NCBI GenBank assembly: GCA_029564765.1
Contig: JAKQPK010000013.1
Coordinates: 28,216-92,215 of the forward strand
Direction: 5' to 3'
Source: Candidatus Omnitrophota bacterium
GTDB taxonomy: Bacteria > Omnitrophota > Gorgyraeia > Zapsychrales > Aceulaceae
Length of the DNA: 64,000 bases
Shown here: positions 1-64,000 of the stretch, one piece after another
How the letters are laid out: every line of letters begins with the position of its first letter
Numbering within the stretch: the stretch's first letter is position 1
Notes under the pieces: model-generated
What the model was told of the DNA's origin: nothing
What the model saw: the letters and a program-made list of their open reading frames with translations, nothing else
Databases searched by the model: none
Program-made: the position numbers and the translations under genes

Positions 1-219
1 GGCGATGGTATCAAGGAAGAGGATATGGACAAGCTATTCCAGACATTCAGCCAATTGCAAAAAGGAAAAGAGCGCAAAACAGGTAGTACAGGGCTGGGTC
101 TTGCGATCTGCAAGAAGATCATTGAGCAGCACAGCGGAAAGATCTGGGTGGAGTCTGAGCCCGGCCGAGGCAGTCGATTTGCTTTCTTGTTACCGATCGA
201 GGAGCGGCGTAAACGCTAG
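1..219 (+). CDS. Sensor histidine kinase, C-terminal HATPase_c fragment; the gene starts upstream of the window
   Basis: Frame-1 translation ends [35 protein letters not shown], the G2 box and C-terminal motifs of HATPase_c. Two receiver genes follow directly downstream. Confidence 0.8.
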
Positions 220-243
220 CGCGTGCGCGGCAAGGAGGAAGTC

Positions 244-612
244 ATGGCAAAAAAAATCTTGATTGTCGACGATGAGCCTGATATCGTAAAAGTCGTAAGC
301 TTCCGCCTGAAGAAAGAAGGGTATGACGTTGAGGCGGCTGTGGATGGACAGCAAGGTTTGGACATGGCCTTTAATATTCATCCGGATCTGATCTTGCTAG
401 ATGTCACCTTGCCCAAGATGAATGGTTATGAAGTGTGCAGGCGCTTGAAAGCAGATGCGGAGCTCAAAGATATACCTGTTGTATTTATGACCGCGAGCCT
501 TGCGACGGGTGGTTTTGCGGAGAATTTTCCTTCAACCGGTGCCCAAGGATATATTTTTAAGCCTTTTGATTATGAAAAGTTGTTAGCGGAAATCCATAAA
601 TTTTTATCATAA
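244..612 (+). CDS. Single-domain response regulator (CheY-like receiver)
   Basis: MAKKILIVDDEPDIV...LLDVTLPKMNGYEV carries the receiver acidic pocket, the phosphoacceptor Asp and the conserved Lys region. RBS AAGGAGGAAG lies 3 nt upstream of the ATG at 244. Confidence 0.85.
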   Translation: MAKKILIVDDEPDIVKVVSFRLKKEGYDVEAAVDGQQGLDMAFNIHPDLILLDVTLPKMNGYEVCRRLKADAELKDIPVVFMTASLATGGFAENFPSTGAQGYIFKPFDYEKLLAEIHKFLS

Positions 613-621
613 GAGGGGTCT

Positions 622-984
622 ATGGAGACAAAAAAGATCGTTGTGATCGAAGATGATGATTCCATTCAAAAAGTGTTACGGGCACGCCTAGAGAAGTCTG
701 GCTACCAGGTTGCCGTTGCTTCAACGGGGGGCGACGGGTTAAAAGCGGTGCGCGAGACAAGGCCGCATGTTATTATCCTCGATGTTATGTTGCCGGACGC
801 TAATGGTTTTGATGTTTGCCAGCAGATCAAGGAAATGGATGAGCTTTTCAAGGTGATCATCTATACCGGAAAGCTAGAAGCTGTTGATGCGCGGCGCGCG
901 CGTCAGGTCGGGGCGGATGATTTTACCGTTAAGACCATGGATTTTAAGTATTTACTGGAATCGATCGCAAAGTTAACCGCGTAA
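622..984 (+). CDS. Single-domain response regulator (CheY-like receiver)
   Basis: METKKIVVIEDDDSIQ...ILDVMLPDANGFDV...DDFTVKT receiver motifs. Confidence 0.85.
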   Translation: METKKIVVIEDDDSIQKVLRARLEKSGYQVAVASTGGDGLKAVRETRPHVIILDVMLPDANGFDVCQQIKEMDELFKVIIYTGKLEAVDARRARQVGADDFTVKTMDFKYLLESIAKLTA

Positions 985-1037
985 ATGATCAAAAAGGCTC
1001 TTGGGCATGCAACGCGCCAGGGCCTTTTCCATTTGTT

Positions 1038-1583
1038 ATGCTGTACTCATTCATAAAAGTCTTTTGTGTTGTTTCTTTCGCTGTTCTTGCGGGATCAGGA
1101 TGCGACCTGATCTATGGTGTGTTGCAAAAGGAAGGGGCGCAGGAAAAAAAGATCTTAGGAGAAGTGATCCCCTCCGTGGCCAATGAAAAAGTTGAATTGT
1201 TACAAAAGCTTTTGTTGATACACGGTGCGAACCCAGGCAAGATCGATGGCAAACTTGGCGCTCAGGCGCGCCAGGCGATCGCGAGATTCCAAGAGCAGAG
1301 CGGCCTGCCGGTTTCGCGCTTTGTGGACCAGAAGACCTGGCAAGCGCTCAATGTTTTCAGCGCCACAGGCCTTGTAACAAACGGCAGTGTTGATTTTGCG
1401 GTGGCTCAAGAAGCTTTGCGCGCGGCAGGATTCTATGCAGGAGCGATCGACGGCCGTTCTGGCCCAAAGACGATCAAGGCTATTAAGGATTTTCAGAAGT
1501 CCCGCGGATTGATTGTTGATGGACGTGTTGGCAGGAAAACATTATCGGCCCTCAATGATGTTTTATTGCTACGTCATAAGTAA
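1038..1583 (+). CDS. Putative lipoprotein with two peptidoglycan-binding (PG_binding_1-like) repeats
   Basis: Signal peptide ending AVLAGSGC (lipobox-like). Two repeats of the GxIDGxxGxxTxxAIxxFQ pattern: IDGKLGAQARQAIARFQEQSGL and IDGRSGPKTIKAIKDFQKSRGL. Confidence 0.6.
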   Translation: MLYSFIKVFCVVSFAVLAGSGCDLIYGVLQKEGAQEKKILGEVIPSVANEKVELLQKLLLIHGANPGKIDGKLGAQARQAIARFQEQSGLPVSRFVDQKTWQALNVFSATGLVTNGSVDFAVAQEALRAAGFYAGAIDGRSGPKTIKAIKDFQKSRGLIVDGRVGRKTLSALNDVLLLRHK

Positions 1584-1660
1584 TTGTTCCTTGTGCGGAC
1601 ATTTTAAAGATTCTATAATACAGCTACTTTTTTATTACACTATTAATTAAAGGACTAACT

Positions 1661-2446
1661 GTGAATAATTACGATGGTGTCATTTTTGATCTCGATGGAG
1701 TGGTTACTAAAACAGCCATGGCGCATGCGCTCTCCTGGAAGGAAATGTTCGACGAGTATTTGTTGATGCGCCAACAGCGTGATGGAGAAAAATTCAAAGA
1801 GTTTACCTATGAGCATGATTATCGGCTTTTTGTGGATGGCAGGCCTCGATATAAAGGGGTTGAGAATTTCTTGAGATCTCGCAATATTCATCTGTCGATG
1901 GGGCACAAGGATGATCAGGTTGGGCAAGAAACGATCTATGGCCTTGGCAATGAAAAAGACGCGCGTTTTAAAAGGATATTAGAAGAGCGCGGCATTGATG
2001 TGTACACCTCGACAGTCACTCTGATCAAAAACCTTAAACAACATCGTGTCCGTGTGGCCGTTGCTTCTTCTAGCAAGAACTGCGGGCCTATTTTGAAAAA
2101 AACAGGACTGGAAGAGCTTTTTGAAGCACGGATCGACGGCGTTGTTTCAGCTGAGTTAGGACTTAAGGGTAAACCAGAAAGCGATATTTTCTTAACAGCC
2201 GCGCAACGCATTCATTGTCGACCAGAGCGTTCTGTTGTCGTTGAAGATGCTGTGGCGGGTGTCCAGGCCGGTAAGAAAGGAAGTTTTGCCCTTGTGATCG
2301 GCGTTGCCCGCGAAGGAAACGCCAGAGAGCTGACAGAGGCTGGGGCGGACGTTGTTGTGGAAGATTTTTTAGGTGTTGGGGCAGAGATCATAGACACTTG
2401 GATCCAAGAAAAAGCAGAAAGGGTAAATTCCTGTGACCGCGCATAG
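1661..2446 (+). CDS. HAD-superfamily hydrolase (subfamily IA, beta-phosphoglucomutase-like)
   Basis: VIFDLDGVV motif I, a KNCGP/S-x-K region, and the C-terminal VVEDAVAGVQAG plus K...ALVIGV motifs. Probable GTG start at 1661; alternative ATG at 1674. Confidence 0.75.
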   Translation: MNNYDGVIFDLDGVVTKTAMAHALSWKEMFDEYLLMRQQRDGEKFKEFTYEHDYRLFVDGRPRYKGVENFLRSRNIHLSMGHKDDQVGQETIYGLGNEKDARFKRILEERGIDVYTSTVTLIKNLKQHRVRVAVASSSKNCGPILKKTGLEELFEARIDGVVSAELGLKGKPESDIFLTAAQRIHCRPERSVVVEDAVAGVQAGKKGSFALVIGVAREGNARELTEAGADVVVEDFLGVGAEIIDTWIQEKAERVNSCDRA

Positions 2447-3602
2447 AACAACGAGCGATGTTTTTATCGTTGATGGCTTGCGAACGCCTATTGGCAGCAG
2501 CCATAAAAGTTTAAAAGATTTCTCAGCTGCTGACCTGGCTGCTTCTGTGCTCAAGGAATTCATTCATCGCTATCCGTCCGTTTGTCAGCATGTTGATGGG
2601 GTCTTTTTAGGGAATACGGTTTCAGCTGGAACAGGGCAGAACGTTGCTCGTCAGGCCATTATTTTTTCTGGGCTGTCGCCGCGCGTTCCAGGAACGGTTG
2701 TTAATAGTGTTTGCGGATCGGGATTAGAGTCTATTATTTTGGGATGCCGCACGATGTTGTGCAATGAAGCGCAGATCATATGCGCAGGCGGGACAGAGAG
2801 CGCGACCCATAGCCCTAAGATCCTTGTTGCCGACAATCAGGAGCCGATCGAAAGTTTGATCTGCGATGGGCTTTGGTGCGCGATGAGCGGAAAGCATATG
2901 GGTCATATCGCTGAAAATTTAGCGCTCCAATATCAGATATCCGCGGAAGCGCAAAATCAATTCGCTTATGAAAGCCATGTCAAGGCTGTCAATGCGCAGC
3001 GTGAAGGCAAATTTAAAGAGGAGATCGTTGTTGTGCCCAAGAAGGATGGAAGCCTTGTTGATAAAGATGACCGGCCACGTCACAACATTAGTCTTGATCG
3101 AATGGAAAAGCTTCCGGCCGCCTTTCAATCCGACGGTACGGTCACAGCCGGTAATGCTTCCGCTCCTGGCGATGCGGCGGCCTTGACGCTTCTTATCAGC
3201 GGTCAAGGGCTGAAAAAATATCCTGAGCTAAAACCTAAAGCAAGGATTTTGTCTTATGCGACCGTTGGAATAGAGCCTCATCAGTGCTTTGAGGCCGGTG
3301 TTCTAGCCGTTAGAGACTGCTTGTCTGTTGCAGGCGTTTCGCTGTCAGATGTTGATCTGTTTGAGATTGGTGAATCATTTGCCGCTCAAGCCGTTTGGAC
3401 CAAAGAACAGCTTGGGCTTTCGAAAGAAAAGGTCAACATCTATGGCGGAGATATCGCCTTAGGACATCCTTTGGGGTCTACGAGCGCAAGGCTTCTTGTG
3501 ACATTGATGCACGCTTTGGGTCGTGAAAAGAAAAGATATGGGCTTGCGGTTATGTGTTTTGGGTCCGGCGGCGCCACAAGCATGCTGATCGAGCGCTTAT
3601 AA
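2433..3602 (+). CDS. Thiolase family acetyl-CoA C-acyltransferase
   Basis: Thiolase N-terminal domain with active-site NSVCGSGLESI and the C-terminal GHPLGSTSARLLVTL...MCFGSGGAT motifs. GTG start overlaps the upstream stop. Confidence 0.8.
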   Translation: MTAHRTTSDVFIVDGLRTPIGSSHKSLKDFSAADLAASVLKEFIHRYPSVCQHVDGVFLGNTVSAGTGQNVARQAIIFSGLSPRVPGTVVNSVCGSGLESIILGCRTMLCNEAQIICAGGTESATHSPKILVADNQEPIESLICDGLWCAMSGKHMGHIAENLALQYQISAEAQNQFAYESHVKAVNAQREGKFKEEIVVVPKKDGSLVDKDDRPRHNISLDRMEKLPAAFQSDGTVTAGNASAPGDAAALTLLISGQGLKKYPELKPKARILSYATVGIEPHQCFEAGVLAVRDCLSVAGVSLSDVDLFEIGESFAAQAVWTKEQLGLSKEKVNIYGGDIALGHPLGSTSARLLVTLMHALGREKKRYGLAVMCFGSGGATSMLIERL

Positions 3603-4706
3603 GAAAGTCCTTACAAGACGCGCGATCGCTAATGATGAAGTCAATCCTGGCGATTCGATCCCGATCAAGTTAATAAAATCCTTAAATCCTTTTTTAGATT
3701 CTTCCTGGATCACAAAATCGCTGAAGTCTACTCCTGGCGCCTGCAATTTAGCGCGCATACCAGCCGTATCCGGCACAAGGTCTTCAAGGGTCAGTCGAGG
3801 CAGAAAACGACTGACAGAATCACAGAAGATCTTCTTGTCATTTTCATCTACGGAATAATCAATATCCTCTGTGTAATGTGCATCAGGCCCTAAGCGCAAG
3901 CCTCCAGCTAGATCGGGTGTGATGTGAATGCCAAGGTCTGTTTTGCTAGCTGGCGGGTATACAGGATGTGTGATGTTGAATTTTTGTGGATGGCTGATGC
4001 GAAAATATTGCCCCTTGCTCCAGTGTAGTTTGTATCCGCATGCTGCGATGTCAAATCCGGCCATGGCCGCAACGCGGTCTGCGCGCAATCCCGCGGCATT
4101 GATAACAATAGATGTTTCAAAAGAGAACAGGTCTCCATCCGGCTCTTTGACGGTGATCCGGTATCCTGTGTTTTTCTTTGAGATCTCAACAACTTCAACA
4201 TTAAAAGCGAATTCTGTCCCCTGACGCTTGGCGTTCTCGTATAGAGTTTTCATAAATTGATGTGAGTCTAAGATCCCTGTGTCCTCAGACCAAAGGGCTT
4301 CTTGCGCGCGAATATCCGGTTCAAGATGTTGCAATTCCTTCTGAGAAAGAAAGTGCAGGCGTGTAACGCCGCTTTCCAGGGCATTTTTCTGGATCGCATG
4401 GATTTTGGCGGCTTCTTCATGATTGCAGGCGACTAAGATCTTTCCTGTTTTTTTATGAGGGATCGCGTGTTCTGCGCAGAAAGCGTACAAAAGATCTTTT
4501 CCTTGGATGCATAGCTTTGCCTTCAGGGAGTCCTTGGGATAATAGAGCCCGGCATGGATCACTTCCGAATTCCGCGAAGAAGTCTCTCGGCCAAACGCGT
4601 CGTGTTGCTCAACGACGAGAATGTCGCGATATTCTCGTGATAGATAAGCGCCGATCGCTAACCCGCAAACACCAGCGCCAATAATAGTAATGTTGGTTTT
4701 TTCCAT
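3597..4706 (-). CDS. lhgO: FAD-dependent oxidoreductase, L-2-hydroxyglutarate oxidase (LhgO/YgaF)-like
   Basis: N-terminal ITIIGAGVCGLAIGAYLS Rossmann dinucleotide fold; the whole-length pattern (SEVIHAGLYYP..., C-terminal GIESPGLTSSLAIA) is typical of the LhgO family. Confidence 0.7.
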   Translation of the reverse strand: MEKTNITIIGAGVCGLAIGAYLSREYRDILVVEQHDAFGRETSSRNSEVIHAGLYYPKDSLKAKLCIQGKDLLYAFCAEHAIPHKKTGKILVACNHEEAAKIHAIQKNALESGVTRLHFLSQKELQHLEPDIRAQEALWSEDTGILDSHQFMKTLYENAKRQGTEFAFNVEVVEISKKNTGYRITVKEPDGDLFSFETSIVINAAGLRADRVAAMAGFDIAACGYKLHWSKGQYFRISHPQKFNITHPVYPPASKTDLGIHITPDLAGGLRLGPDAHYTEDIDYSVDENDKKIFCDSVSRFLPRLTLEDLVPDTAGMRAKLQAPGVDFSDFVIQEESKKGFKDFINLIGIESPGLTSSLAIARLVRTFL

Positions 4707-4828
4707 AGGTTTTGATATCAGGCATTATTGTACACAGCCCGCCAGAAGAAATCTATAGCGATTTTACATTAGAAAATCTTAAAACCTTATGATACGATGA
4801 AGAAAATTTGATCATAGAAGGAGGGGCC

Positions 4829-5362
4829 ATGCTCTCTGAGCACCATATTAGAAATGACGCGTTACGTCGGATCGCTATCCAAATGATGATCGCAGCGCGC
4901 ACAGCCCCCAAAGGGCGAGGCGCGGATACCTTTATTTTTTATATTGCGGAAGAAAAAGATATAAAAAAGATATCCGATCGAATGCGCAGCATCGGACAGC
5001 AGCAAGATCTTCCCGCTTTTGTCAGGGACGCGGAAAATATCTTGATGGCGCCTGTCATGCTTTTGCTCGGGACGATGATCAAACCTTTAGGCTTGAAGAA
5101 GTGCGGGATGTGCGGATTTGCGAATTGCGCTGAAAAAGATAAGCATAAAAACATTCCATGTGTCTTTAACACAGGGGATCTGGGTATTGCTATCGGTTCG
5201 GCAGTGAGTGTTGCCGCTGATCATCGCGCGGATAACCGTGTGATGTATACAGCAGGCCAGGCGGCCCTTGAACTTGGACTGTTGGGCAGCGATGTGAAGA
5301 TCGCCTACGCGATCGCCTTAACTGCGATGTCAAAAAATCCGTTCTTTGATCGACCATTATAA
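4829..5362 (+). CDS. DUF2148-like ferredoxin-domain protein
   Basis: CGMCGFANC cysteine motif and an overall PKGRGAD...GIAIGSA layout that resembles the DUF2148 family. RBS GAAGGAGGGG precedes the ATG at 4829; the track ORF starts earlier at 4808. Confidence 0.5.
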   Translation: MLSEHHIRNDALRRIAIQMMIAARTAPKGRGADTFIFYIAEEKDIKKISDRMRSIGQQQDLPAFVRDAENILMAPVMLLLGTMIKPLGLKKCGMCGFANCAEKDKHKNIPCVFNTGDLGIAIGSAVSVAADHRADNRVMYTAGQAALELGLLGSDVKIAYAIALTAMSKNPFFDRPL

Positions 5363-5381
5363 AATGTAGCGTCGGGGAAGG

Positions 5382-5765
5382 CTATTCGCCCAAGAGCGAT
5401 CTGATCTTTTCCAGTAACAGCGATAGATCAAGGGGTTTGACTAGATAGGCATCCGCCCCAACATCCTGGCCGATCTGTTTGTCTTGGTCGCTATCGCGTG
5501 ATGTCAGCATGATGATCGGGATATTCTTGTGCTTAAGATCATTTTTAAGAAGCTGGCATAAATTGTATCCATTAATGATCGGCATCATGACATCTAGGAT
5601 GATCAGGTCGGGGCATGATTTCATGGCTTTTTGTAGGCCATCGGCTGCCTGTGTCGCGGCAAGGACGTCGTAGCCGTTTTCTGGAAGTTTTTTATCAAGT
5701 ATTTTGATCTGAGCGGGGTCATCATCTATGACAAGGATGACTTTTTTCTTGCTTTTTCTTAGCAT
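5382..5765 (-). CDS. Single-domain response regulator (CheY-like receiver)
   Basis: KKVILVIDDDPAQIK...LDVMMPIINGYNL...DAYLVKP receiver motifs. Start moved to the internal Met at 5765 because a TTGAAA-17-TACAAT promoter lies inside the longer track ORF (5382..5828). Confidence 0.7.
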   Translation of the reverse strand: MLRKSKKKVILVIDDDPAQIKILDKKLPENGYDVLAATQAADGLQKAMKSCPDLIILDVMMPIINGYNLCQLLKNDLKHKNIPIIMLTSRDSDQDKQIGQDVGADAYLVKPLDLSLLLEKIRSLLGE

Positions 5766-5878
5766 GAGCGTATTGTATAGCGATTTAAGAGGTGTTTCAA
5801 ATAAAATTTGGCCTATCAATAAAAACATTTTTATTAATATTGTTTATGCTACAATAATTTTTTATTTAAGGATTTGCT

Positions 5879-7120
5879 ATGATCAATCAAAAGAAAACAC
5901 CTGCTAAAAGCGTTTTGCGCATCAGCCAAGCTCAGGAAACCGATGTTTTGCGCAAGATCGTTGAGCTGACATCCTCAGGCCTTGAGCTTTCCTTGATCTT
6001 GTCGGAAGTCGTTAAGATCGTCAACGAGATCACGGTCTGTGATTCGGTCTTTGTTTATCTGGTCGATAACAAAGAAAAAGACCTTGTTCTCATGGCATCC
6101 AAAACCCCACATCTTAAAGAGCTTGGAAAGATCGTTCTAAAGATCGGAGAAGGGATCACGGGCTGGGTCGCTAGAGAAGGCCGGATTGTGAATATTAAAG
6201 AAGGCGCTTATAAAGATAAGCGTTTTAAGAGTTTTGATGTTTTGCCGGAGGATAAGTACGAGTCATTTTTGTCCGTCCCGATCGTTTATCGGACAAAAGT
6301 TACAGGGGTTTTGAATATTCAGCATAAAAAACCTTATTTGTATGCCCCGAAAACTGTTAATTTGTTGGCGATGATCGCCAAACAAGTCAGCGGGGTCATT
6401 GAGAACGCACGGTTGTATGATGAGACCAAGAAAAAAGCTGCTCAGTTCGATAAGCTGATCCAGGTAAGCCAGTCGATCACCTCAGAAAATTATTTAGATG
6501 AGATCCTCAACCTGATCGTCGTTGTGACGGCGGAAATGCTGAATTCCAAGATCTGCTCGATCATGCTGCTGGACGATAAGGGAAAAGAACTCGCGATCAA
6601 GGCGACGCAAAGCCTGAACGAAGATTATAAGAAAAAGCCAAATATCAAGGTTGATCAAAGCTTAAGCGGAGAAGTTGTCAAAACACGCACGCCTATTGTT
6701 GTTTTTGACGTGCGTCTCGAGGAGCGCTATGCCTATCGCGATCTCGCGATCAAAGAAGGCCTAAGCTCTATGCTCTCTGTGCCTATGATCGTAAAAGATA
6801 GGATCATCGGCATCATCAATGTTTACACCAAAGAACCGCATGAATTTTCACAAGAAGAGATCAATGTTTTGCAAATGGTTTCCAATCAGGCCGCTATCGC
6901 GGTCGAGAACACCAAGCTCATGGAGGAGACCTTAAAGGCCAAGGAGGCGCTAGAAACACGTAAGCTTGTTGAACGCGCCAAGGGCATTCTGATGAGATTG
7001 CAAAACCTCAGCGAAGAATCCGCGCACAAGCTGATCCACAAGAAAAGCATGGATTCATGTAAAACCATGAAAGATGTCGCTGAATCTATTATCTTGATGG
7101 ATGATCTGAACCGAAAATAG
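5879..7120 (+). CDS. GAF-GAF-ANTAR RNA-binding transcription antitermination regulator
   Basis: Two GAF-like blocks (about aa 20-170 and 190-340). C-terminal ANTAR signature ...LETRKLVERAKGILMRLQNLSEESAHKLIHKKSMDSCKTMKDVAESII, comparable to AmiR/NasR/EutV. Confidence 0.75.
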   Translation: MINQKKTPAKSVLRISQAQETDVLRKIVELTSSGLELSLILSEVVKIVNEITVCDSVFVYLVDNKEKDLVLMASKTPHLKELGKIVLKIGEGITGWVAREGRIVNIKEGAYKDKRFKSFDVLPEDKYESFLSVPIVYRTKVTGVLNIQHKKPYLYAPKTVNLLAMIAKQVSGVIENARLYDETKKKAAQFDKLIQVSQSITSENYLDEILNLIVVVTAEMLNSKICSIMLLDDKGKELAIKATQSLNEDYKKKPNIKVDQSLSGEVVKTRTPIVVFDVRLEERYAYRDLAIKEGLSSMLSVPMIVKDRIIGIINVYTKEPHEFSQEEINVLQMVSNQAAIAVENTKLMEETLKAKEALETRKLVERAKGILMRLQNLSEESAHKLIHKKSMDSCKTMKDVAESIILMDDLNRK

Positions 7121-7149
7121 CAGACGCTTGATCGTTTGCCCTAATCTTT

Positions 7150-8535
7150 ATGATCAAAAAAAGTTTTCGTCATCATGTCATGATCTTCTTGGCTGTGGGG
7201 ATCATCTTTGTCATGGCCCTTAGTGAATTCTTTATCTATCGCTTCGCCCTTGAAAAACAATTTGATCAGCTAAAAGAAAAACTTCAAGCCGTTGTCCAGA
7301 CAGCGTCTTTGATGATCGATCCCACCTTGATCGCTCAAGTGCCGTTGACCCCTGATGGGGCTGGAACTCCTCCATATCAGGCGCTTGCCGTTCAGCTGCA
7401 AAAGATCCAGGAAGCCAATCCTTTTTTAACGGATATCTATATCTTAAGGAAAACAGAAAAGCCAGGCATTTGGGAGTTTGTTGTGAATGTGGTTGCTGCT
7501 GGCATCAAAGGAGGCCAAGCGCCTATTCAGGCGCATCCAGGCCAGAAGTATGATGCCTCACGCTTTCCTGAGATGATACGTTCTTTTAAGGTCGCGACAA
7601 CAGATCAACAGTTGATAAAAGATGAATGGGGTACGACGTTATCAGGTTATGCCCCCATTATGGATCATAAAGGGAATTCTTTTGCGGTCTTGGGCATTGA
7701 TATTTCCGCGCAAGAAGTGTACGACATCCAGCGACAAGTTCATTGGCGGGCGATCCTTGTTTTCTTGATGGGTATGGCCTTGGCGATCATTTTAGGGTGG
7801 ATGATCGCCGGGCGTGTTACCTCGCGGATCAATAAGTTAGCCGAAGGAACGCAGCATCTTTCTTGTGATGATCTGGATTTTCGTGTTCAGGTGCAGGGAC
7901 AGGATGAGATCGCAGAACTCGCGCGGTCTTTTAATGTGATGGCCGCAGGATTAAAAGATGCTCGGCAGCGCTTGCGGGAATATTTTTGTTGTGTCGTTCA
8001 GTCTTTGGTCAAGGCCCTGGAAGCCAAGGATGCTTATACTAGCGGCCACTCAGAGCGTGTCGCCATGTATGCCAAGCAGATCGCTGTTGCCATGGATTTC
8101 TCTGAGGAAAAGGCAGACCTTTTGTTTCGTGTTGCCCAGCTTCATGATATTGGCAAGCTTAGCGTTCCTCAAGAGATCCTCAACAAAAAAGAAAGATTAA
8201 CCGATGAAGAGTGGGCTATTATTCGTCAACATCCTTTATCTGGAAGCAAGGTTGTTGAGCCTATCTTTCCCGATGCGCAGACGCTCTCTGTCGTGCGCTC
8301 ACATCACGAACGCTTTGATGGCAAGGGTTATCCAGATGGCGTTAAGGGAAGCCAGATCCCTTTGTTCGCGCAGATTGTCGCTGTTGCTGATGCCTACGAT
8401 GCCATGACATCTAATCGAGCGTATCGTCAGGCGTTGTCTTCTCAAGCTGTTCAAGATGAGCTGCTGCGTGGCTGCGGGACACAATTTAATGGGGATATCG
8501 TTAAGGTCTTTTTAAAAATTATCGATCAAAGTTGA
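7150..8535 (+). CDS. Membrane sensor with periplasmic Cache-like domain, HAMP and HD-GYP c-di-GMP phosphodiesterase domain
   Basis: N-terminal TM helix, a second TM helix near aa 200 followed by a HAMP-like linker, then HD-GYP motifs HSERV...HDIGKL...HHERFDGKGYPDG. Confidence 0.8.
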   Translation: MIKKSFRHHVMIFLAVGIIFVMALSEFFIYRFALEKQFDQLKEKLQAVVQTASLMIDPTLIAQVPLTPDGAGTPPYQALAVQLQKIQEANPFLTDIYILRKTEKPGIWEFVVNVVAAGIKGGQAPIQAHPGQKYDASRFPEMIRSFKVATTDQQLIKDEWGTTLSGYAPIMDHKGNSFAVLGIDISAQEVYDIQRQVHWRAILVFLMGMALAIILGWMIAGRVTSRINKLAEGTQHLSCDDLDFRVQVQGQDEIAELARSFNVMAAGLKDARQRLREYFCCVVQSLVKALEAKDAYTSGHSERVAMYAKQIAVAMDFSEEKADLLFRVAQLHDIGKLSVPQEILNKKERLTDEEWAIIRQHPLSGSKVVEPIFPDAQTLSVVRSHHERFDGKGYPDGVKGSQIPLFAQIVAVADAYDAMTSNRAYRQALSSQAVQDELLRGCGTQFNGDIVKVFLKIIDQS

Positions 8536-8664
8536 TTTGCGTTCTTAATGGCGGATCGCTTCGCCTTAGCGTGATCACGTTCAGGTTTTTTGATCTCTTC
8601 CGTCGATTAAACTATCAGCTGTTTGAAAAGTTTTAATACACGGATCTTCCAAGAAAAATTTTTA

Positions 8665-8693
8665 TTGACAAAGTAAAGAGCGAATTGTATATT
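8665..8693 (+). promoter_or_regulatory. Sigma70-type promoter (TTGACA, 17-nt spacer, TATATT) for the amtB-led operon
   Basis: Consensus -35 TTGACA at about 8665-8670 and -10 TATATT at about 8688-8693 with a 17-nt spacer. Predicted TSS about 8700, just before the tandem leader units. Confidence 0.6.
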
Positions 8694-8719
8694 TGTACCA
8701 ACAAGTAGGGCAACGAAGT

Positions 8720-8758
8720 CCTCTTAGACCTAATGAAGGGTTTAAGAGGTTTTATTTT
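8720..8758 (+). terminator. Intrinsic-terminator-like hairpin 1 (CCUCUUA...UAAGAGG then UUUUAUUUU)
   Basis: 7-bp stem with a loop that contains a second hexaloop hairpin ACCU-AAUGAA-GGGU, followed by a U-rich tract. Confidence 0.5.
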
Positions 8759-8772
8759 ACGGGCACAGAAGT

Positions 8773-8807
8773 CCGGCATCTCGGGAACCGAGTTGTCGGA
8801 TTTTTTT
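8773..8807 (+). terminator. Intrinsic-terminator-like hairpin 2 (CCGGCAUCUCGG-GAA-CCGAGUUGUCGG then UUUUUUU)
   Basis: Imperfect 12-bp stem and a 7-U tract. Confidence 0.5.
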
Positions 8808-8831
8808 ATGCTTCAAAGGTGGGCAATGAAG

Positions 8832-8880
8832 TCCTCAAGATAAGGCCAAAGAAGGCAAGAACTTAGCTTGAGGATTTTTT
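8832..8880 (+). terminator. Intrinsic-terminator-like hairpin 3 (UCCUCAAG...CUUGAGGA then UUUUUU)
   Basis: Perfect 8-bp stem. The loop contains the hexaloop hairpin GCC-AAAGAA-GGC. A U6 tract follows, about 40 nt before the amtB RBS. Confidence 0.55.
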
Positions 8881-8918
8881 CTTTTAGAAAAAATCCTCTC
8901 CAATCAAAGGAGGAGGTT

Positions 8919-10262
8919 ATGTGGCGAAGATTTTTCTCGGCTGTTAGGATTATAGGGTTGGTTATGCTGGGGCTTATGGCTTTACCAAGCCATAGCTTTG
9001 CTGAAGAGCCCGTTGCATGGGCAAGTCAGGTCGGATTGGATACTGTCTGGGTGTTGATCGCCGCGTTCTTGGTTTTTTTCATGCAAGCGGGCTTTGGGAT
9101 GGTAGAGGCCGGCTTTATCAGAGCCAAGAATACGTGCAATATCTTGACGAAAAACTTTTTGGATTTTTGTATGGCGTCGTTAGGTTTTTTTATTTTTGGC
9201 TACGCCATCATGTTCGGTCCAGGCAACGGCTTCATGGGGTTCAAGGGATGGTTTTTGGTGGGTGCTGAATCCGCTTCAAGCGTTCCCTTGTTCGCCTTTT
9301 GGTTGTTTCAAGCTGCTTTCTGCGGAGCTGCAGCCACGATCGTGGCTGGAGGCATGGCAGAGCGCATGAAATTTCAAGCTTACCTTATTTACTCGTTTGT
9401 GATCTCTGCCTTGATATATCCTATCATTGGTCATTGGGTTTGGGGTGGTGGATGGCTTGCTAAATTAGGTTTTATGGATTTCGCTGGCTCAACGGTTGTT
9501 CATGCCGTTGGTGGTTTTGCTGCCCTGATAGGAACGATCATTCTAAAACCAAGAACAGGCAAGTACAATCCGGATGGATCTGCAAATGCTATTGCCGGCC
9601 ATAATATTCCTCTCGCTTCTTTAGGGGTCTTTATCTTGTGGTTTGGCTGGTTTGGTTTCAATCCAGGATCTACGTTAAGCGTTGGGGATGGAGAGCTGAT
9701 CGGACGCGTCGCGATCAATACCAATTTAGCCGCGGCAACCGGAGGCATTATGGCTATGCTGATGGTTTGGAAGATGTTTGGAAAGCCTGATCTTTCGATG
9801 GCCATGAACGGTGCTTTGGCAGGATTGGTGGCTGTGACCGCTCCTTGCGCTTTTATCGATCCTTGGGCCGCTATCGTGATCGGAGGAGTAGGCGGGCTTA
9901 TCGTTGTTTTAGGGGTTGTGATCCTTGACAAGCTTCAGATCGATGATCCGGTCGGTGCTGTTCCCGTCCATGGTCTTAATGGTGTTTGGGGCACGCTTTC
10001 CATCGGTATTTTTGGTAAGGCAGCCTTGGGAGTTCCTTCCAGCGGCCTTTTGTATGGCGGAGGATTTTCTCAGCTTGGGATCCAGCTGTTAGGTGTTTTG
10101 GCTGCTGTTAGCTTTGTTGTTGTCACGATGGGACTTCTTTTTAAGATCGTTGATGCTACGATCGGGCTTCGTGTTTCGAAGGAAGAAGAATTCAAGGGTT
10201 TGGATATCGGAGAACATGGAATGGAATCTTACTCTGGCTTTCAAGTCTTTACGACCCAATAA
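8919..10262 (+). CDS. amtB: Ammonium transporter AmtB (Amt/MEP family) with signal peptide
   Basis: RBS GGAGGAGG plus ATG at 8919. Amt signature [26 protein letters not shown] and 11-TM topology. The track ORF begins earlier at TTG 8868. Confidence 0.9.
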
Positions 10263-10282
10263 GCCGGAGATCGGAGGTTAAT

Positions 10283-10624
10283 ATGAAATTAATTATCGCA
10301 ATGATCCAACCGCACAAATTGCCTGATGTCAAAAAAGCGCTGTTTGATGCACAAGTTCACAAAATGACGGTCACCAATGTGTTGGGATGCGGTCAGCAAA
10401 AAGGTTATAGTGAGACATATCGTGGCGTTATTCACGAGATCAATCTTCTGAAAAAAGTACGCCTTGAGATCGCAGTAAATGAAGACTTTGTAGAACCCAC
10501 AATTAACGCTATAATGAAAGGTGCTCGTAGCGGTAATGTGGGCGATGGCAAGGTGTTTGTCCTGGACTTGCCCCGCTGTATTCGCATCAGGACTGGGGAA
10601 GAAGGAAGGGAAGCCATCGGATAA
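10283..10624 (+). CDS. glnK: Nitrogen regulatory protein P-II (GlnK type, amtB-linked)
   Basis: [13 protein letters not shown]...[13 protein letters not shown] (T-loop with the conserved Tyr)...DGKVFV. Lies immediately downstream of amtB. Confidence 0.9.
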
Positions 10625-10659
10625 CCTTTGATCATGATCATCCTAAGGAGGAAAGGGCA

Positions 10660-12765
10660 ATGAAAGAAAAATTAGAAAAAGGACAAGGGAAAGAGCTCCA
10701 GGACTTGTACGGAGAGAATGTTTTCAGCCTGAAAGTAATGCGTAATTATCTTTCAGAGCCGGCCTACAAGTCTTTAAGCACGACGATCCGTACGGGTGGA
10801 ACGTTGGATCCGAGTATCGCTGATGAAGTTGCTGATGCGATGAAAACATGGGCGCTGTCCAAAGGGGCGACACATTTTACTCATTGGTTTCAGCCGTTAA
10901 CCGGCCTTACCGCGGAAAAACATGACGCATTCATCTCTCCCGATGGTGAGGGTGGAGCTATCTTGAAGTTTTCTGGCCAAGAGTTAACGCAAGGTGAACC
11001 AGATGCCTCTAGTTTTCCTTCGGGGGGATTACGTCCTACCTTTGAAGCGCGAGGATATACTGGATGGGATCCAACAAGCCCAGCATTCATCAAGGAAAGC
11101 CCTCAGGGCGCGACACTGTGCATTCCAACTTATTTTGTCGGTTGGCACGGCGAAGCTCTTGATAAGAAAACGCCACTTTTGCGTTCCATGAAGGCGTTGT
11201 CCAAACAAGTATGCCGACTGGCAGAGCTGTTTGGGATCAGCTCCAAGGGAAAGCAAGCTTATGCCACCTTAGGTGGAGAGCAAGAGTACTTCTTGATCGA
11301 TCGTGAGTATTACAATCAAAGGATCGATCTTATTCAGACCGGAAGGACCTTGTTTGGCAAGGAGCCTGCCAAACATCAACAGATGGCGGATCATTATTTT
11401 GGCGCCATCAAGACTCGTATTATCGCGTTCATGGAAGATCTTGATCGTGAGATGTGGAAGCTGGGTGTTCCTACCAAGACGCGCCATAATGAAGTTGCTC
11501 CTGCACAGTTTGAAGTCGCTCCGGTCTTTGAAAGTTTGAACTTGGCAGTTGACCACAACATGCTTTGCATGGAGATGCTTCAGAAAGTAGCTGAACGTCA
11601 CGGACTTGCTTGTCTGTTGCATGAAAAACCTTTCGCAGGCGTCAACGGCTCTGGAAAGCATAACAATTGGTCTATCGTTGGGCCTGACGATAAGAATTGG
11701 CTTTCCCCAGGAGAAAATCCACATGAGAACGCGAAGTTCTTGGTGACGTTGTGCGCGGTCATCAAGGCCGTTGACACGTACGCGGGGCTTTTACGATCAG
11801 GGGTTGCTTCCGCAGGTAACGATCATCGCCTTGGCTCACACGAGGCTCCTCCAGCGATCATCTCGATCTTCCTTGGCGATCAGCTGACAGATATTATTGA
11901 GCAGATCGAAAAAGGAGAGGCAAAGAGCTCTAAAAAAGGAGGCATCCTGGAGATCGGCGTTGATGTTCTTCCTAAGCTCCCACGGGATGCAACAGATCGC
12001 AACAGGACATCTCCTTTTGCTTTTACAGGGGCTAAGTTCGAGTTCCGCGCTGTAGGTTCGAACATGAGCTTAGGCGGGCCCAACATTATATTGAACACGA
12101 TCGTTGCTGAAAGCTTGGATGAGATCTGTACGATCTTAGAGGCGGACAAGAAAGCCAAGAAAGATTTTAACAGTTCTGTGCAAAAGCTTTTGCAGGCGAT
12201 CATCAAAAAGCATAAGCGTGTGATTTTTAATGGTGATAATTACACTGAAGACTGGGTCAAAGAAGCGAAAAAACGCGGCTTGCCTAATCTAAAGACGACA
12301 CCTGAGGCTTTGGCAGAACTTAAAGACCCTAAGGTTGCCGACCTTTTTGAGAAATATGGCGTATTGACCAAAAGAGAGCTTTTGTTGAGGCACGATGTTT
12401 ATAAAGAAACATATAGCACCATTCTTAATTATGAAGGACGCTTGGCCGTTAATATGGCTCAGACAATGATCATGCCTGCAGTTCTAAGTTATCAGCATGA
12501 GCTGTCTGAGACGATCAAGTCGATCGAAAGCGTGAATAAAACAAAAGCAAAGGCCTTAAGAGCGCTGCTAAAAGATATTTCTGGAAAGGCAGAAGAGGCT
12601 CTAGAGCTTGTTGCAAAGCTGGAAGAAGCTATTGCAAAAGAGAACACAGCAAAGATCAAGGAGGGAACCGCTGCGTTACGCGGTCCGATCGACGCTCTTG
12701 AAGGATTAGTGCCGGCAGATATTTGGCCGTTACCATCGTATGCTGAAATGTTGTTTAAATTCTGA
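10660..12765 (+). CDS. glnN: Glutamine synthetase type III (GSIII, GlnN)
   Basis: The 701-aa length and sequence pattern are typical of GSIII rather than the roughly 470-aa GSI. Immediately follows amtB-glnK. Confidence 0.75.
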
Positions 12766-12768
12766 TCT

Positions 12769-13473
12769 ATGCATGTTTTAGCTGTTCAACATGTTTCAAT
12801 TGAAGGACTAGGTCTTTTTGAAGCACTACTGAAAGAATCTGGCGCGCAAACAACGGTCGTTGATGTTAGCATTGGTGACCAGCTTCCGCTTGATCCCAAG
12901 GATTTTCAGGCCGTTATCAGCCTTGGGGGGCCTATGAATGTTTATGAAGAGGAAAAATATCCTTTTCTAAAATGTGAAAATACGTTCATTCAAAATATTC
13001 TTGAAGCTGAGATCCCATTCTTAGGGATCTGCTTGGGTTCTCAGCTTTTAGCAAAAGCTGCGGGTGCGTGTGTTCAGAAAGCGCCCTTTGAAGAGATCGG
13101 CCTTTATGACGTCTGGCTGACAGTAGAAGGCAGGCAAGATCCTTTGTTCGCTGGGATCCAAACGCCTTTTAAGGTTTTTCAGTGGCATGAGGATATGTTC
13201 GGTATCCCCGCGCAGAAAGGCGTTTGCTTAGCCGGATCGGATATGTGCCCTCATCAGGCGTGCCGCATCGGTCAAAACGCGTATGGCCTGCAGTTTCATG
13301 TGGAAGTAACTCAGGATATGATCATCAGCTGGATGCAAGAATATTGGAAGATCAAAAATGTTTATGATCATGAAGATTCTCGGAAAGTTCTGGAAGAGTA
13401 TGCTCGGGCGCAAAAAGGCCTTTATAACGTTGCCACAAAGATCTTTACCAATTTTCTATCATTAATACGCTGA
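12769..13473 (+). CDS. Class I glutamine amidotransferase (GATase1) domain protein
   Basis: MHVLAVQHVSIEGLG...GICLGSQLLAKAAGA (catalytic Cys)...LQFHVEV (His). GMP-synthase-like GATase1 fold. Confidence 0.75.
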   Translation: MHVLAVQHVSIEGLGLFEALLKESGAQTTVVDVSIGDQLPLDPKDFQAVISLGGPMNVYEEEKYPFLKCENTFIQNILEAEIPFLGICLGSQLLAKAAGACVQKAPFEEIGLYDVWLTVEGRQDPLFAGIQTPFKVFQWHEDMFGIPAQKGVCLAGSDMCPHQACRIGQNAYGLQFHVEVTQDMIISWMQEYWKIKNVYDHEDSRKVLEEYARAQKGLYNVATKIFTNFLSLIR

Positions 13474-13514
13474 TTTTTTTTGATCAAGGATGCCTAAAAA
13501 ATAGGCAAGACACA

Positions 13515-15209
13515 ATGAAGAAAAGTATCCGTATTGGCTTAGCACAGATCAACACAACTGTTGGAGACCTAGCAGGTAACCAGAAAAAGATCTGCGCGTA
13601 TATCGGTAAGGCACGACAGTCCGGTTGTGATATTGTCGTCTTTCCAGAGCTTGCGATCACGGGATATCCTCCGGAAGATCTTTTGCTAAAAAAACATTTT
13701 ATCGCCGCCAACCGCAAGGCGATCCAGGCGGTCGCTGGCGAAGCCAAGGATATCGTTGCCGTGGTCGGCTTTGTGGATGTTGATGTTCACGGGCATCTGT
13801 ACAATGCGGCGGCGATCATCGCCGGCAAGAAGATACAAAGCGTTTATCGCAAGAATCATTTGCCCAATTATGGTGTTTTTGACGAGCAAAGGTATTTTAC
13901 ATGCGGCCGCGATATCAATATTTTTTACTATGATGGCTTAAAGATCGGTGTCAGCATTTGTGAAGACATCTGGCAGGGATCAGAGTATTGTAAGCGTTAT
14001 GCCAAACAAGGCGCGAGAATACTTTTGAATTTATCCGCCTCTCCTTACCACTGTTATAAAAACAGCGAGCGTCAGACGGTCCTAAAAGCATGTGCCCGTA
14101 CTAGTCGCAGCGTGGTGTGTTATTGCAATCTGGTGGGCGGTCAAGATGAGCTTGTCTTTGACGGACAAAGTGTTATTTTGGACTCAAAAGGCCATTGGAT
14201 AACTTCAGCTGAAGCTTTTCAAGAAGATTTGTGCGTTACGGATGTTCTTGTGGAAACTTCAGCAGGACGCAAAGGCCAAGATCTCAAGGGCTTTTCTTCT
14301 CAGCGCTCATCCAGCCATCCAAAGATTTTGATCACACGTAAAAAAGTTCAGCCATTATCGCGGATTGATGAGATCTATCAAGCGTTGGTTTTGGGAACGC
14401 GGGATTATGTGGTCAAGAACGGCTTTCAGAACGTAGTTATAGGATTGAGCGGAGGCATTGATTCAGCGCTGGTGGCGACGATCGCCAAAGATGCTTTAGG
14501 CCCAGACCATGTTTTGGGGGTTTGCATGCCATCGCGATATACCTCTGAGGAGACATTGCGTGACGCCAGGGCTCAGGCGCATAGTTTAGGGATCTGTTTT
14601 CAACAGATCCCAATTGATGAATTGTTTTCTGCGTATCTAAAGGTCCTGCAGCCGATCTTTGTGGATCATGCGGTGAACATCGCGGAAGAAAATCTACAGG
14701 CGCGCATTCGAGGAAACCTTTTGATGGCGCTTTCTAATAAATTTGGCCACTTAGTCCTTACGACCGGCAACAAAAGTGAGATCGCTGTCGGCTACTGCAC
14801 TTTGTATGGAGATATGGCCGGGGGTTTTGCTGTGATCAAGGATGTTCCGAAAACCGTTGTTTATCAGCTGGCCCGCAGGATCAATGTTCAGCAAGGCAAA
14901 GAAGTGATCCTTAAGAGCATTATTGATCGAGCTCCGACAGCAGAATTAAAAGAAAACCAGAAAGATCAAGACACGCTTCCCGCGTATGATGTGTTAGATG
15001 CGATCTTGCAGGATTATGTTGAGAATGACAAAGGATTGGCGCAGCTAAAGCGTCCAGGTCGCGATGCTGCGCTTATAAAAAATATTGTACAGCTTGTTGA
15101 TCGGATGGAATATAAGCGCCGTCAAGCTCCTTTAGGCGTGAAGATAACCCCTAAGGCGTTTGGCAGGGATCGGCGATTACCCATTACCAATCAATATCGC
15201 GAAAGATAG
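13515..15209 (+). CDS. nadE: Glutamine-dependent NAD+ synthetase NadE (nitrilase/CN-hydrolase domain plus NAD synthetase domain)
   Basis: N-terminal CN-hydrolase (IGLAQINTTVGD...FPELAITGY). C-terminal PP-loop GLSGGIDSALVA. Confidence 0.9.
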   Translation: MKKSIRIGLAQINTTVGDLAGNQKKICAYIGKARQSGCDIVVFPELAITGYPPEDLLLKKHFIAANRKAIQAVAGEAKDIVAVVGFVDVDVHGHLYNAAAIIAGKKIQSVYRKNHLPNYGVFDEQRYFTCGRDINIFYYDGLKIGVSICEDIWQGSEYCKRYAKQGARILLNLSASPYHCYKNSERQTVLKACARTSRSVVCYCNLVGGQDELVFDGQSVILDSKGHWITSAEAFQEDLCVTDVLVETSAGRKGQDLKGFSSQRSSSHPKILITRKKVQPLSRIDEIYQALVLGTRDYVVKNGFQNVVIGLSGGIDSALVATIAKDALGPDHVLGVCMPSRYTSEETLRDARAQAHSLGICFQQIPIDELFSAYLKVLQPIFVDHAVNIAEENLQARIRGNLLMALSNKFGHLVLTTGNKSEIAVGYCTLYGDMAGGFAVIKDVPKTVVYQLARRINVQQGKEVILKSIIDRAPTAELKENQKDQDTLPAYDVLDAILQDYVENDKGLAQLKRPGRDAALIKNIVQLVDRMEYKRRQAPLGVKITPKAFGRDRRLPITNQYRER

Positions 15210-15210
15210 T

Positions 15211-15444
15211 ATGGCGCTAGAACAAAAAAAGAATAAAGTTGGCTCTCGAGTGGTAGATCATGATGCGCTGCGTATCGCGTATCGCGTGATCGTTGAGCGC
15301 GTAGAGAAAGGCTTGATCGAAAAAGCACTCGGGATCACGGCAGGAAACCAGATCGTTGCTGCCAAAGTGTTGGGCATTAATCGGAACACGATCCGTCATA
15401 AAATACGCAGGTTTGGCATCAAGGTTACGAGATTCAAAAAATGA
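15211..15444 (+). CDS. Small Fis-family HTH DNA-binding protein (stand-alone NtrC-C-terminal/Fis-type HTH)
   Basis: LIEKALGITAGNQIVAAKVLGINRNTIRHKIRRFGI matches the Fis/NtrC HTH_8 motif. Its start abuts the nadE stop and its stop overlaps the gltB start. Confidence 0.6.
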   Translation: MALEQKKNKVGSRVVDHDALRIAYRVIVERVEKGLIEKALGITAGNQIVAAKVLGINRNTIRHKIRRFGIKVTRFKK

Positions 15445-18400
15445 AAAACAAAAACATTCCTTATCGGCAAGGACTCTATGATCCGGCCCACGAGCACGAT
15501 AGCTGCGGTGTCGGTTTTGTTGTGAACATCAACGCGGAAAGATCACATTTGATCGTTGAGCGCGGCATAGAAGTCCTGCGCAAATTATTGCATCGAGGAG
15601 CTACCGCCGATGATCATAAGACAGGTGACGGCGCGGGGATCCTGCTGCAAATCCCGGACGCGTTCTTGCGTACACAATGTCAGGCGCTTAAGATCAACTT
15701 GCCAGCCGCTGGACAATTTGGCGTTGGCATGATCTTTATGCCGCAGCAAGAGCCAGAGCGAAAACATTGTCAAAGGATCGTTGAAGAAACAACCATTGAA
15801 GAAGGGCTTGATTTTCTCGGCTGGCGGGTGGTCCCGGTATGTGACAGCACGCTAGGTAAGAAGGCCAAAGAAGAACAGCCTTTTGTTATGCAATGTTTTA
15901 TCGCTAAGCAGGGCCTAGAAAGAATATCTGGAGCCTTGGAGCGCAAACTCTATGTTCTTCGCCGGCAGATCGAACTCAAGGTCGAGGCAGCTTTAGCGCT
16001 GCAGGATCGATTTTATATCCCTAGCTTTTCTAGCCAAACGATCGTTTATAAGGGTTTGTTGATGGGAACGCAGCTGACGGAGTTTTATTTAGACTTGAAC
16101 GCTCCTTCGTTTGTGAGCGCTTTGGCCGTGATCCATCAGCGCTATAGCACAAACACGTTCCCTTCCTGGAAGCTCGCGCAGCCTTTTCGCTATCTTGCTC
16201 ACAACGGAGAGATCAATACGCTGCGTGGCAACCTTAACCAGATGAAGGCTAGAGAGAAATTCTTAAAAAGTGATCTGTTCAAGGAAGAGCTAAAAAAGAT
16301 CTTACCGGTGATCGATCCCCATGGAAGCGATTCAGCCTGTTTAGACAACGCGTTAGAATTGTTAACATCCTGCGGCCGCGATCTTCCGCACGCGATGATG
16401 ATGTTGATCCCTCAGGCGTGGGGCTTAAAATATCCTATCGGCCCTGATCTGCGTGGGTTTTTTGAGTATCACGCAGGCTTAATGGAACCTTGGGACGGGC
16501 CGGCAGCGGTTGCTTTTAGCAACGGACTTTCCGTTGGAGCTTTGTTAGACCGTAACGGTCTTCGACCAGCGCGCTATACCATCACACGGGATAATTTTAT
16601 GGTGCTAGCCTCAGAGACCGGTGTGCTTAATTTTGCCGAAGAGAATGTTATTGAGAAAGGCGCCTTAAGGCCCGGCGAAATGATCTTGGTGGATCTCGAT
16701 AAAAAAAGAGTTGTAAAGAACACAGAGATAAAGACATTTTATACCCGGCGACAACCATATCGACGATGGGTGCAAGAAAATAAGATCGCGCTGCATGGGC
16801 TGTTCAATGATGTGGCTCCTGTACCTGTTGATACAAAAAAACTTCTTTTTTCACAAAAACTTTTTGGCTATACGCGTGAAGATATTGAAATGGTCCTTAC
16901 GCCTATGGCGGTAACCGGACATGAGCCTGTGGGGTCTATGGGCGCAGATACGCCATTGGCTGTGTTATCTGACAAGCCTCAGCTGTTGTATTGGTATTTC
17001 AAACAATTATTCGCGCAGATCACCAACCCTGCTATTGACCCTATTCGCGAGGAACTCGTGATGTCTTTGATGACATTCATGGGTAATCCAGGAAACATCT
17101 TATCAGAGATCCCGCAGAATAGCCGCCTGATCAAGCTAGCCCATCCTATTTTTTCAAATGAAGACTTGGAGCGGATCCAATCTTTGAACTTGGAAGAATT
17201 CTGGACAACGACCTTGCAGATGGGATTTTCATCTCATGGCTGCGGTTCTAATTTGGAAGAGGCCTTGGGTCAAATTTGCCGCGCGGCTGAAGCGTCGGTC
17301 GCGAATGGCTGTTCGATCATCATTCTGAGCGATCGCAATCTTTCCAGTGATCTTATTCCGATCCCAGCTCTTTTGGCTGTTTCTGCCGTCAATCAGCATT
17401 TGATCGCTAAGGGTATGAAGGCTGGCGTTGACCTCATTGTTGAAACAGCAGAGGCGAGAGAAGTTCATCATATTGCACTTTTGCTGGGATTTGGCGCTGC
17501 CGCTGTCAACCCGTATTTTGCTTTTGAGATCATCGCGGATATGGTGGCACGCAAGTTGCTGCCTGCCGATGTGCCTGTGACAAAAGCCATTGAAAATTAT
17601 ATTGAAGCGCTTTGCAAAGGGCTTTTGAAGGTCATGTCCAAAATGGGGATCTCAACATTGCGCAGCTATCGTGGATCACAGATCTTTGAAGCGGTTGGGC
17701 TTAGCTGCGATGTTGTTGAGAGATATTTTACTGGAACGGCTTCCCGCGTTGAAGGTGTCGGCCTGGAAGAGATCGCCGCGGAGGCTAAGGCCCGTTATGG
17801 AGCGGCGCATGAAGAGATGACCCAGGATTCTGCGCTATTGCCCGCAGGAGGACAATATCGTTATCGTCAGAATGAAGAAAGACATTTGTGGACTCCGGAA
17901 TCGATCAGCAAGCTTCAAATGGCTACGCGCGACAAGGACTATCGCCTCTACAAAGAATATGCAGCGTTGATCAACGATCAAACGAAAAGACAAAGTACAT
18001 TGCGAGGGCTTTTTCGATTTAAAAAAACAGACCCGATCCCTCTGGAAGATGTTGAACCTGCAGAGACGATCGTGAAACGCTTTGTTACTTCGGCGATGTC
18101 ATTCGGTTCCATTAGTCGGGAGGCTCATGAAACGTTAGCGATCGCGATGAATCGCCTGAAGGCAATGAGCAATAGCGGTGAAGGCGGTGAAGATCCTGAC
18201 CGCTATCATCCTCTGCCCAACGGTGATAGCCGGTGCAGCGCGATCAAGCAGGTTGCCAGCGGACGCTTTGGCGTCACGGCTGAATATTTGGTCCATTCTA
18301 GAGAGGTTCAGATCAAGATCGCTCAAGGCGCAAAGCCCGGAGAAGGAGGACAGCTTCCAGGCCACAAGGTCAATAGTGAGATCGCGCGCGTGCGCCATTC

Positions 18401-19985
18401 AACACCAGGTGTTACGTTGATCTCGCCTCCGCCACATCACGATATTTATTCGATCGAAGATATCAAACAGCTTATCTTTGATCTGCGCAATGTTAATCCA
18501 GCAGCGCGAGTGTCTGTCAAGCTCGTTTCAGAAGTCGGCGTTGGCACGATCGCCGCTGGCGTGGCCAAAGCCCATGCCGATATGGTTTTGATCAGCGGAT
18601 ATGACGGAGGGACAGGCGCTGCCCCATTATCGTCGATCAAGCATGCTGGCGCCCCCTGGGAGCTAGGCCTGGCAGAAACCCAGCAAACCCTAGTTCTTAA
18701 TAATTTGCGTCGCTACATCCGCGTGCAGACAGACGGCCAACTAAAAACAGGACGGGATGTTGTGATCGCTGCTTTGCTTGGCGCTGAAGAATTTGGATTT
18801 GGGACAGCTCCGCTGGTTGTTTGCGGATGCGTTATGATGCGTAAATGCCATTTGAACACTTGTCCAGTTGGCGTTGCTACTCAAGACGCCCAGCTACGCA
18901 AACGTTTTACTGGCAAGCCAGAACACGTTGTTAACTTTTTTTATATGATCGCTCAAGAGATCAGAGAATATATGTCGCAATTAGGCTTTCGAACGTTGGA
19001 TGATATGATAGGGCGCAGTGATCTGCTAGAAATGAATGATGCGATCGATTTCTGGAAAGCCAAGGGCCTTGATTTTTCAAAAATATTTTTTCAGCCTGAA
19101 GTCGACGACAGTGTTGCGCGCCGCTATGTACAAGCTCAGCCGCACGCGATCGATAGCGTCCTTGACCTAAAGCTGATCACCTTGTCCAAGGAAGCTTTAG
19201 AAAAAGGAAAGCCAGTCAAGATCCAGATGCCGATTGGCAACACGGATCTAACTGTTGGAGGCATGCTTTCTGGAGAGATCGCGCGGCTTTACGGGGCTCA
19301 AGGATTACCTGATGATACGATCGTTTGTGAATTTCAAGGCGCTGCGGGTCAAAGCTTTGGGGCTTTTTGCATGAAAGGTCTTTCTTTGATCTTAAACGGA
19401 GAAGGTAACGACTATATCGGAAAAGGGCTTTGCGGAGGGAAGATCATTGTTAAGCCCGCGAAGAATGCCTTGTTTGATCCTTCGCAGAATATTCTTTGTG
19501 GCAATGTTTTACTCTATGGCGCTACATCCGGAGAAGTTTATATTTACGGACGCGCTGGGGAACGCTTCGCGATCCGCAATAGCGGAGCGAACGTGGTTGT
19601 CGAGGGTATCGGCGATCACGGGTGTGAATATATGACGGGAGGACGTGTCGTGATCTTGGGCGAGACCGGGGTCAATTTCGCTGCTGGAATGAGCGGCGGG
19701 ATCGCCTATGTTTATGACCCTGAAAACCGTCTTGATGGTCGCTGCAACCTTGACATGGTGGACCTAGAAGCTGTTCAGGATGCTGAAGATCAGAATGAAC
19801 TGAAGGCAATGATCGAAAAGCATTTTTATCATACAGCTAGCCGCAAGGCTAAAAAAATCCTAGACTCTTGGGAAACAGAATTACCGTTTTTCGTGAAAGT
19901 TTTCCCGATGGAGTATCGCCGCGTTCTGGGCCGCATGATGAAAGAAGATGAAGCTGCTAAGCGCCAAGAAGTTGTCCAGAAATAA
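15441..19985 (+). CDS. gltB: Glutamate synthase (GOGAT) large subunit
   Basis: Ntn amidotransferase N-terminus HDSCGVGFVV, central FMN/Fe-S domain, C-terminal GXGXG domain. 1514 aa. Confidence 0.95.
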   Translation: MKNKNIPYRQGLYDPAHEHDSCGVGFVVNINAERSHLIVERGIEVLRKLLHRGATADDHKTGDGAGILLQIPDAFLRTQCQALKINLPAAGQFGVGMIFMPQQEPERKHCQRIVEETTIEEGLDFLGWRVVPVCDSTLGKKAKEEQPFVMQCFIAKQGLERISGALERKLYVLRRQIELKVEAALALQDRFYIPSFSSQTIVYKGLLMGTQLTEFYLDLNAPSFVSALAVIHQRYSTNTFPSWKLAQPFRYLAHNGEINTLRGNLNQMKAREKFLKSDLFKEELKKILPVIDPHGSDSACLDNALELLTSCGRDLPHAMMMLIPQAWGLKYPIGPDLRGFFEYHAGLMEPWDGPAAVAFSNGLSVGALLDRNGLRPARYTITRDNFMVLASETGVLNFAEENVIEKGALRPGEMILVDLDKKRVVKNTEIKTFYTRRQPYRRWVQENKIALHGLFNDVAPVPVDTKKLLFSQKLFGYTREDIEMVLTPMAVTGHEPVGSMGADTPLAVLSDKPQLLYWYFKQLFAQITNPAIDPIREELVMSLMTFMGNPGNILSEIPQNSRLIKLAHPIFSNEDLERIQSLNLEEFWTTTLQMGFSSHGCGSNLEEALGQICRAAEASVANGCSIIILSDRNLSSDLIPIPALLAVSAVNQHLIAKGMKAGVDLIVETAEAREVHHIALLLGFGAAAVNPYFAFEIIADMVARKLLPADVPVTKAIENYIEALCKGLLKVMSKMGISTLRSYRGSQIFEAVGLSCDVVERYFTGTASRVEGVGLEEIAAEAKARYGAAHEEMTQDSALLPAGGQYRYRQNEERHLWTPESISKLQMATRDKDYRLYKEYAALINDQTKRQSTLRGLFRFKKTDPIPLEDVEPAETIVKRFVTSAMSFGSISREAHETLAIAMNRLKAMSNSGEGGEDPDRYHPLPNGDSRCSAIKQVASGRFGVTAEYLVHSREVQIKIAQGAKPGEGGQLPGHKVNSEIARVRHSTPGVTLISPPPHHDIYSIEDIKQLIFDLRNVNPAARVSVKLVSEVGVGTIAAGVAKAHADMVLISGYDGGTGAAPLSSIKHAGAPWELGLAETQQTLVLNNLRRYIRVQTDGQLKTGRDVVIAALLGAEEFGFGTAPLVVCGCVMMRKCHLNTCPVGVATQDAQLRKRFTGKPEHVVNFFYMIAQEIREYMSQLGFRTLDDMIGRSDLLEMNDAIDFWKAKGLDFSKIFFQPEVDDSVARRYVQAQPHAIDSVLDLKLITLSKEALEKGKPVKIQMPIGNTDLTVGGMLSGEIARLYGAQGLPDDTIVCEFQGAAGQSFGAFCMKGLSLILNGEGNDYIGKGLCGGKIIVKPAKNALFDPSQNILCGNVLLYGATSGEVYIYGRAGERFAIRNSGANVVVEGIGDHGCEYMTGGRVVILGETGVNFAAGMSGGIAYVYDPENRLDGRCNLDMVDLEAVQDAEDQNELKAMIEKHFYHTASRKAKKILDSWETELPFFVKVFPMEYRRVLGRMMKEDEAAKRQEVVQK

Positions 19986-20002
19986 CAGGAGAAGATGTTT
20001 GT

Positions 20003-21445
20003 ATGGGTGATCAAAAAGGATTCTTAACATATCAAAGAGAAGAATTGATCAAAGAGCCTGTTTCTGTGCGTAAGCAGCATTGGAAGGAATTTATTCGGCT
20101 TCCTAGTGAACCTTCTTTACGCCAGCAGGGTGCTCGGTGCATGGATTGCGGGGTGCCGTTCTGTCATTGGGGTTGTCCTATTGCTAACCTGATGCCGGAA
20201 TGGAACGATCTGGTCTATAAAGGCCGCTGGCAGGAAGCTTTTGAGCGATTAACATTGACGAATAATTTTCCAGAGTTTACGGGACGACTTTGTCCTGCGC
20301 CATGCGAGAATTCGTGCGTCCTAGCAATTAATCAACCCGCTGTTTCTATTCGTAACCTTGAGCTTGCGATCATTGAGAGAGCTTATGATCAGGGTTGGGT
20401 TCAGCCGCGTGCTCCTAAGGTCAGGACAGGCAAAAGAGTCGCGGTTATAGGTTCTGGGCCATCTGGATTAGCTTGCGCGGATCAGCTCAATAAGTTCGGC
20501 CATTATGTGGAGGTCTTTGAAAAGAATGAAGCAATTGGCGGGCTTTTGGTTCTGGGGATCCCGGATTTTAAGCTTGAAAAAGGGGTTATTGAGCGGCGCG
20601 TGGCATTGATGCAGAAGGAAGGAATTGTCTTTCATAAGAAAATACATGTTGGAGAGGGTCTTAAGCTCAGCGATCTTCAAAAGAAATATGACGCGATCGT
20701 GCTTTGCACGGGAGCGGAGCAGACAAGAGGGCTGAATGTGCCGGGCGCTGATCTAAAAGGTGTCTATCAGGCTATGGAGTATTTGACACAACAAAACCGA
20801 GTTAACGCTGGTCAGCGTATTGACCAGAAGGTCCGTATCACGGCTCAAGGAAAAAGGGTGGTCGTTCTGGGTGGAGGAGATACAGGCTCTGATTGTGTCG
20901 GAACAGCGAATCGTCAGGGCGCGCGGTCCGTTAAGCAGTTTGAAATCCTCCCTCGCCCGCCCGAGGCTCGAGCTGAAGATAATCCTTGGCCGCAGTGGGC
21001 CAGCATCTATCGCAAATCAAGTTCTCAAGAAGAGGGTGTTGAGCAAGATTATTGCGTGATGACGAAGGCATTGAGCGGGCAGCAAGGGCAACTTCAGAAA
21101 CTTCATGCCGTGCGCTTATCTTATGGAGAAAAAGACCTTGCAACAGGACGCCGTTCAATGCAGGAGATCCCTGGGTCCGATTTTGAGGTTCCTTGTGATC
21201 TGCTGATCCTTGCCTTAGGTTTTTTAGGGCCTGTAAAAAAAGGTTTGCTGGAGGAGTTTTCTTTTGCGACAAATGAGCGTGGGAATGTTAAGACCTATGA
21301 ATTTTATATGACAAGTGTCTCTGGTATTTTCTCGGCAGGTGACATGCGTCGAGGGCAGTCGCTGATCGTGTGGGCTATTGAAGAGGGCCGAAAAGTTGCC
21401 GCAGGCGTTCATCAATGGTTATTTCAAAAGAAGCAACAATTTTAA
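20003..21445 (+). CDS. gltD: Glutamate synthase small subunit (NADPH-dependent, GltD)
   Basis: N-terminal Fe-S cysteine clusters (CMDCGVPFCHWGCP, CPAPCENSC) and FAD/NAD(P) Rossmann motifs VAVIGSGPSGLACA and VVVLGGGDTGSDC. Confidence 0.9.
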   Translation: MGDQKGFLTYQREELIKEPVSVRKQHWKEFIRLPSEPSLRQQGARCMDCGVPFCHWGCPIANLMPEWNDLVYKGRWQEAFERLTLTNNFPEFTGRLCPAPCENSCVLAINQPAVSIRNLELAIIERAYDQGWVQPRAPKVRTGKRVAVIGSGPSGLACADQLNKFGHYVEVFEKNEAIGGLLVLGIPDFKLEKGVIERRVALMQKEGIVFHKKIHVGEGLKLSDLQKKYDAIVLCTGAEQTRGLNVPGADLKGVYQAMEYLTQQNRVNAGQRIDQKVRITAQGKRVVVLGGGDTGSDCVGTANRQGARSVKQFEILPRPPEARAEDNPWPQWASIYRKSSSQEEGVEQDYCVMTKALSGQQGQLQKLHAVRLSYGEKDLATGRRSMQEIPGSDFEVPCDLLILALGFLGPVKKGLLEEFSFATNERGNVKTYEFYMTSVSGIFSAGDMRRGQSLIVWAIEEGRKVAAGVHQWLFQKKQQF

Positions 21446-21463
21446 AGAAGGGACTTAGTAGGC

Positions 21464-24124
21464 ATGAAACAAGATCATCTCGCGGCTAACACCGGACTTC
21501 CTGGCTTAGACGAGATCCTGCAAGGCGTACGCTTGGGGGATAATGTTGTTTTTCAGGTCGATAGCATTGATGATTATGCGTGTTTCGCGCATCCGTTCTG
21601 CCAAGGTGCCGTTAAAACCAAGAAAGACCTTATTTATTTTCGTTTCGCGCAGCATGCTTCTCTTCTCCCTCCCGGGGTTAGCGCGCATGTTTATGAGCTA
21701 AATCCAGAGGCGGGATTTGAGAGCTTCCTTTCTGAGATCTTTGCCGTGATCGAGAAATTCGGCAAAGGCGCTTTTTATGTTTTTGACTGTTTATCAGACC
21801 TGACCGCTGATTGGTATAGCGATCGTATGTTGGGAAATTTTTTCATGTTGACCTGTCCTTATCTGTACGATTTTGATACGGTCGCGTATTTTGCGTTGTT
21901 GCGCAACAATCACACACCACTAGCGACCGACGCGATCCATCGCACGGCTCAAGTTGTTCTAGATATTTATCAGGATAATGAGAGTTGCTATGTTCACCCG
22001 CTGAAGGTCCAAGGGCGATATTCTTCGATGATGTATATGTTGCACCGTTGGGAAGGCGATCAATTTCCAGCCGTTGTCCGTAGCTCTGAGACCGCCGAGA
22101 TCCTTTCAAAGGTAAGTCAGCCATGGTTGGATTTTACCATGCAGCGCCACGATGCTTGGGCGCGGAATTTTTTGCAAGCTCAGGAGGTCGTTAGCGCTAC
22201 ACGTTTCGACCGACAGGCCGCATGGAAAAACAGCAAACTGTTCCGTCATTTATTGCGCATGGCTGTGACCCGAGAGGAGCGTTTTCTTGAGCTGGCTGCT
22301 AAATATTTTGATTTTTCTGACGTGGTTGAAATAGGTAAGCGCATGATCGGGACTGGGCTGATCGGAGGAAAGTCCGTAGGTTTGCTGTTATCGCGCGCGA
22401 TATTAAAAAAAGAAGATCCGCGGCTTTCTGCTAAGCTTGAGCCTCATGATTCATTTTTTATCGGATCAGATGTTTTTTATACTTATTTGATCGAAAATCA
22501 ATGTTGGTGGATGCGGCGCGATCTTAGCGCCTCTGCCCCGAACTTCGCGGGCGCCCAAGAGCTTCAAGCGCGTATGCGCGCAGGATCTTTTCCTGCAGAT
22601 ATTAAAAATCAATTTATTGAGATGTTAGAATATTTTGGGCAGTCGCCGATCATTGTGCGTTCATCAAGCCTTCTGGAGGACGCGTATGGTAACGCTTTTT
22701 CTGGTAAATATGAAAGTGTTTTTTGTGTCAACCAGGGGACCCCGGAAGAACGTTTAGAAAGCTTTATGAACGCGGTCCGTACCGTGTACAGCAGCGCGGT
22801 CAGCAAGGACGCTTTGAGTTATCGCGCGCACTGGGGATTGCTTGATCAAGATGAGCAGATGGGGTTGCTGGTCCAACGCGTTTCAGGGTCTTTTTATGAG
22901 GGCCAATATTTCCCGCAGATCGCCGGTGTTGGCTTTTCTTTTAACCCTTATGTCTGGAGCAGCGACATTGATCCGGCGGCAGGATTTTTGCGCCTTGTTT
23001 TTGGTTTAGGAACTCGGGCTGTTGAGCGCGTGGATGATGATTATACCCGCATCATCGCCTTGAATGCTCCTACGCGCAGGCCGGAAGGAAGTCAGGAAGA
23101 TGTGCGCAAGCACACACAGCATAAGATCGATATTTTGGACCTTAAACAAAATCAGCCTGTGTCTCGCTCTTTTGAAGATGTCGTACGCCAGATCCCGCAA
23201 TTTCCATTGTCTATTTTTGCTTCTCAGGATGAAAGTATTGAGCGCTACGCGCGCGAACGCAATAAAGCAGATGTTTTTTCTTGGGTCTTGACCTTCGACG
23301 AGCTATTGTCGCGAACATCTTTCGTGAGCGATATGCGCGCGATGATGAGCATCCTACAGAAAGCTTATGATTATCCAGTCGATATTGAATTTACAATGAA
23401 TTTCTCGGACAACGAAAAATATAGGATCAATTTACTGCAGTGCCGTCCTTTTCAAGTGAAAGGGAATATTTTAAGCATTGAAGCGCCGCAGGATCTGGCC
23501 AAGGAGAAGGTGTTGCTGGAAACTAAAGGGCCTGTGATCGGCAGCAGTCTTGCGACGACCATCGATCGCATTATTTATATTGTCCCTGAACATTATGCCA
23601 AACTTAGCATGGCGGATCGCTATGCGGTTGCGCGGTTGATAGGCCGATTGACCCATCTACCTGAACAAGGCAGGAAGTTAACGATCATGCTGATCGGACC
23701 TGGCCGCTGGGCAACAAGCTCTCCGGAAATGGGCGTTCCAGTCTCCTTCGCTGAGATCAACACGGTTTCAGTTCTTTGTGAAGTCGTGATGATGCATGAG
23801 CATTTGGTCCCGGAAGTTTCCCTGGGGACGCATTTTTTTAATGATCTCGTTGAGATGGACATGTTATATTTTGCCCTTCATCCTGAGCGTTATGATAATA
23901 TTTTGCGCAGTGAATTCTTTCAGGGATCGCGCAATCAGCTTGAACATTTATTGAAAGACGCGTCTTCTTTGAGTTCCGTTGTTCGCGTGATCGATGCTCA
24001 AGAGATCCCGGGAGAACGTATTTGTTTAAGCGCGGATGTGACAAAACAAAGCGCTATCTGTTATCTGGGGGATGTTCCGCTATCTGTTGACAATGACAAG
24101 CCTGCGGCAAGCATGAGGAAATGA
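21464..24124 (+). CDS. KaiC/RecA-like (no P-loop) N-terminal domain fused to a PEP/pyruvate-binding (PPDK_N ATP-grasp) domain; unknown function
   Basis: N-terminus TGLPGLDEILQGVRLGDNVVFQVDS resembles the KaiC/Rad55 fold but lacks Walker A. Central IGTGLIGGKSVGLLLSRAI resembles the GGK motif of PEP synthase/PPDK nucleotide-binding domains. No His swivel domain is visible. Confidence 0.5.
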   Translation: MKQDHLAANTGLPGLDEILQGVRLGDNVVFQVDSIDDYACFAHPFCQGAVKTKKDLIYFRFAQHASLLPPGVSAHVYELNPEAGFESFLSEIFAVIEKFGKGAFYVFDCLSDLTADWYSDRMLGNFFMLTCPYLYDFDTVAYFALLRNNHTPLATDAIHRTAQVVLDIYQDNESCYVHPLKVQGRYSSMMYMLHRWEGDQFPAVVRSSETAEILSKVSQPWLDFTMQRHDAWARNFLQAQEVVSATRFDRQAAWKNSKLFRHLLRMAVTREERFLELAAKYFDFSDVVEIGKRMIGTGLIGGKSVGLLLSRAILKKEDPRLSAKLEPHDSFFIGSDVFYTYLIENQCWWMRRDLSASAPNFAGAQELQARMRAGSFPADIKNQFIEMLEYFGQSPIIVRSSSLLEDAYGNAFSGKYESVFCVNQGTPEERLESFMNAVRTVYSSAVSKDALSYRAHWGLLDQDEQMGLLVQRVSGSFYEGQYFPQIAGVGFSFNPYVWSSDIDPAAGFLRLVFGLGTRAVERVDDDYTRIIALNAPTRRPEGSQEDVRKHTQHKIDILDLKQNQPVSRSFEDVVRQIPQFPLSIFASQDESIERYARERNKADVFSWVLTFDELLSRTSFVSDMRAMMSILQKAYDYPVDIEFTMNFSDNEKYRINLLQCRPFQVKGNILSIEAPQDLAKEKVLLETKGPVIGSSLATTIDRIIYIVPEHYAKLSMADRYAVARLIGRLTHLPEQGRKLTIMLIGPGRWATSSPEMGVPVSFAEINTVSVLCEVVMMHEHLVPEVSLGTHFFNDLVEMDMLYFALHPERYDNILRSEFFQGSRNQLEHLLKDASSLSSVVRVIDAQEIPGERICLSADVTKQSAICYLGDVPLSVDNDKPAASMRK

Positions 24125-24136
24125 CAAGGCGTTGAT

Positions 24137-25237
24137 ATGGGAAAAGCAATACTCTATTTAGAAGATGGGACGTTTTTTCAAGGACGATCCCCGTTCACGT
24201 TCCACGAAACATCCGGCGAGATCGTTTTTAATACCTCAATGACTGGATATCAGGAGGTCTTGACGGATCCTTCCTACGCGGGCCAGATCGTTGTGATGAC
24301 CTATCCTTTGATCGGTAACTATGGCGTGAATGCCGATGATGTGGAATCCTCTAAGATCCATGTCGCTGGGTTTGTTGTCAAAGAATTCGCTAAAACATAT
24401 TCTAATTTTCGCGCTACAAAAAGTCTTTTGGCCTATCTTGAAGAAAACCGGATCCTCGCCATGGAAGGTGTTGATACGCGCGCTTTGACCCGACACTTGC
24501 GTATCCGCGGAGCGATGCGAGGCATTATTTCAACCCAAGATTTCGACGTTAGGTTCCTTGCTGAAAAGATGAAAAAAGTCCCCAGCATGGAGGGAAGTGA
24601 TCTGGTCAGGGATGTTAGCGTGCAACAAAAATATGTTTGGGAAGGAAGTCAGGGCGGAAGTTTAAAAGTGGCGGTTATTGATTGCGGGGTCAAGTATAAC
24701 ATCTTACGTATTCTCGCGGGATTAGATTGCCAGGTGCATGTTTTTCCAGCTAAGGCAACCGCGCAAGAGATCGAGGCGATCAAGCCTGACGGACTTTTTA
24801 TTTCTAATGGTCCAGGTGATCCTGCCGTCTTGGATTATGTCGTGAACACTGTGAAGTATTTTATTGGTCGGCTTCCGATCTTTGGCATCTGCTTAGGCCA
24901 TCAGATCTTGGGGATCGCGCTAGGAGGCAGAACGTATAAGCTTAAATTTGGCCATCGAGGCGCGAATCAGCCGGTCAACGATTCTCAAGAAAAAAAGATC
25001 GCTATTACTTCACAAAATCATGGATTCTGTGTCGATATAAATAGCTTGCCTAAAGAAGATGTTGAGATCACGCATATGAATCTGAACGATAAGACCGTTG
25101 AAGGCTTGTGTCATAAAAAATATCCTTTGTTTTGTGTGCAATATCACCCCGAAGCGTCTCCCGGGCCACATGACGCCACATACTTGTTCAAGAAGTTCGT
25201 TGTGATGATGAAAGAGCACCATGCCCCGACGAAATGA
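24137..25237 (+). CDS. carA: Carbamoyl-phosphate synthase small (glutamine amidotransferase) subunit
   Basis: CarA N-domain followed by GATase1 with GICLGHQ and the catalytic His-Pro-Glu region. Confidence 0.95.
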
Positions 25238-28200
25238 CATTAAGAAGATTTTGATCATCGGCTCCGGTCCGATCGTGATCGGTCAGGCCTGCGAATTCGA
25301 CTATTCCGGTACTCAGGCGTGTAAGGCGCTCAAGGAAGAGGGGTATCAGGTTGTGTTGGTCAATTCCAACCCCGCGACCATTATGACGGATCCTGAGATC
25401 TGTGACGCCACATATATTGAGCCGTTAAATACGGAATTCCTGGATAAGATCCTTGCTAAAGAGCGACCAGATGCTGTTTTGCCTACCTTGGGAGGGCAGA
25501 CGGGGTTGAACTTAGCGATGAAGCTCTACGAGCAAGGCATTTTGAAAAAATACAATGTTGAGTTGATCGGCGCTGGTTATGAAGTGATCAAGAAGGCGGA
25601 AGATCGTGAATGTTTTAAGAACGCTGTTTTAAAAGTGGGACTTGACGTTCCTCGTAGCGCTTTCGCGCATAATATGGCCGAGGCAAAAGAGGTCGCCAAC
25701 AAAATTGGTTTTCCCTTGATCATTCGCTCAAGCTACACACTTGGAGGAACAGGAGGGGCTATTGTTCATCAAGCTCAAGATTTTGAGCGTGCGGCTTTTT
25801 TGGGATTAGAGAGCAGCATGGTTAAAGAGATCTTGATCGAAGAATCTATTGCTGGATGGAAAGAATATGAGCTGGAGGTCATGCGTGATTGTAAGGATAA
25901 TGTTGTGATCATCTGTTCGATCGAAAATCTTGATCCTATGGGCGTTCATACTGGTGATAGTATCACGGTCGCGCCTGCGCAAACATTGACCGATAAAGAA
26001 TATCAGCTTATGCGCGATCAAACGCTTGCGCTGATCCGAGAGATTGGCGTCGAAACAGGCGGCTGTAATGTTCAGTTCGCCGTGAACCCTTACGATGGAC
26101 GCATGGTCGTTATTGAAGTGAATCCCCGCGTTTCTCGCAGCTCTGCCTTGGCATCGAAGGCAACAGGATTTCCTATCGCAAAATTTGCCGCTAAGCTGGC
26201 GGTTGGATATTCGCTGGATGAGATCCAGAACGATATTACCAGAGAAACTCCCGCATCTTTTGAGCCGACCATTGATTATTGCGTGACAAAGATCCCACGT
26301 TTTACATTTGAAAAGTTCCCGGAAGCCGGAGATTTGTTAGGCGTATCCATGAAATCCGTCGGAGAGACAATGGCGATCGGCCGAACGTTCAAAGAATCCC
26401 TGCAAAAAGGACTGCGGGGTCTTGAGATCGGCCATTGTGGGATTGATAATAAGCTTGACTACCGCGCTATTTCTGATGAAAAGATCGAGCAGCGCCTTAA
26501 GGATCCTAACGCTTCCCGCATTTTTTATGTTAAATACGCGCTGCAAAAAGGTTTTAGTCCAGAGCGCATCCATGACATCAGCAAGATCGATCCCTGGTTT
26601 ATTGCGAACATTCAGGAGCTTGTTGTTTTTGAAAGAACATTAGCTGAGGACTTTTCGACACATAAAACATTACGCGCGGATATTCTCAAAGAAGCGAAGC
26701 AGCTAGGCTTTAGTGATCTGCAAATAGCGCAATTGATCCAGTCCGATGAAATGTCTGTGCGAAAGTTGCGCCAAGAGCTCGGCATTCTCCCTGTCTTCAA
26801 GTTGGTCGACACTTGTGCCGCGGAATTTGAAGCTTATACGCCATATTATTATTCAACTTATGAAGACGAAAATGAGGCTGGAGGAAAAGCTGAGTGCGCT
26901 GGCAAAAAGAAGATCATGATCTTGGGCGGAGGCCCTAATCGTATCGGCCAGGGGATCGAGTTTGATTATTGCTGCTGTCATGCGTCCTTTGCCTTAAAAG
27001 AAATGGGCTGCGAAACGATCATGGTCAACTCGAATCCTGAAACTGTTTCCACTGACTATGACACTTCAGATCGGTTATATTTTGAGCCTTTGACATTCGA
27101 AGACGTTATGAACATCGTTGAGATCGAGAAGCCAGATGGGATCATCGTTCAGTTTGGCGGTCAGACGCCTTTGAACTTAGCCCGCAAACTCCAGGAAGCA
27201 GGGGCTCCGATCATTGGCACCTCTGTTGCATCCATTGATCTCGCAGAAGACCGAAAGAAGTTCTCTCAGTTTATTGCTAAGCTTGGCCTGGTACAGCCGT
27301 CCAACGGGTCGGCGGTCTCAACGGTTGAGGCTATCGCGATCGCGAATAGGATCGGCTATCCTGTTTTAGCGCGTCCTTCTTATGTGTTAGGTGGTAGGGC
27401 CATGAAGATCGTTTATGATGAAAAAGCGCTGTTGGCATTTATTGAAGAAGCCAAGGAAGTTTCACAGGGTCATCCTGTTCTCATCGACGAGTTCCTGGAA
27501 GATGCTATCGAGGTGGACGTCGATGGTCTTTGCGATGGACAGAAGACCTTCGTAGCTGGAATGATGGAGCATATTGAGAATGCGGGTATCCACTCAGGTG
27601 ATTCCGCTTGTGTTCTTCCTCCTCACACGCTGAGTTCGCGGATCATCGCGAACATCAAGAAGCACACATGTGATATTGCTCAAGGGCTTGGCGTGGTTGG
27701 TCTTTTGAATATTCAATTCGCGGTTAAAGGAGAAACGATCTATGTGCTCGAGGTCAACCCTCGCGCTTCGCGTACTGTACCTTTTGTCAGCAAAGCAACC
27801 GGCGTTCCTTTGGCAAAGATCGCCTCACAGATCATGGCAGGGAAAAAGATCTGCGACTTTCATTTTATAGAACCAGAGACCTTAGAGCATATTTCCGTGA
27901 AAGAATCAGTTTTGCCTTTTTCGCGATTTTCAGGGGTCGATATCGTCCTTGGCCCAGAAATGAAATCAACAGGCGAGGTTATGGGTATCGACATGACATT
28001 TGGCGCGGCCTTTGCCAAGTCTCAGGCGTGCGCCAACCAAGCCTTGCCTCAAAAAGGAAAAGTGTTCTTAAGCGTTAATGACAAGGATAAGCGACAGATC
28101 GCCTTTTTAGCAAAAAAGCTCACAGATATGGGCTTTTCGCTTTTATGTACCAAAGGAACCGCCCGGACTTTAAAGGCCAACGGCGTGAAGGCTGACATTG

Positions 28201-28457
28201 TTGATAAGGTCGATGAGGGAAAAAACAACCTTTTAAACTTGATCAAGGATCATGGCATTCAGCTGGTCATCAATACTCCTTCCGGCCAGAAAAGCCAGCT
28301 GGATATGCGCACTATTCGCGCGGCAGCAAATTTGCGCGGGATCCCTTGCATCACAACGATCCAGGGCGCTTGGGCCGCTGTCAATGGTATTGAAGCAAGC
28401 CGTGAAAAAGAATTCGGTGTGCAGTCTTTACAAGAATATGCAAAAAATAGAAAGTAG
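25221..28457 (+). CDS. carB: Carbamoyl-phosphate synthase large subunit
   Basis: Duplicated ATP-grasp halves ([24 protein letters not shown] and [21 protein letters not shown]) and an MGS-like C-terminus. 1078 aa. Confidence 0.95.
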
Positions 28458-28463
28458 GACAAT

Positions 28464-38677: not shown

Positions 38678-40231
38678 CTATCCTTGTTTTTCTGTTTTTT
38701 CTTTCTGCGCTTCATTCGTTGGCTCTAGTTTCGCAGGCTCAAGAGGTATCGTGAAGTGAAAGGTCGTGCCTTCACCGATCTTGCTCGTGACCCAGATCGT
38801 TCCCTGATGCGCGTTGATGATATTTTTTACCAGAGCCAGCCCTAAACCAGTGCCTTTAATGTTCTGATTAAGCTCATTCTCGACACGGTAAAATTCAGTG
38901 AATAGCCTTGGCATGTCTTCTTCGCGCATGCCAGCGCCAGTGTCCTGCACTTGCACGTTTACTTCTTTATCATTGCCGGAAGCGCGAATGGTGATCGTAC
39001 CCTTGGGTGTATACTTGATCGCATTACTGAGCAGATTGATAAATACGCGTTCCAGCTGTTTGCTGTCAGCCAGGACCAACGGAAGGTCATCAGAGACTTC
39101 TGTAATGAAGGTGATATTTTTTTCGCGCATTTGGGGCATCAGAAGATCCCGCATGTTTTCAATGAGCATTCTTAAGTTTACTTTCTCAAATTTCATTTCA
39201 ACGCGGCCTGACTCAATTCTGGCGATATCCAGAAGGTCATTGATCAACTCGACCAAGCTGTCTGAATGCTTGTTGATCTTCTCTAGGCGCTCTTTGACTT
39301 TTTCCGGGATCTCACCAAGCTTGCCAGACATCAAAATAGCTGCATACCCTTTGATCGATGTGAGCGGGGTCCTTAGCTCATGAGACACGGCGGAGACAAA
39401 TTCAGATTTTGTCCGGCTTATTTTTTGTACTTTTTCAAGGGCTAACGCAAGTTGACGGGTGCGATCCTGGATCTTTAGTTCCAACTCTTGGCGGGATTTA
39501 TAAACTTCTTCAAAAAGCTTAGCGTTTTCTAAAGATTGTCCGATTTGATTCGTGAGGATAGATATCATTTCTTCGTCTGCTTCTGAGATAGGCGTTGTTT
39601 CTGTCTGATTGCCAACAAAGATAACGCCCATAGTTCCATCTTGGGTTAAGATAGGAGCTAAGATAAAATGTGGGATTCCGAACACGCTGATGGCTTTTTC
39701 TTTTTTTTGCTTTGAGGCGGTAGCCGAAGAAAATGGATATCCTTCTTGCAGGACAGAATTAAAGGACGTATCCTTTAAAAGATCATTCGTGATTTCTGAG
39801 ACTTGATCATTGCCAAACCCTGTATTCACGCGCATGCGTAGATTTCTTTCTTCATCAAATGTCAGGACAAGGATTCGCTCGAATCCTAGCTGTAGCATCA
39901 GGGACTTGTCAAGGCGGCGAAAGATCTCCTCCTCGTCTAGGGTTGTACTGATCAATCGTGAAGTTCTCTGCAGAGCGTCTAGGCTCGCAAGGCGCCGGTC
40001 AAGCTCTTCTTGCGCGCGGTTTAGCTCAAGGTCGGTCTTAAGGATCAGCTTTGCTTGTTCATCAAGACTGTTAAAAGATAGCTTCAGTTTCTTCAGCGCA
40101 TCTTGCAGTTCTTTGACCTGATCGATCTTGTTAATAAGAAAGAAAATGAGTGTACCGATCGTTCCTAAAACGATCACGGCAATAACCGCAAAGATAGTTG
40201 TATCGACCGCCGAGCTTGTGATATTTAGCAT
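38678..40231 (-). CDS. Sensor histidine kinase (TM, coiled coil, GAF, HisKA, HATPase_c)
   Basis: HELRTPLTSIKGY H-box, an N-box ...LLSNAIKYT, G-boxes DTGAGM and GTGLGLALV. An N-terminal TM helix and a GAF-like region. Confidence 0.85.
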   Translation of the reverse strand: MLNITSSAVDTTIFAVIAVIVLGTIGTLIFFLINKIDQVKELQDALKKLKLSFNSLDEQAKLILKTDLELNRAQEELDRRLASLDALQRTSRLISTTLDEEEIFRRLDKSLMLQLGFERILVLTFDEERNLRMRVNTGFGNDQVSEITNDLLKDTSFNSVLQEGYPFSSATASKQKKEKAISVFGIPHFILAPILTQDGTMGVIFVGNQTETTPISEADEEMISILTNQIGQSLENAKLFEEVYKSRQELELKIQDRTRQLALALEKVQKISRTKSEFVSAVSHELRTPLTSIKGYAAILMSGKLGEIPEKVKERLEKINKHSDSLVELINDLLDIARIESGRVEMKFEKVNLRMLIENMRDLLMPQMREKNITFITEVSDDLPLVLADSKQLERVFINLLSNAIKYTPKGTITIRASGNDKEVNVQVQDTGAGMREEDMPRLFTEFYRVENELNQNIKGTGLGLALVKNIINAHQGTIWVTSKIGEGTTFHFTIPLEPAKLEPTNEAQKEKTEKQG

Positions 40232-40290
40232 AAGATCATTTCTGTGCTATACCAAGACTATCATCCAAGAGTTTTCTTGGCAAGATGAAA

Positions 40291-41499
40291 CTAATGGGTT
40301 TTGTGTTGCGCGAGAGCCAAGATATTGATCGTTCCGTTTTGTAAAAAGCAAGGACTGCCGCGCTCTGTCGTGCTTAGTGGCGCGAACTCTCCATAGGTGT
40401 ACATTCCAAAGACCGGAATATGATCGCCAAAGACTTCTTTGACCGCTTGAACCTCTTGAAAGGCGCTTCGCCCTAATAATTTTTGACGTGCCACAGACTC
40501 AAAAATAGCCACAAGTTCTGCGGGACGGCCTAAAAGCGCGTCTTTGGCCTCGCGGGCTGCCTGAACAGCCGCTTGTTTGCAAGAATCTTTATTTCCGATC
40601 ATGATATGAACTTCTGCTCCCTGAGGCACTTCTCCTTGGCAGACCAAGCTGCCGTCTTCTAGGACATTCACAATATGGTTTAAGATGTATTTCTGTTGTT
40701 CTTCGATCAAAACCCCCAGAGGATAAAATAAGCGCGCACGATTGAGGCGATTAAGAAAAAGTAGGGAGGCTTGCTCACCAAAAAATTCTTCGTAAAGAGA
40801 GATCGCTTTTTTACCATTGATCCTATGGATCACGTTGCGGTCCGTCCGATCAGCAATGCGTGGCTTGCCCAGAGGCTTCCACCCGTGCTGACTGGAAAGG
40901 CCAACGGCTATTTGCCCGCCGATCATTAAGGCACAGGCGGCATCAGTGGTGACATCGCCGTTAAAATATTGATAGGTTTTCTGGTAATGGAAGTTATCGA
41001 AGCTTCCTCCTCCGACGATTGGTGAAAATTGTCCAAACGACTCTTTCAGCCCTCTTAGCAAAAGAGGTCCTTTCGCGGAGAGGCCATCAAAGAAGACGAG
41101 CGAAAGCTGACGTGGGTTCATGCCAAAATCTTTTAAGACTTTACGCGCAAGCTCGCGGGAGGCAACTTCCGGGTTCTGCTCCTCCAAGTTTTTGATCAAG
41201 GCAGAGCCAAATTGAATTTGTTTTGAGGCGCCGCTGATCGTCATAACGGCGATCCCCGTTGATTCAATAGAACCTGAGAGGATAATACCGCTTGTAGAGG
41301 CTCCGATCGTTCTCGCGTCCGGAAAAATATCTTTAACGACAGCAAGAGCTTCTAAACGGCTATACGCAGCCGTTGCGTATACCAAAACAAGGTCTGCTGG
41401 TTCTTGGTTGATCTGGATCTTGGCTTGCGCCGACGCATCTTGAGCGGCACGGTAGGGGTTTTCATTTTTGCTGAAGCCAATTCCGACGAGTAGGGGCAT
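40291..41499 (-). CDS. FIST-domain sensor protein (FIST_N plus FIST_C)
   Basis: Length and motifs are typical of FIST sensory proteins. It lies upstream of, and co-oriented with, the histidine kinase. Confidence 0.6.
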   Translation of the reverse strand: MPLLVGIGFSKNENPYRAAQDASAQAKIQINQEPADLVLVYATAAYSRLEALAVVKDIFPDARTIGASTSGIILSGSIESTGIAVMTISGASKQIQFGSALIKNLEEQNPEVASRELARKVLKDFGMNPRQLSLVFFDGLSAKGPLLLRGLKESFGQFSPIVGGGSFDNFHYQKTYQYFNGDVTTDAACALMIGGQIAVGLSSQHGWKPLGKPRIADRTDRNVIHRINGKKAISLYEEFFGEQASLLFLNRLNRARLFYPLGVLIEEQQKYILNHIVNVLEDGSLVCQGEVPQGAEVHIMIGNKDSCKQAAVQAAREAKDALLGRPAELVAIFESVARQKLLGRSAFQEVQAVKEVFGDHIPVFGMYTYGEFAPLSTTERGSPCFLQNGTINILALAQHKTH

Positions 41500-41574
41500 A
41501 TAATAATTATATTAATATTTTAGCAATGATGTGCTCATTCTAACGAGCCAAAGATGAGGTGTCAATAATTTTTG

Positions 41575-41602
41575 TTGACCAAAAAAGAAGGTATGATATT
41601 AT
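41575..41602 (+). promoter_or_regulatory. Candidate sigma70 promoter (TTGACC, 16-nt spacer, TATTAT) upstream of tRNA-Glu
   Basis: Hexamers seen at about 41575-41580 and 41597-41602, about 90 nt before the tRNA. Confidence 0.35.
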
Positions 41603-41693
41603 TTTACTCGTCTGTAAGCTCATTGAGAAAAGATGAAAGACAATCCCCTCAAGCGGGGACTTTCAATAGTTCATATCTTTACAAAAGATCTGC

Positions 41694-41771
41694 GGCCCCA
41701 TCGTCTAGCCTGGTCCAGGACGCTAGGTTCTCAGCCTATAAACACCGGTTCAAATCCGGTTGGGGCTACCA
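41694..41771 (+). tRNA. tRNA-Glu (anticodon CUC), CCA encoded
   Basis: Acceptor GGCCCCA/UGGGGCU. D-arm UCGUCUAGCCUGGUCCAGGAC, nearly identical to E. coli tRNA-Glu. Anticodon loop UUCUCAG, T-arm ACCGG-UUCAAAU-CCGGU, discriminator A plus CCA. Confidence 0.8.
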
Positions 41772-41795
41772 CTTCAGAGGTCTTGATAAGAACAT

Positions 41796-42173
41796 ATGGA
41801 ACATAGAACTAAAGGACAGGTCGAGGCGCTGATCAGCGAAGCGATCATCAAGTTTGAGAAAGAGTATATGGGCCGAGGACCGGTAGAGACCAAGGCTTAT
41901 ATCATCAAAGACATGGTCTTTATTCGACTCAAAGGTGTCCTGACCCCTGCGGAAGAGCAACTTGCCAAGAGCCCGGAAGGATCAGACTTGATCAAGCGTA
42001 CAAGAATGCAGCTTTTAGAGCATGGGCGTGTTTTGTTAGCGAACATGATCTCTTCGATCACTAATTGCCAAGTGCAGAGTCTGCATACGGATATCAGCAC
42101 AAAGACCGGCGAGCGCGTCATTGTCTTTACCCTTGATATGAATTTGGAGGAGATGCTCCCTGAAAAAGATTGA
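41796..42173 (+). CDS. MpsC/DUF2294-family small protein
   Basis: KGQVEALISEAIIKFEKEYMGRGPVETKAYIIKDMVFIRLKGVLTPAEEQL is the conserved DUF2294 core. Paralogue at 43276..43632. Confidence 0.6.
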   Translation: MEHRTKGQVEALISEAIIKFEKEYMGRGPVETKAYIIKDMVFIRLKGVLTPAEEQLAKSPEGSDLIKRTRMQLLEHGRVLLANMISSITNCQVQSLHTDISTKTGERVIVFTLDMNLEEMLPEKD

Positions 42174-42371
42174 CGAAATTATTTTTTAAGTTAAAATAAT
42201 TTTGTTATTAAGATATTGGAAGACTGTCAGCGAGAGCCTTGATCACGTTGGGGCTGTTGCAGAGTAAGCCAACAAAAGTTTGCGTTTCTTTTTAAAAGAG
42301 CGAAAAACATTTGTTGGCTTTTTTGTTGGCAGTTGAACATCATGGCGATCATCAAAGAACGGAGGTGTTGG

Positions 42372-43286
42372 ATGGATCAGGGGTCTTTACGTATGACGCG
42401 TTTTACTGATGTTGAATTCTTCAAAAGAGGCAAGGTCCGGGATGTTTATGACCTCAAGGATAAGCTGTTGGTGGTTTCTACGGATCGTATTTCTTGTTTT
42501 GATGTGGTTTTGCCGACATCGATTCCTCACAAAGGAGAGATCCTGACAAAGCTTTCGCTTTTTTGGTTTAATTTTACAAGGGACATTATCGATAATCATT
42601 TTATTTCCGCTAATGTAGAGGAGTATCCTGAAGTTTTACAACAGTATCATGATGTTTTAAGCGGCCGCTCCATGCTCGTTAAGAAAGCGCAAGCCATTCC
42701 TGTTGAGTGCGTTGTTCGAGGATATCTCTCTGGCTCTGGATGGAAAGAATATCGAGCAAAAAGATCTATCTGCGGCATTCCCTTGCCCTCAGGATTGCGG
42801 GAGTCGGATAAGCTTCCGGAGCCCATTTTTACTCCATCAACAAAAGAGGATGTCGGTCATGATGTCAACGTTTCTCAAGAGTTTGTTGAGAGCGAGCTCG
42901 GCAAGGAGATGGCGGAGCAGCTTAAAAAGACAAGCTTGGCAATATACCAGAAAGCAAGCCAATACGCGGAATCCAAAGGGATCATTATTGCTGATACCAA
43001 ATTCGAATTCGGTCTTTATGATGGCAAGATGATCTTGATCGATGAGGTTTTGACTCCGGACTCGTCCCGTTTTTGGCCTCGAAAGACCTACGCTCCCGGC
43101 GGGTCCCAGGCCAGTTTTGACAAACAGCTTGTGAGGGATTACCTCGAAACATTGGATTGGGATAAAACACCGCCCGGCCCTGAGTTACCAGAGCATATTG
43201 TCCGTCAGACCAGCGAAAAATATTCAGAAGCTTTAACCTTGCTCAGCGGGCAATCATTTTGCCCAGGGTCATGCCATGGCTGTTAG
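42372..43286 (+). CDS. purC: Phosphoribosylaminoimidazole-succinocarboxamide (SAICAR) synthase
   Basis: RBS GGAGGTG plus ATG at 42372. RDVYDL...[15 protein letters not shown]...[10 protein letters not shown] motifs. Short Cys-rich tail CPGSCHGC. Confidence 0.9.
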
Positions 43287-43632
43287 TTCAGTATCCGCGA
43301 TCGAGGAGCTGGTGAATCAAAAGCTGCATGATCTTCTTGAACAGTTTCTGGGAGAGGACGCGCGATCGGTTACTAGCAAGATCGTTGACGATGTGATCAT
43401 CGTAAGGTTCCAGAATGTTCTTGCCTTGGGGGAGAAACATTTAAGTGAAGATCCTCAGGGCGGAAGGCTGATCCAAGACCTTAAGATGAAGTTAATCGAA
43501 AAAGCAAGGCCAGCCCTAGAGCGCTGTATCGAGGATATCACGGGCGCGCGCGTAATGGACTTGCATTCAAGTTTTAATTTGGCTACGCGAGAACGGCTAG
43601 AGATCTTTGTGCTGGACCAAAATTTAACATAA
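43276..43632 (+). CDS. MpsC/DUF2294-family small protein (second paralogue)
   Basis: [39 protein letters not shown] parallels 41796..42173. Confidence 0.55.
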
Positions 43633-43650
43633 GAATAATCAGGAGGTGAC

Positions 43651-44187
43651 ATGCTTGAATGGAACGCGTATGGGGATTATCCCCAAATAGATAAAACAGC
43701 GTATATTCATCCTTCAGCTGTTGTTATTGGAAAGGTCGTGATCGGCAGCGGTGTTTTTATCGCGCCTGGAGCGGTGATCCGCGCTGACGAAGAAGAGAGC
43801 TCAATTATGATCGCGGACCGCTGCAATATTCAGGATCATGTCGTCATCCATGCGCTCGGCCACAGCCGCGTAGAGCTTGGCGAACGAACATCATTGTCGC
43901 ATGGCTGTATCGTGCACGGTCCTTGCAAGATCGGAAAAGATTGTTTTATTGGTTTTAACTCTGTGATCTTTAATGCTGAATTAGAGGATCATGTTTTTGT
44001 CAAATTTATGGCTGGAGCCTTGGATGTGCATATTCCTGCCGGCCGCGTGATACCTAGCGGAACGGTCATCGATACCGCGGCTAAAGCTGACGCCTTATTG
44101 GTCATGCCGAAAGAGCTGGAGATCTTTAGCCGCAACGTCTTGCAGGCTAATGCGGTCTTGCTCAAAGGCTATCGCAAAGAAACTTAG
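43651..44187 (+). CDS. Gamma-class carbonic anhydrase / hexapeptide-repeat (LbH) family protein
   Basis: Left-handed beta-helix hexapeptide repeats with the metal-ligand His pattern (HPSAVVIGKV...HDHVVIH...HGCIVHG), typical of gamma-CA/PaaY/CaiE. RBS AGGAGGTG. Confidence 0.8.
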   Translation: MLEWNAYGDYPQIDKTAYIHPSAVVIGKVVIGSGVFIAPGAVIRADEEESSIMIADRCNIQDHVVIHALGHSRVELGERTSLSHGCIVHGPCKIGKDCFIGFNSVIFNAELEDHVFVKFMAGALDVHIPAGRVIPSGTVIDTAAKADALLVMPKELEIFSRNVLQANAVLLKGYRKET

Positions 44188-44257
44188 GGTCATAACAACA
44201 TCTCGCGATCTCGATCACGCTTAAACGAAGCCTTGCGCCTTTCAAAAAGAAAGCTTC

Positions 44258-44286
44258 TTGATAGGATAAATTTTTATAGGTATAAT
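44258..44286 (+). promoter_or_regulatory. Sigma70-type promoter (TTGATA, 17-nt spacer, TATAAT)
   Basis: Hexamers at about 44258-44263 and 44281-44286; drives a roughly 135-nt structured leader or sRNA. Confidence 0.5.
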
Positions 44287-44395
44287 ACGTTGTTGATAAG
44301 ATCTTTTTTAAGCCAAATCCTGTAGTCGTATCCCTATTCTTGGAGAAAGGAATCAAGGGATTGCTTTTAAAGGTGCTCAAGTGAATTTAATGATC

Positions 44396-44428
44396 GGCAA
44401 TGCCCAATAGCAGGGCATTGCCTTTTTT
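44396..44428 (+). terminator. Rho-independent terminator (GGCAAUGCCC-AAUAGCA-GGGCAUUGCC then U6)
   Basis: Perfect 10-bp GC-rich stem and a U tract, about 30 nt upstream of the histidine-kinase start. Confidence 0.75.
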
Positions 44429-44460
44429 ATTAGCTGATCCGTTTTCTCAAGGTTTTGAAT

Positions 44461-47400
44461 ATGCAAGCTAATTTAGATTATATTTTTTTCTTATACGGAT
44501 TATCTTTTCTTATTCTAGCGGTTATTTCATTTCGCTTTTTTAGAGAGAAGATCAAGACTTCCTTGCAATGGAAATGGATGGCTCTTTTTGGCGTTCTTCA
44601 TGGTGTGCATGAGTGGGCTAATCTAATAGCTGTTTCTTTCCCTCTGTGCCGCCTTGGCAATGCGTTTTCTTTTCTTTTGCTGACAGCTTCCTTTATCTGT
44701 CTTTTAGAATTCGGTCGCAGGTCATTTAAAAGAAACACAGGACAGCATTTAGTTGGATCCTGGATATATGGACCTCTTGTTCTTTTGTGTGTTGTGTGCG
44801 GATTGCACGGAACAACAGGATGGGAGGTCGGCGTTCGTTATTCTTTGGGTTTTTTTGGTAGCCTATTGACAGCGCTAGCGTTCTTTAGGAGATCAGAGAA
44901 CACGCCTTTTCACCATAAGAAGCGTTTGCGGACTATTGGATGCTTGTTCGTCGTGTATGGGGTCGCAGTCGGCCTTGTTGTGCCTTATCAGGATTTTTTC
45001 CCTGCTTCGATTATTAATCAAGGCTCTTTCTTTCAGATGATAGGCGTTGCCCCTGAAGCCGTGCGAGCTTCCTGCGCCATTGTGATCGCGCTATTGTGCT
45101 TTTCGATCATCACGAGCCTGGAGATCTTATGGGCTGAAGAAGAAAAACAAAAGACCATTAAGCGTATCTTTATTTTTCAGCTTGCTGTTTTGTTTCTAGT
45201 TATTGTTGGAGGATGGATCTTTTTGCAGAGGGCCTCAGAGGGCGAGGTGGCACGCAAATCCCAGCATCTTTTAGACAGAACGCATTATCTTTCACAGGCG
45301 ATCAATATTGATCATTTAAGAAAGTTATCAGGAACGAGAGCGGACCTTGATCTTGCGGTTTTTGAGCGTGTTTGGGATTTTCTGAAAGAGATCCCAAAAG
45401 TTTTCCCGGAGCAACGTTTTGCTTATTTTCTGATCAAGAAAGACCAACAGCTAGTTTTTTTAGCCGATTCAGAGCCTTTGGGCTCGCAAGATAGATCCTT
45501 GCCGGGTGATGTCTTTGATGGCGCACCGCAAGCTTTTTATGATGTTTTTACGACTCGCCAAAGCTCCATCGTCGGTCCTTATAGCGATGAGTGGGGAACA
45601 TGGATCAGCTCGGCGTTGCCTATTCTTGACCCGGCAACAGGGCAGATCACGGCTCTTTTTTGCCTTGATCATAATGCCAAGGACTGGGCGCGAGATCTTG
45701 CAAGGCACCGTCTTTCGATCATCTTAGGGATCCTATGCCTGTCTTTTTTTATTGTTCTTAGCTTTTACATTTTCGGCAGAGAAAAACCCTTATCTAGCAA
45801 GATCTTTTATGTTGAGACCTTTTACGGGGCAGGCTTCTCTTTTGCGGTTGTCATCTTCATTTTTTTTGTTACCCTGCAAATAAGCCGTCAGCAGCGCGAT
45901 TTTCAATTTCAAAGGATCGCTGTTGTTTCTCAGGAGATCTTTGCAAGCACATTTCGTGAGGCGCGTCATTACTTAGAAACCCTAACAAAATATTTTGAAT
46001 GCTCATCCGACGTAACGTCCGAAGAATTTCATCGTTATGCGTCTGGGCTGGTTCAGGATCATGCGGGGATACAGGCCTTTGCCTGGATCCCTATTGTCAG
46101 GTCTGAAGAACTAAGCGGATATGAGGCAAAAGCAAGAGAGCGGGGAGAGAAAGATTTTTTTGTTTTTGAGAGAACACAAGCAGGTGGCAAGATCCCTGTT
46201 GGAAAAAGAGAAGAATATTTTCCTCTGTATTATCTTGAACCTTTATTTGATAACAAAGCTGCGTTAGGTTTTGATGCGTATTCAGAGCCTATACGTCGAC
46301 AGACCTTAGAGAGGGCGCGCAAGAAAGATTTGCGGTTTGCCACGGGCGTGATCGATTTTGTTGTTGACCAGAAAGGACGAAAGCAAGGGATCCTTGTTTA
46401 TCAGCCTGTGTACGTGCCCAAGCAAGGATTAGATGGTGAAATAAAAATAGAAAAGGAGTTTAAGGGGTTCTTGATGATGGCTCTGCGTCCCCAGTCACTT
46501 TTGGAAACAAGGTATTTTGTAAAACTTCTTTCTGATCGGCAGCTTACGCAGTCTTATGTCATCGATCTTGGTGATCCTTCGGGGATAACAGCCATGGCAA
46601 GCTATCCTGAAAAAAAAGGCCTTTCTTCGGCCGAGGCGCAAGACTTGTTGCGTAAAAAGCCCAACGAGCTTAAAGAGATTATGGTCTTTTCTTTTTTTGG
46701 CCGTTCATATGCGGTCGTCGTCACTCCAGAGAAGATATTTTTTCAGAAATATGCAAAGCCCTTGCCTTGGTTCGCTCTTTTCGCAGGGTTTTTATTTTCC
46801 GGCCTTTTAGCGCTTTTGATCTACACTTTGCAGAATCAGCGCAAGCGTGCCGAAGACATTGTGATCCACAGGACCGCGGAGCTTTTTGAAAGCGAGCAGC
46901 GATTTCGCAGCATCTTTGATAATATGGCCGATGGCGTGGCGATCTATCGGGCTGTGGATGATGGCAAAGATTTTGTGTTCGTTGATATCAATCGCGCAGG
47001 GCAGAAGTCTTCAAAGGTGGATCGCAGTGATGTTGTTGGCCGGCGCATAACCGATGTCTTTCCTTTTGTTTCGGACATGGGACTTCTTGCGGTCATGAGA
47101 CAGGTTTATCGGACCGGAACATCACAACAGCATCCACAAACCCTTTATAAGGATGAACGTCTCCAGCAGTGGGTAGAAAACTTTGTGTGCAAACTTTCTT
47201 CGGATCTTATTGCTGCTGTTTATACAGATCTCACGGAGCTTAAGCAGCAAGAATGCAAGGCCTTGGAAGCTCATCAAAGACTGCAGGCGATCATGGATTC
47301 AGCAAAGCGTGTCTCTATTATTTCTGTCAACCTAGATGGCGTTATTCAAACCTTTAATAAAGGCGCTGAAGAAATGATGGGCTATTCCGCTAAAGAAATG

Positions 47401-48504
47401 ATAGGCAGGAAAGCTATCCCGAGCCTTCATGTTGAGTCAGAAATTTTGTCCTATGCTCAAGAGCTATCCCAGGAGTTCGGCTATCCCGTGGATCCCTCTG
47501 AAGCGTTCAACGTCCGCATTAAGAGAGGCCAAAAAGAAGAGCGTGAATGGACATGTGTTCGTAAGGATGGAACGCGGTTAATAGTAAATCTTGTAATTAC
47601 GCCTCTTAAAATGGCGGATGGACAAATAGCAGGGTATCTGGGGACGGCAACGGATGTGACTGAAAGCAAGAAGGCTCGGGAAGAGCTGGCTGAGGCCAAC
47701 CACAGCTTAAGAGAGAACGAAAAACTTTTACGCCGGCTTTTGGTCGACTTGGAAGAAAGAAATGAACAGCTGAAAAAAACACAAGCTCAGCTTGTGCAAT
47801 CAGAAAAGATGGTCGCTGTCGGACAGTTGTCCGCTGGGCTGGCCCACGAGATCAAGAATCCTTTGGCGATCATGTTGTTGGCTGTGGAGTCTCTGGAAAA
47901 GAAGACAGACATGTTCAGCGAAGAGATCCAGAAGAAATTCGCAATGATCAGAGACTCTGTCCATCGCATGAACAAGATCATTAAAGGATTATTGAGTTTC
48001 TCACATATATCTGAGTCCGCTTTTAGTCGAGTTTCTGTCAATCATGTTGTCAGCGCTGCAGTCGCGTTGGTGCAGAACACGGCAAAGATCAACAATATTG
48101 CATTAAGGGTTCATCTTTGTCAGGATCAGCAGATCATGGCTGATACCTTGATGCTTGAACAGGTTTTTGTGAACATTCTCAACAACGCGATAGATGCTGT
48201 ACAGGGTTCAGGTGAAATTTTTATATCGTCATGGACACAAGATGACGACACCGGAAAACCTCAAAAGCTATTCATTGAGTTTCGAGATACAGGCCCTGGT
48301 ATCCCCCCGCAGGCGATTAAGAACATTTTTAATCCTTTTTTTACGACAAAGGAAACGGGAAAGGGGACAGGCTTAGGGTTAAGCTTGGCATTTTCCACGA
48401 TCGAAAAGCATAAGGGCAAAATAACAGCCTCCAATTACGCTCATGGTAGAGGAGCTGTGTTCTTGATCGAATTACCTGTCTTGGCAGCCAAGAAAGATGC
48501 TTAA
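44461..48504 (+). CDS. Multi-domain hybrid-type sensor histidine kinase (N-terminal 7-8 TM, CHASE-like periplasmic domain, PAS repeats, HisKA, HATPase_c)
   Basis: CHASE-like block ...LYYLEPLFDNKAALGFDAYSEPIRRQTLERARKK.... PAS regions, H-box HEIKNPLAIM and G-boxes DTGPGI...GTGLGLSLA. 1349 aa by the track. Confidence 0.85.
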   Translation: MQANLDYIFFLYGLSFLILAVISFRFFREKIKTSLQWKWMALFGVLHGVHEWANLIAVSFPLCRLGNAFSFLLLTASFICLLEFGRRSFKRNTGQHLVGSWIYGPLVLLCVVCGLHGTTGWEVGVRYSLGFFGSLLTALAFFRRSENTPFHHKKRLRTIGCLFVVYGVAVGLVVPYQDFFPASIINQGSFFQMIGVAPEAVRASCAIVIALLCFSIITSLEILWAEEEKQKTIKRIFIFQLAVLFLVIVGGWIFLQRASEGEVARKSQHLLDRTHYLSQAINIDHLRKLSGTRADLDLAVFERVWDFLKEIPKVFPEQRFAYFLIKKDQQLVFLADSEPLGSQDRSLPGDVFDGAPQAFYDVFTTRQSSIVGPYSDEWGTWISSALPILDPATGQITALFCLDHNAKDWARDLARHRLSIILGILCLSFFIVLSFYIFGREKPLSSKIFYVETFYGAGFSFAVVIFIFFVTLQISRQQRDFQFQRIAVVSQEIFASTFREARHYLETLTKYFECSSDVTSEEFHRYASGLVQDHAGIQAFAWIPIVRSEELSGYEAKARERGEKDFFVFERTQAGGKIPVGKREEYFPLYYLEPLFDNKAALGFDAYSEPIRRQTLERARKKDLRFATGVIDFVVDQKGRKQGILVYQPVYVPKQGLDGEIKIEKEFKGFLMMALRPQSLLETRYFVKLLSDRQLTQSYVIDLGDPSGITAMASYPEKKGLSSAEAQDLLRKKPNELKEIMVFSFFGRSYAVVVTPEKIFFQKYAKPLPWFALFAGFLFSGLLALLIYTLQNQRKRAEDIVIHRTAELFESEQRFRSIFDNMADGVAIYRAVDDGKDFVFVDINRAGQKSSKVDRSDVVGRRITDVFPFVSDMGLLAVMRQVYRTGTSQQHPQTLYKDERLQQWVENFVCKLSSDLIAAVYTDLTELKQQECKALEAHQRLQAIMDSAKRVSIISVNLDGVIQTFNKGAEEMMGYSAKEMIGRKAIPSLHVESEILSYAQELSQEFGYPVDPSEAFNVRIKRGQKEEREWTCVRKDGTRLIVNLVITPLKMADGQIAGYLGTATDVTESKKAREELAEANHSLRENEKLLRRLLVDLEERNEQLKKTQAQLVQSEKMVAVGQLSAGLAHEIKNPLAIMLLAVESLEKKTDMFSEEIQKKFAMIRDSVHRMNKIIKGLLSFSHISESAFSRVSVNHVVSAAVALVQNTAKINNIALRVHLCQDQQIMADTLMLEQVFVNILNNAIDAVQGSGEIFISSWTQDDDTGKPQKLFIEFRDTGPGIPPQAIKNIFNPFFTTKETGKGTGLGLSLAFSTIEKHKGKITASNYAHGRGAVFLIELPVLAAKKDA

Positions 48505-48518
48505 GCGGTCTTAAAGAT

Positions 48519-48890
48519 ATGGAACGTAAGAAAACGATCCTTTTTGTGGAAGATGAATCTGACCTGCGGATGCTGGTCGCGGAAGAACTTTCAGGCCTTG
48601 GCTATCATGTTATGGAGGCCGATGATGGAGAAGAGGCGATGGCCTGTTTTGAAAAGGTCATACCGGATCTTATCATTACGGATATCGTTATGCCCAAGAT
48701 GCACGGCGATGAGCTTGTTAGAGCTGTACGGGCTTTGGACCAAGGTAAGAAGATCCCTATCATTGTTGTAAGCGCCTACGCGCCTAAAGAAAAAGCCTTA
48801 AGTGGTTTTGAGGGTGTCTCGATCATCGAAAAGCCTTTCTCTGTGGACCAGCTTCTTTCTATGGTCCAAGATCTTCTTGCGGAAAAGTGA
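48519..48890 (+). CDS. Single-domain response regulator (CheY-like receiver)
   Basis: KTILFVEDESDLR...IITDIVMPKMHG...IIVVSAY receiver motifs. Directly downstream of the histidine kinase. Confidence 0.85.
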   Translation: MERKKTILFVEDESDLRMLVAEELSGLGYHVMEADDGEEAMACFEKVIPDLIITDIVMPKMHGDELVRAVRALDQGKKIPIIVVSAYAPKEKALSGFEGVSIIEKPFSVDQLLSMVQDLLAEK

Positions 48891-48987
48891 TCCTAGGTAT
48901 TCGGCCAAACCCAAGAACGAAGGGTGCTTGACAGGGTTTTCTTTTGTGTTAAATTATTGGCATATGCTATTAACTTAAGGAGCTCTA

Positions 48988-49287
48988 GTGTCTCGTCCTG
49001 TTAAACAACGATGCATCAGAAAAGATCCTGCATCTTATTATTTTAAGCCGCGGGGAATACCTCTAAAAGATCTCAAGGAAAACAACCTAACCTTAGATGA
49101 ATTAGAAGCGATACGCTTGGCTGATCTTGATCGTCAGTATCAACAACAGGCTGCTTGCAAGATGGGTGTTTCCAGGCAGACTTTTGGCAATATTATCAAG
49201 TCCGCTCACCACAAGATCGCAGATGCGCTTTTGCGAGGGAAAGCGCTCAAGATCAAGGGTGGATTTGTGAAAAAGGTGCGCATATGA
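48988..49287 (+). CDS. UPF0251/DUF134 family putative DNA-binding protein
   Basis: PRPVK-type N-terminus, YFKPRGIPLKDL and LTLDELEAIRLADLDRQYQQQAACKMGVSRQTFGNIIKSAHHKIADALLRGKAL match the DUF134 family (sigma70 region-4-like HTH). Confidence 0.7.
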   Translation: MSRPVKQRCIRKDPASYYFKPRGIPLKDLKENNLTLDELEAIRLADLDRQYQQQAACKMGVSRQTFGNIIKSAHHKIADALLRGKALKIKGGFVKKVRI

Positions 49288-49874
49288 AAGATTGGTTCAG
49301 CATAGAAAAGAGAAAGCAAAGATCGTTGAAAGATCATGGATATGATATTGTGCGCTCAAGAGATTTTATTCTCCAGAAAGCCAAGATCGGCAAAGGGTCG
49401 CTTTTAGAGATCGGCACAGGCAAGGGTCATTTTACGCTGGCGTTAGCAAGAAGAAATTTTTTGTTTACTGCTATCGATCTTGATGCCAGTGCGCAAAAAG
49501 TAGCTCGTCAGTATCTTCGTCGTTATGGGTTGGAAAATATGGTTGCGATCCGCAAGATGAATGCTGAAAAATTGAGTTTTTCCAATCAAAGCTTTGATAT
49601 TGTCATTTCGGTTAATTTTATGCATCACGCGCAAAAACCTTTTCTTTGTTTGCGGGAAATGGTGCGCGTGGCAAAAAAGAAGATCGTGATAGCAGATATC
49701 AACCAAAAAGGCGCACAAGCCCTAGACCGTTTTCATGCGAATGAAGGCCGTCAACACCCTCGTTCACATGTTTCGCTTAAAGAGGTGCGTTCGTTCTTTC
49801 AAAAAAGCGGATTTACCGTTAAGACCTATAAAGGGTATTGTCAGACAGTGCTTGTCGCGAGGAAAGGAGAATAA
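49284..49874 (+). CDS. Class I SAM-dependent methyltransferase
   Basis: LLEIGTGKGHFTL (motif I), TAIDLD (motif II) and SFDIVISVNFMHH (post II/III). ATG at 49284 overlaps the DUF134 stop. Confidence 0.75.
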   Translation: MKDWFSIEKRKQRSLKDHGYDIVRSRDFILQKAKIGKGSLLEIGTGKGHFTLALARRNFLFTAIDLDASAQKVARQYLRRYGLENMVAIRKMNAEKLSFSNQSFDIVISVNFMHHAQKPFLCLREMVRVAKKKIVIADINQKGAQALDRFHANEGRQHPRSHVSLKEVRSFFQKSGFTVKTYKGYCQTVLVARKGE

Positions 49875-49876
49875 AG

Positions 49877-50242
49877 ATGAAGGTGTGTATCCCAACGGAA
49901 ACAAATCAAGGCATAGCAGCGGATGTTTACGGACATTTTGGTAGCGCCCCGTACTTTATGATCTATGATACGGAATCTTGCACGACAGAGATAGTCGTCA
50001 ATACAAATCAGCATCATTCACATGGGATGTGTCAGCCAATGACAGTTTTGATGGATAAAAAGATCGATGCGGTGGTGTGCGCTGGCATGGGTGGCAGAGC
50101 TGTTCAAAGGCTCAACGAGGGTGGAGTAAAAGCCTATCGAGCTATCCAAGGAACCGTGCAATCAGTCGTTGACCAGTTTCTCAAAGGCGGGCTTGAGGAG
50201 ATCACGGTAGCAAATGCCTGTATCCAACATGATTGCCATTGA
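49877..50242 (+). CDS. NifX/NafY/NifB-C-terminal-like dinitrogenase FeMo-cofactor-binding (Nitro_FeMo-Co) domain protein
   Basis: MKVCIPTETNQG...VYGHFGSAPYFMIYD...HGMCQPM...IDAVVCAGMGGRAVQRL...GVKAY is the characteristic layout. RBS AGGAAAGGAGA. Confidence 0.7.
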   Translation: MKVCIPTETNQGIAADVYGHFGSAPYFMIYDTESCTTEIVVNTNQHHSHGMCQPMTVLMDKKIDAVVCAGMGGRAVQRLNEGGVKAYRAIQGTVQSVVDQFLKGGLEEITVANACIQHDCH

Positions 50243-50253
50243 TTAAAAAGAAC

Positions 50254-50829
50254 ATGCTCACTTGTCTTGCTCTATGCTTTCATCACAAGCGTTTTATCAG
50301 CCGGCGAAAGCGATTCTGTTTTCAAAGTGGCTTGAATGTCCTGATCGGCCCTAATGGATCAGGAAAGAGTTCGCTTTTAAAAGCGATCCATCGATGTAAA
50401 GATTGCGACAGGCAAGAGGGCGCGCCGACGACTTACCATTATTTTAACAGCGAAGAGATGAATCCTCATAAGACGCACCGATATTTTAAAGGATTCGCTG
50501 GGTCTGTGATCCGCGCCCGTTCTCTTTTTTCCTCTCATGGAGAAACCTTGCGCGATGTATTAAAGTCGTATCGGCCTCAGAGAGGTGATTGTTTCTTGTT
50601 GGATGAGCCGGAGGTAGGACATGACCTATCGTGGATCCTTAAGATCCGCAGAGGATTAGATGAGCTTGCCAGGTCCGGCTGTCAGGTGATCGTGGCATCC
50701 CATCATCCGGTCTTTTGGGCAAAGGCCAGTGTTATAGAATTGAAACGTGGTTATTTGCAGAGATCGTGCAAGCTGATGCATCGCGTGACTGCTTGCCAAC
50801 TGCCAAGAAAGCAAAAGACAGCAAAATGA
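50254..50829 (+). CDS. Minimal ABC/RecF-like ATPase (Walker A, degenerate signature, Walker B)
   Basis: LNVLIGPNGSGKSSLL (Walker A), SSHGETLRDVL (LSGGQ-like) and CFLLDEPEVGHD (Walker B). Start uncertain (TTG 50233 by the track, ATG 50254). Confidence 0.6.
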   Translation: MLTCLALCFHHKRFISRRKRFCFQSGLNVLIGPNGSGKSSLLKAIHRCKDCDRQEGAPTTYHYFNSEEMNPHKTHRYFKGFAGSVIRARSLFSSHGETLRDVLKSYRPQRGDCFLLDEPEVGHDLSWILKIRRGLDELARSGCQVIVASHHPVFWAKASVIELKRGYLQRSCKLMHRVTACQLPRKQKTAK

Positions 50830-51539
50830 AGATCACGCTTTTAGCGCAAGGGTCAACTTTACAACAGCGGGCTAAGGGCCACTGGGGGATCGCTTTTTTG
50901 ATCGGCCAGGAGATCTTGTTCGACGCGTTCGGGGATGCGCATGCCTTGGAGCAGGCTATACAGAGTAAAAAGGTTGATCTTTCATGCCTAAAGCATATCG
51001 TTATTTCTCATGATCATTGGGATCACACAAACGGTTTGTGGTCCATTTTGCCGCGGTGCCCTCAAGCATCGGTTTATGTCTGCCGTCGAGTTTCATCACG
51101 CCTTAAGGAAAGCATACGCTCTTTTAGGGTGAAGCTTGTTGAGGTGCAGAAGCCTGTGAGGATCGTCCGCGGTGTTCATACTGCTGGCCAAATAAAGGGG
51201 CTGATCAAAGATCAGATTATTTATGAGCAATCATTGGTCATTTCATCGCTTCAAGGATTGACGCTTTTGACAGGCTGTTCTCATCCAGGGATCTTAAGTG
51301 TTGTCAACCATGTCCATGAACATTTTCATAAGATGCCTTGTCGGGTCATTGGTGGATTACATTTAAAAGACACGCCCGCGCAAGAGATCAAGAATATTGC
51401 CCATCAGCTAAAAAAAGATGGTGTCAAAACGATCATTCCTCTGCATTGCACCGGTAAGCAGGCCGTAAGGATCTTCAAGAGAGTTTTTAAGAAAGAATGT
51501 TGCGCTTGGCCTGCTGGAAAGAAAGCAATACAGTCTTGA
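50826..51539 (+). CDS. MBL-fold metallo-hydrolase
   Basis: HIVISHDHWDHTNG (HxHxDH motif) plus downstream His/Asp ligands. ATG at 50826 overlaps the previous stop. Confidence 0.7.
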   Translation: MKITLLAQGSTLQQRAKGHWGIAFLIGQEILFDAFGDAHALEQAIQSKKVDLSCLKHIVISHDHWDHTNGLWSILPRCPQASVYVCRRVSSRLKESIRSFRVKLVEVQKPVRIVRGVHTAGQIKGLIKDQIIYEQSLVISSLQGLTLLTGCSHPGILSVVNHVHEHFHKMPCRVIGGLHLKDTPAQEIKNIAHQLKKDGVKTIIPLHCTGKQAVRIFKRVFKKECCAWPAGKKAIQS

Positions 51540-51606
51540 TCAGGTTTTGTGCGGAGAGAATTCTATATAGACTCACGAAAAGAAACCAAGTATAATATCG
51601 GCGATC

Positions 51607-52422
51607 ATGATGGACGTTTTTCATTATCCCACACATCCTATTATGCAGGCGTTAGGCGCTGGCGTTTTTACTTGGGGGCTTACGGCCTTAGGGGCTGCTT
51701 TTATTTTTGTTACCCAGAAATTCAGTCAGAAAGTTTTTGACGCGATGCTGGGTTTTGCCGCGGGCGTGATGATCGCGGCGAGTTTCTGGTCCTTGTTGGC
51801 CCCGGCAATCGCGATGGCGCAAGATAACGGCCAGATCGCATGGCTGCCGGCGGCGTTAGGATTTTTCTTAGGCGCTTTATTCTTGCGGTTGATTGATATG
51901 ATCCTTCCGCATTTGCACTTAGGTTTTTCTTCATCGGAATCAGAAGGCATTAAGACGTCATGGCAGCGCAGCATTCTTCTTGTGCTCGCGATCACATTGC
52001 ATAATATTCCGGAAGGATTAGCGGTTGGCGTGGCTATTGGGGCTGCCGCGTCCGGCTTCCCTGAGGCTACAGTCGCGGCCGCGATCGCGTTAACGGCAGG
52101 GATCGGTATTCAGAATATTCCTGAAGGATTTGCTGTATCCGTGTCCTTGCGTCGGGAAGGCCTGTCAAAAATGAAAAGTTTTTGGTATGGCCAGCTTTCA
52201 GCGGTCGTTGAACCATTATTTGCTGTGATCGGAGCTGCTGCTGTTCTGTGGGCAAAACCTTTGTTACCGTATGCCTTGGGTTTCGCGGCTGGCGCGATGA
52301 TCTTTGTTGTGGTAGAAGAAGTCGTTCCCGAGTCACAGCGTAACGGCCATACGGATCTGGCGACGGCGGGCACCATCATTGGCTTTATCATTATGATGAT
52401 CTTGGATGTCGCGTTTGGGTAA
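51607..52422 (+). CDS. zupT: ZIP-family divalent metal (zinc) transporter ZupT-like
   Basis: Duplicated HNIPEGLAVGVAI and QNIPEGFAVSVSL motifs; 8 TM helices. Confidence 0.85.
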   Translation: MMDVFHYPTHPIMQALGAGVFTWGLTALGAAFIFVTQKFSQKVFDAMLGFAAGVMIAASFWSLLAPAIAMAQDNGQIAWLPAALGFFLGALFLRLIDMILPHLHLGFSSSESEGIKTSWQRSILLVLAITLHNIPEGLAVGVAIGAAASGFPEATVAAAIALTAGIGIQNIPEGFAVSVSLRREGLSKMKSFWYGQLSAVVEPLFAVIGAAAVLWAKPLLPYALGFAAGAMIFVVVEEVVPESQRNGHTDLATAGTIIGFIIMMILDVAFG

Positions 52423-52455
52423 GGATAATGTCAACTTATTAAAAGGAGGTTAAAG

Positions 52456-52965
52456 ATGGGAACAAGAGGAAGACAGATCATCGAGGCGTTAGGGATCAAG
52501 ATCCCTGAATTGATCAAGATGTTAAACAAGGCGTATGCGGATGAGTGGTTAGCTTATTATCAATATTGGGCAGGGGCGAAGGTCGCGGTTGGTATGCCTA
52601 AAGAAGCTGTTGTTGCTGAGCTTACACAGCATGCCGCTGATGAGCTTAGACACGCGGGAATGGTTGCTGATCGGATCATTCAGCTGGGAGGAACGATCCT
52701 TCTGGAGCCCAAAGATTGGTATACGCATACTAACTGTGGATACGACAAGCCGGAAAATCCGGACGTCCGCGTGTTGTTAGAGCAGAATATTAAAGGTGAG
52801 CAATGCGCGATCAGCGTGTATAAAAAGATCATTGACTATACCAAAGACAAAGATCCTGTCACTTATGATATCGCGCTTCAGATCATGTCGGATGAGATCG
52901 AGCATGAAGAAGATCTAGAAGCTATTCGAGACGATATTAAGGTAATGTTTTCAAAAAGCAAATAA
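52456..52965 (+). CDS. Ferritin-like diiron-carboxylate protein (Dps/bacterioferritin superfamily-like)
   Basis: Paired E...ExxH motifs (ADELRHAG; DEIEHEEDL) in a four-helix-bundle-sized 169-aa protein. Confidence 0.55.
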   Translation: MGTRGRQIIEALGIKIPELIKMLNKAYADEWLAYYQYWAGAKVAVGMPKEAVVAELTQHAADELRHAGMVADRIIQLGGTILLEPKDWYTHTNCGYDKPENPDVRVLLEQNIKGEQCAISVYKKIIDYTKDKDPVTYDIALQIMSDEIEHEEDLEAIRDDIKVMFSKSK

Positions 52966-52971
52966 TATGCA

Positions 52972-53010
52972 AGGGCGCTGCTGCGCGGTGTTTTGACGCA
53001 GCAGCGCCCT
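52972..53010 (+). terminator. Strong hairpin after the ferritin-like gene (no clear U tract)
   Basis: AGGGCGCUGCUGCG...CGCAGCAGCGCCCU 14-bp stem; CACAAC follows rather than Us. Confidence 0.4.
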
Positions 53011-53081
53011 CACAACTATCATGAGGTCATGACCTTTAACCCTTTTCTTAAAAGGGCACCCAGGCCTCCCCAGAAAAGGTC

Positions 53082-54185
53082 ATGAATATCCTGATCCAGT
53101 TTAAAAATAATCCGCTTTTTTTTACTCATCCTCACGCACTGATCGTCTGTTGTAGGCCCGCAGACATTGAAGATGCTTTTGAGAAAATGGAATATTGGCT
53201 TTCTAAAGGATTTTATGTTGCCGGTTTTGTCTCTTATGAGGCTGGATATTGTCTGGAAAAATGTTTAGTGTCAAAAGAGGATTATGATTTTCCTTTGATA
53301 TGTGTGGGAGCGTATCACGCGCCTGAGCCTTCACGTCTTTCGACCTGCAAGAAAGATTTTATGTTGCGCAACGCCCGTTTGAGCTGTTCTTTTCGAGATT
53401 ACGCTCAGCATATTCAGCGCATCCGCGAATACATTCAAAAAGGAGATGTCTATCAGATCACTTACTGCTTGAAGCTTTTTTGCGATATCAGCGGCAGCGT
53501 AAACAGCTTTTATGGGCATTTGTTGCAAGAGCATCCAGTCCCTTACGCGGCGTACCTTGAGCATGATCCTTGGAAGATCTTGTCGTTCTCTCCTGAGCGA
53601 TTTATCAGAAAAAAGGGGAGCCGCATCCTAGCGGAACCTATGAAAGGAACGTGGCCTAGAGGAAGCAACTTTTTTTCCGATGTTCTCGCGCGTTTTCATC
53701 TGAAATACGACATAAAAAATAGGGCTGAGAACGTGATGATCGCGGATCTTCTGCGTAACGACCTCGGACGTATCGCAAGCCATATCCGGGCGCCAAAACT
53801 GTTCACGGTCGCCAGATATAACACTCTTTTTCAGATGACCTCCACTGTGACAGGCCGCGTGAACCCTCAAAAAACAATACGCGATATTTTCTCAGCCCTT
53901 TTTCCTTCTGGCTCTGTCACGGGAGCGCCTAAGATCCGGGCGATGCAGATCATTCAGGGCCTTGAACCCTTTGAGCGCAAGATCTATACAGGCGCTATCG
54001 GCTACATCACGCCGAATAGAGATTGTTATTTTAATATTCCCATTCGAACGATCTTGATCGAGAACAGCAAGGCAGAGATGGGTATTGGCGGAGGGATCGT
54101 TTGGGATTCTACGGCTGAAGGTGAATGGAATGAAGGGATGTTAAAAGCGCGTTTTTTGATGAAGCATGTTAGAAAAGATCTTTAA
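53082..54185 (+). CDS. Chorismate-binding enzyme, aminodeoxychorismate synthase component I (PabB)-like, short form
   Basis: C-terminal chorismate-binding motifs FPSGSVTGAPKIRAMQII, ERKIYTGAIGYI and GGGIVWDS. Confidence 0.75.
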   Translation: MNILIQFKNNPLFFTHPHALIVCCRPADIEDAFEKMEYWLSKGFYVAGFVSYEAGYCLEKCLVSKEDYDFPLICVGAYHAPEPSRLSTCKKDFMLRNARLSCSFRDYAQHIQRIREYIQKGDVYQITYCLKLFCDISGSVNSFYGHLLQEHPVPYAAYLEHDPWKILSFSPERFIRKKGSRILAEPMKGTWPRGSNFFSDVLARFHLKYDIKNRAENVMIADLLRNDLGRIASHIRAPKLFTVARYNTLFQMTSTVTGRVNPQKTIRDIFSALFPSGSVTGAPKIRAMQIIQGLEPFERKIYTGAIGYITPNRDCYFNIPIRTILIENSKAEMGIGGGIVWDSTAEGEWNEGMLKARFLMKHVRKDL

Positions 54186-54976
54186 AGGCTAAGTGATAAT
54201 AAGAATAGTAATGCAAATAGCAATGTGAATTTATAAAGATCTATTTTTCCTGCTACTTTTAAAAAGCCGTGGATCGTTAAGAGACTAATGATGAACGCAG
54301 AAAAGAATCCAGCGGCCGCGCCGCTTGAAAAGGTGATGCCCTTGGCAAGGCCTAACATGATATTGTTCGCCAGCATAAAAGGGATTGCCATTAAAAAGCT
54401 AAGGCGGATCGATGTTGTTTGGTCAAATTGACGCATAAGAAAACAAGCAATGGTCGCTCCTGTCCGTGATAATCCTGGAAGTATCGCCAGACCTTGGATC
54501 GCGCCTAAGACAAAGATGTCTTGAAGGTTAAGCTTTTGAACGTTCTTCAAGATCGGGTGTTGTATCTTACGTTGCAGGATGGATGTTGCAAAAAGAAGGA
54601 TAATGATCAGCAGCGCTATGATCTTTCCAAGGGTTTGGAAATAATAAGAAAGCGGCATTAAGAAAATCATTAGTATTGCTCCTGTCACTCCTGCCACAAG
54701 AATGGTTCCAGTCATTAGAGCGGTGATCTTCTTTACTTTTTCATCAGCTTTGGACCAGGTTATGATAGCATGAAAAATATTTCGTATATCTTGATGAAAG
54801 TAGACGCAAAGAGCCAAAGTCGATCCCCAGCGCAAAGGAAGAGCGTGCTGGATGATCCCAGACAGATCCGTTGCATGAAAGAGCCTTATTTTTGCCAAGA
54901 CGATCATTCTTTCAGCATTCACGGGCAACCATTCGCAGATGCCATGGATCATTCCTAAAACAATAGACTCAAGCAT
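54182..54976 (-). CDS. uppP: Undecaprenyl-diphosphate phosphatase (UppP/BacA family)
   Basis: MLESIVLGMIHGICEWLPVNAERMIVL parallels the UppP N-terminus (EGLTEFLPVSSTGH). 8 TM helices. RBS AAAGGAGAG 3 nt before the ATG at 54976. Confidence 0.65.
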   Translation of the reverse strand: MLESIVLGMIHGICEWLPVNAERMIVLAKIRLFHATDLSGIIQHALPLRWGSTLALCVYFHQDIRNIFHAIITWSKADEKVKKITALMTGTILVAGVTGAILMIFLMPLSYYFQTLGKIIALLIIILLFATSILQRKIQHPILKNVQKLNLQDIFVLGAIQGLAILPGLSRTGATIACFLMRQFDQTTSIRLSFLMAIPFMLANNIMLGLAKGITFSSGAAAGFFSAFIISLLTIHGFLKVAGKIDLYKFTLLFALLFLLSLSL

Positions 54977-55137
54977 GAACTCTCCTTTGTGATCAGCAAG
55001 ATTTATTGTTTGGTAGTAACGCATGTATCATAGCATAAAATTTTTTAGGGAAGCGGGTAATCCAAATAAAAATGGAAGATGATTTTATTAGATTGGCTCC
55101 TGTGTTATAATTTCTATCATTCCGCCATTAGACTAAT

Positions 55138-55989
55138 ATGATGAACCCTAGACAAAAAATATTTTATGTCTTTTGCATGCTCTGCGCTTTGTCCTTTGCG
55201 CTTTTAACATCGCCGATGTCTCTTTGGGCGGCCAAGAAAGCAAAAAGCCATAAAGGTATTTCCGCGCGTTCTGTCATTTTCTCCAATAGCACAAAGGTCA
55301 AGCGGCTATACGGTAAAAATGTCAACAAGCGGGTCCCTCCAGCAAGTACCGTTAAGGTCATGACAGCCTTATTGGCCATGGAAAAGCTATCCTTGGATCA
55401 AACCGTGACTGCTAGCAGTAATGTTGTTTATCCCCAGCCAAGCAAGATCTATATTCAGCCAGGAGAGCAGTATGATGTCAAAAGCCTTTTGTACGCTATT
55501 TTGCTGAAATCTGCCAATGACGCGGCAGTTGCCTTAGCGGAAGCTGTGGCCGGCTCTGAGGAGAAATTTGTTGCGTTAATGAATAAAAAAGCCAAAGAAC
55601 TTGGATGTAAGAATACAAAGTTCTCCAACGCCCATGGGTTACCGAAGCCGACGACCCAATACACAACAGCGTATGATATGTACTTGATCTTTCGCGCGGC
55701 CTTGAAGCATCCTTTTTTTCGTGAGGCTATCGCGACAAAACAAAAAACCATCGCCTCAAAAGCTGGGCGCGAGATCAGCCTTAAAAGCCACAACCACATC
55801 CTGTCTTCTAAGTGGAGCCAGAAGATCTATGGGAAAACGGGTTATACGCATGCCGCGCGCTCTTGCTTTGTTGGGTATACTAAAAAAGGCGCGGACGATC
55901 TGATCATCGCGATCTTCGGTTGCGCAAGCGGTAAGCGCTGGAATGAGATCAAGCGTATCGTTTCGAAGTACGGCGGGATCGCTCTTTGA
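55138..55989 (+). CDS. D-alanyl-D-alanine carboxypeptidase (peptidase S11, PBP5/DacF-like) with signal peptide
   Basis: SxxK (ASTVK), SxN (SANDAA) and KTG (KTGYT) motifs. Confidence 0.85.
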   Translation: MMNPRQKIFYVFCMLCALSFALLTSPMSLWAAKKAKSHKGISARSVIFSNSTKVKRLYGKNVNKRVPPASTVKVMTALLAMEKLSLDQTVTASSNVVYPQPSKIYIQPGEQYDVKSLLYAILLKSANDAAVALAEAVAGSEEKFVALMNKKAKELGCKNTKFSNAHGLPKPTTQYTTAYDMYLIFRAALKHPFFREAIATKQKTIASKAGREISLKSHNHILSSKWSQKIYGKTGYTHAARSCFVGYTKKGADDLIIAIFGCASGKRWNEIKRIVSKYGGIAL

Positions 55990-56035
55990 TTTCGTTTCCA
56001 GATTTCCTTCATATTGTTTAGATGGATCTGAAACG

Positions 56036-56120
56036 TCTCGATTGCTCTGAAATTTTTTATTTAGGAGAATCGAGTCAGCTTATAACTTAGCGCTCCCTGA
56101 CGGTCGCGTAAGTTATGTGC
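56036..56120 (+). repeat. Composite two-hairpin intergenic element, copy 1
   Basis: Hairpin CUCGAUU...AAUCGAG followed by hairpin AUAACUUAGCG-CUCCCUGACGGU-CGCGUAAGUUAU. Confidence 0.55.
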
Positions 56121-56130
56121 CGCACATCAT

Positions 56131-56207
56131 TTCTCTCCGCTTAAGATCAGCGGAGTAAATTCGCACTTATAACTTAGCGCTCCCTGACGGTCGCGTAAGT
56201 TATGTGC
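56131..56207 (+). repeat. Composite two-hairpin intergenic element, copy 2 (second hairpin identical to copy 1 over 41 nt)
   Basis: Hairpin CUCCGC-UUAAGAUCA-GCGGAG, linker UAAAUUCG, then the 41-nt hairpin identical to that in copy 1. Confidence 0.6.
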
Positions 56208-56281
56208 TCATTTAAAATCGGTTGCCAAAAGTTCTTTTATACGGTAAAATCTGTTCTTCTCGCAAAGGAGAGAAGTCTCAT

Positions 56282-56461
56282 ATGAAGCAGGGAATAACAT
56301 TGTTGATCACTACAGGAATGATGCTTATTTTTGGGGTGATCATGATGGTACATTTGAATGCTTGGGAAAAAAGGATTAAGGAAGAAGTGTTAGCCCTTGC
56401 CAGACAAGAATGTCCGGACCTTGTGCAGCCGCAGAGCGATCCGGGAAAAGGAAAACTATGA
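56282..56461 (+). CDS. Small single-TM membrane protein
   Basis: RBS AAAGGAGAGAAG plus ATG at 56282. MKQGITLLITTGMMLIFGVIMMVHL TM helix. 59 aa. Confidence 0.45.
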   Translation: MKQGITLLITTGMMLIFGVIMMVHLNAWEKRIKEEVLALARQECPDLVQPQSDPGKGKL

Positions 56462-57228
56462 TCAAGAAAATCATTGTTATTTGGGGATGCGCGGCATTAA
56501 TATTTGTTTTGATTGGATTGAAGGTCCGTGAGTATAAGCGCGCGTTTCAGTTTGAAAAAAGTTTGCTGCAGAGAATGGATGCGATCGAGAAAAAACAGGA
56601 TGAGATCCTTACGCGTTTAAATAGCGGAAAGTCCAGAGAAGGGTTTTTTGGAGAAAAATTTAAAGCTGAGCAAAAACCAAAAGCACCTGAACCTCCTGCT
56701 AAAGATGAAACAGTGTATACGATCGATATCGGCGCCACGCCGGTTCGCGGAGATATCAACGGCCGCGTGACGATCGTCGAGTTCTCTGATTTTCAGTGTC
56801 CTTTTTCACAGCGTTTTCATCCAGTGATCGCGCAAGTCCTTGAAGCTTATCCTCAGGGCGTCAAATATGTCTTTAAAAGTTTTCCTTTGCCTTATCATCC
56901 TCAGGCGCGGCCTGCCACAAAAGCCTTATGGGCAGCTCATGAGCAAGGAAAATATTGGGAGATGCTGGATGTTTTGTTCGTCAATGCCAGCATGTTAAGT
57001 GAAGAAAAATATAGCGAGCTGGCAAGCCAGATCGGACTTGATGTTAATCGTTTCACAAAAGACCTAAAGGATAAAGACGCACAATGGGAAAAGATCATCC
57101 TTGATGACATGAACCTTGCCCAGCAGGTCAATTTTATGGGGACGCCGACCTTTTATATCAACGGCAAAAAAACAGACGCGCGGACATTAGAAGCTTTTAA
57201 GAGTGAAATTGATCTTTTGTTAAAATAA
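56458..57228 (+). CDS. DsbA-family thioredoxin-fold protein with CPFS (CxxS) motif, membrane-anchored
   Basis: N-terminal TM anchor and the thioredoxin-fold layout RVTIVEFSDFQCPFSQRFHP...GTPTFYINGK. ATGA overlap with the upstream small gene. Confidence 0.7.
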   Translation: MIKKIIVIWGCAALIFVLIGLKVREYKRAFQFEKSLLQRMDAIEKKQDEILTRLNSGKSREGFFGEKFKAEQKPKAPEPPAKDETVYTIDIGATPVRGDINGRVTIVEFSDFQCPFSQRFHPVIAQVLEAYPQGVKYVFKSFPLPYHPQARPATKALWAAHEQGKYWEMLDVLFVNASMLSEEKYSELASQIGLDVNRFTKDLKDKDAQWEKIILDDMNLAQQVNFMGTPTFYINGKKTDARTLEAFKSEIDLLLK

Positions 57229-57247
57229 ATAAATAAACGAAAAGTTC

Positions 57248-57270
57248 GCCCCGCCGCAGGCGGGGCTCAT
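57248..57270 (+). promoter_or_regulatory. GC hairpin (GCCCCGCC-GCAG-GCGGGGC) after the DsbA-like gene and before the L27-like gene
   Basis: Perfect 8-bp stem. The downstream sequence UCAUUGAAGGAGG runs into the RBS rather than a U tract. Confidence 0.4.
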
Positions 57271-57285
57271 TGAAGGAGGATGTTT

Positions 57286-57573
57286 ATGGGTGGTCGAGTA
57301 GGCGGTTTATCACATATTAACTATAAAGAAACTCGCGGTGTGAAAGTAAGCGGTGGCATGAAGGTCGCTGCCGGGACCGTTTTGACGCGCCAGGGAGACA
57401 AGTGGAAGCCAGGGCTTAATGTGATCGGGCGTATGCATCTTACTGCAGGCTGCGACGGGGAGGTTTATTTTTCCCGCAAAGCTGGAAAGTACCGTAAGGC
57501 AGTCACGCTGATCAATATCCGTCCTCAGGGCGAAAAAGCTGCTAAAAAGAAAACAGCCAAAAAGGCTGCTTAA
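57286..57573 (+). CDS. Divergent ribosomal protein bL27-like protein with Lys/Ala-rich C-terminal tail
   Basis: GVKVSGGMKVAAGTVLTRQGDKWKPGLNVIGRMHLTAGCDGEVYFSRK aligns to the L27 core ([48 protein letters not shown]). The N-terminus lacks AHKKG. The track ORF starts 6 nt earlier. Confidence 0.6.
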   Translation: MGGRVGGLSHINYKETRGVKVSGGMKVAAGTVLTRQGDKWKPGLNVIGRMHLTAGCDGEVYFSRKAGKYRKAVTLINIRPQGEKAAKKKTAKKAA

Positions 57574-57587
57574 TTTTATTTTCTAAT

Positions 57588-59420
57588 ATGTGTGGAATCG
57601 TTGGGTATGTCGGCAAAAAAGAGGCTACGCCTCTTTTGTTGAGCGCCCTGAAACGCTTAGAATATCGAGGGTATGACTCCTGTGGAGTAGGGGTCATATC
57701 CCTCAAAGATGGCCGTATCGCTGTTCAAAAAACTCCCGGCAAGATCCAGAATCTTGTTGACCTCCTGAAAACAAAAGATCTTCCCTTAAGCCATGTGGGC
57801 ATTTCGCATACGCGATGGGCAACACATGGAAAACCTACCCGTTCTAATGCGCATCCTCATGCGGATACCAGTGGAAAAATACTGATCGTTCACAACGGTA
57901 TTATCGAGAACTACCAAGAGCTAAAGGCAGAACTTCAAAGTAAGGGGTATCGATTTACTTCCGAAACGGATTCAGAGGTCATCGCGCATTTGATCGCTTC
58001 TTTTGGTCGTGATGATCTTTTCAAGGCTGTCCAGAAAACACTTAAAAAGCTTGTTGGTTCTTTTGCGCTGGGCATTATTTCAAGCGATTTTCCTGATAGA
58101 TTGATCGCCGCTCGTCTGGGCTCGCCCTTGATCATCGGCGTTGGAAAAGATGAGAATTTTATCGCCTCAGATGTCTCCGCGATCTTAGAGCATACGCGTA
58201 AGATCATTTATCTTAAAGATGGCGAGATCGCTGATATCCGCTCAGATGAGGTTTGCGTTTACGATCTTTCTGGGCGCAAGGTCCCGGCAAAGATTCAGAC
58301 CGTTTCTTTTAAGCTGGATGCGGTTCAGAAAGAAGGTTTTCCGCATTTTATGCTCAAGGAGATTCATGAGCAGCCTGAGGTGCTTTCGGCGATGTTGTCA
58401 CTGCGCCTTAAAAAAGGTATGGTTGTCTTAGAGGGGATCGGCTTATCTGATACGGCGCTTGTTCAATGTCGCAATATTATGATCGTTGCTTGCGGGACCG
58501 CTTATCACGCAGGGCTGGTTGGAAAATATATTATTGAACAACTTGCGTGCGTGCCAGTTGCCGTTGATGTTTCCAGCGAGTTTCGCTATCGCTCGCCGAT
58601 CATAGATAAAAATACGCTTGTTATTGCCGTGAGCCAGTCAGGAGAGACCGCGGATACGTTGGCTGCTGTGCGTGAGGCTAAGGCGCGAGGGGCTAAGGTC
58701 GTTTCGATCTGCAACGTCGTTGGATCTTCCTTGACGCGCGAATCTGATGGGGTTTTGTATACGCACGCAGGGCCTGAGATCGGCGTGGCTTCGACAAAAG
58801 CGTACACCGCCCAGCTTGGCATGATGTATTTATTAGCGTTGAAGTTCGCGGTGATCCATAAAAAGCTTTCCGGTTTTCGCGTTCAAAGCCTTGTCAAAGG
58901 CCTAAAAGAGATCCCCGCAACGCTCAAGAAGATCTTGAAAGATAAGGCTAGGATCGCCAAGATCGCCAGGGCCAACGCGCATTTTGGTTCATTTCTATTC
59001 TTAGGGCGCAATGTGAATTTTCCTTCGGCTCTGGAAGGAGCTTTGAAGCTTAAAGAAATTTCCTATATCCCAGCTGAAGGGTATGCGGCTGGTGAGATGA
59101 AGCATGGGCCCATCGCCCTTATTGATGAATATCGCGCGGTTGTTTGTATCACGCCAGAATCCGATACTTATGAAAAGATGATCTCCAATATGCAAGAGAT
59201 CCGCGCGCGCAAAGGAAAGATCATCGCGATCGCCACCGATGGCGACACGGGGATCCGCCAGCACGCGAGCAACATCATCTATGTCCCTAAGGTCGATCGG
59301 TTATTGACACCCCTTGTGACTGTTTTGCCTCTTCAATTGATCGCTTATTATATCGCTGTCGCCCGCGGCAACGATGTTGACCAGCCAAGGAATTTGGCAA
59401 AATCGGTCACAGTTGAGTAA
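57588..59420 (+). CDS. glmS: Glutamine--fructose-6-phosphate aminotransferase
   Basis: MCGIVGYVG Ntn Cys1, two SIS domains, C-terminal ...VDQPRNLAKSVTVE. 610 aa. Confidence 0.95.
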   Translation: MCGIVGYVGKKEATPLLLSALKRLEYRGYDSCGVGVISLKDGRIAVQKTPGKIQNLVDLLKTKDLPLSHVGISHTRWATHGKPTRSNAHPHADTSGKILIVHNGIIENYQELKAELQSKGYRFTSETDSEVIAHLIASFGRDDLFKAVQKTLKKLVGSFALGIISSDFPDRLIAARLGSPLIIGVGKDENFIASDVSAILEHTRKIIYLKDGEIADIRSDEVCVYDLSGRKVPAKIQTVSFKLDAVQKEGFPHFMLKEIHEQPEVLSAMLSLRLKKGMVVLEGIGLSDTALVQCRNIMIVACGTAYHAGLVGKYIIEQLACVPVAVDVSSEFRYRSPIIDKNTLVIAVSQSGETADTLAAVREAKARGAKVVSICNVVGSSLTRESDGVLYTHAGPEIGVASTKAYTAQLGMMYLLALKFAVIHKKLSGFRVQSLVKGLKEIPATLKKILKDKARIAKIARANAHFGSFLFLGRNVNFPSALEGALKLKEISYIPAEGYAAGEMKHGPIALIDEYRAVVCITPESDTYEKMISNMQEIRARKGKIIAIATDGDTGIRQHASNIIYVPKVDRLLTPLVTVLPLQLIAYYIAVARGNDVDQPRNLAKSVTVE

Positions 59421-59433
59421 GACAAATTATTAA

Positions 59434-59515
59434 CTCCGAAACCTTCGCTGCGCTTAGGTTCGGAGTAAATTCGGCCATGTGACTTACGTTCACTGGCGTT
59501 CCGTAAGTCACGGCC
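59434..59515 (+). repeat. Composite two-hairpin intergenic element, copy 3 (glmS-rsmI spacer)
   Basis: Hairpin CUCCGAACC...GGUUCGGAG, the shared linker UAAAUUCG, then the hairpin GUGACUUACG-UUCACUGGCGUU-CCGUAAGUCAC. Stems covary with copies 1 and 2. Confidence 0.55.
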
Positions 59516-59521
59516 TCATTT

Positions 59522-60187
59522 ATGTTATACATCGTCTCCACCCCTATTGGCAATCTCAAGGATATCACGCTTCGCGCGATCGAAACGCTCAAAAGCGTGG
59601 ATCTGATCGCCGCCGAAGACACTCGTCACACACAAATTTTATTAAAAACTTACGATATCCATACTCCGTTAACAAGTTATTACGAACATAACGAGTTTTC
59701 AAAGTCAAAACATCTGCTTGAGCTCTTGCAGCAAGGAAAGAATGTGGCGGTCGTGACCGATGCCGGCACCCCGGGGATCAGCGATCCCGGCTACTTGCTG
59801 ATCAAGCTCGCGCAGGAAAACAATATCCCAACGACCGTTGTCCCTGGACCAACAGCCTTGGTCGCCGGGTTATCTTTATCGGGTGCCCCAGCGCACAGTT
59901 TTGTTTTTGAAGGGTTCTTGCCTGTCAAGTCTGGGGCACGCCAGAAGAAACTCGCGGATCTTAAAAGCGAAACAAGGACCATCATTTTTTATGAGGCCCC
60001 GCACAGGGTGCTGAAAACACTTCAAGATATACAAGATGTTTTAAATGACCCTGTTGTCATTTGCGCTCGCGAGATCACAAAGAAGTTTGAGGAAGTCAAA
60101 AAAGCCAAAGCAAGCGATCTCATCATCCACTTCTGCCAAAATCCTCCCAAGGGCGAATTCGTGATCTTGCTTCACCTTGCCCCTTAA
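59522..60187 (+). CDS. rsmI: 16S rRNA (cytidine1402-2'-O)-methyltransferase
   Basis: MLYIVSTPIGNLKDITLRAIETLKSVDLIAAEDTRHT... tetrapyrrole-methylase-like fold typical of RsmI. Confidence 0.9.
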   Translation: MLYIVSTPIGNLKDITLRAIETLKSVDLIAAEDTRHTQILLKTYDIHTPLTSYYEHNEFSKSKHLLELLQQGKNVAVVTDAGTPGISDPGYLLIKLAQENNIPTTVVPGPTALVAGLSLSGAPAHSFVFEGFLPVKSGARQKKLADLKSETRTIIFYEAPHRVLKTLQDIQDVLNDPVVICAREITKKFEEVKKAKASDLIIHFCQNPPKGEFVILLHLAP

Positions 60188-60283
60188 GGTAGCGCTTTCC
60201 CCAAAACCCCTTTAGCCCCTTTAATAAATATTAATATATTTTATACTTACTTTGTCGGGATAAAAAAAGGGGGAGGGTAAAAA

Positions 60284-63200
60284 GTGCTTTTAAAAGCCAC
60301 GGAAAAGCATTGTTGCTCATTTAAGGCAGTTATTGTATGTCTTTTAGTTTCATTTTCATTAATGAGCGTTGTGCCTGCCCAAGCATTAGCTCAGGGTGTT
60401 TTTAGCCTCCCCACTCCCGGCACGGTAGTCTCTTTAAGCCCAGGTTTTGTGCCTGTCATGCTTCGCGGCCTTCAGGTCAACTTAGCGAATCCTTTTCAGT
60501 TTGACTTTATCGTCGATTCTGGCAATACCGGCCTTGAGGGCGATGCATTAAAAGCAGAAAGCGAGAAGTTAGCTCGTTATTTTCTGGCCACACTGACCAC
60601 CCCGGAAGAAGACCTATGGGTCAATCTGTCTCCTTATGAGAACAATCGCGTTATCCCTGAGGAGCTTGGACAGACCCAGATGGGCCAGGAACTTCTTGCC
60701 CAAGATTATATTTTAAAGCAGATTACCGCCTCTTTGATCTTGCCAGACAGCAAGACCGGTAAGATTTTTTGGGATAAAGTTTACAAAAAGGCTTATGAGG
60801 AGTATGGAGCGACCAGTATTCCAACCGATACGTTTAATAAGGTATGGATCGTTCCAGAGCGTGCTGTTGTTTATGAGGATGTGGACAGGGCAGTCATTAC
60901 CGAGAGCCATCTGAAGGTCATGTTGGAAGAGGACTACCTTGCTGCGCAAGAAAGTCAAAAGTCAAAAGTCAAAAGTCAAAATGAAACCCAACCACTAAAT
61001 ACTAACGACCAAATACTAACAGCCAGCCCTCTTTCTTCGCAAATCGCCCGTGAAGTCCTGATTCCTCTTTTAGAAAAAGAAGTGAACGAAGGAAGAAATT
61101 TTGCTCAATTGCGCCAGATGTTCCACGCTATGGTTTTGGCAACTTGGTATAAGCAGGCATTAAAAGAGTCGATTATTAATAAGGTGTATGCGGATAAGAA
61201 GAAGGTAGAAGGATTAGAATTAGTCGATAGTCGTGAGCATATAGTATCTAGTAACGACCAACCACTAAATACTAACGACCATATACCAAATACTGTTCAA
61301 TCTATTTATGATCAATACCTTGCCGCGTATAAAAAAGGCGTTTGCGATCTTGTCAGGGTTGAGCAAGATCCGCATACTCACAAGCCTGTTGCGCGTAAGT
61401 ATTTTTCTGGAGGATTTGGAAGGCCTGGAGGGAAGCCTATTTCTTCAGCGATCACAAGAAAACCTTGGGCCGCTTTAACGAATAGCTTGGCAAGATTCAT
61501 TGCTGGAACAGCTTTTGCGGTGGCTATGGTGCTGGGAAGCCCTGATGCCGGCGCGGCAAGCAACTCCACAAGGCCATCGATGGAACAGGCGGAGGAGAAA
61601 GTAAAAACAGAAATTGAGAATAAAGAGCAAGATGAATTTGGTCAGGCCGTGGAAATGTTAAGAGATCGGGTCAAAGAATTTAGAGATCCTTCCTCTTGGA
61701 ATCAGGATTTTTTCAGCAAAGAAAATTTACTGGGAACAGTTATTGCAGGGCTTTTGATTGTTGCGGCAGCAGGCTTAGGCGGCAGCATATCTTTTCGCTC
61801 TGTTAGGAAAAGAGCGTTAAAAAGAATTACCCAAGACATTAAGGATGGGAATGTGAACCCGAAGATGTTCTTAAAAGACAATGCTTTGTTTTTGTCATCG
61901 GGAAGAGTGCAGATTGCTATCGACCGCGAGCAGATTCGCTTTGGGGATCTTTTCAAATTGAATATTAAGAACGACGATAGAAGATATTTTGTTTCTCTTC
62001 TCTGGCTTTTACCATTTTTTGTTAATAAAAACAATCCGGATTCGCCCCAGATGAAAGACTTTATTTGGAGTTGTTTTGGCCACTCCATGACATTGCCTCA
62101 AAAATTTTATCGACGGGATATAGAGCACCCTTTTTTTCAGCAGGAACCGTTGCTTGATAGAAACATAGTTCTTGATTTTTTTGTTGAGAAAATGATCGAG
62201 TACCCGGAACTGAGGACTGCGCTTCAGGAAAGATTCGCGGATATACGCCCCAATTTTTATTACCATACCGCTGGGAATCTTTTAGATACGTCAGATCGTG
62301 TTGTGGAGTTAGCCGCAATAGTCGCTCGGGAGATCAGAGAGGGTAAAAAGGATTACGAGCCAGACCTTTTATTTTTAGATTATCTATCTAAATTCTTTTA
62401 CCATAATGATCGCTCTCCTTTGATCCTTGGAACATTTTTTAAGGAGCTGTTCCCTCAAGACCAAGATGTAGTTGCAAAGCTTTTAAATAAATTAAGAGCT
62501 GAATATAAGTATAGTGATTTCCTTGGAGAAATCCCTGCAATTGGAATATTCGCTATAAAGAACAAAGAGATCATTGATAATAACGCATCATTGATAAAGG
62601 CGATTTTATCGCAAGAAAGCAATGTGCGAGGCATCTTGGGCTCTCATATTGCCTCCCACCATAATTTTACACAAAAAGAATTTAATAGTTTCTTGGAGGT
62701 CTTTCTTTTAAATCCTGAAGCGAATGATATTATTGCTGATGTTCTTTTTGGGTGGTATAAAAGACGCTCAGAAAGTTTTATCCTGCCGAAAAATCTTCAG
62801 GACGCAATGCAAGAGTTAAAATCCGGAGTGGCGCAGACAGAGCACCTCCTGGAATCGCCCCGATATCTTTTAGCAAACTATTTTCTTTTAGGCGATTTAA
62901 TAGCGGAAAATAAAAAAGAAGGCATGATCAGCGAGAGGGTCAATTTCTCCCAATTAAAAGAATTCATAAAAGATTTTTTTAAAGCGCAAAGTGATAATAT
63001 TTCTAGTTTTAATCGAATAGGAGAAAACGATCTTTTGAATTTAAGGGCGGTTGCTTATGAGGCTTTTTTGATGTGGGAGCAAATTATTAACGTACAGCAA
63101 AAGGCACAAGAATTAGATTTAGAAGTTGTGGTTGTCGCAAATCTTTCTTACGGGGGTGTTGCTTTAGCGCCCATCACAGATCAGAAAGGGAGCGAATATT

Positions 63201-64000
63201 TTATCAGGGGAACAAATATTCCTGTTTGGCGCACCAAGGTTGGCTCAACAGAGGCTCATAACAATGAATACGTTCTGCCTGAAGATCTTTTTTCACCTGA
63301 TCAATTAAGATTTTTAGTTGAGAAAAAACCTATGGTCATTGTCGTTGATGGTTCTACATCTGTTGCGGACAAGAATAGGACATCAGCGCACATCCCTGAT
63401 GGATTTAAAGGATACAGAAACTTTTTTATTGCATTCAACCTTGCTCTTGAGCGTCAGGTTAATCCTATAGAATTTTTTCAAAACAAAATTTTTGTTGACG
63501 GCTTACAGGCAACTCCGAATGTCATAAATATAGCAAGTAAGATTCGTGATATGGACCTTGAGCTTGATCAGGCGGCTCCGTATGTTTTGAGGTTTTGGTA
63601 TAAAAGAAGAGGGTCTCTATATCTTCGTCAGCACAAAACACGAGATTCCATTGCCCGTAAAGTTGATATAAAGAAGCTTGAATCCCCAGCTTGCATTATT
63701 TTTCAGTCTGCTGTCCATCCTAAAGATGTTCCCGCGGTAATAAAGAATGATTTTATTGGTGGTAAACATACGCCAGCCAGGTTCGATGATACTGATGCTT
63801 TTAAGAGATTCTTACTCTCGTTTCAAGAGGGTTATGGGGTTGTTCCTTCTGAAATATATGCTGATTATTCTCGAAGAGCTCTTGAAGATTTGATAGGTTT
63901 GCTGGGGGATCCGACACAAGAATCCTTATCTAAACAAGCCGGAAAAATTTTTTCTGAAGAATCAATTGAATCTAAGCCCTCAGGGGCGTCGCCTTTGACC
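60284..64000 (+). CDS. Very large secreted or membrane-associated protein of unknown function; 5' partial, at least 1239 codons and runs off the window. NOT in the supplied ORF track
   Basis: RBS AAGGGGGAGGG plus GTG at 60284. Sec signal peptide MLLKATEKHCCSFKAVIVCLLVSFSLMSVVPAQALA-QG. I checked 1239 consecutive sense codons by hand to position 64000 with no stop. Internal TM-like segment GTVIAGLLIVAAAGLGGSISF. Confidence 0.8.
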   Translation, partial: MLLKATEKHCCSFKAVIVCLLVSFSLMSVVPAQALAQGVFSLPTPGTVVSLSPGFVPVMLRGLQVNLANPFQFDFIVDSGNTGLEGDALKAESEKLARYFLATLTTPEEDLWVNLSPYENNRVIPEELGQTQMGQELLAQDYILKQITASLILPDSKTGKIFWDKVYKKAYEEYGATSIPTDTFNKVWIVPERAVVYEDVDRAVITESHLKVMLEEDYLAAQESQKSKVKSQNETQPLNTNDQILTASPLSSQIAREVLIPLLEKEVNEGRNFAQLRQMFHAMVLATWYKQALKESIINKVYADKKKVEGLELVDSREHIVSSNDQPLNTNDHIPNTVQSIYDQYLAAYKKGVCDLVRVEQDPHTHKPVARKYFSGGFGRPGGKPISSAITRKPWAALTNSLARFIAGTAFAVAMVLGSPDAGAASNSTRPSMEQAEEKVKTEIENKEQDEFGQAVEMLRDRVKEFRDPSSWNQDFFSKENLLGTVIAGLLIVAAAGLGGSISFRSVRKRALKRITQDIKDGNVNPKMFLKDNALFLSSGRVQIAIDREQIRFGDLFKLNIKNDDRRYFVSLLWLLPFFVNKNNPDSPQMKDFIWSCFGHSMTLPQKFYRRDIEHPFFQQEPLLDRNIVLDFFVEKMIEYPELRTALQERFADIRPNFYYHTAGNLLDTSDRVVELAAIVAREIREGKKDYEPDLLFLDYLSKFFYHNDRSPLILGTFFKELFPQDQDVVAKLLNKLRAEYKYSDFLGEIPAIGIFAIKNKEIIDNNASLIKAILSQESNVRGILGSHIASHHNFTQKEFNSFLEVFLLNPEANDIIADVLFGWYKRRSESFILPKNLQDAMQELKSGVAQTEHLLESPRYLLANYFLLGDLIAENKKEGMISERVNFSQLKEFIKDFFKAQSDNISSFNRIGENDLLNLRAVAYEAFLMWEQIINVQQKAQELDLEVVVVANLSYGGVALAPITDQKGSEYFIRGTNIPVWRTKVGSTEAHNNEYVLPEDLFSPDQLRFLVEKKPMVIVVDGSTSVADKNRTSAHIPDGFKGYRNFFIAFNLALERQVNPIEFFQNKIFVDGLQATPNVINIASKIRDMDLELDQAAPYVLRFWYKRRGSLYLRQHKTRDSIARKVDIKKLESPACIIFQSAVHPKDVPAVIKNDFIGGKHTPARFDDTDAFKRFLLSFQEGYGVVPSEIYADYSRRALEDLIGLLGDPTQESLSKQAGKIFSEESIESKPSGASPLT
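60954..60981 (+). repeat. Heptanucleotide tandem repeat (GTCAAAA)x4 inside the giant ORF
   Basis: Four perfect copies in frame, coding QESQKSKVKSQN. The unit length is not divisible by 3. Confidence 0.7.

Follow-up and report, generated by a model that had tools for sequence, protein, structure and literature searches.

A hidden reading frame from Candidatus Omnitrophota encodes a member of a lineage-specific protein family with paired terminal modules and exchangeable cargo

An open reading frame (ORF) running off the end of a 64-kb window (the whole stretch of DNA analysed) is a genuine gene of Candidatus Omnitrophota bacterium, and its product, P0001, is a member of an Omnitrophota-specific modular family that is apparently undescribed so far and that we termed the 'bookend' family. 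Sequence comparisons favor, with a probability of about 0.55, a reading in which these proteins are exported and their conserved N-terminal and C-terminal modules (N-module and C-module) form a shared frame that would place exchangeable cargo outside the cytoplasm. Omnitrophota are widespread, ultra-small and apparently predatory or host-dependent, and the literature of 2023-2026 treats their long multi-enzyme proteins as an unsolved puzzle.

Results

The reading frame is a complete gene that extends beyond the window

Re-translation of the + strand in frame +1 from 60284 to 64000 gave 1,239 sense codons and 0 stops, as a first-pass annotation of this DNA had claimed. The ribosome-binding site it had placed before the GTG is present (Table 1), and the frame was indeed missing from the list of ORFs because ORFs running off the source were not listed. 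The extension of the contig that it had proposed was provided by contig L001, which is identical to the window over a 5.7-kb overlap; the gene occupies 10001-15280 in L001, where P0001 reaches 1,759 codons and is closed by TGA. To call it 'giant' was an overstatement, since the family ranges from 638 to 2,340 aa and P0001 is mid-sized. An in-frame TAA at 60278-60280 makes the GTG the earliest possible start. The GenBank entry, a hypothetical protein from a Candidatus Omnitrophota MAG, has 1,733 aa, 26 fewer than P0001, consistent with a start at Met27, which would truncate the signal peptide. Both the ortholog P0121 and the paralog P0006 conserve the residues that precede Met27, and the comparison suggests that the GenBank start codon was placed 26 codons too far downstream.

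The gene is flanked by rsmI on one side and by pyrimidine-biosynthesis genes on the other. The 96-nt gap upstream showed neither a sigma-70-like promoter nor a terminator, and no paralog was found elsewhere in the window. The sequence is AT-richer than its surroundings only mildly (GC 0.422 compared to 0.457 for the window), an effect accounted for by the R1 and M1 segments described below (GC 0.385; GC3 of M1 0.31), and the enrichment in K, E, N and F reported earlier is weak (6.5%, 7.3%, 5.6% and 5.7%, respectively). Because of the housekeeping neighbors and the near-host composition of the N- and C-modules, the whole gene is not a horizontally acquired island; what survives of that proposal is the possible local acquisition of a cassette, M1.

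Table 1. Features of the P0001 gene in the window (positions in nt; aa numbering from the GTG)
Feature	Position	Strand	Description
Shine-Dalgarno-like AAGGGGGAGGG	60267..60277	+	GGAGG core 7 nt 5' of GTG; read from sequence
GTG start codon	60284..60286	+	first start after in-frame TAA
Signal peptide	60284..60391	+	aa 1-36; K-rich n-region, h-region, site ALA↓QG
N-module	60392..61414	+	aa 37-377; family-defining domain
32-nt cassette, copy 1	60988..61019	+	in-frame, encodes QPLNTNDQIL; variable loop 1 of N-module
32-nt cassette, copy 2	61258..61289	+	in-frame, 94% identical to copy 1; variable loop 2 of N-module
Weak hydrophobic segment	61484..61540	+	aa 401-419, SLARFIAGTAFAVAMVLGS, KD19 1.55
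Strong transmembrane-like helix	61727..61795	+	aa 482-504, KD19 2.15
Basic cluster RSVRKRALKR	61796-61825	+	directly after helix aa 482-504
Cargo region R1	61796..62923	+	aa 505-880; AT-rich (GC 0.386), nearly orphan
Cargo domain M1	62924..63958	+	aa ~881-1225; modelled core aa 918-1208, nt 63035-63907
Cargo domain M2, first four codons	63989..64000	+	aa ~1236-1660, remainder beyond window

A signal peptide and a conserved N-module define the family

The Sec signal peptide with an AxA site that had been read in P0001 is conserved across the family: of 109 members scored by a heuristic test, 103 had an h-region and 93 an AxA-like site, and Gln at position +1 of the mature protein is at least 90% conserved. 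It is followed by an alpha/beta domain of ~340 aa, the N-module, recognizable by the motifs LPxPG, NPxxFDFIxD, LWVNLSPYE, QDYxLKQ, TFNKVWIxP, EKEVNxGxNFAxLRQ and KYFSGG. All of these motifs are present in P0001, whose residues 37-377 share 45-70% identity with 119 relatives. The N-module had no match in Pfam or NCBIfam, its profile matched none of the PDB sequences, and a model of moderate confidence (pLDDT 72.6) matched no PDB fold; provisionally, the modelled domain would thus be one without a known fold. Its two variable loops contain the duplication noticed in the first reading, a 23-nt core present as exact copies at 60989-61011 and 61259-61281 (0 expected by chance) within longer in-frame cassettes.

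The C-module is paired with the N-module

The C-module comprises ~70 aa with the consensus GGIDLN…GFVPVIINIxPI (variant GGID[LF]N ... GFxPVIINIxP). In P0001 it lies beyond the window, at aa ~1680-1753 as read on L001, with GGIDLN at aa 1688 and GFVPVIINI at aa 1725. Among the best 120 family matches, 95 carry it 1-59 aa from the C-terminus. A profile search with the C-module matched mostly short fragment ORFs on tiny contigs, and pairing was judged by a survey of loci instead. In this survey, complete ORFs with an N-module ended with a C-module in 54 of 60 cases, two of the six exceptions being split genes, and each of the nine 'orphan' C-module ORFs was either cut by the edge of the locus or one of those split genes. 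The identities of the two modules are correlated between proteins (rho 0.39, permutation maximum 0.20). Combined, these results show that N- and C-modules nearly always co-occur and co-diverge. P0001 displays the three marks of a 'bookend' protein, namely a signal peptide with AxA↓Q, an N-module and a C-module near the C-terminus.

No Pfam match was found for the C-module, and 32 C-modules searched against NCBIfam at E<=10 gave only two unrelated single matches; N- and C-modules scanned member by member at the same threshold yielded only scattered chance matches. The C-terminal tail is acidic and variable. A PDZ-type tag LS[KR]L at the C-terminus was considered and rejected as a general feature: it is enriched (27 of 149 members compared to ~5 expected) but the extreme C-terminus varies.

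At least 3,895 cluster representatives match P0001 at E<=1e-3, and they do so only over aa ~1-380 and ~1680-1750. N-modules were found at no fewer than 596 loci in species-representative genomes, nearly all of them Omnitrophota MAGs with several loci per genome, and on only 3 of 2.9 million viral contigs. N-module-like heads are present on proteins of 3.8-7.4 kaa, the longest relative with a divergent N-module measuring 7,391 aa. Literature searches retrieved no description of either module.

The middle of the protein is exchangeable cargo

Between the two modules lie 260-1,900 aa of unrelated domains. The 149 cargos analyzed fall into 93 unrelated groups, and fewer than 3% of protein pairs share a cargo when their N-modules are 50-70% identical. 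This shows that the middle is exchanged while the frame is kept. Relatives carry, at this position, full-length PGI (E=1e-191), beta-eliminating lyase, PGM, enolase or GNAT domains; methyltransferase, HAD, ROK, kinase-like, ankyrin/HEAT/WD40 and DnaJ domains also occur. Sec export of full-length glycolytic-type enzymes is unusual and counts against the favored reading.

The P0001 protein had been described as devoid of known domains, and searches of Pfam, NCBIfam, PADLOC (0 families of anti-phage models at E<=1) and PDB sequences agreed. A word-index search with its middle region, limited in the number of candidates, matched P0001 alone and probably missed true relatives; an exhaustive HMMER search then found them. 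The first ~220 residues of R1 match P0121 (33% identity over aa 488-722), and aa 487-598 match P0263 (31% identity); the rest of R1 is overlapped at its C-terminal end by only a few long proteins. The profiles of M1 and M2 matched none of the PDB sequences, and M2 is a second orphan domain. M1 has the motifs NLSYG, KVGSTExH, VVVDGS and HxPxxFDD and invariant polar residues. Its modelled core adopts a PRTase-like alpha/beta fold whose best structural matches are type-I phosphoribosyltransferases (HGPRT, UPRT, PyrR), a class to which M1 does not belong by the combination of Pfam Pribosyltran and the PRPP-loop motif. This motif consists of two adjacent acidic residues followed by a turn of the T/S-G-x-T type (PROSITE PS00103); the position of the PRPP loop is occupied in the M1 model by VVVDGS as a strand-loop element. 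In P0001, M1 probably serves as an enzyme domain that binds a nucleotide or a phospho-sugar. The closest relative, P0121, has the N-module, R1, M2 and C-module in common with P0001 and a different segment in place of the AT-rich M1, which fits local acquisition of M1 as a cassette.

Cysteine depletion and topology of the cargo

Cysteine is depleted about 10-fold in the cargo, with a median of 0.12% compared to 1.2% in soluble neighbor proteins (p=3e-38); mature P0001 contains 0.17%. This proxy was checked in the same genomes, where neighbors bearing a signal peptide have 0.08% Cys and the others 1.21%. The conserved signal peptide and this depletion, which is typical of exported proteins in these genomes, both speak for export, and we infer that the cargo works outside the cytoplasm. 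Cysteine depletion as such could stem from a cause other than compartment.

Both hydrophobic stretches of the first reading were found, a strong helix at aa 482-504 and a weaker patch at aa 401-419 (Table 1); a segment like the latter follows the N-module in about 1/4 to 1/3 of members. The helix raises an alternative that we consider rather unlikely, in which P0001 is a type-I inner-membrane protein with a periplasmic N-module, the helix as stop-transfer anchor, and R1, M1, M2 and the C-module in the cytoplasm. This would make P0001 a membrane-tethered enzyme or receptor, with the hydrophobic stretch of the C-module perhaps reaching into the membrane from the cytoplasmic side. Six K/R residues lie within 15 residues after the helix, so that by the positive-inside rule the 1,250-aa cargo would be cytoplasmic if this helix were the only membrane span; the weaker segment could, however, form a hairpin with it. 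The PRTase-like fold of M1, of a nucleotide/PRPP type that usually serves cytoplasmic substrates, and the cytoplasmic enzyme families from which relatives draw their cargo also suit a cytoplasmic location, and many long Omnitrophota proteins are read as inner-membrane-anchored in a 2026 preprint (bioRxiv 10.64898/2026.06.07.730766). Against it, the 1,255 aa after the helix contain 2 Cys, as in the exported class of these genomes and unlike the cytoplasmic one. Furthermore, 95 of the 149 cargos have no TM-like segment and yet share the same signal peptide and C-module, so that the C-module would face the cytoplasm in some paralogs and the outside in others, and the N-module keeps at least 45% identity among paralogs, unlike sensor domains, which tend to diversify.

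Comparison with known systems

Several known systems resemble the family in part. Cargo proteins of the type IX secretion system (T9SS) of Bacteroidota likewise combine a Sec signal peptide, a small conserved C-terminal domain (~70-100 aa in T9SS), diverse cargo and many paralogs per genome. In contrast to them, 'bookend' proteins have an obligatory 340-aa N-module, and their C-module matches nothing in NCBIfam or Pfam at E<=10, the curated models of the T9SS CTD being TIGR04183 and TIGR04131. T9SS is not known in Omnitrophota. The family and T9SS cargo also share Gln at the mature N-terminus, described for the latter as the Q-rule (PMC10653852). In flagellins with a variable or enzymatic center, the termini are also inherited together around a hypervariable middle; these proteins use the flagellar T3SS and a coiled coil, whereas P0001 has a Sec signal peptide, an alpha/beta N-module and no flagellin Pfam domain. 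Autotransporters and trimeric autotransporters were rejected as candidates, given the absence of any beta-barrel or YadA-anchor Pfam match and an aromatic last residue (F/Y/W) in only 4 of 149 members.

MARTX toxins come close in organization, as conserved N- and C-terminal regions flank an exchangeable mosaic of enzymes and close relatives differ by cassettes. By analogy, P0001 might be a released effector or toxin in which, after Sec export, the two modules would serve as a translocation device taking the cargo into a prey or host cell; we judge this improbable. The recombining mosaic of enzyme domains between conserved termini would suit it, as would the resemblance of the cargo to effector arsenals (methyltransferase, GNAT, HAD, kinase-like, ankyrin/HEAT/WD40, DnaJ), the predatory or host-dependent epibiotic life of cultivated and inferred Omnitrophota, and a Cys-poor cargo fit for unfolded passage. 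However, MARTX toxins are T1SS substrates with glycine-rich repeats, a cysteine protease domain and no Sec signal peptide, and P0001 has a Sec-type signal peptide and lacks RTX and CPD Pfam domains, tandem repeats, an autoprocessing protease domain and any fold for pore formation or receptor binding. The TM-like segments in P0001 and in about 1/3 of the family argue for retention, and many cargos (PGI, PGM, enolase) are ordinary enzymes of metabolism, not obviously harmful. The secretion partners hoped for in the vicinity did not materialize either: around 80 family loci, no recurrent secretion or processing candidate and no outer-membrane secretion partner was found, which counts against the favored reading as well; what recurred was an antisense shadow ORF, signalling proteins and, at 11 loci, a multi-TM/TPR protein.

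The first-pass suggestion of an accessory surface protein retains its export and its lineage-specificity and loses its adhesin, pore-forming toxin and S-layer forms, for which there were no Pfam or NCBIfam domains, repeats or structural match. A structural role at the surface, as an adhesin or S-layer component with the long middle as stalk or spacer, is very improbable: signal peptide, length, lineage-specificity and low Cys would agree with it, but repeats and Ig-like, beta-helix, SLH or adhesin Pfam domains are absent, the middle consists of compact globular domains, one with a PRTase core and invariant polar residues, and bona fide enzymes occupy the same position in relatives.

Within the phylum, long proteins have been described as 'giant genes' (West-Roberts et al. 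2023, bioRxiv 10.1101/2023.11.21.568195) and in a catalogue of 916 proteins (bioRxiv 10.64898/2026.06.07.730766). Most of those proteins have signal peptides and/or TM helices and share with the 'bookend' family a 'cytoplasmic-type' Pfam mix (methyltransferase, GNAT, HAD, PGM, ROK, HEAT). The searchable text of these papers contains no description of a shared N- or C-terminal module. P0001, with 1,759 aa, is much shorter than the proteins of at least 10 kaa on which they focus, and in Pfam searches it lacks the dockerin/cohesin-like, C39/S8 peptidase and SecA-related domains of the giants in the 2023 paper.

Discussion

In the reading that we favor, the P0001 precursor would be exported by Sec and cleaved after Ala36, and the N- and C-modules would build a shared targeting, docking or assembly frame. 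This frame would be recognized by machinery, or by a structure of the envelope, that all paralogs share, and would hold enzyme-like cargo in the periplasm, on the cell surface or where the cell meets its host or prey, the specific activity of each paralog coming from its cargo. A bolder version, which we put forward tentatively and consider less likely than not, is that the two modules are each one half of a bipartite signal for sorting or assembly, used by an unrecognized Omnitrophota-specific display or delivery system. Its dedicated machinery would read the frame and, in each cell, put dozens of different Cys-purged 'cytoplasmic' enzymes, glycolytic ones among them, on the surface or pass them into an attached host or prey, and a divergent form of the same frame would head the multi-thousand-residue proteins of the phylum.

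In conclusion, an unexplained hidden ORF has become a classified gene with a defined architecture and a swapped AT-rich cargo cassette. Two HMMs, one per module, offer a simple sequence handle for collecting thousands of 'bookend' proteins. The paired frame and the tenfold cysteine depletion are evidence that enzyme-like cargo may act outside the cytoplasm, and the question is now concrete: which factor recognizes the frame, and what is the final location of the cargo? If the bipartite signal were real, Omnitrophota would in effect have moved metabolism or prey manipulation outside the cell.

An open frame at the window end encodes a 1,759-residue protein

The first-pass annotation had described a long open frame with a strong ribosome-binding site and no known domain at the end of the window, and had called for an extension of the contig. 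The frame 60284-64000 (+) translates to 1,239 sense codons without a stop, and was missing from the ORF list solely because this list leaves out ORFs running off the source. The ribosome-binding site AAGGGGGAGGG is located at 60267-60277, with its GGAGG core 7 nt upstream of the GTG at 60284, and an in-frame TAA at 60278-60280 makes this GTG the earliest start possible. The extension was provided by L001, a public contig identical to the window across the 5.7-kb overlap, which takes the gene on to a TGA stop and encodes the full-length protein P0001 (1,759 aa; 1,239 of 1,239 window residues identical). No part of P0001 has a Pfam, NCBIfam, PADLOC or PDB sequence match, as the annotation had anticipated. 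The gene lies in housekeeping surroundings, with rsmI on one side and pyrimidine-biosynthesis genes on the other, and no second family copy was found in the 64-kb window.

The cluster of P0001 includes GenBank entry HOD12026.1 ('hypothetical protein PKO44_02885 [Candidatus Omnitrophota bacterium]', 1,733 aa), whose 26 missing residues fit a start at an internal ATG (codon 27, Met27). Such a start would delete the n- and h-regions, that is most of the signal peptide (codons 1-27, window 60284-60364). Because the residues upstream of Met27 are kept in the ortholog-like protein P0121 and in P0006, a paralog from the same MAG, and because of the ribosome-binding site, GTG 60284 is the better supported start.

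Two terminal modules are inherited as an obligate pair

Relatives of P0001 were sought among 5.8 billion protein clusters; of 8,000 candidates that were scored, 3,895 passed E<=1e-3. Their named source organisms are almost always Candidatus Omnitrophota, and they align to P0001 only at residues ~1-380 (45-70% identity) and over the last ~70 residues. These regions correspond to a signal peptide followed by a module of ~340 aa (N-module) and to a C-terminal module (C-module); we refer to everything between as cargo, and to proteins with both modules as the 'bookend' family. Neither module is present in Pfam (2025) or NCBIfam (2026). The N-module has many invariant positions (LPxPG, WVNLSPYE, QDYxLKQ, TFNKVWIxP, EKEVNxGxNFAxLRQ, KYFSGG), and the C-module, with the consensus GGID(L/F)N..NLxL...G..IxF.LP......(I)DGFxPVIINIxPIxNLxxLLG, is followed by a short, variable and mostly acidic tail.

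A C-module is found in 95 of the 120 best matches, always 1-59 residues from the C-terminus; several of the remaining 25 are partial per source label or lie on short contigs, and so may be truncated. An N-module profile search of genomes gave at least 596 loci. Among the 80 loci surveyed, 54 of the 60 N-module ORFs terminating inside the locus end in a C-module. Of the other six, two are split genes, with a C-module ORF taking over at the stop of the N-module ORF. Nine C-module ORFs are devoid of an N-module, and every one of them is either truncated at the edge of its locus or part of these two split genes. Furthermore, the pairwise identities of the two modules are correlated (Spearman 0.39; maximum across 500 permutations, 0.20), which indicates joint inheritance. 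Combined, these results show that the N- and C-modules are inherited together and form an obligate pair. In the split genes (L032:5895-8870 and L057:2112-5688) the C-module ORF lies in a different frame or beyond a stop; possible explanations are a frameshifted pseudogene, a sequencing error or a programmed event. A 'frame-shifting heptanucleotide tract' had been flagged separately in the window gene.

Genomes carry several paralogs, with at least six in one MAG, three of them sharing one contig, and at least eight different locus tags with the PHY73_ prefix occur among the top matches. Viral contigs are almost devoid of the family (3 matches in 2.9 million). Family genes are frequently found in clusters: the N-module loci L003, L005 and L052 lie within ~40 kb of contig CAZYOA010000005.1, and at several loci one member terminates immediately upstream of another. 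Partner machinery was not found beside family genes.

The cargo is exchanged fast

The cargos of 149 members form 93 unrelated groups; half of the cargos have nothing in common with the rest. Cargo is common to fewer than 3% of pairs at 50-70% N-module identity and to only 22% of pairs above 70%, showing that it is exchanged fast. Besides the enzymes listed in the table, precomputed Pfam matches revealed methyltransferases, HAD, UDPGP, NDK, DnaJ and ankyrin/HEAT/WD40 cargo, and some members are named ROK-family or malonyl-transferase proteins by their source. In P0118 (1,415 aa) the enolase Pfam domains are in reversed order, with the N-terminal domain (1054-1261) behind the C-terminal TIM barrel (742-1026), an arrangement that implies a circular permutation or a rearranged cassette.

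Cargo parts of P0001 and enzymatic cargo of relatives (KD19, hydropathy score of hydrophobic segments)
Protein	Feature	Position	Remarks
P0001	weak hydrophobic segment	aa 401-419	KD19 1.55
P0001	strong hydrophobic segment	aa 482-504	KD19 2.15; RSVRKRALKR directly after
P0001	R1	aa 505-880	nearly orphan
P0001	M1	aa ~881-1225	
P0001	M2	aa ~1236-1660	
P0086	full-length phosphoglucose isomerase + beta-eliminating lyase	between modules	isomerase E=1e-191
P0100	phosphoglucomutase domains I-III	between modules	
P0118	enolase	between modules	
P0043	GNAT	between modules	

The closest relative of P0001, P0121 (2,172 aa), is identical at 65% in the N-module, 33% in the TM/R1 region and 74.5% in M2 plus C-module, and has a different segment of ~740 aa in the place of M1. 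The 33% identity covers the first ~220 residues of R1 (aa 488-722); the C-terminal end of R1 is overlapped by only a few long proteins. That M1 is an independent domain emerged when 1.84 billion representatives were searched exhaustively with HMMER: its clusters at 50% identity number more than 130, and of its 147 relatives, 134 are devoid of the N- and C-modules. The relatives include P0148, P0158, P0166, P0170 and P0194, and some of them stand alone, with a length of 260-350 aa. No Pfam match occurs among the M1 relatives, a widespread and unannotated domain family for which Pfam has no model. Invariant polar residues lie within NLSYG, GSTExH, VVDG, PDxxxGY and YFDD; in P0001 numbering, invariant residues include Asn953, Ser988, Asp1022 and Asp1168/Asp1169. 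The predicted fold, which is very confident, shows a phosphoribosyltransferase-like core. M2 also has stand-alone relatives (~300 aa) and gave no PDB sequence or Pfam match.

The region had been described as AT-rich and possibly horizontally acquired. AT-richness is real in M1 and R1 (GC 0.385; GC3 0.31 in M1) but confined to them (N-module 0.435, M2 0.439, C-module 0.495, whole window 0.457); it is thus a local feature that fits a swapped cassette and gives no sign of a horizontally acquired gene. Two more ORFs of the window have no Pfam match, 36238-37722 (+; 495 aa, GC 0.383, the window minimum) and 33351-35006 (+; 552 aa).

Short cassettes recur in loops

The internal 23-nt duplication noticed at first pass is present: the exact core CAACCACTAAATACTAACGACCA, encoding QPLNTNDQ, occurs twice, each time within a copy of a 32-nt in-frame cassette (60988-61019 and 61258-61289), in two different variable N-module loops. 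The exact 23-mer was also found in four metagenome contigs (L082:614-636, L083:2453-2475, L084:2011-2033, L085:5439-5461). Three of these copies occupy the same N-module loop in other members of the family, and the one in L082 lies in a C-module loop just upstream of GFVPVIIN. Other loop peptides, e.g. 'ETLSVNRETPNASQDTLHSSRNKLAS', recur in further paralogs. The cassette looks like a short element spreading between permissive loops of the family.

Evidence for export of the cargo

The family signal peptide consists of a basic n-region, an h-region (103 of 109 members) and an AxA|Q site (AxA-like in 93 of 109); it predicts that the N-module, at least, is exported by Sec. In the family alignment, conservation of the Gln following the predicted cleavage site (Ala36|Gln37, window 60389-60394) reaches at least 90%. 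This resembles the 'Q-rule' of exported Bacteroidota proteins, whose Gln is cyclised to pyroglutamate (PMC10653852). A hydropathy census detected no TM-like segment in 95 of 149 cargos, including those with phosphoglucose isomerase and phosphoglucomutase; the cargo of such members would cross the membrane behind the N-module.

Cys content provides an independent line of evidence on cargo location. Median Cys is 0.12% in family cargos and 0% in N-modules, compared to 1.2% in soluble proteins of neighbouring genes on the same contigs (p=3e-38 versus cargos) and ~1.5% in housekeeping ORFs of the window. P0001 has three Cys in 1,723 mature residues and two in the 1,255 of the post-TM cargo. Low Cys holds as a proxy for export in these genomes, as non-family neighbours have a median of 0.08% with a signal peptide and 1.21% with neither signal peptide nor TM (p=1e-4). 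Copies of M1 contain 0-0.3% Cys inside long Omnitrophota proteins versus 0.66% in Cys-normal parents.

In P0001 one feature speaks against an exported cargo: directly after helix 482-504 lies a basic cluster, which by the positive-inside rule would keep the cargo in the cytoplasm if the segments at 401-419 and 482-504 do not pair as a hairpin. A type-I membrane protein with its cargo in the cytoplasm is considered an unlikely alternative. Somewhat less probable still is a released effector carrier; MARTX toxins likewise have conserved ends around mosaic effectors, and the family failed the test for membership among them. We consider a structural adhesin or S-layer protein very improbable; the analogy with SLH-type anchoring modules is functional, and here too membership was not supported.

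A proposed export frame and its novelty

We propose that the N/C frame acts as a shared device for export, docking or assembly. It would be recognised by something common to all paralogs and would place enzyme-like cargo outside the cytoplasm. A recognition factor shared by all paralogs would account for an N-module remaining at least 45% identical while the cargo changes. Cultivated and inferred members of the Omnitrophota are epibiotic predators or host-dependent.

T9SS cargo is analogous in combining a signal peptide, Gln at +1 and a C-terminal sorting domain, and flagellins with enzymatic hypervariable regions are analogous in function; the family tested as a member of neither. Long multi-enzyme Omnitrophota proteins bearing a signal peptide or TM are already published (West-Roberts et al. 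2023; bioRxiv 10.64898/2026.06.07.730766). The recent catalogue (bioRxiv 10.64898/2026.06.07.730766) lists the same repertoire as the 'bookend' cargo and, in its searchable text, makes no mention of shared terminal modules. Paired N/C modules, their obligate linkage and the Cys signature were not found in the searchable text of the literature. Proteins P0122 (7,391 aa), P0125, P0128 and P0140/P0405 (3.8-4.6 kaa) start with a divergent N-module and end in a different module of ~110 aa that likewise begins with GGIDF(R)xLP, suggesting a wider superfamily that would tie the 'bookend' family to very long Omnitrophota proteins. The gene alone is ordinary for its phylum; its interest lies in the family architecture that it exposes.
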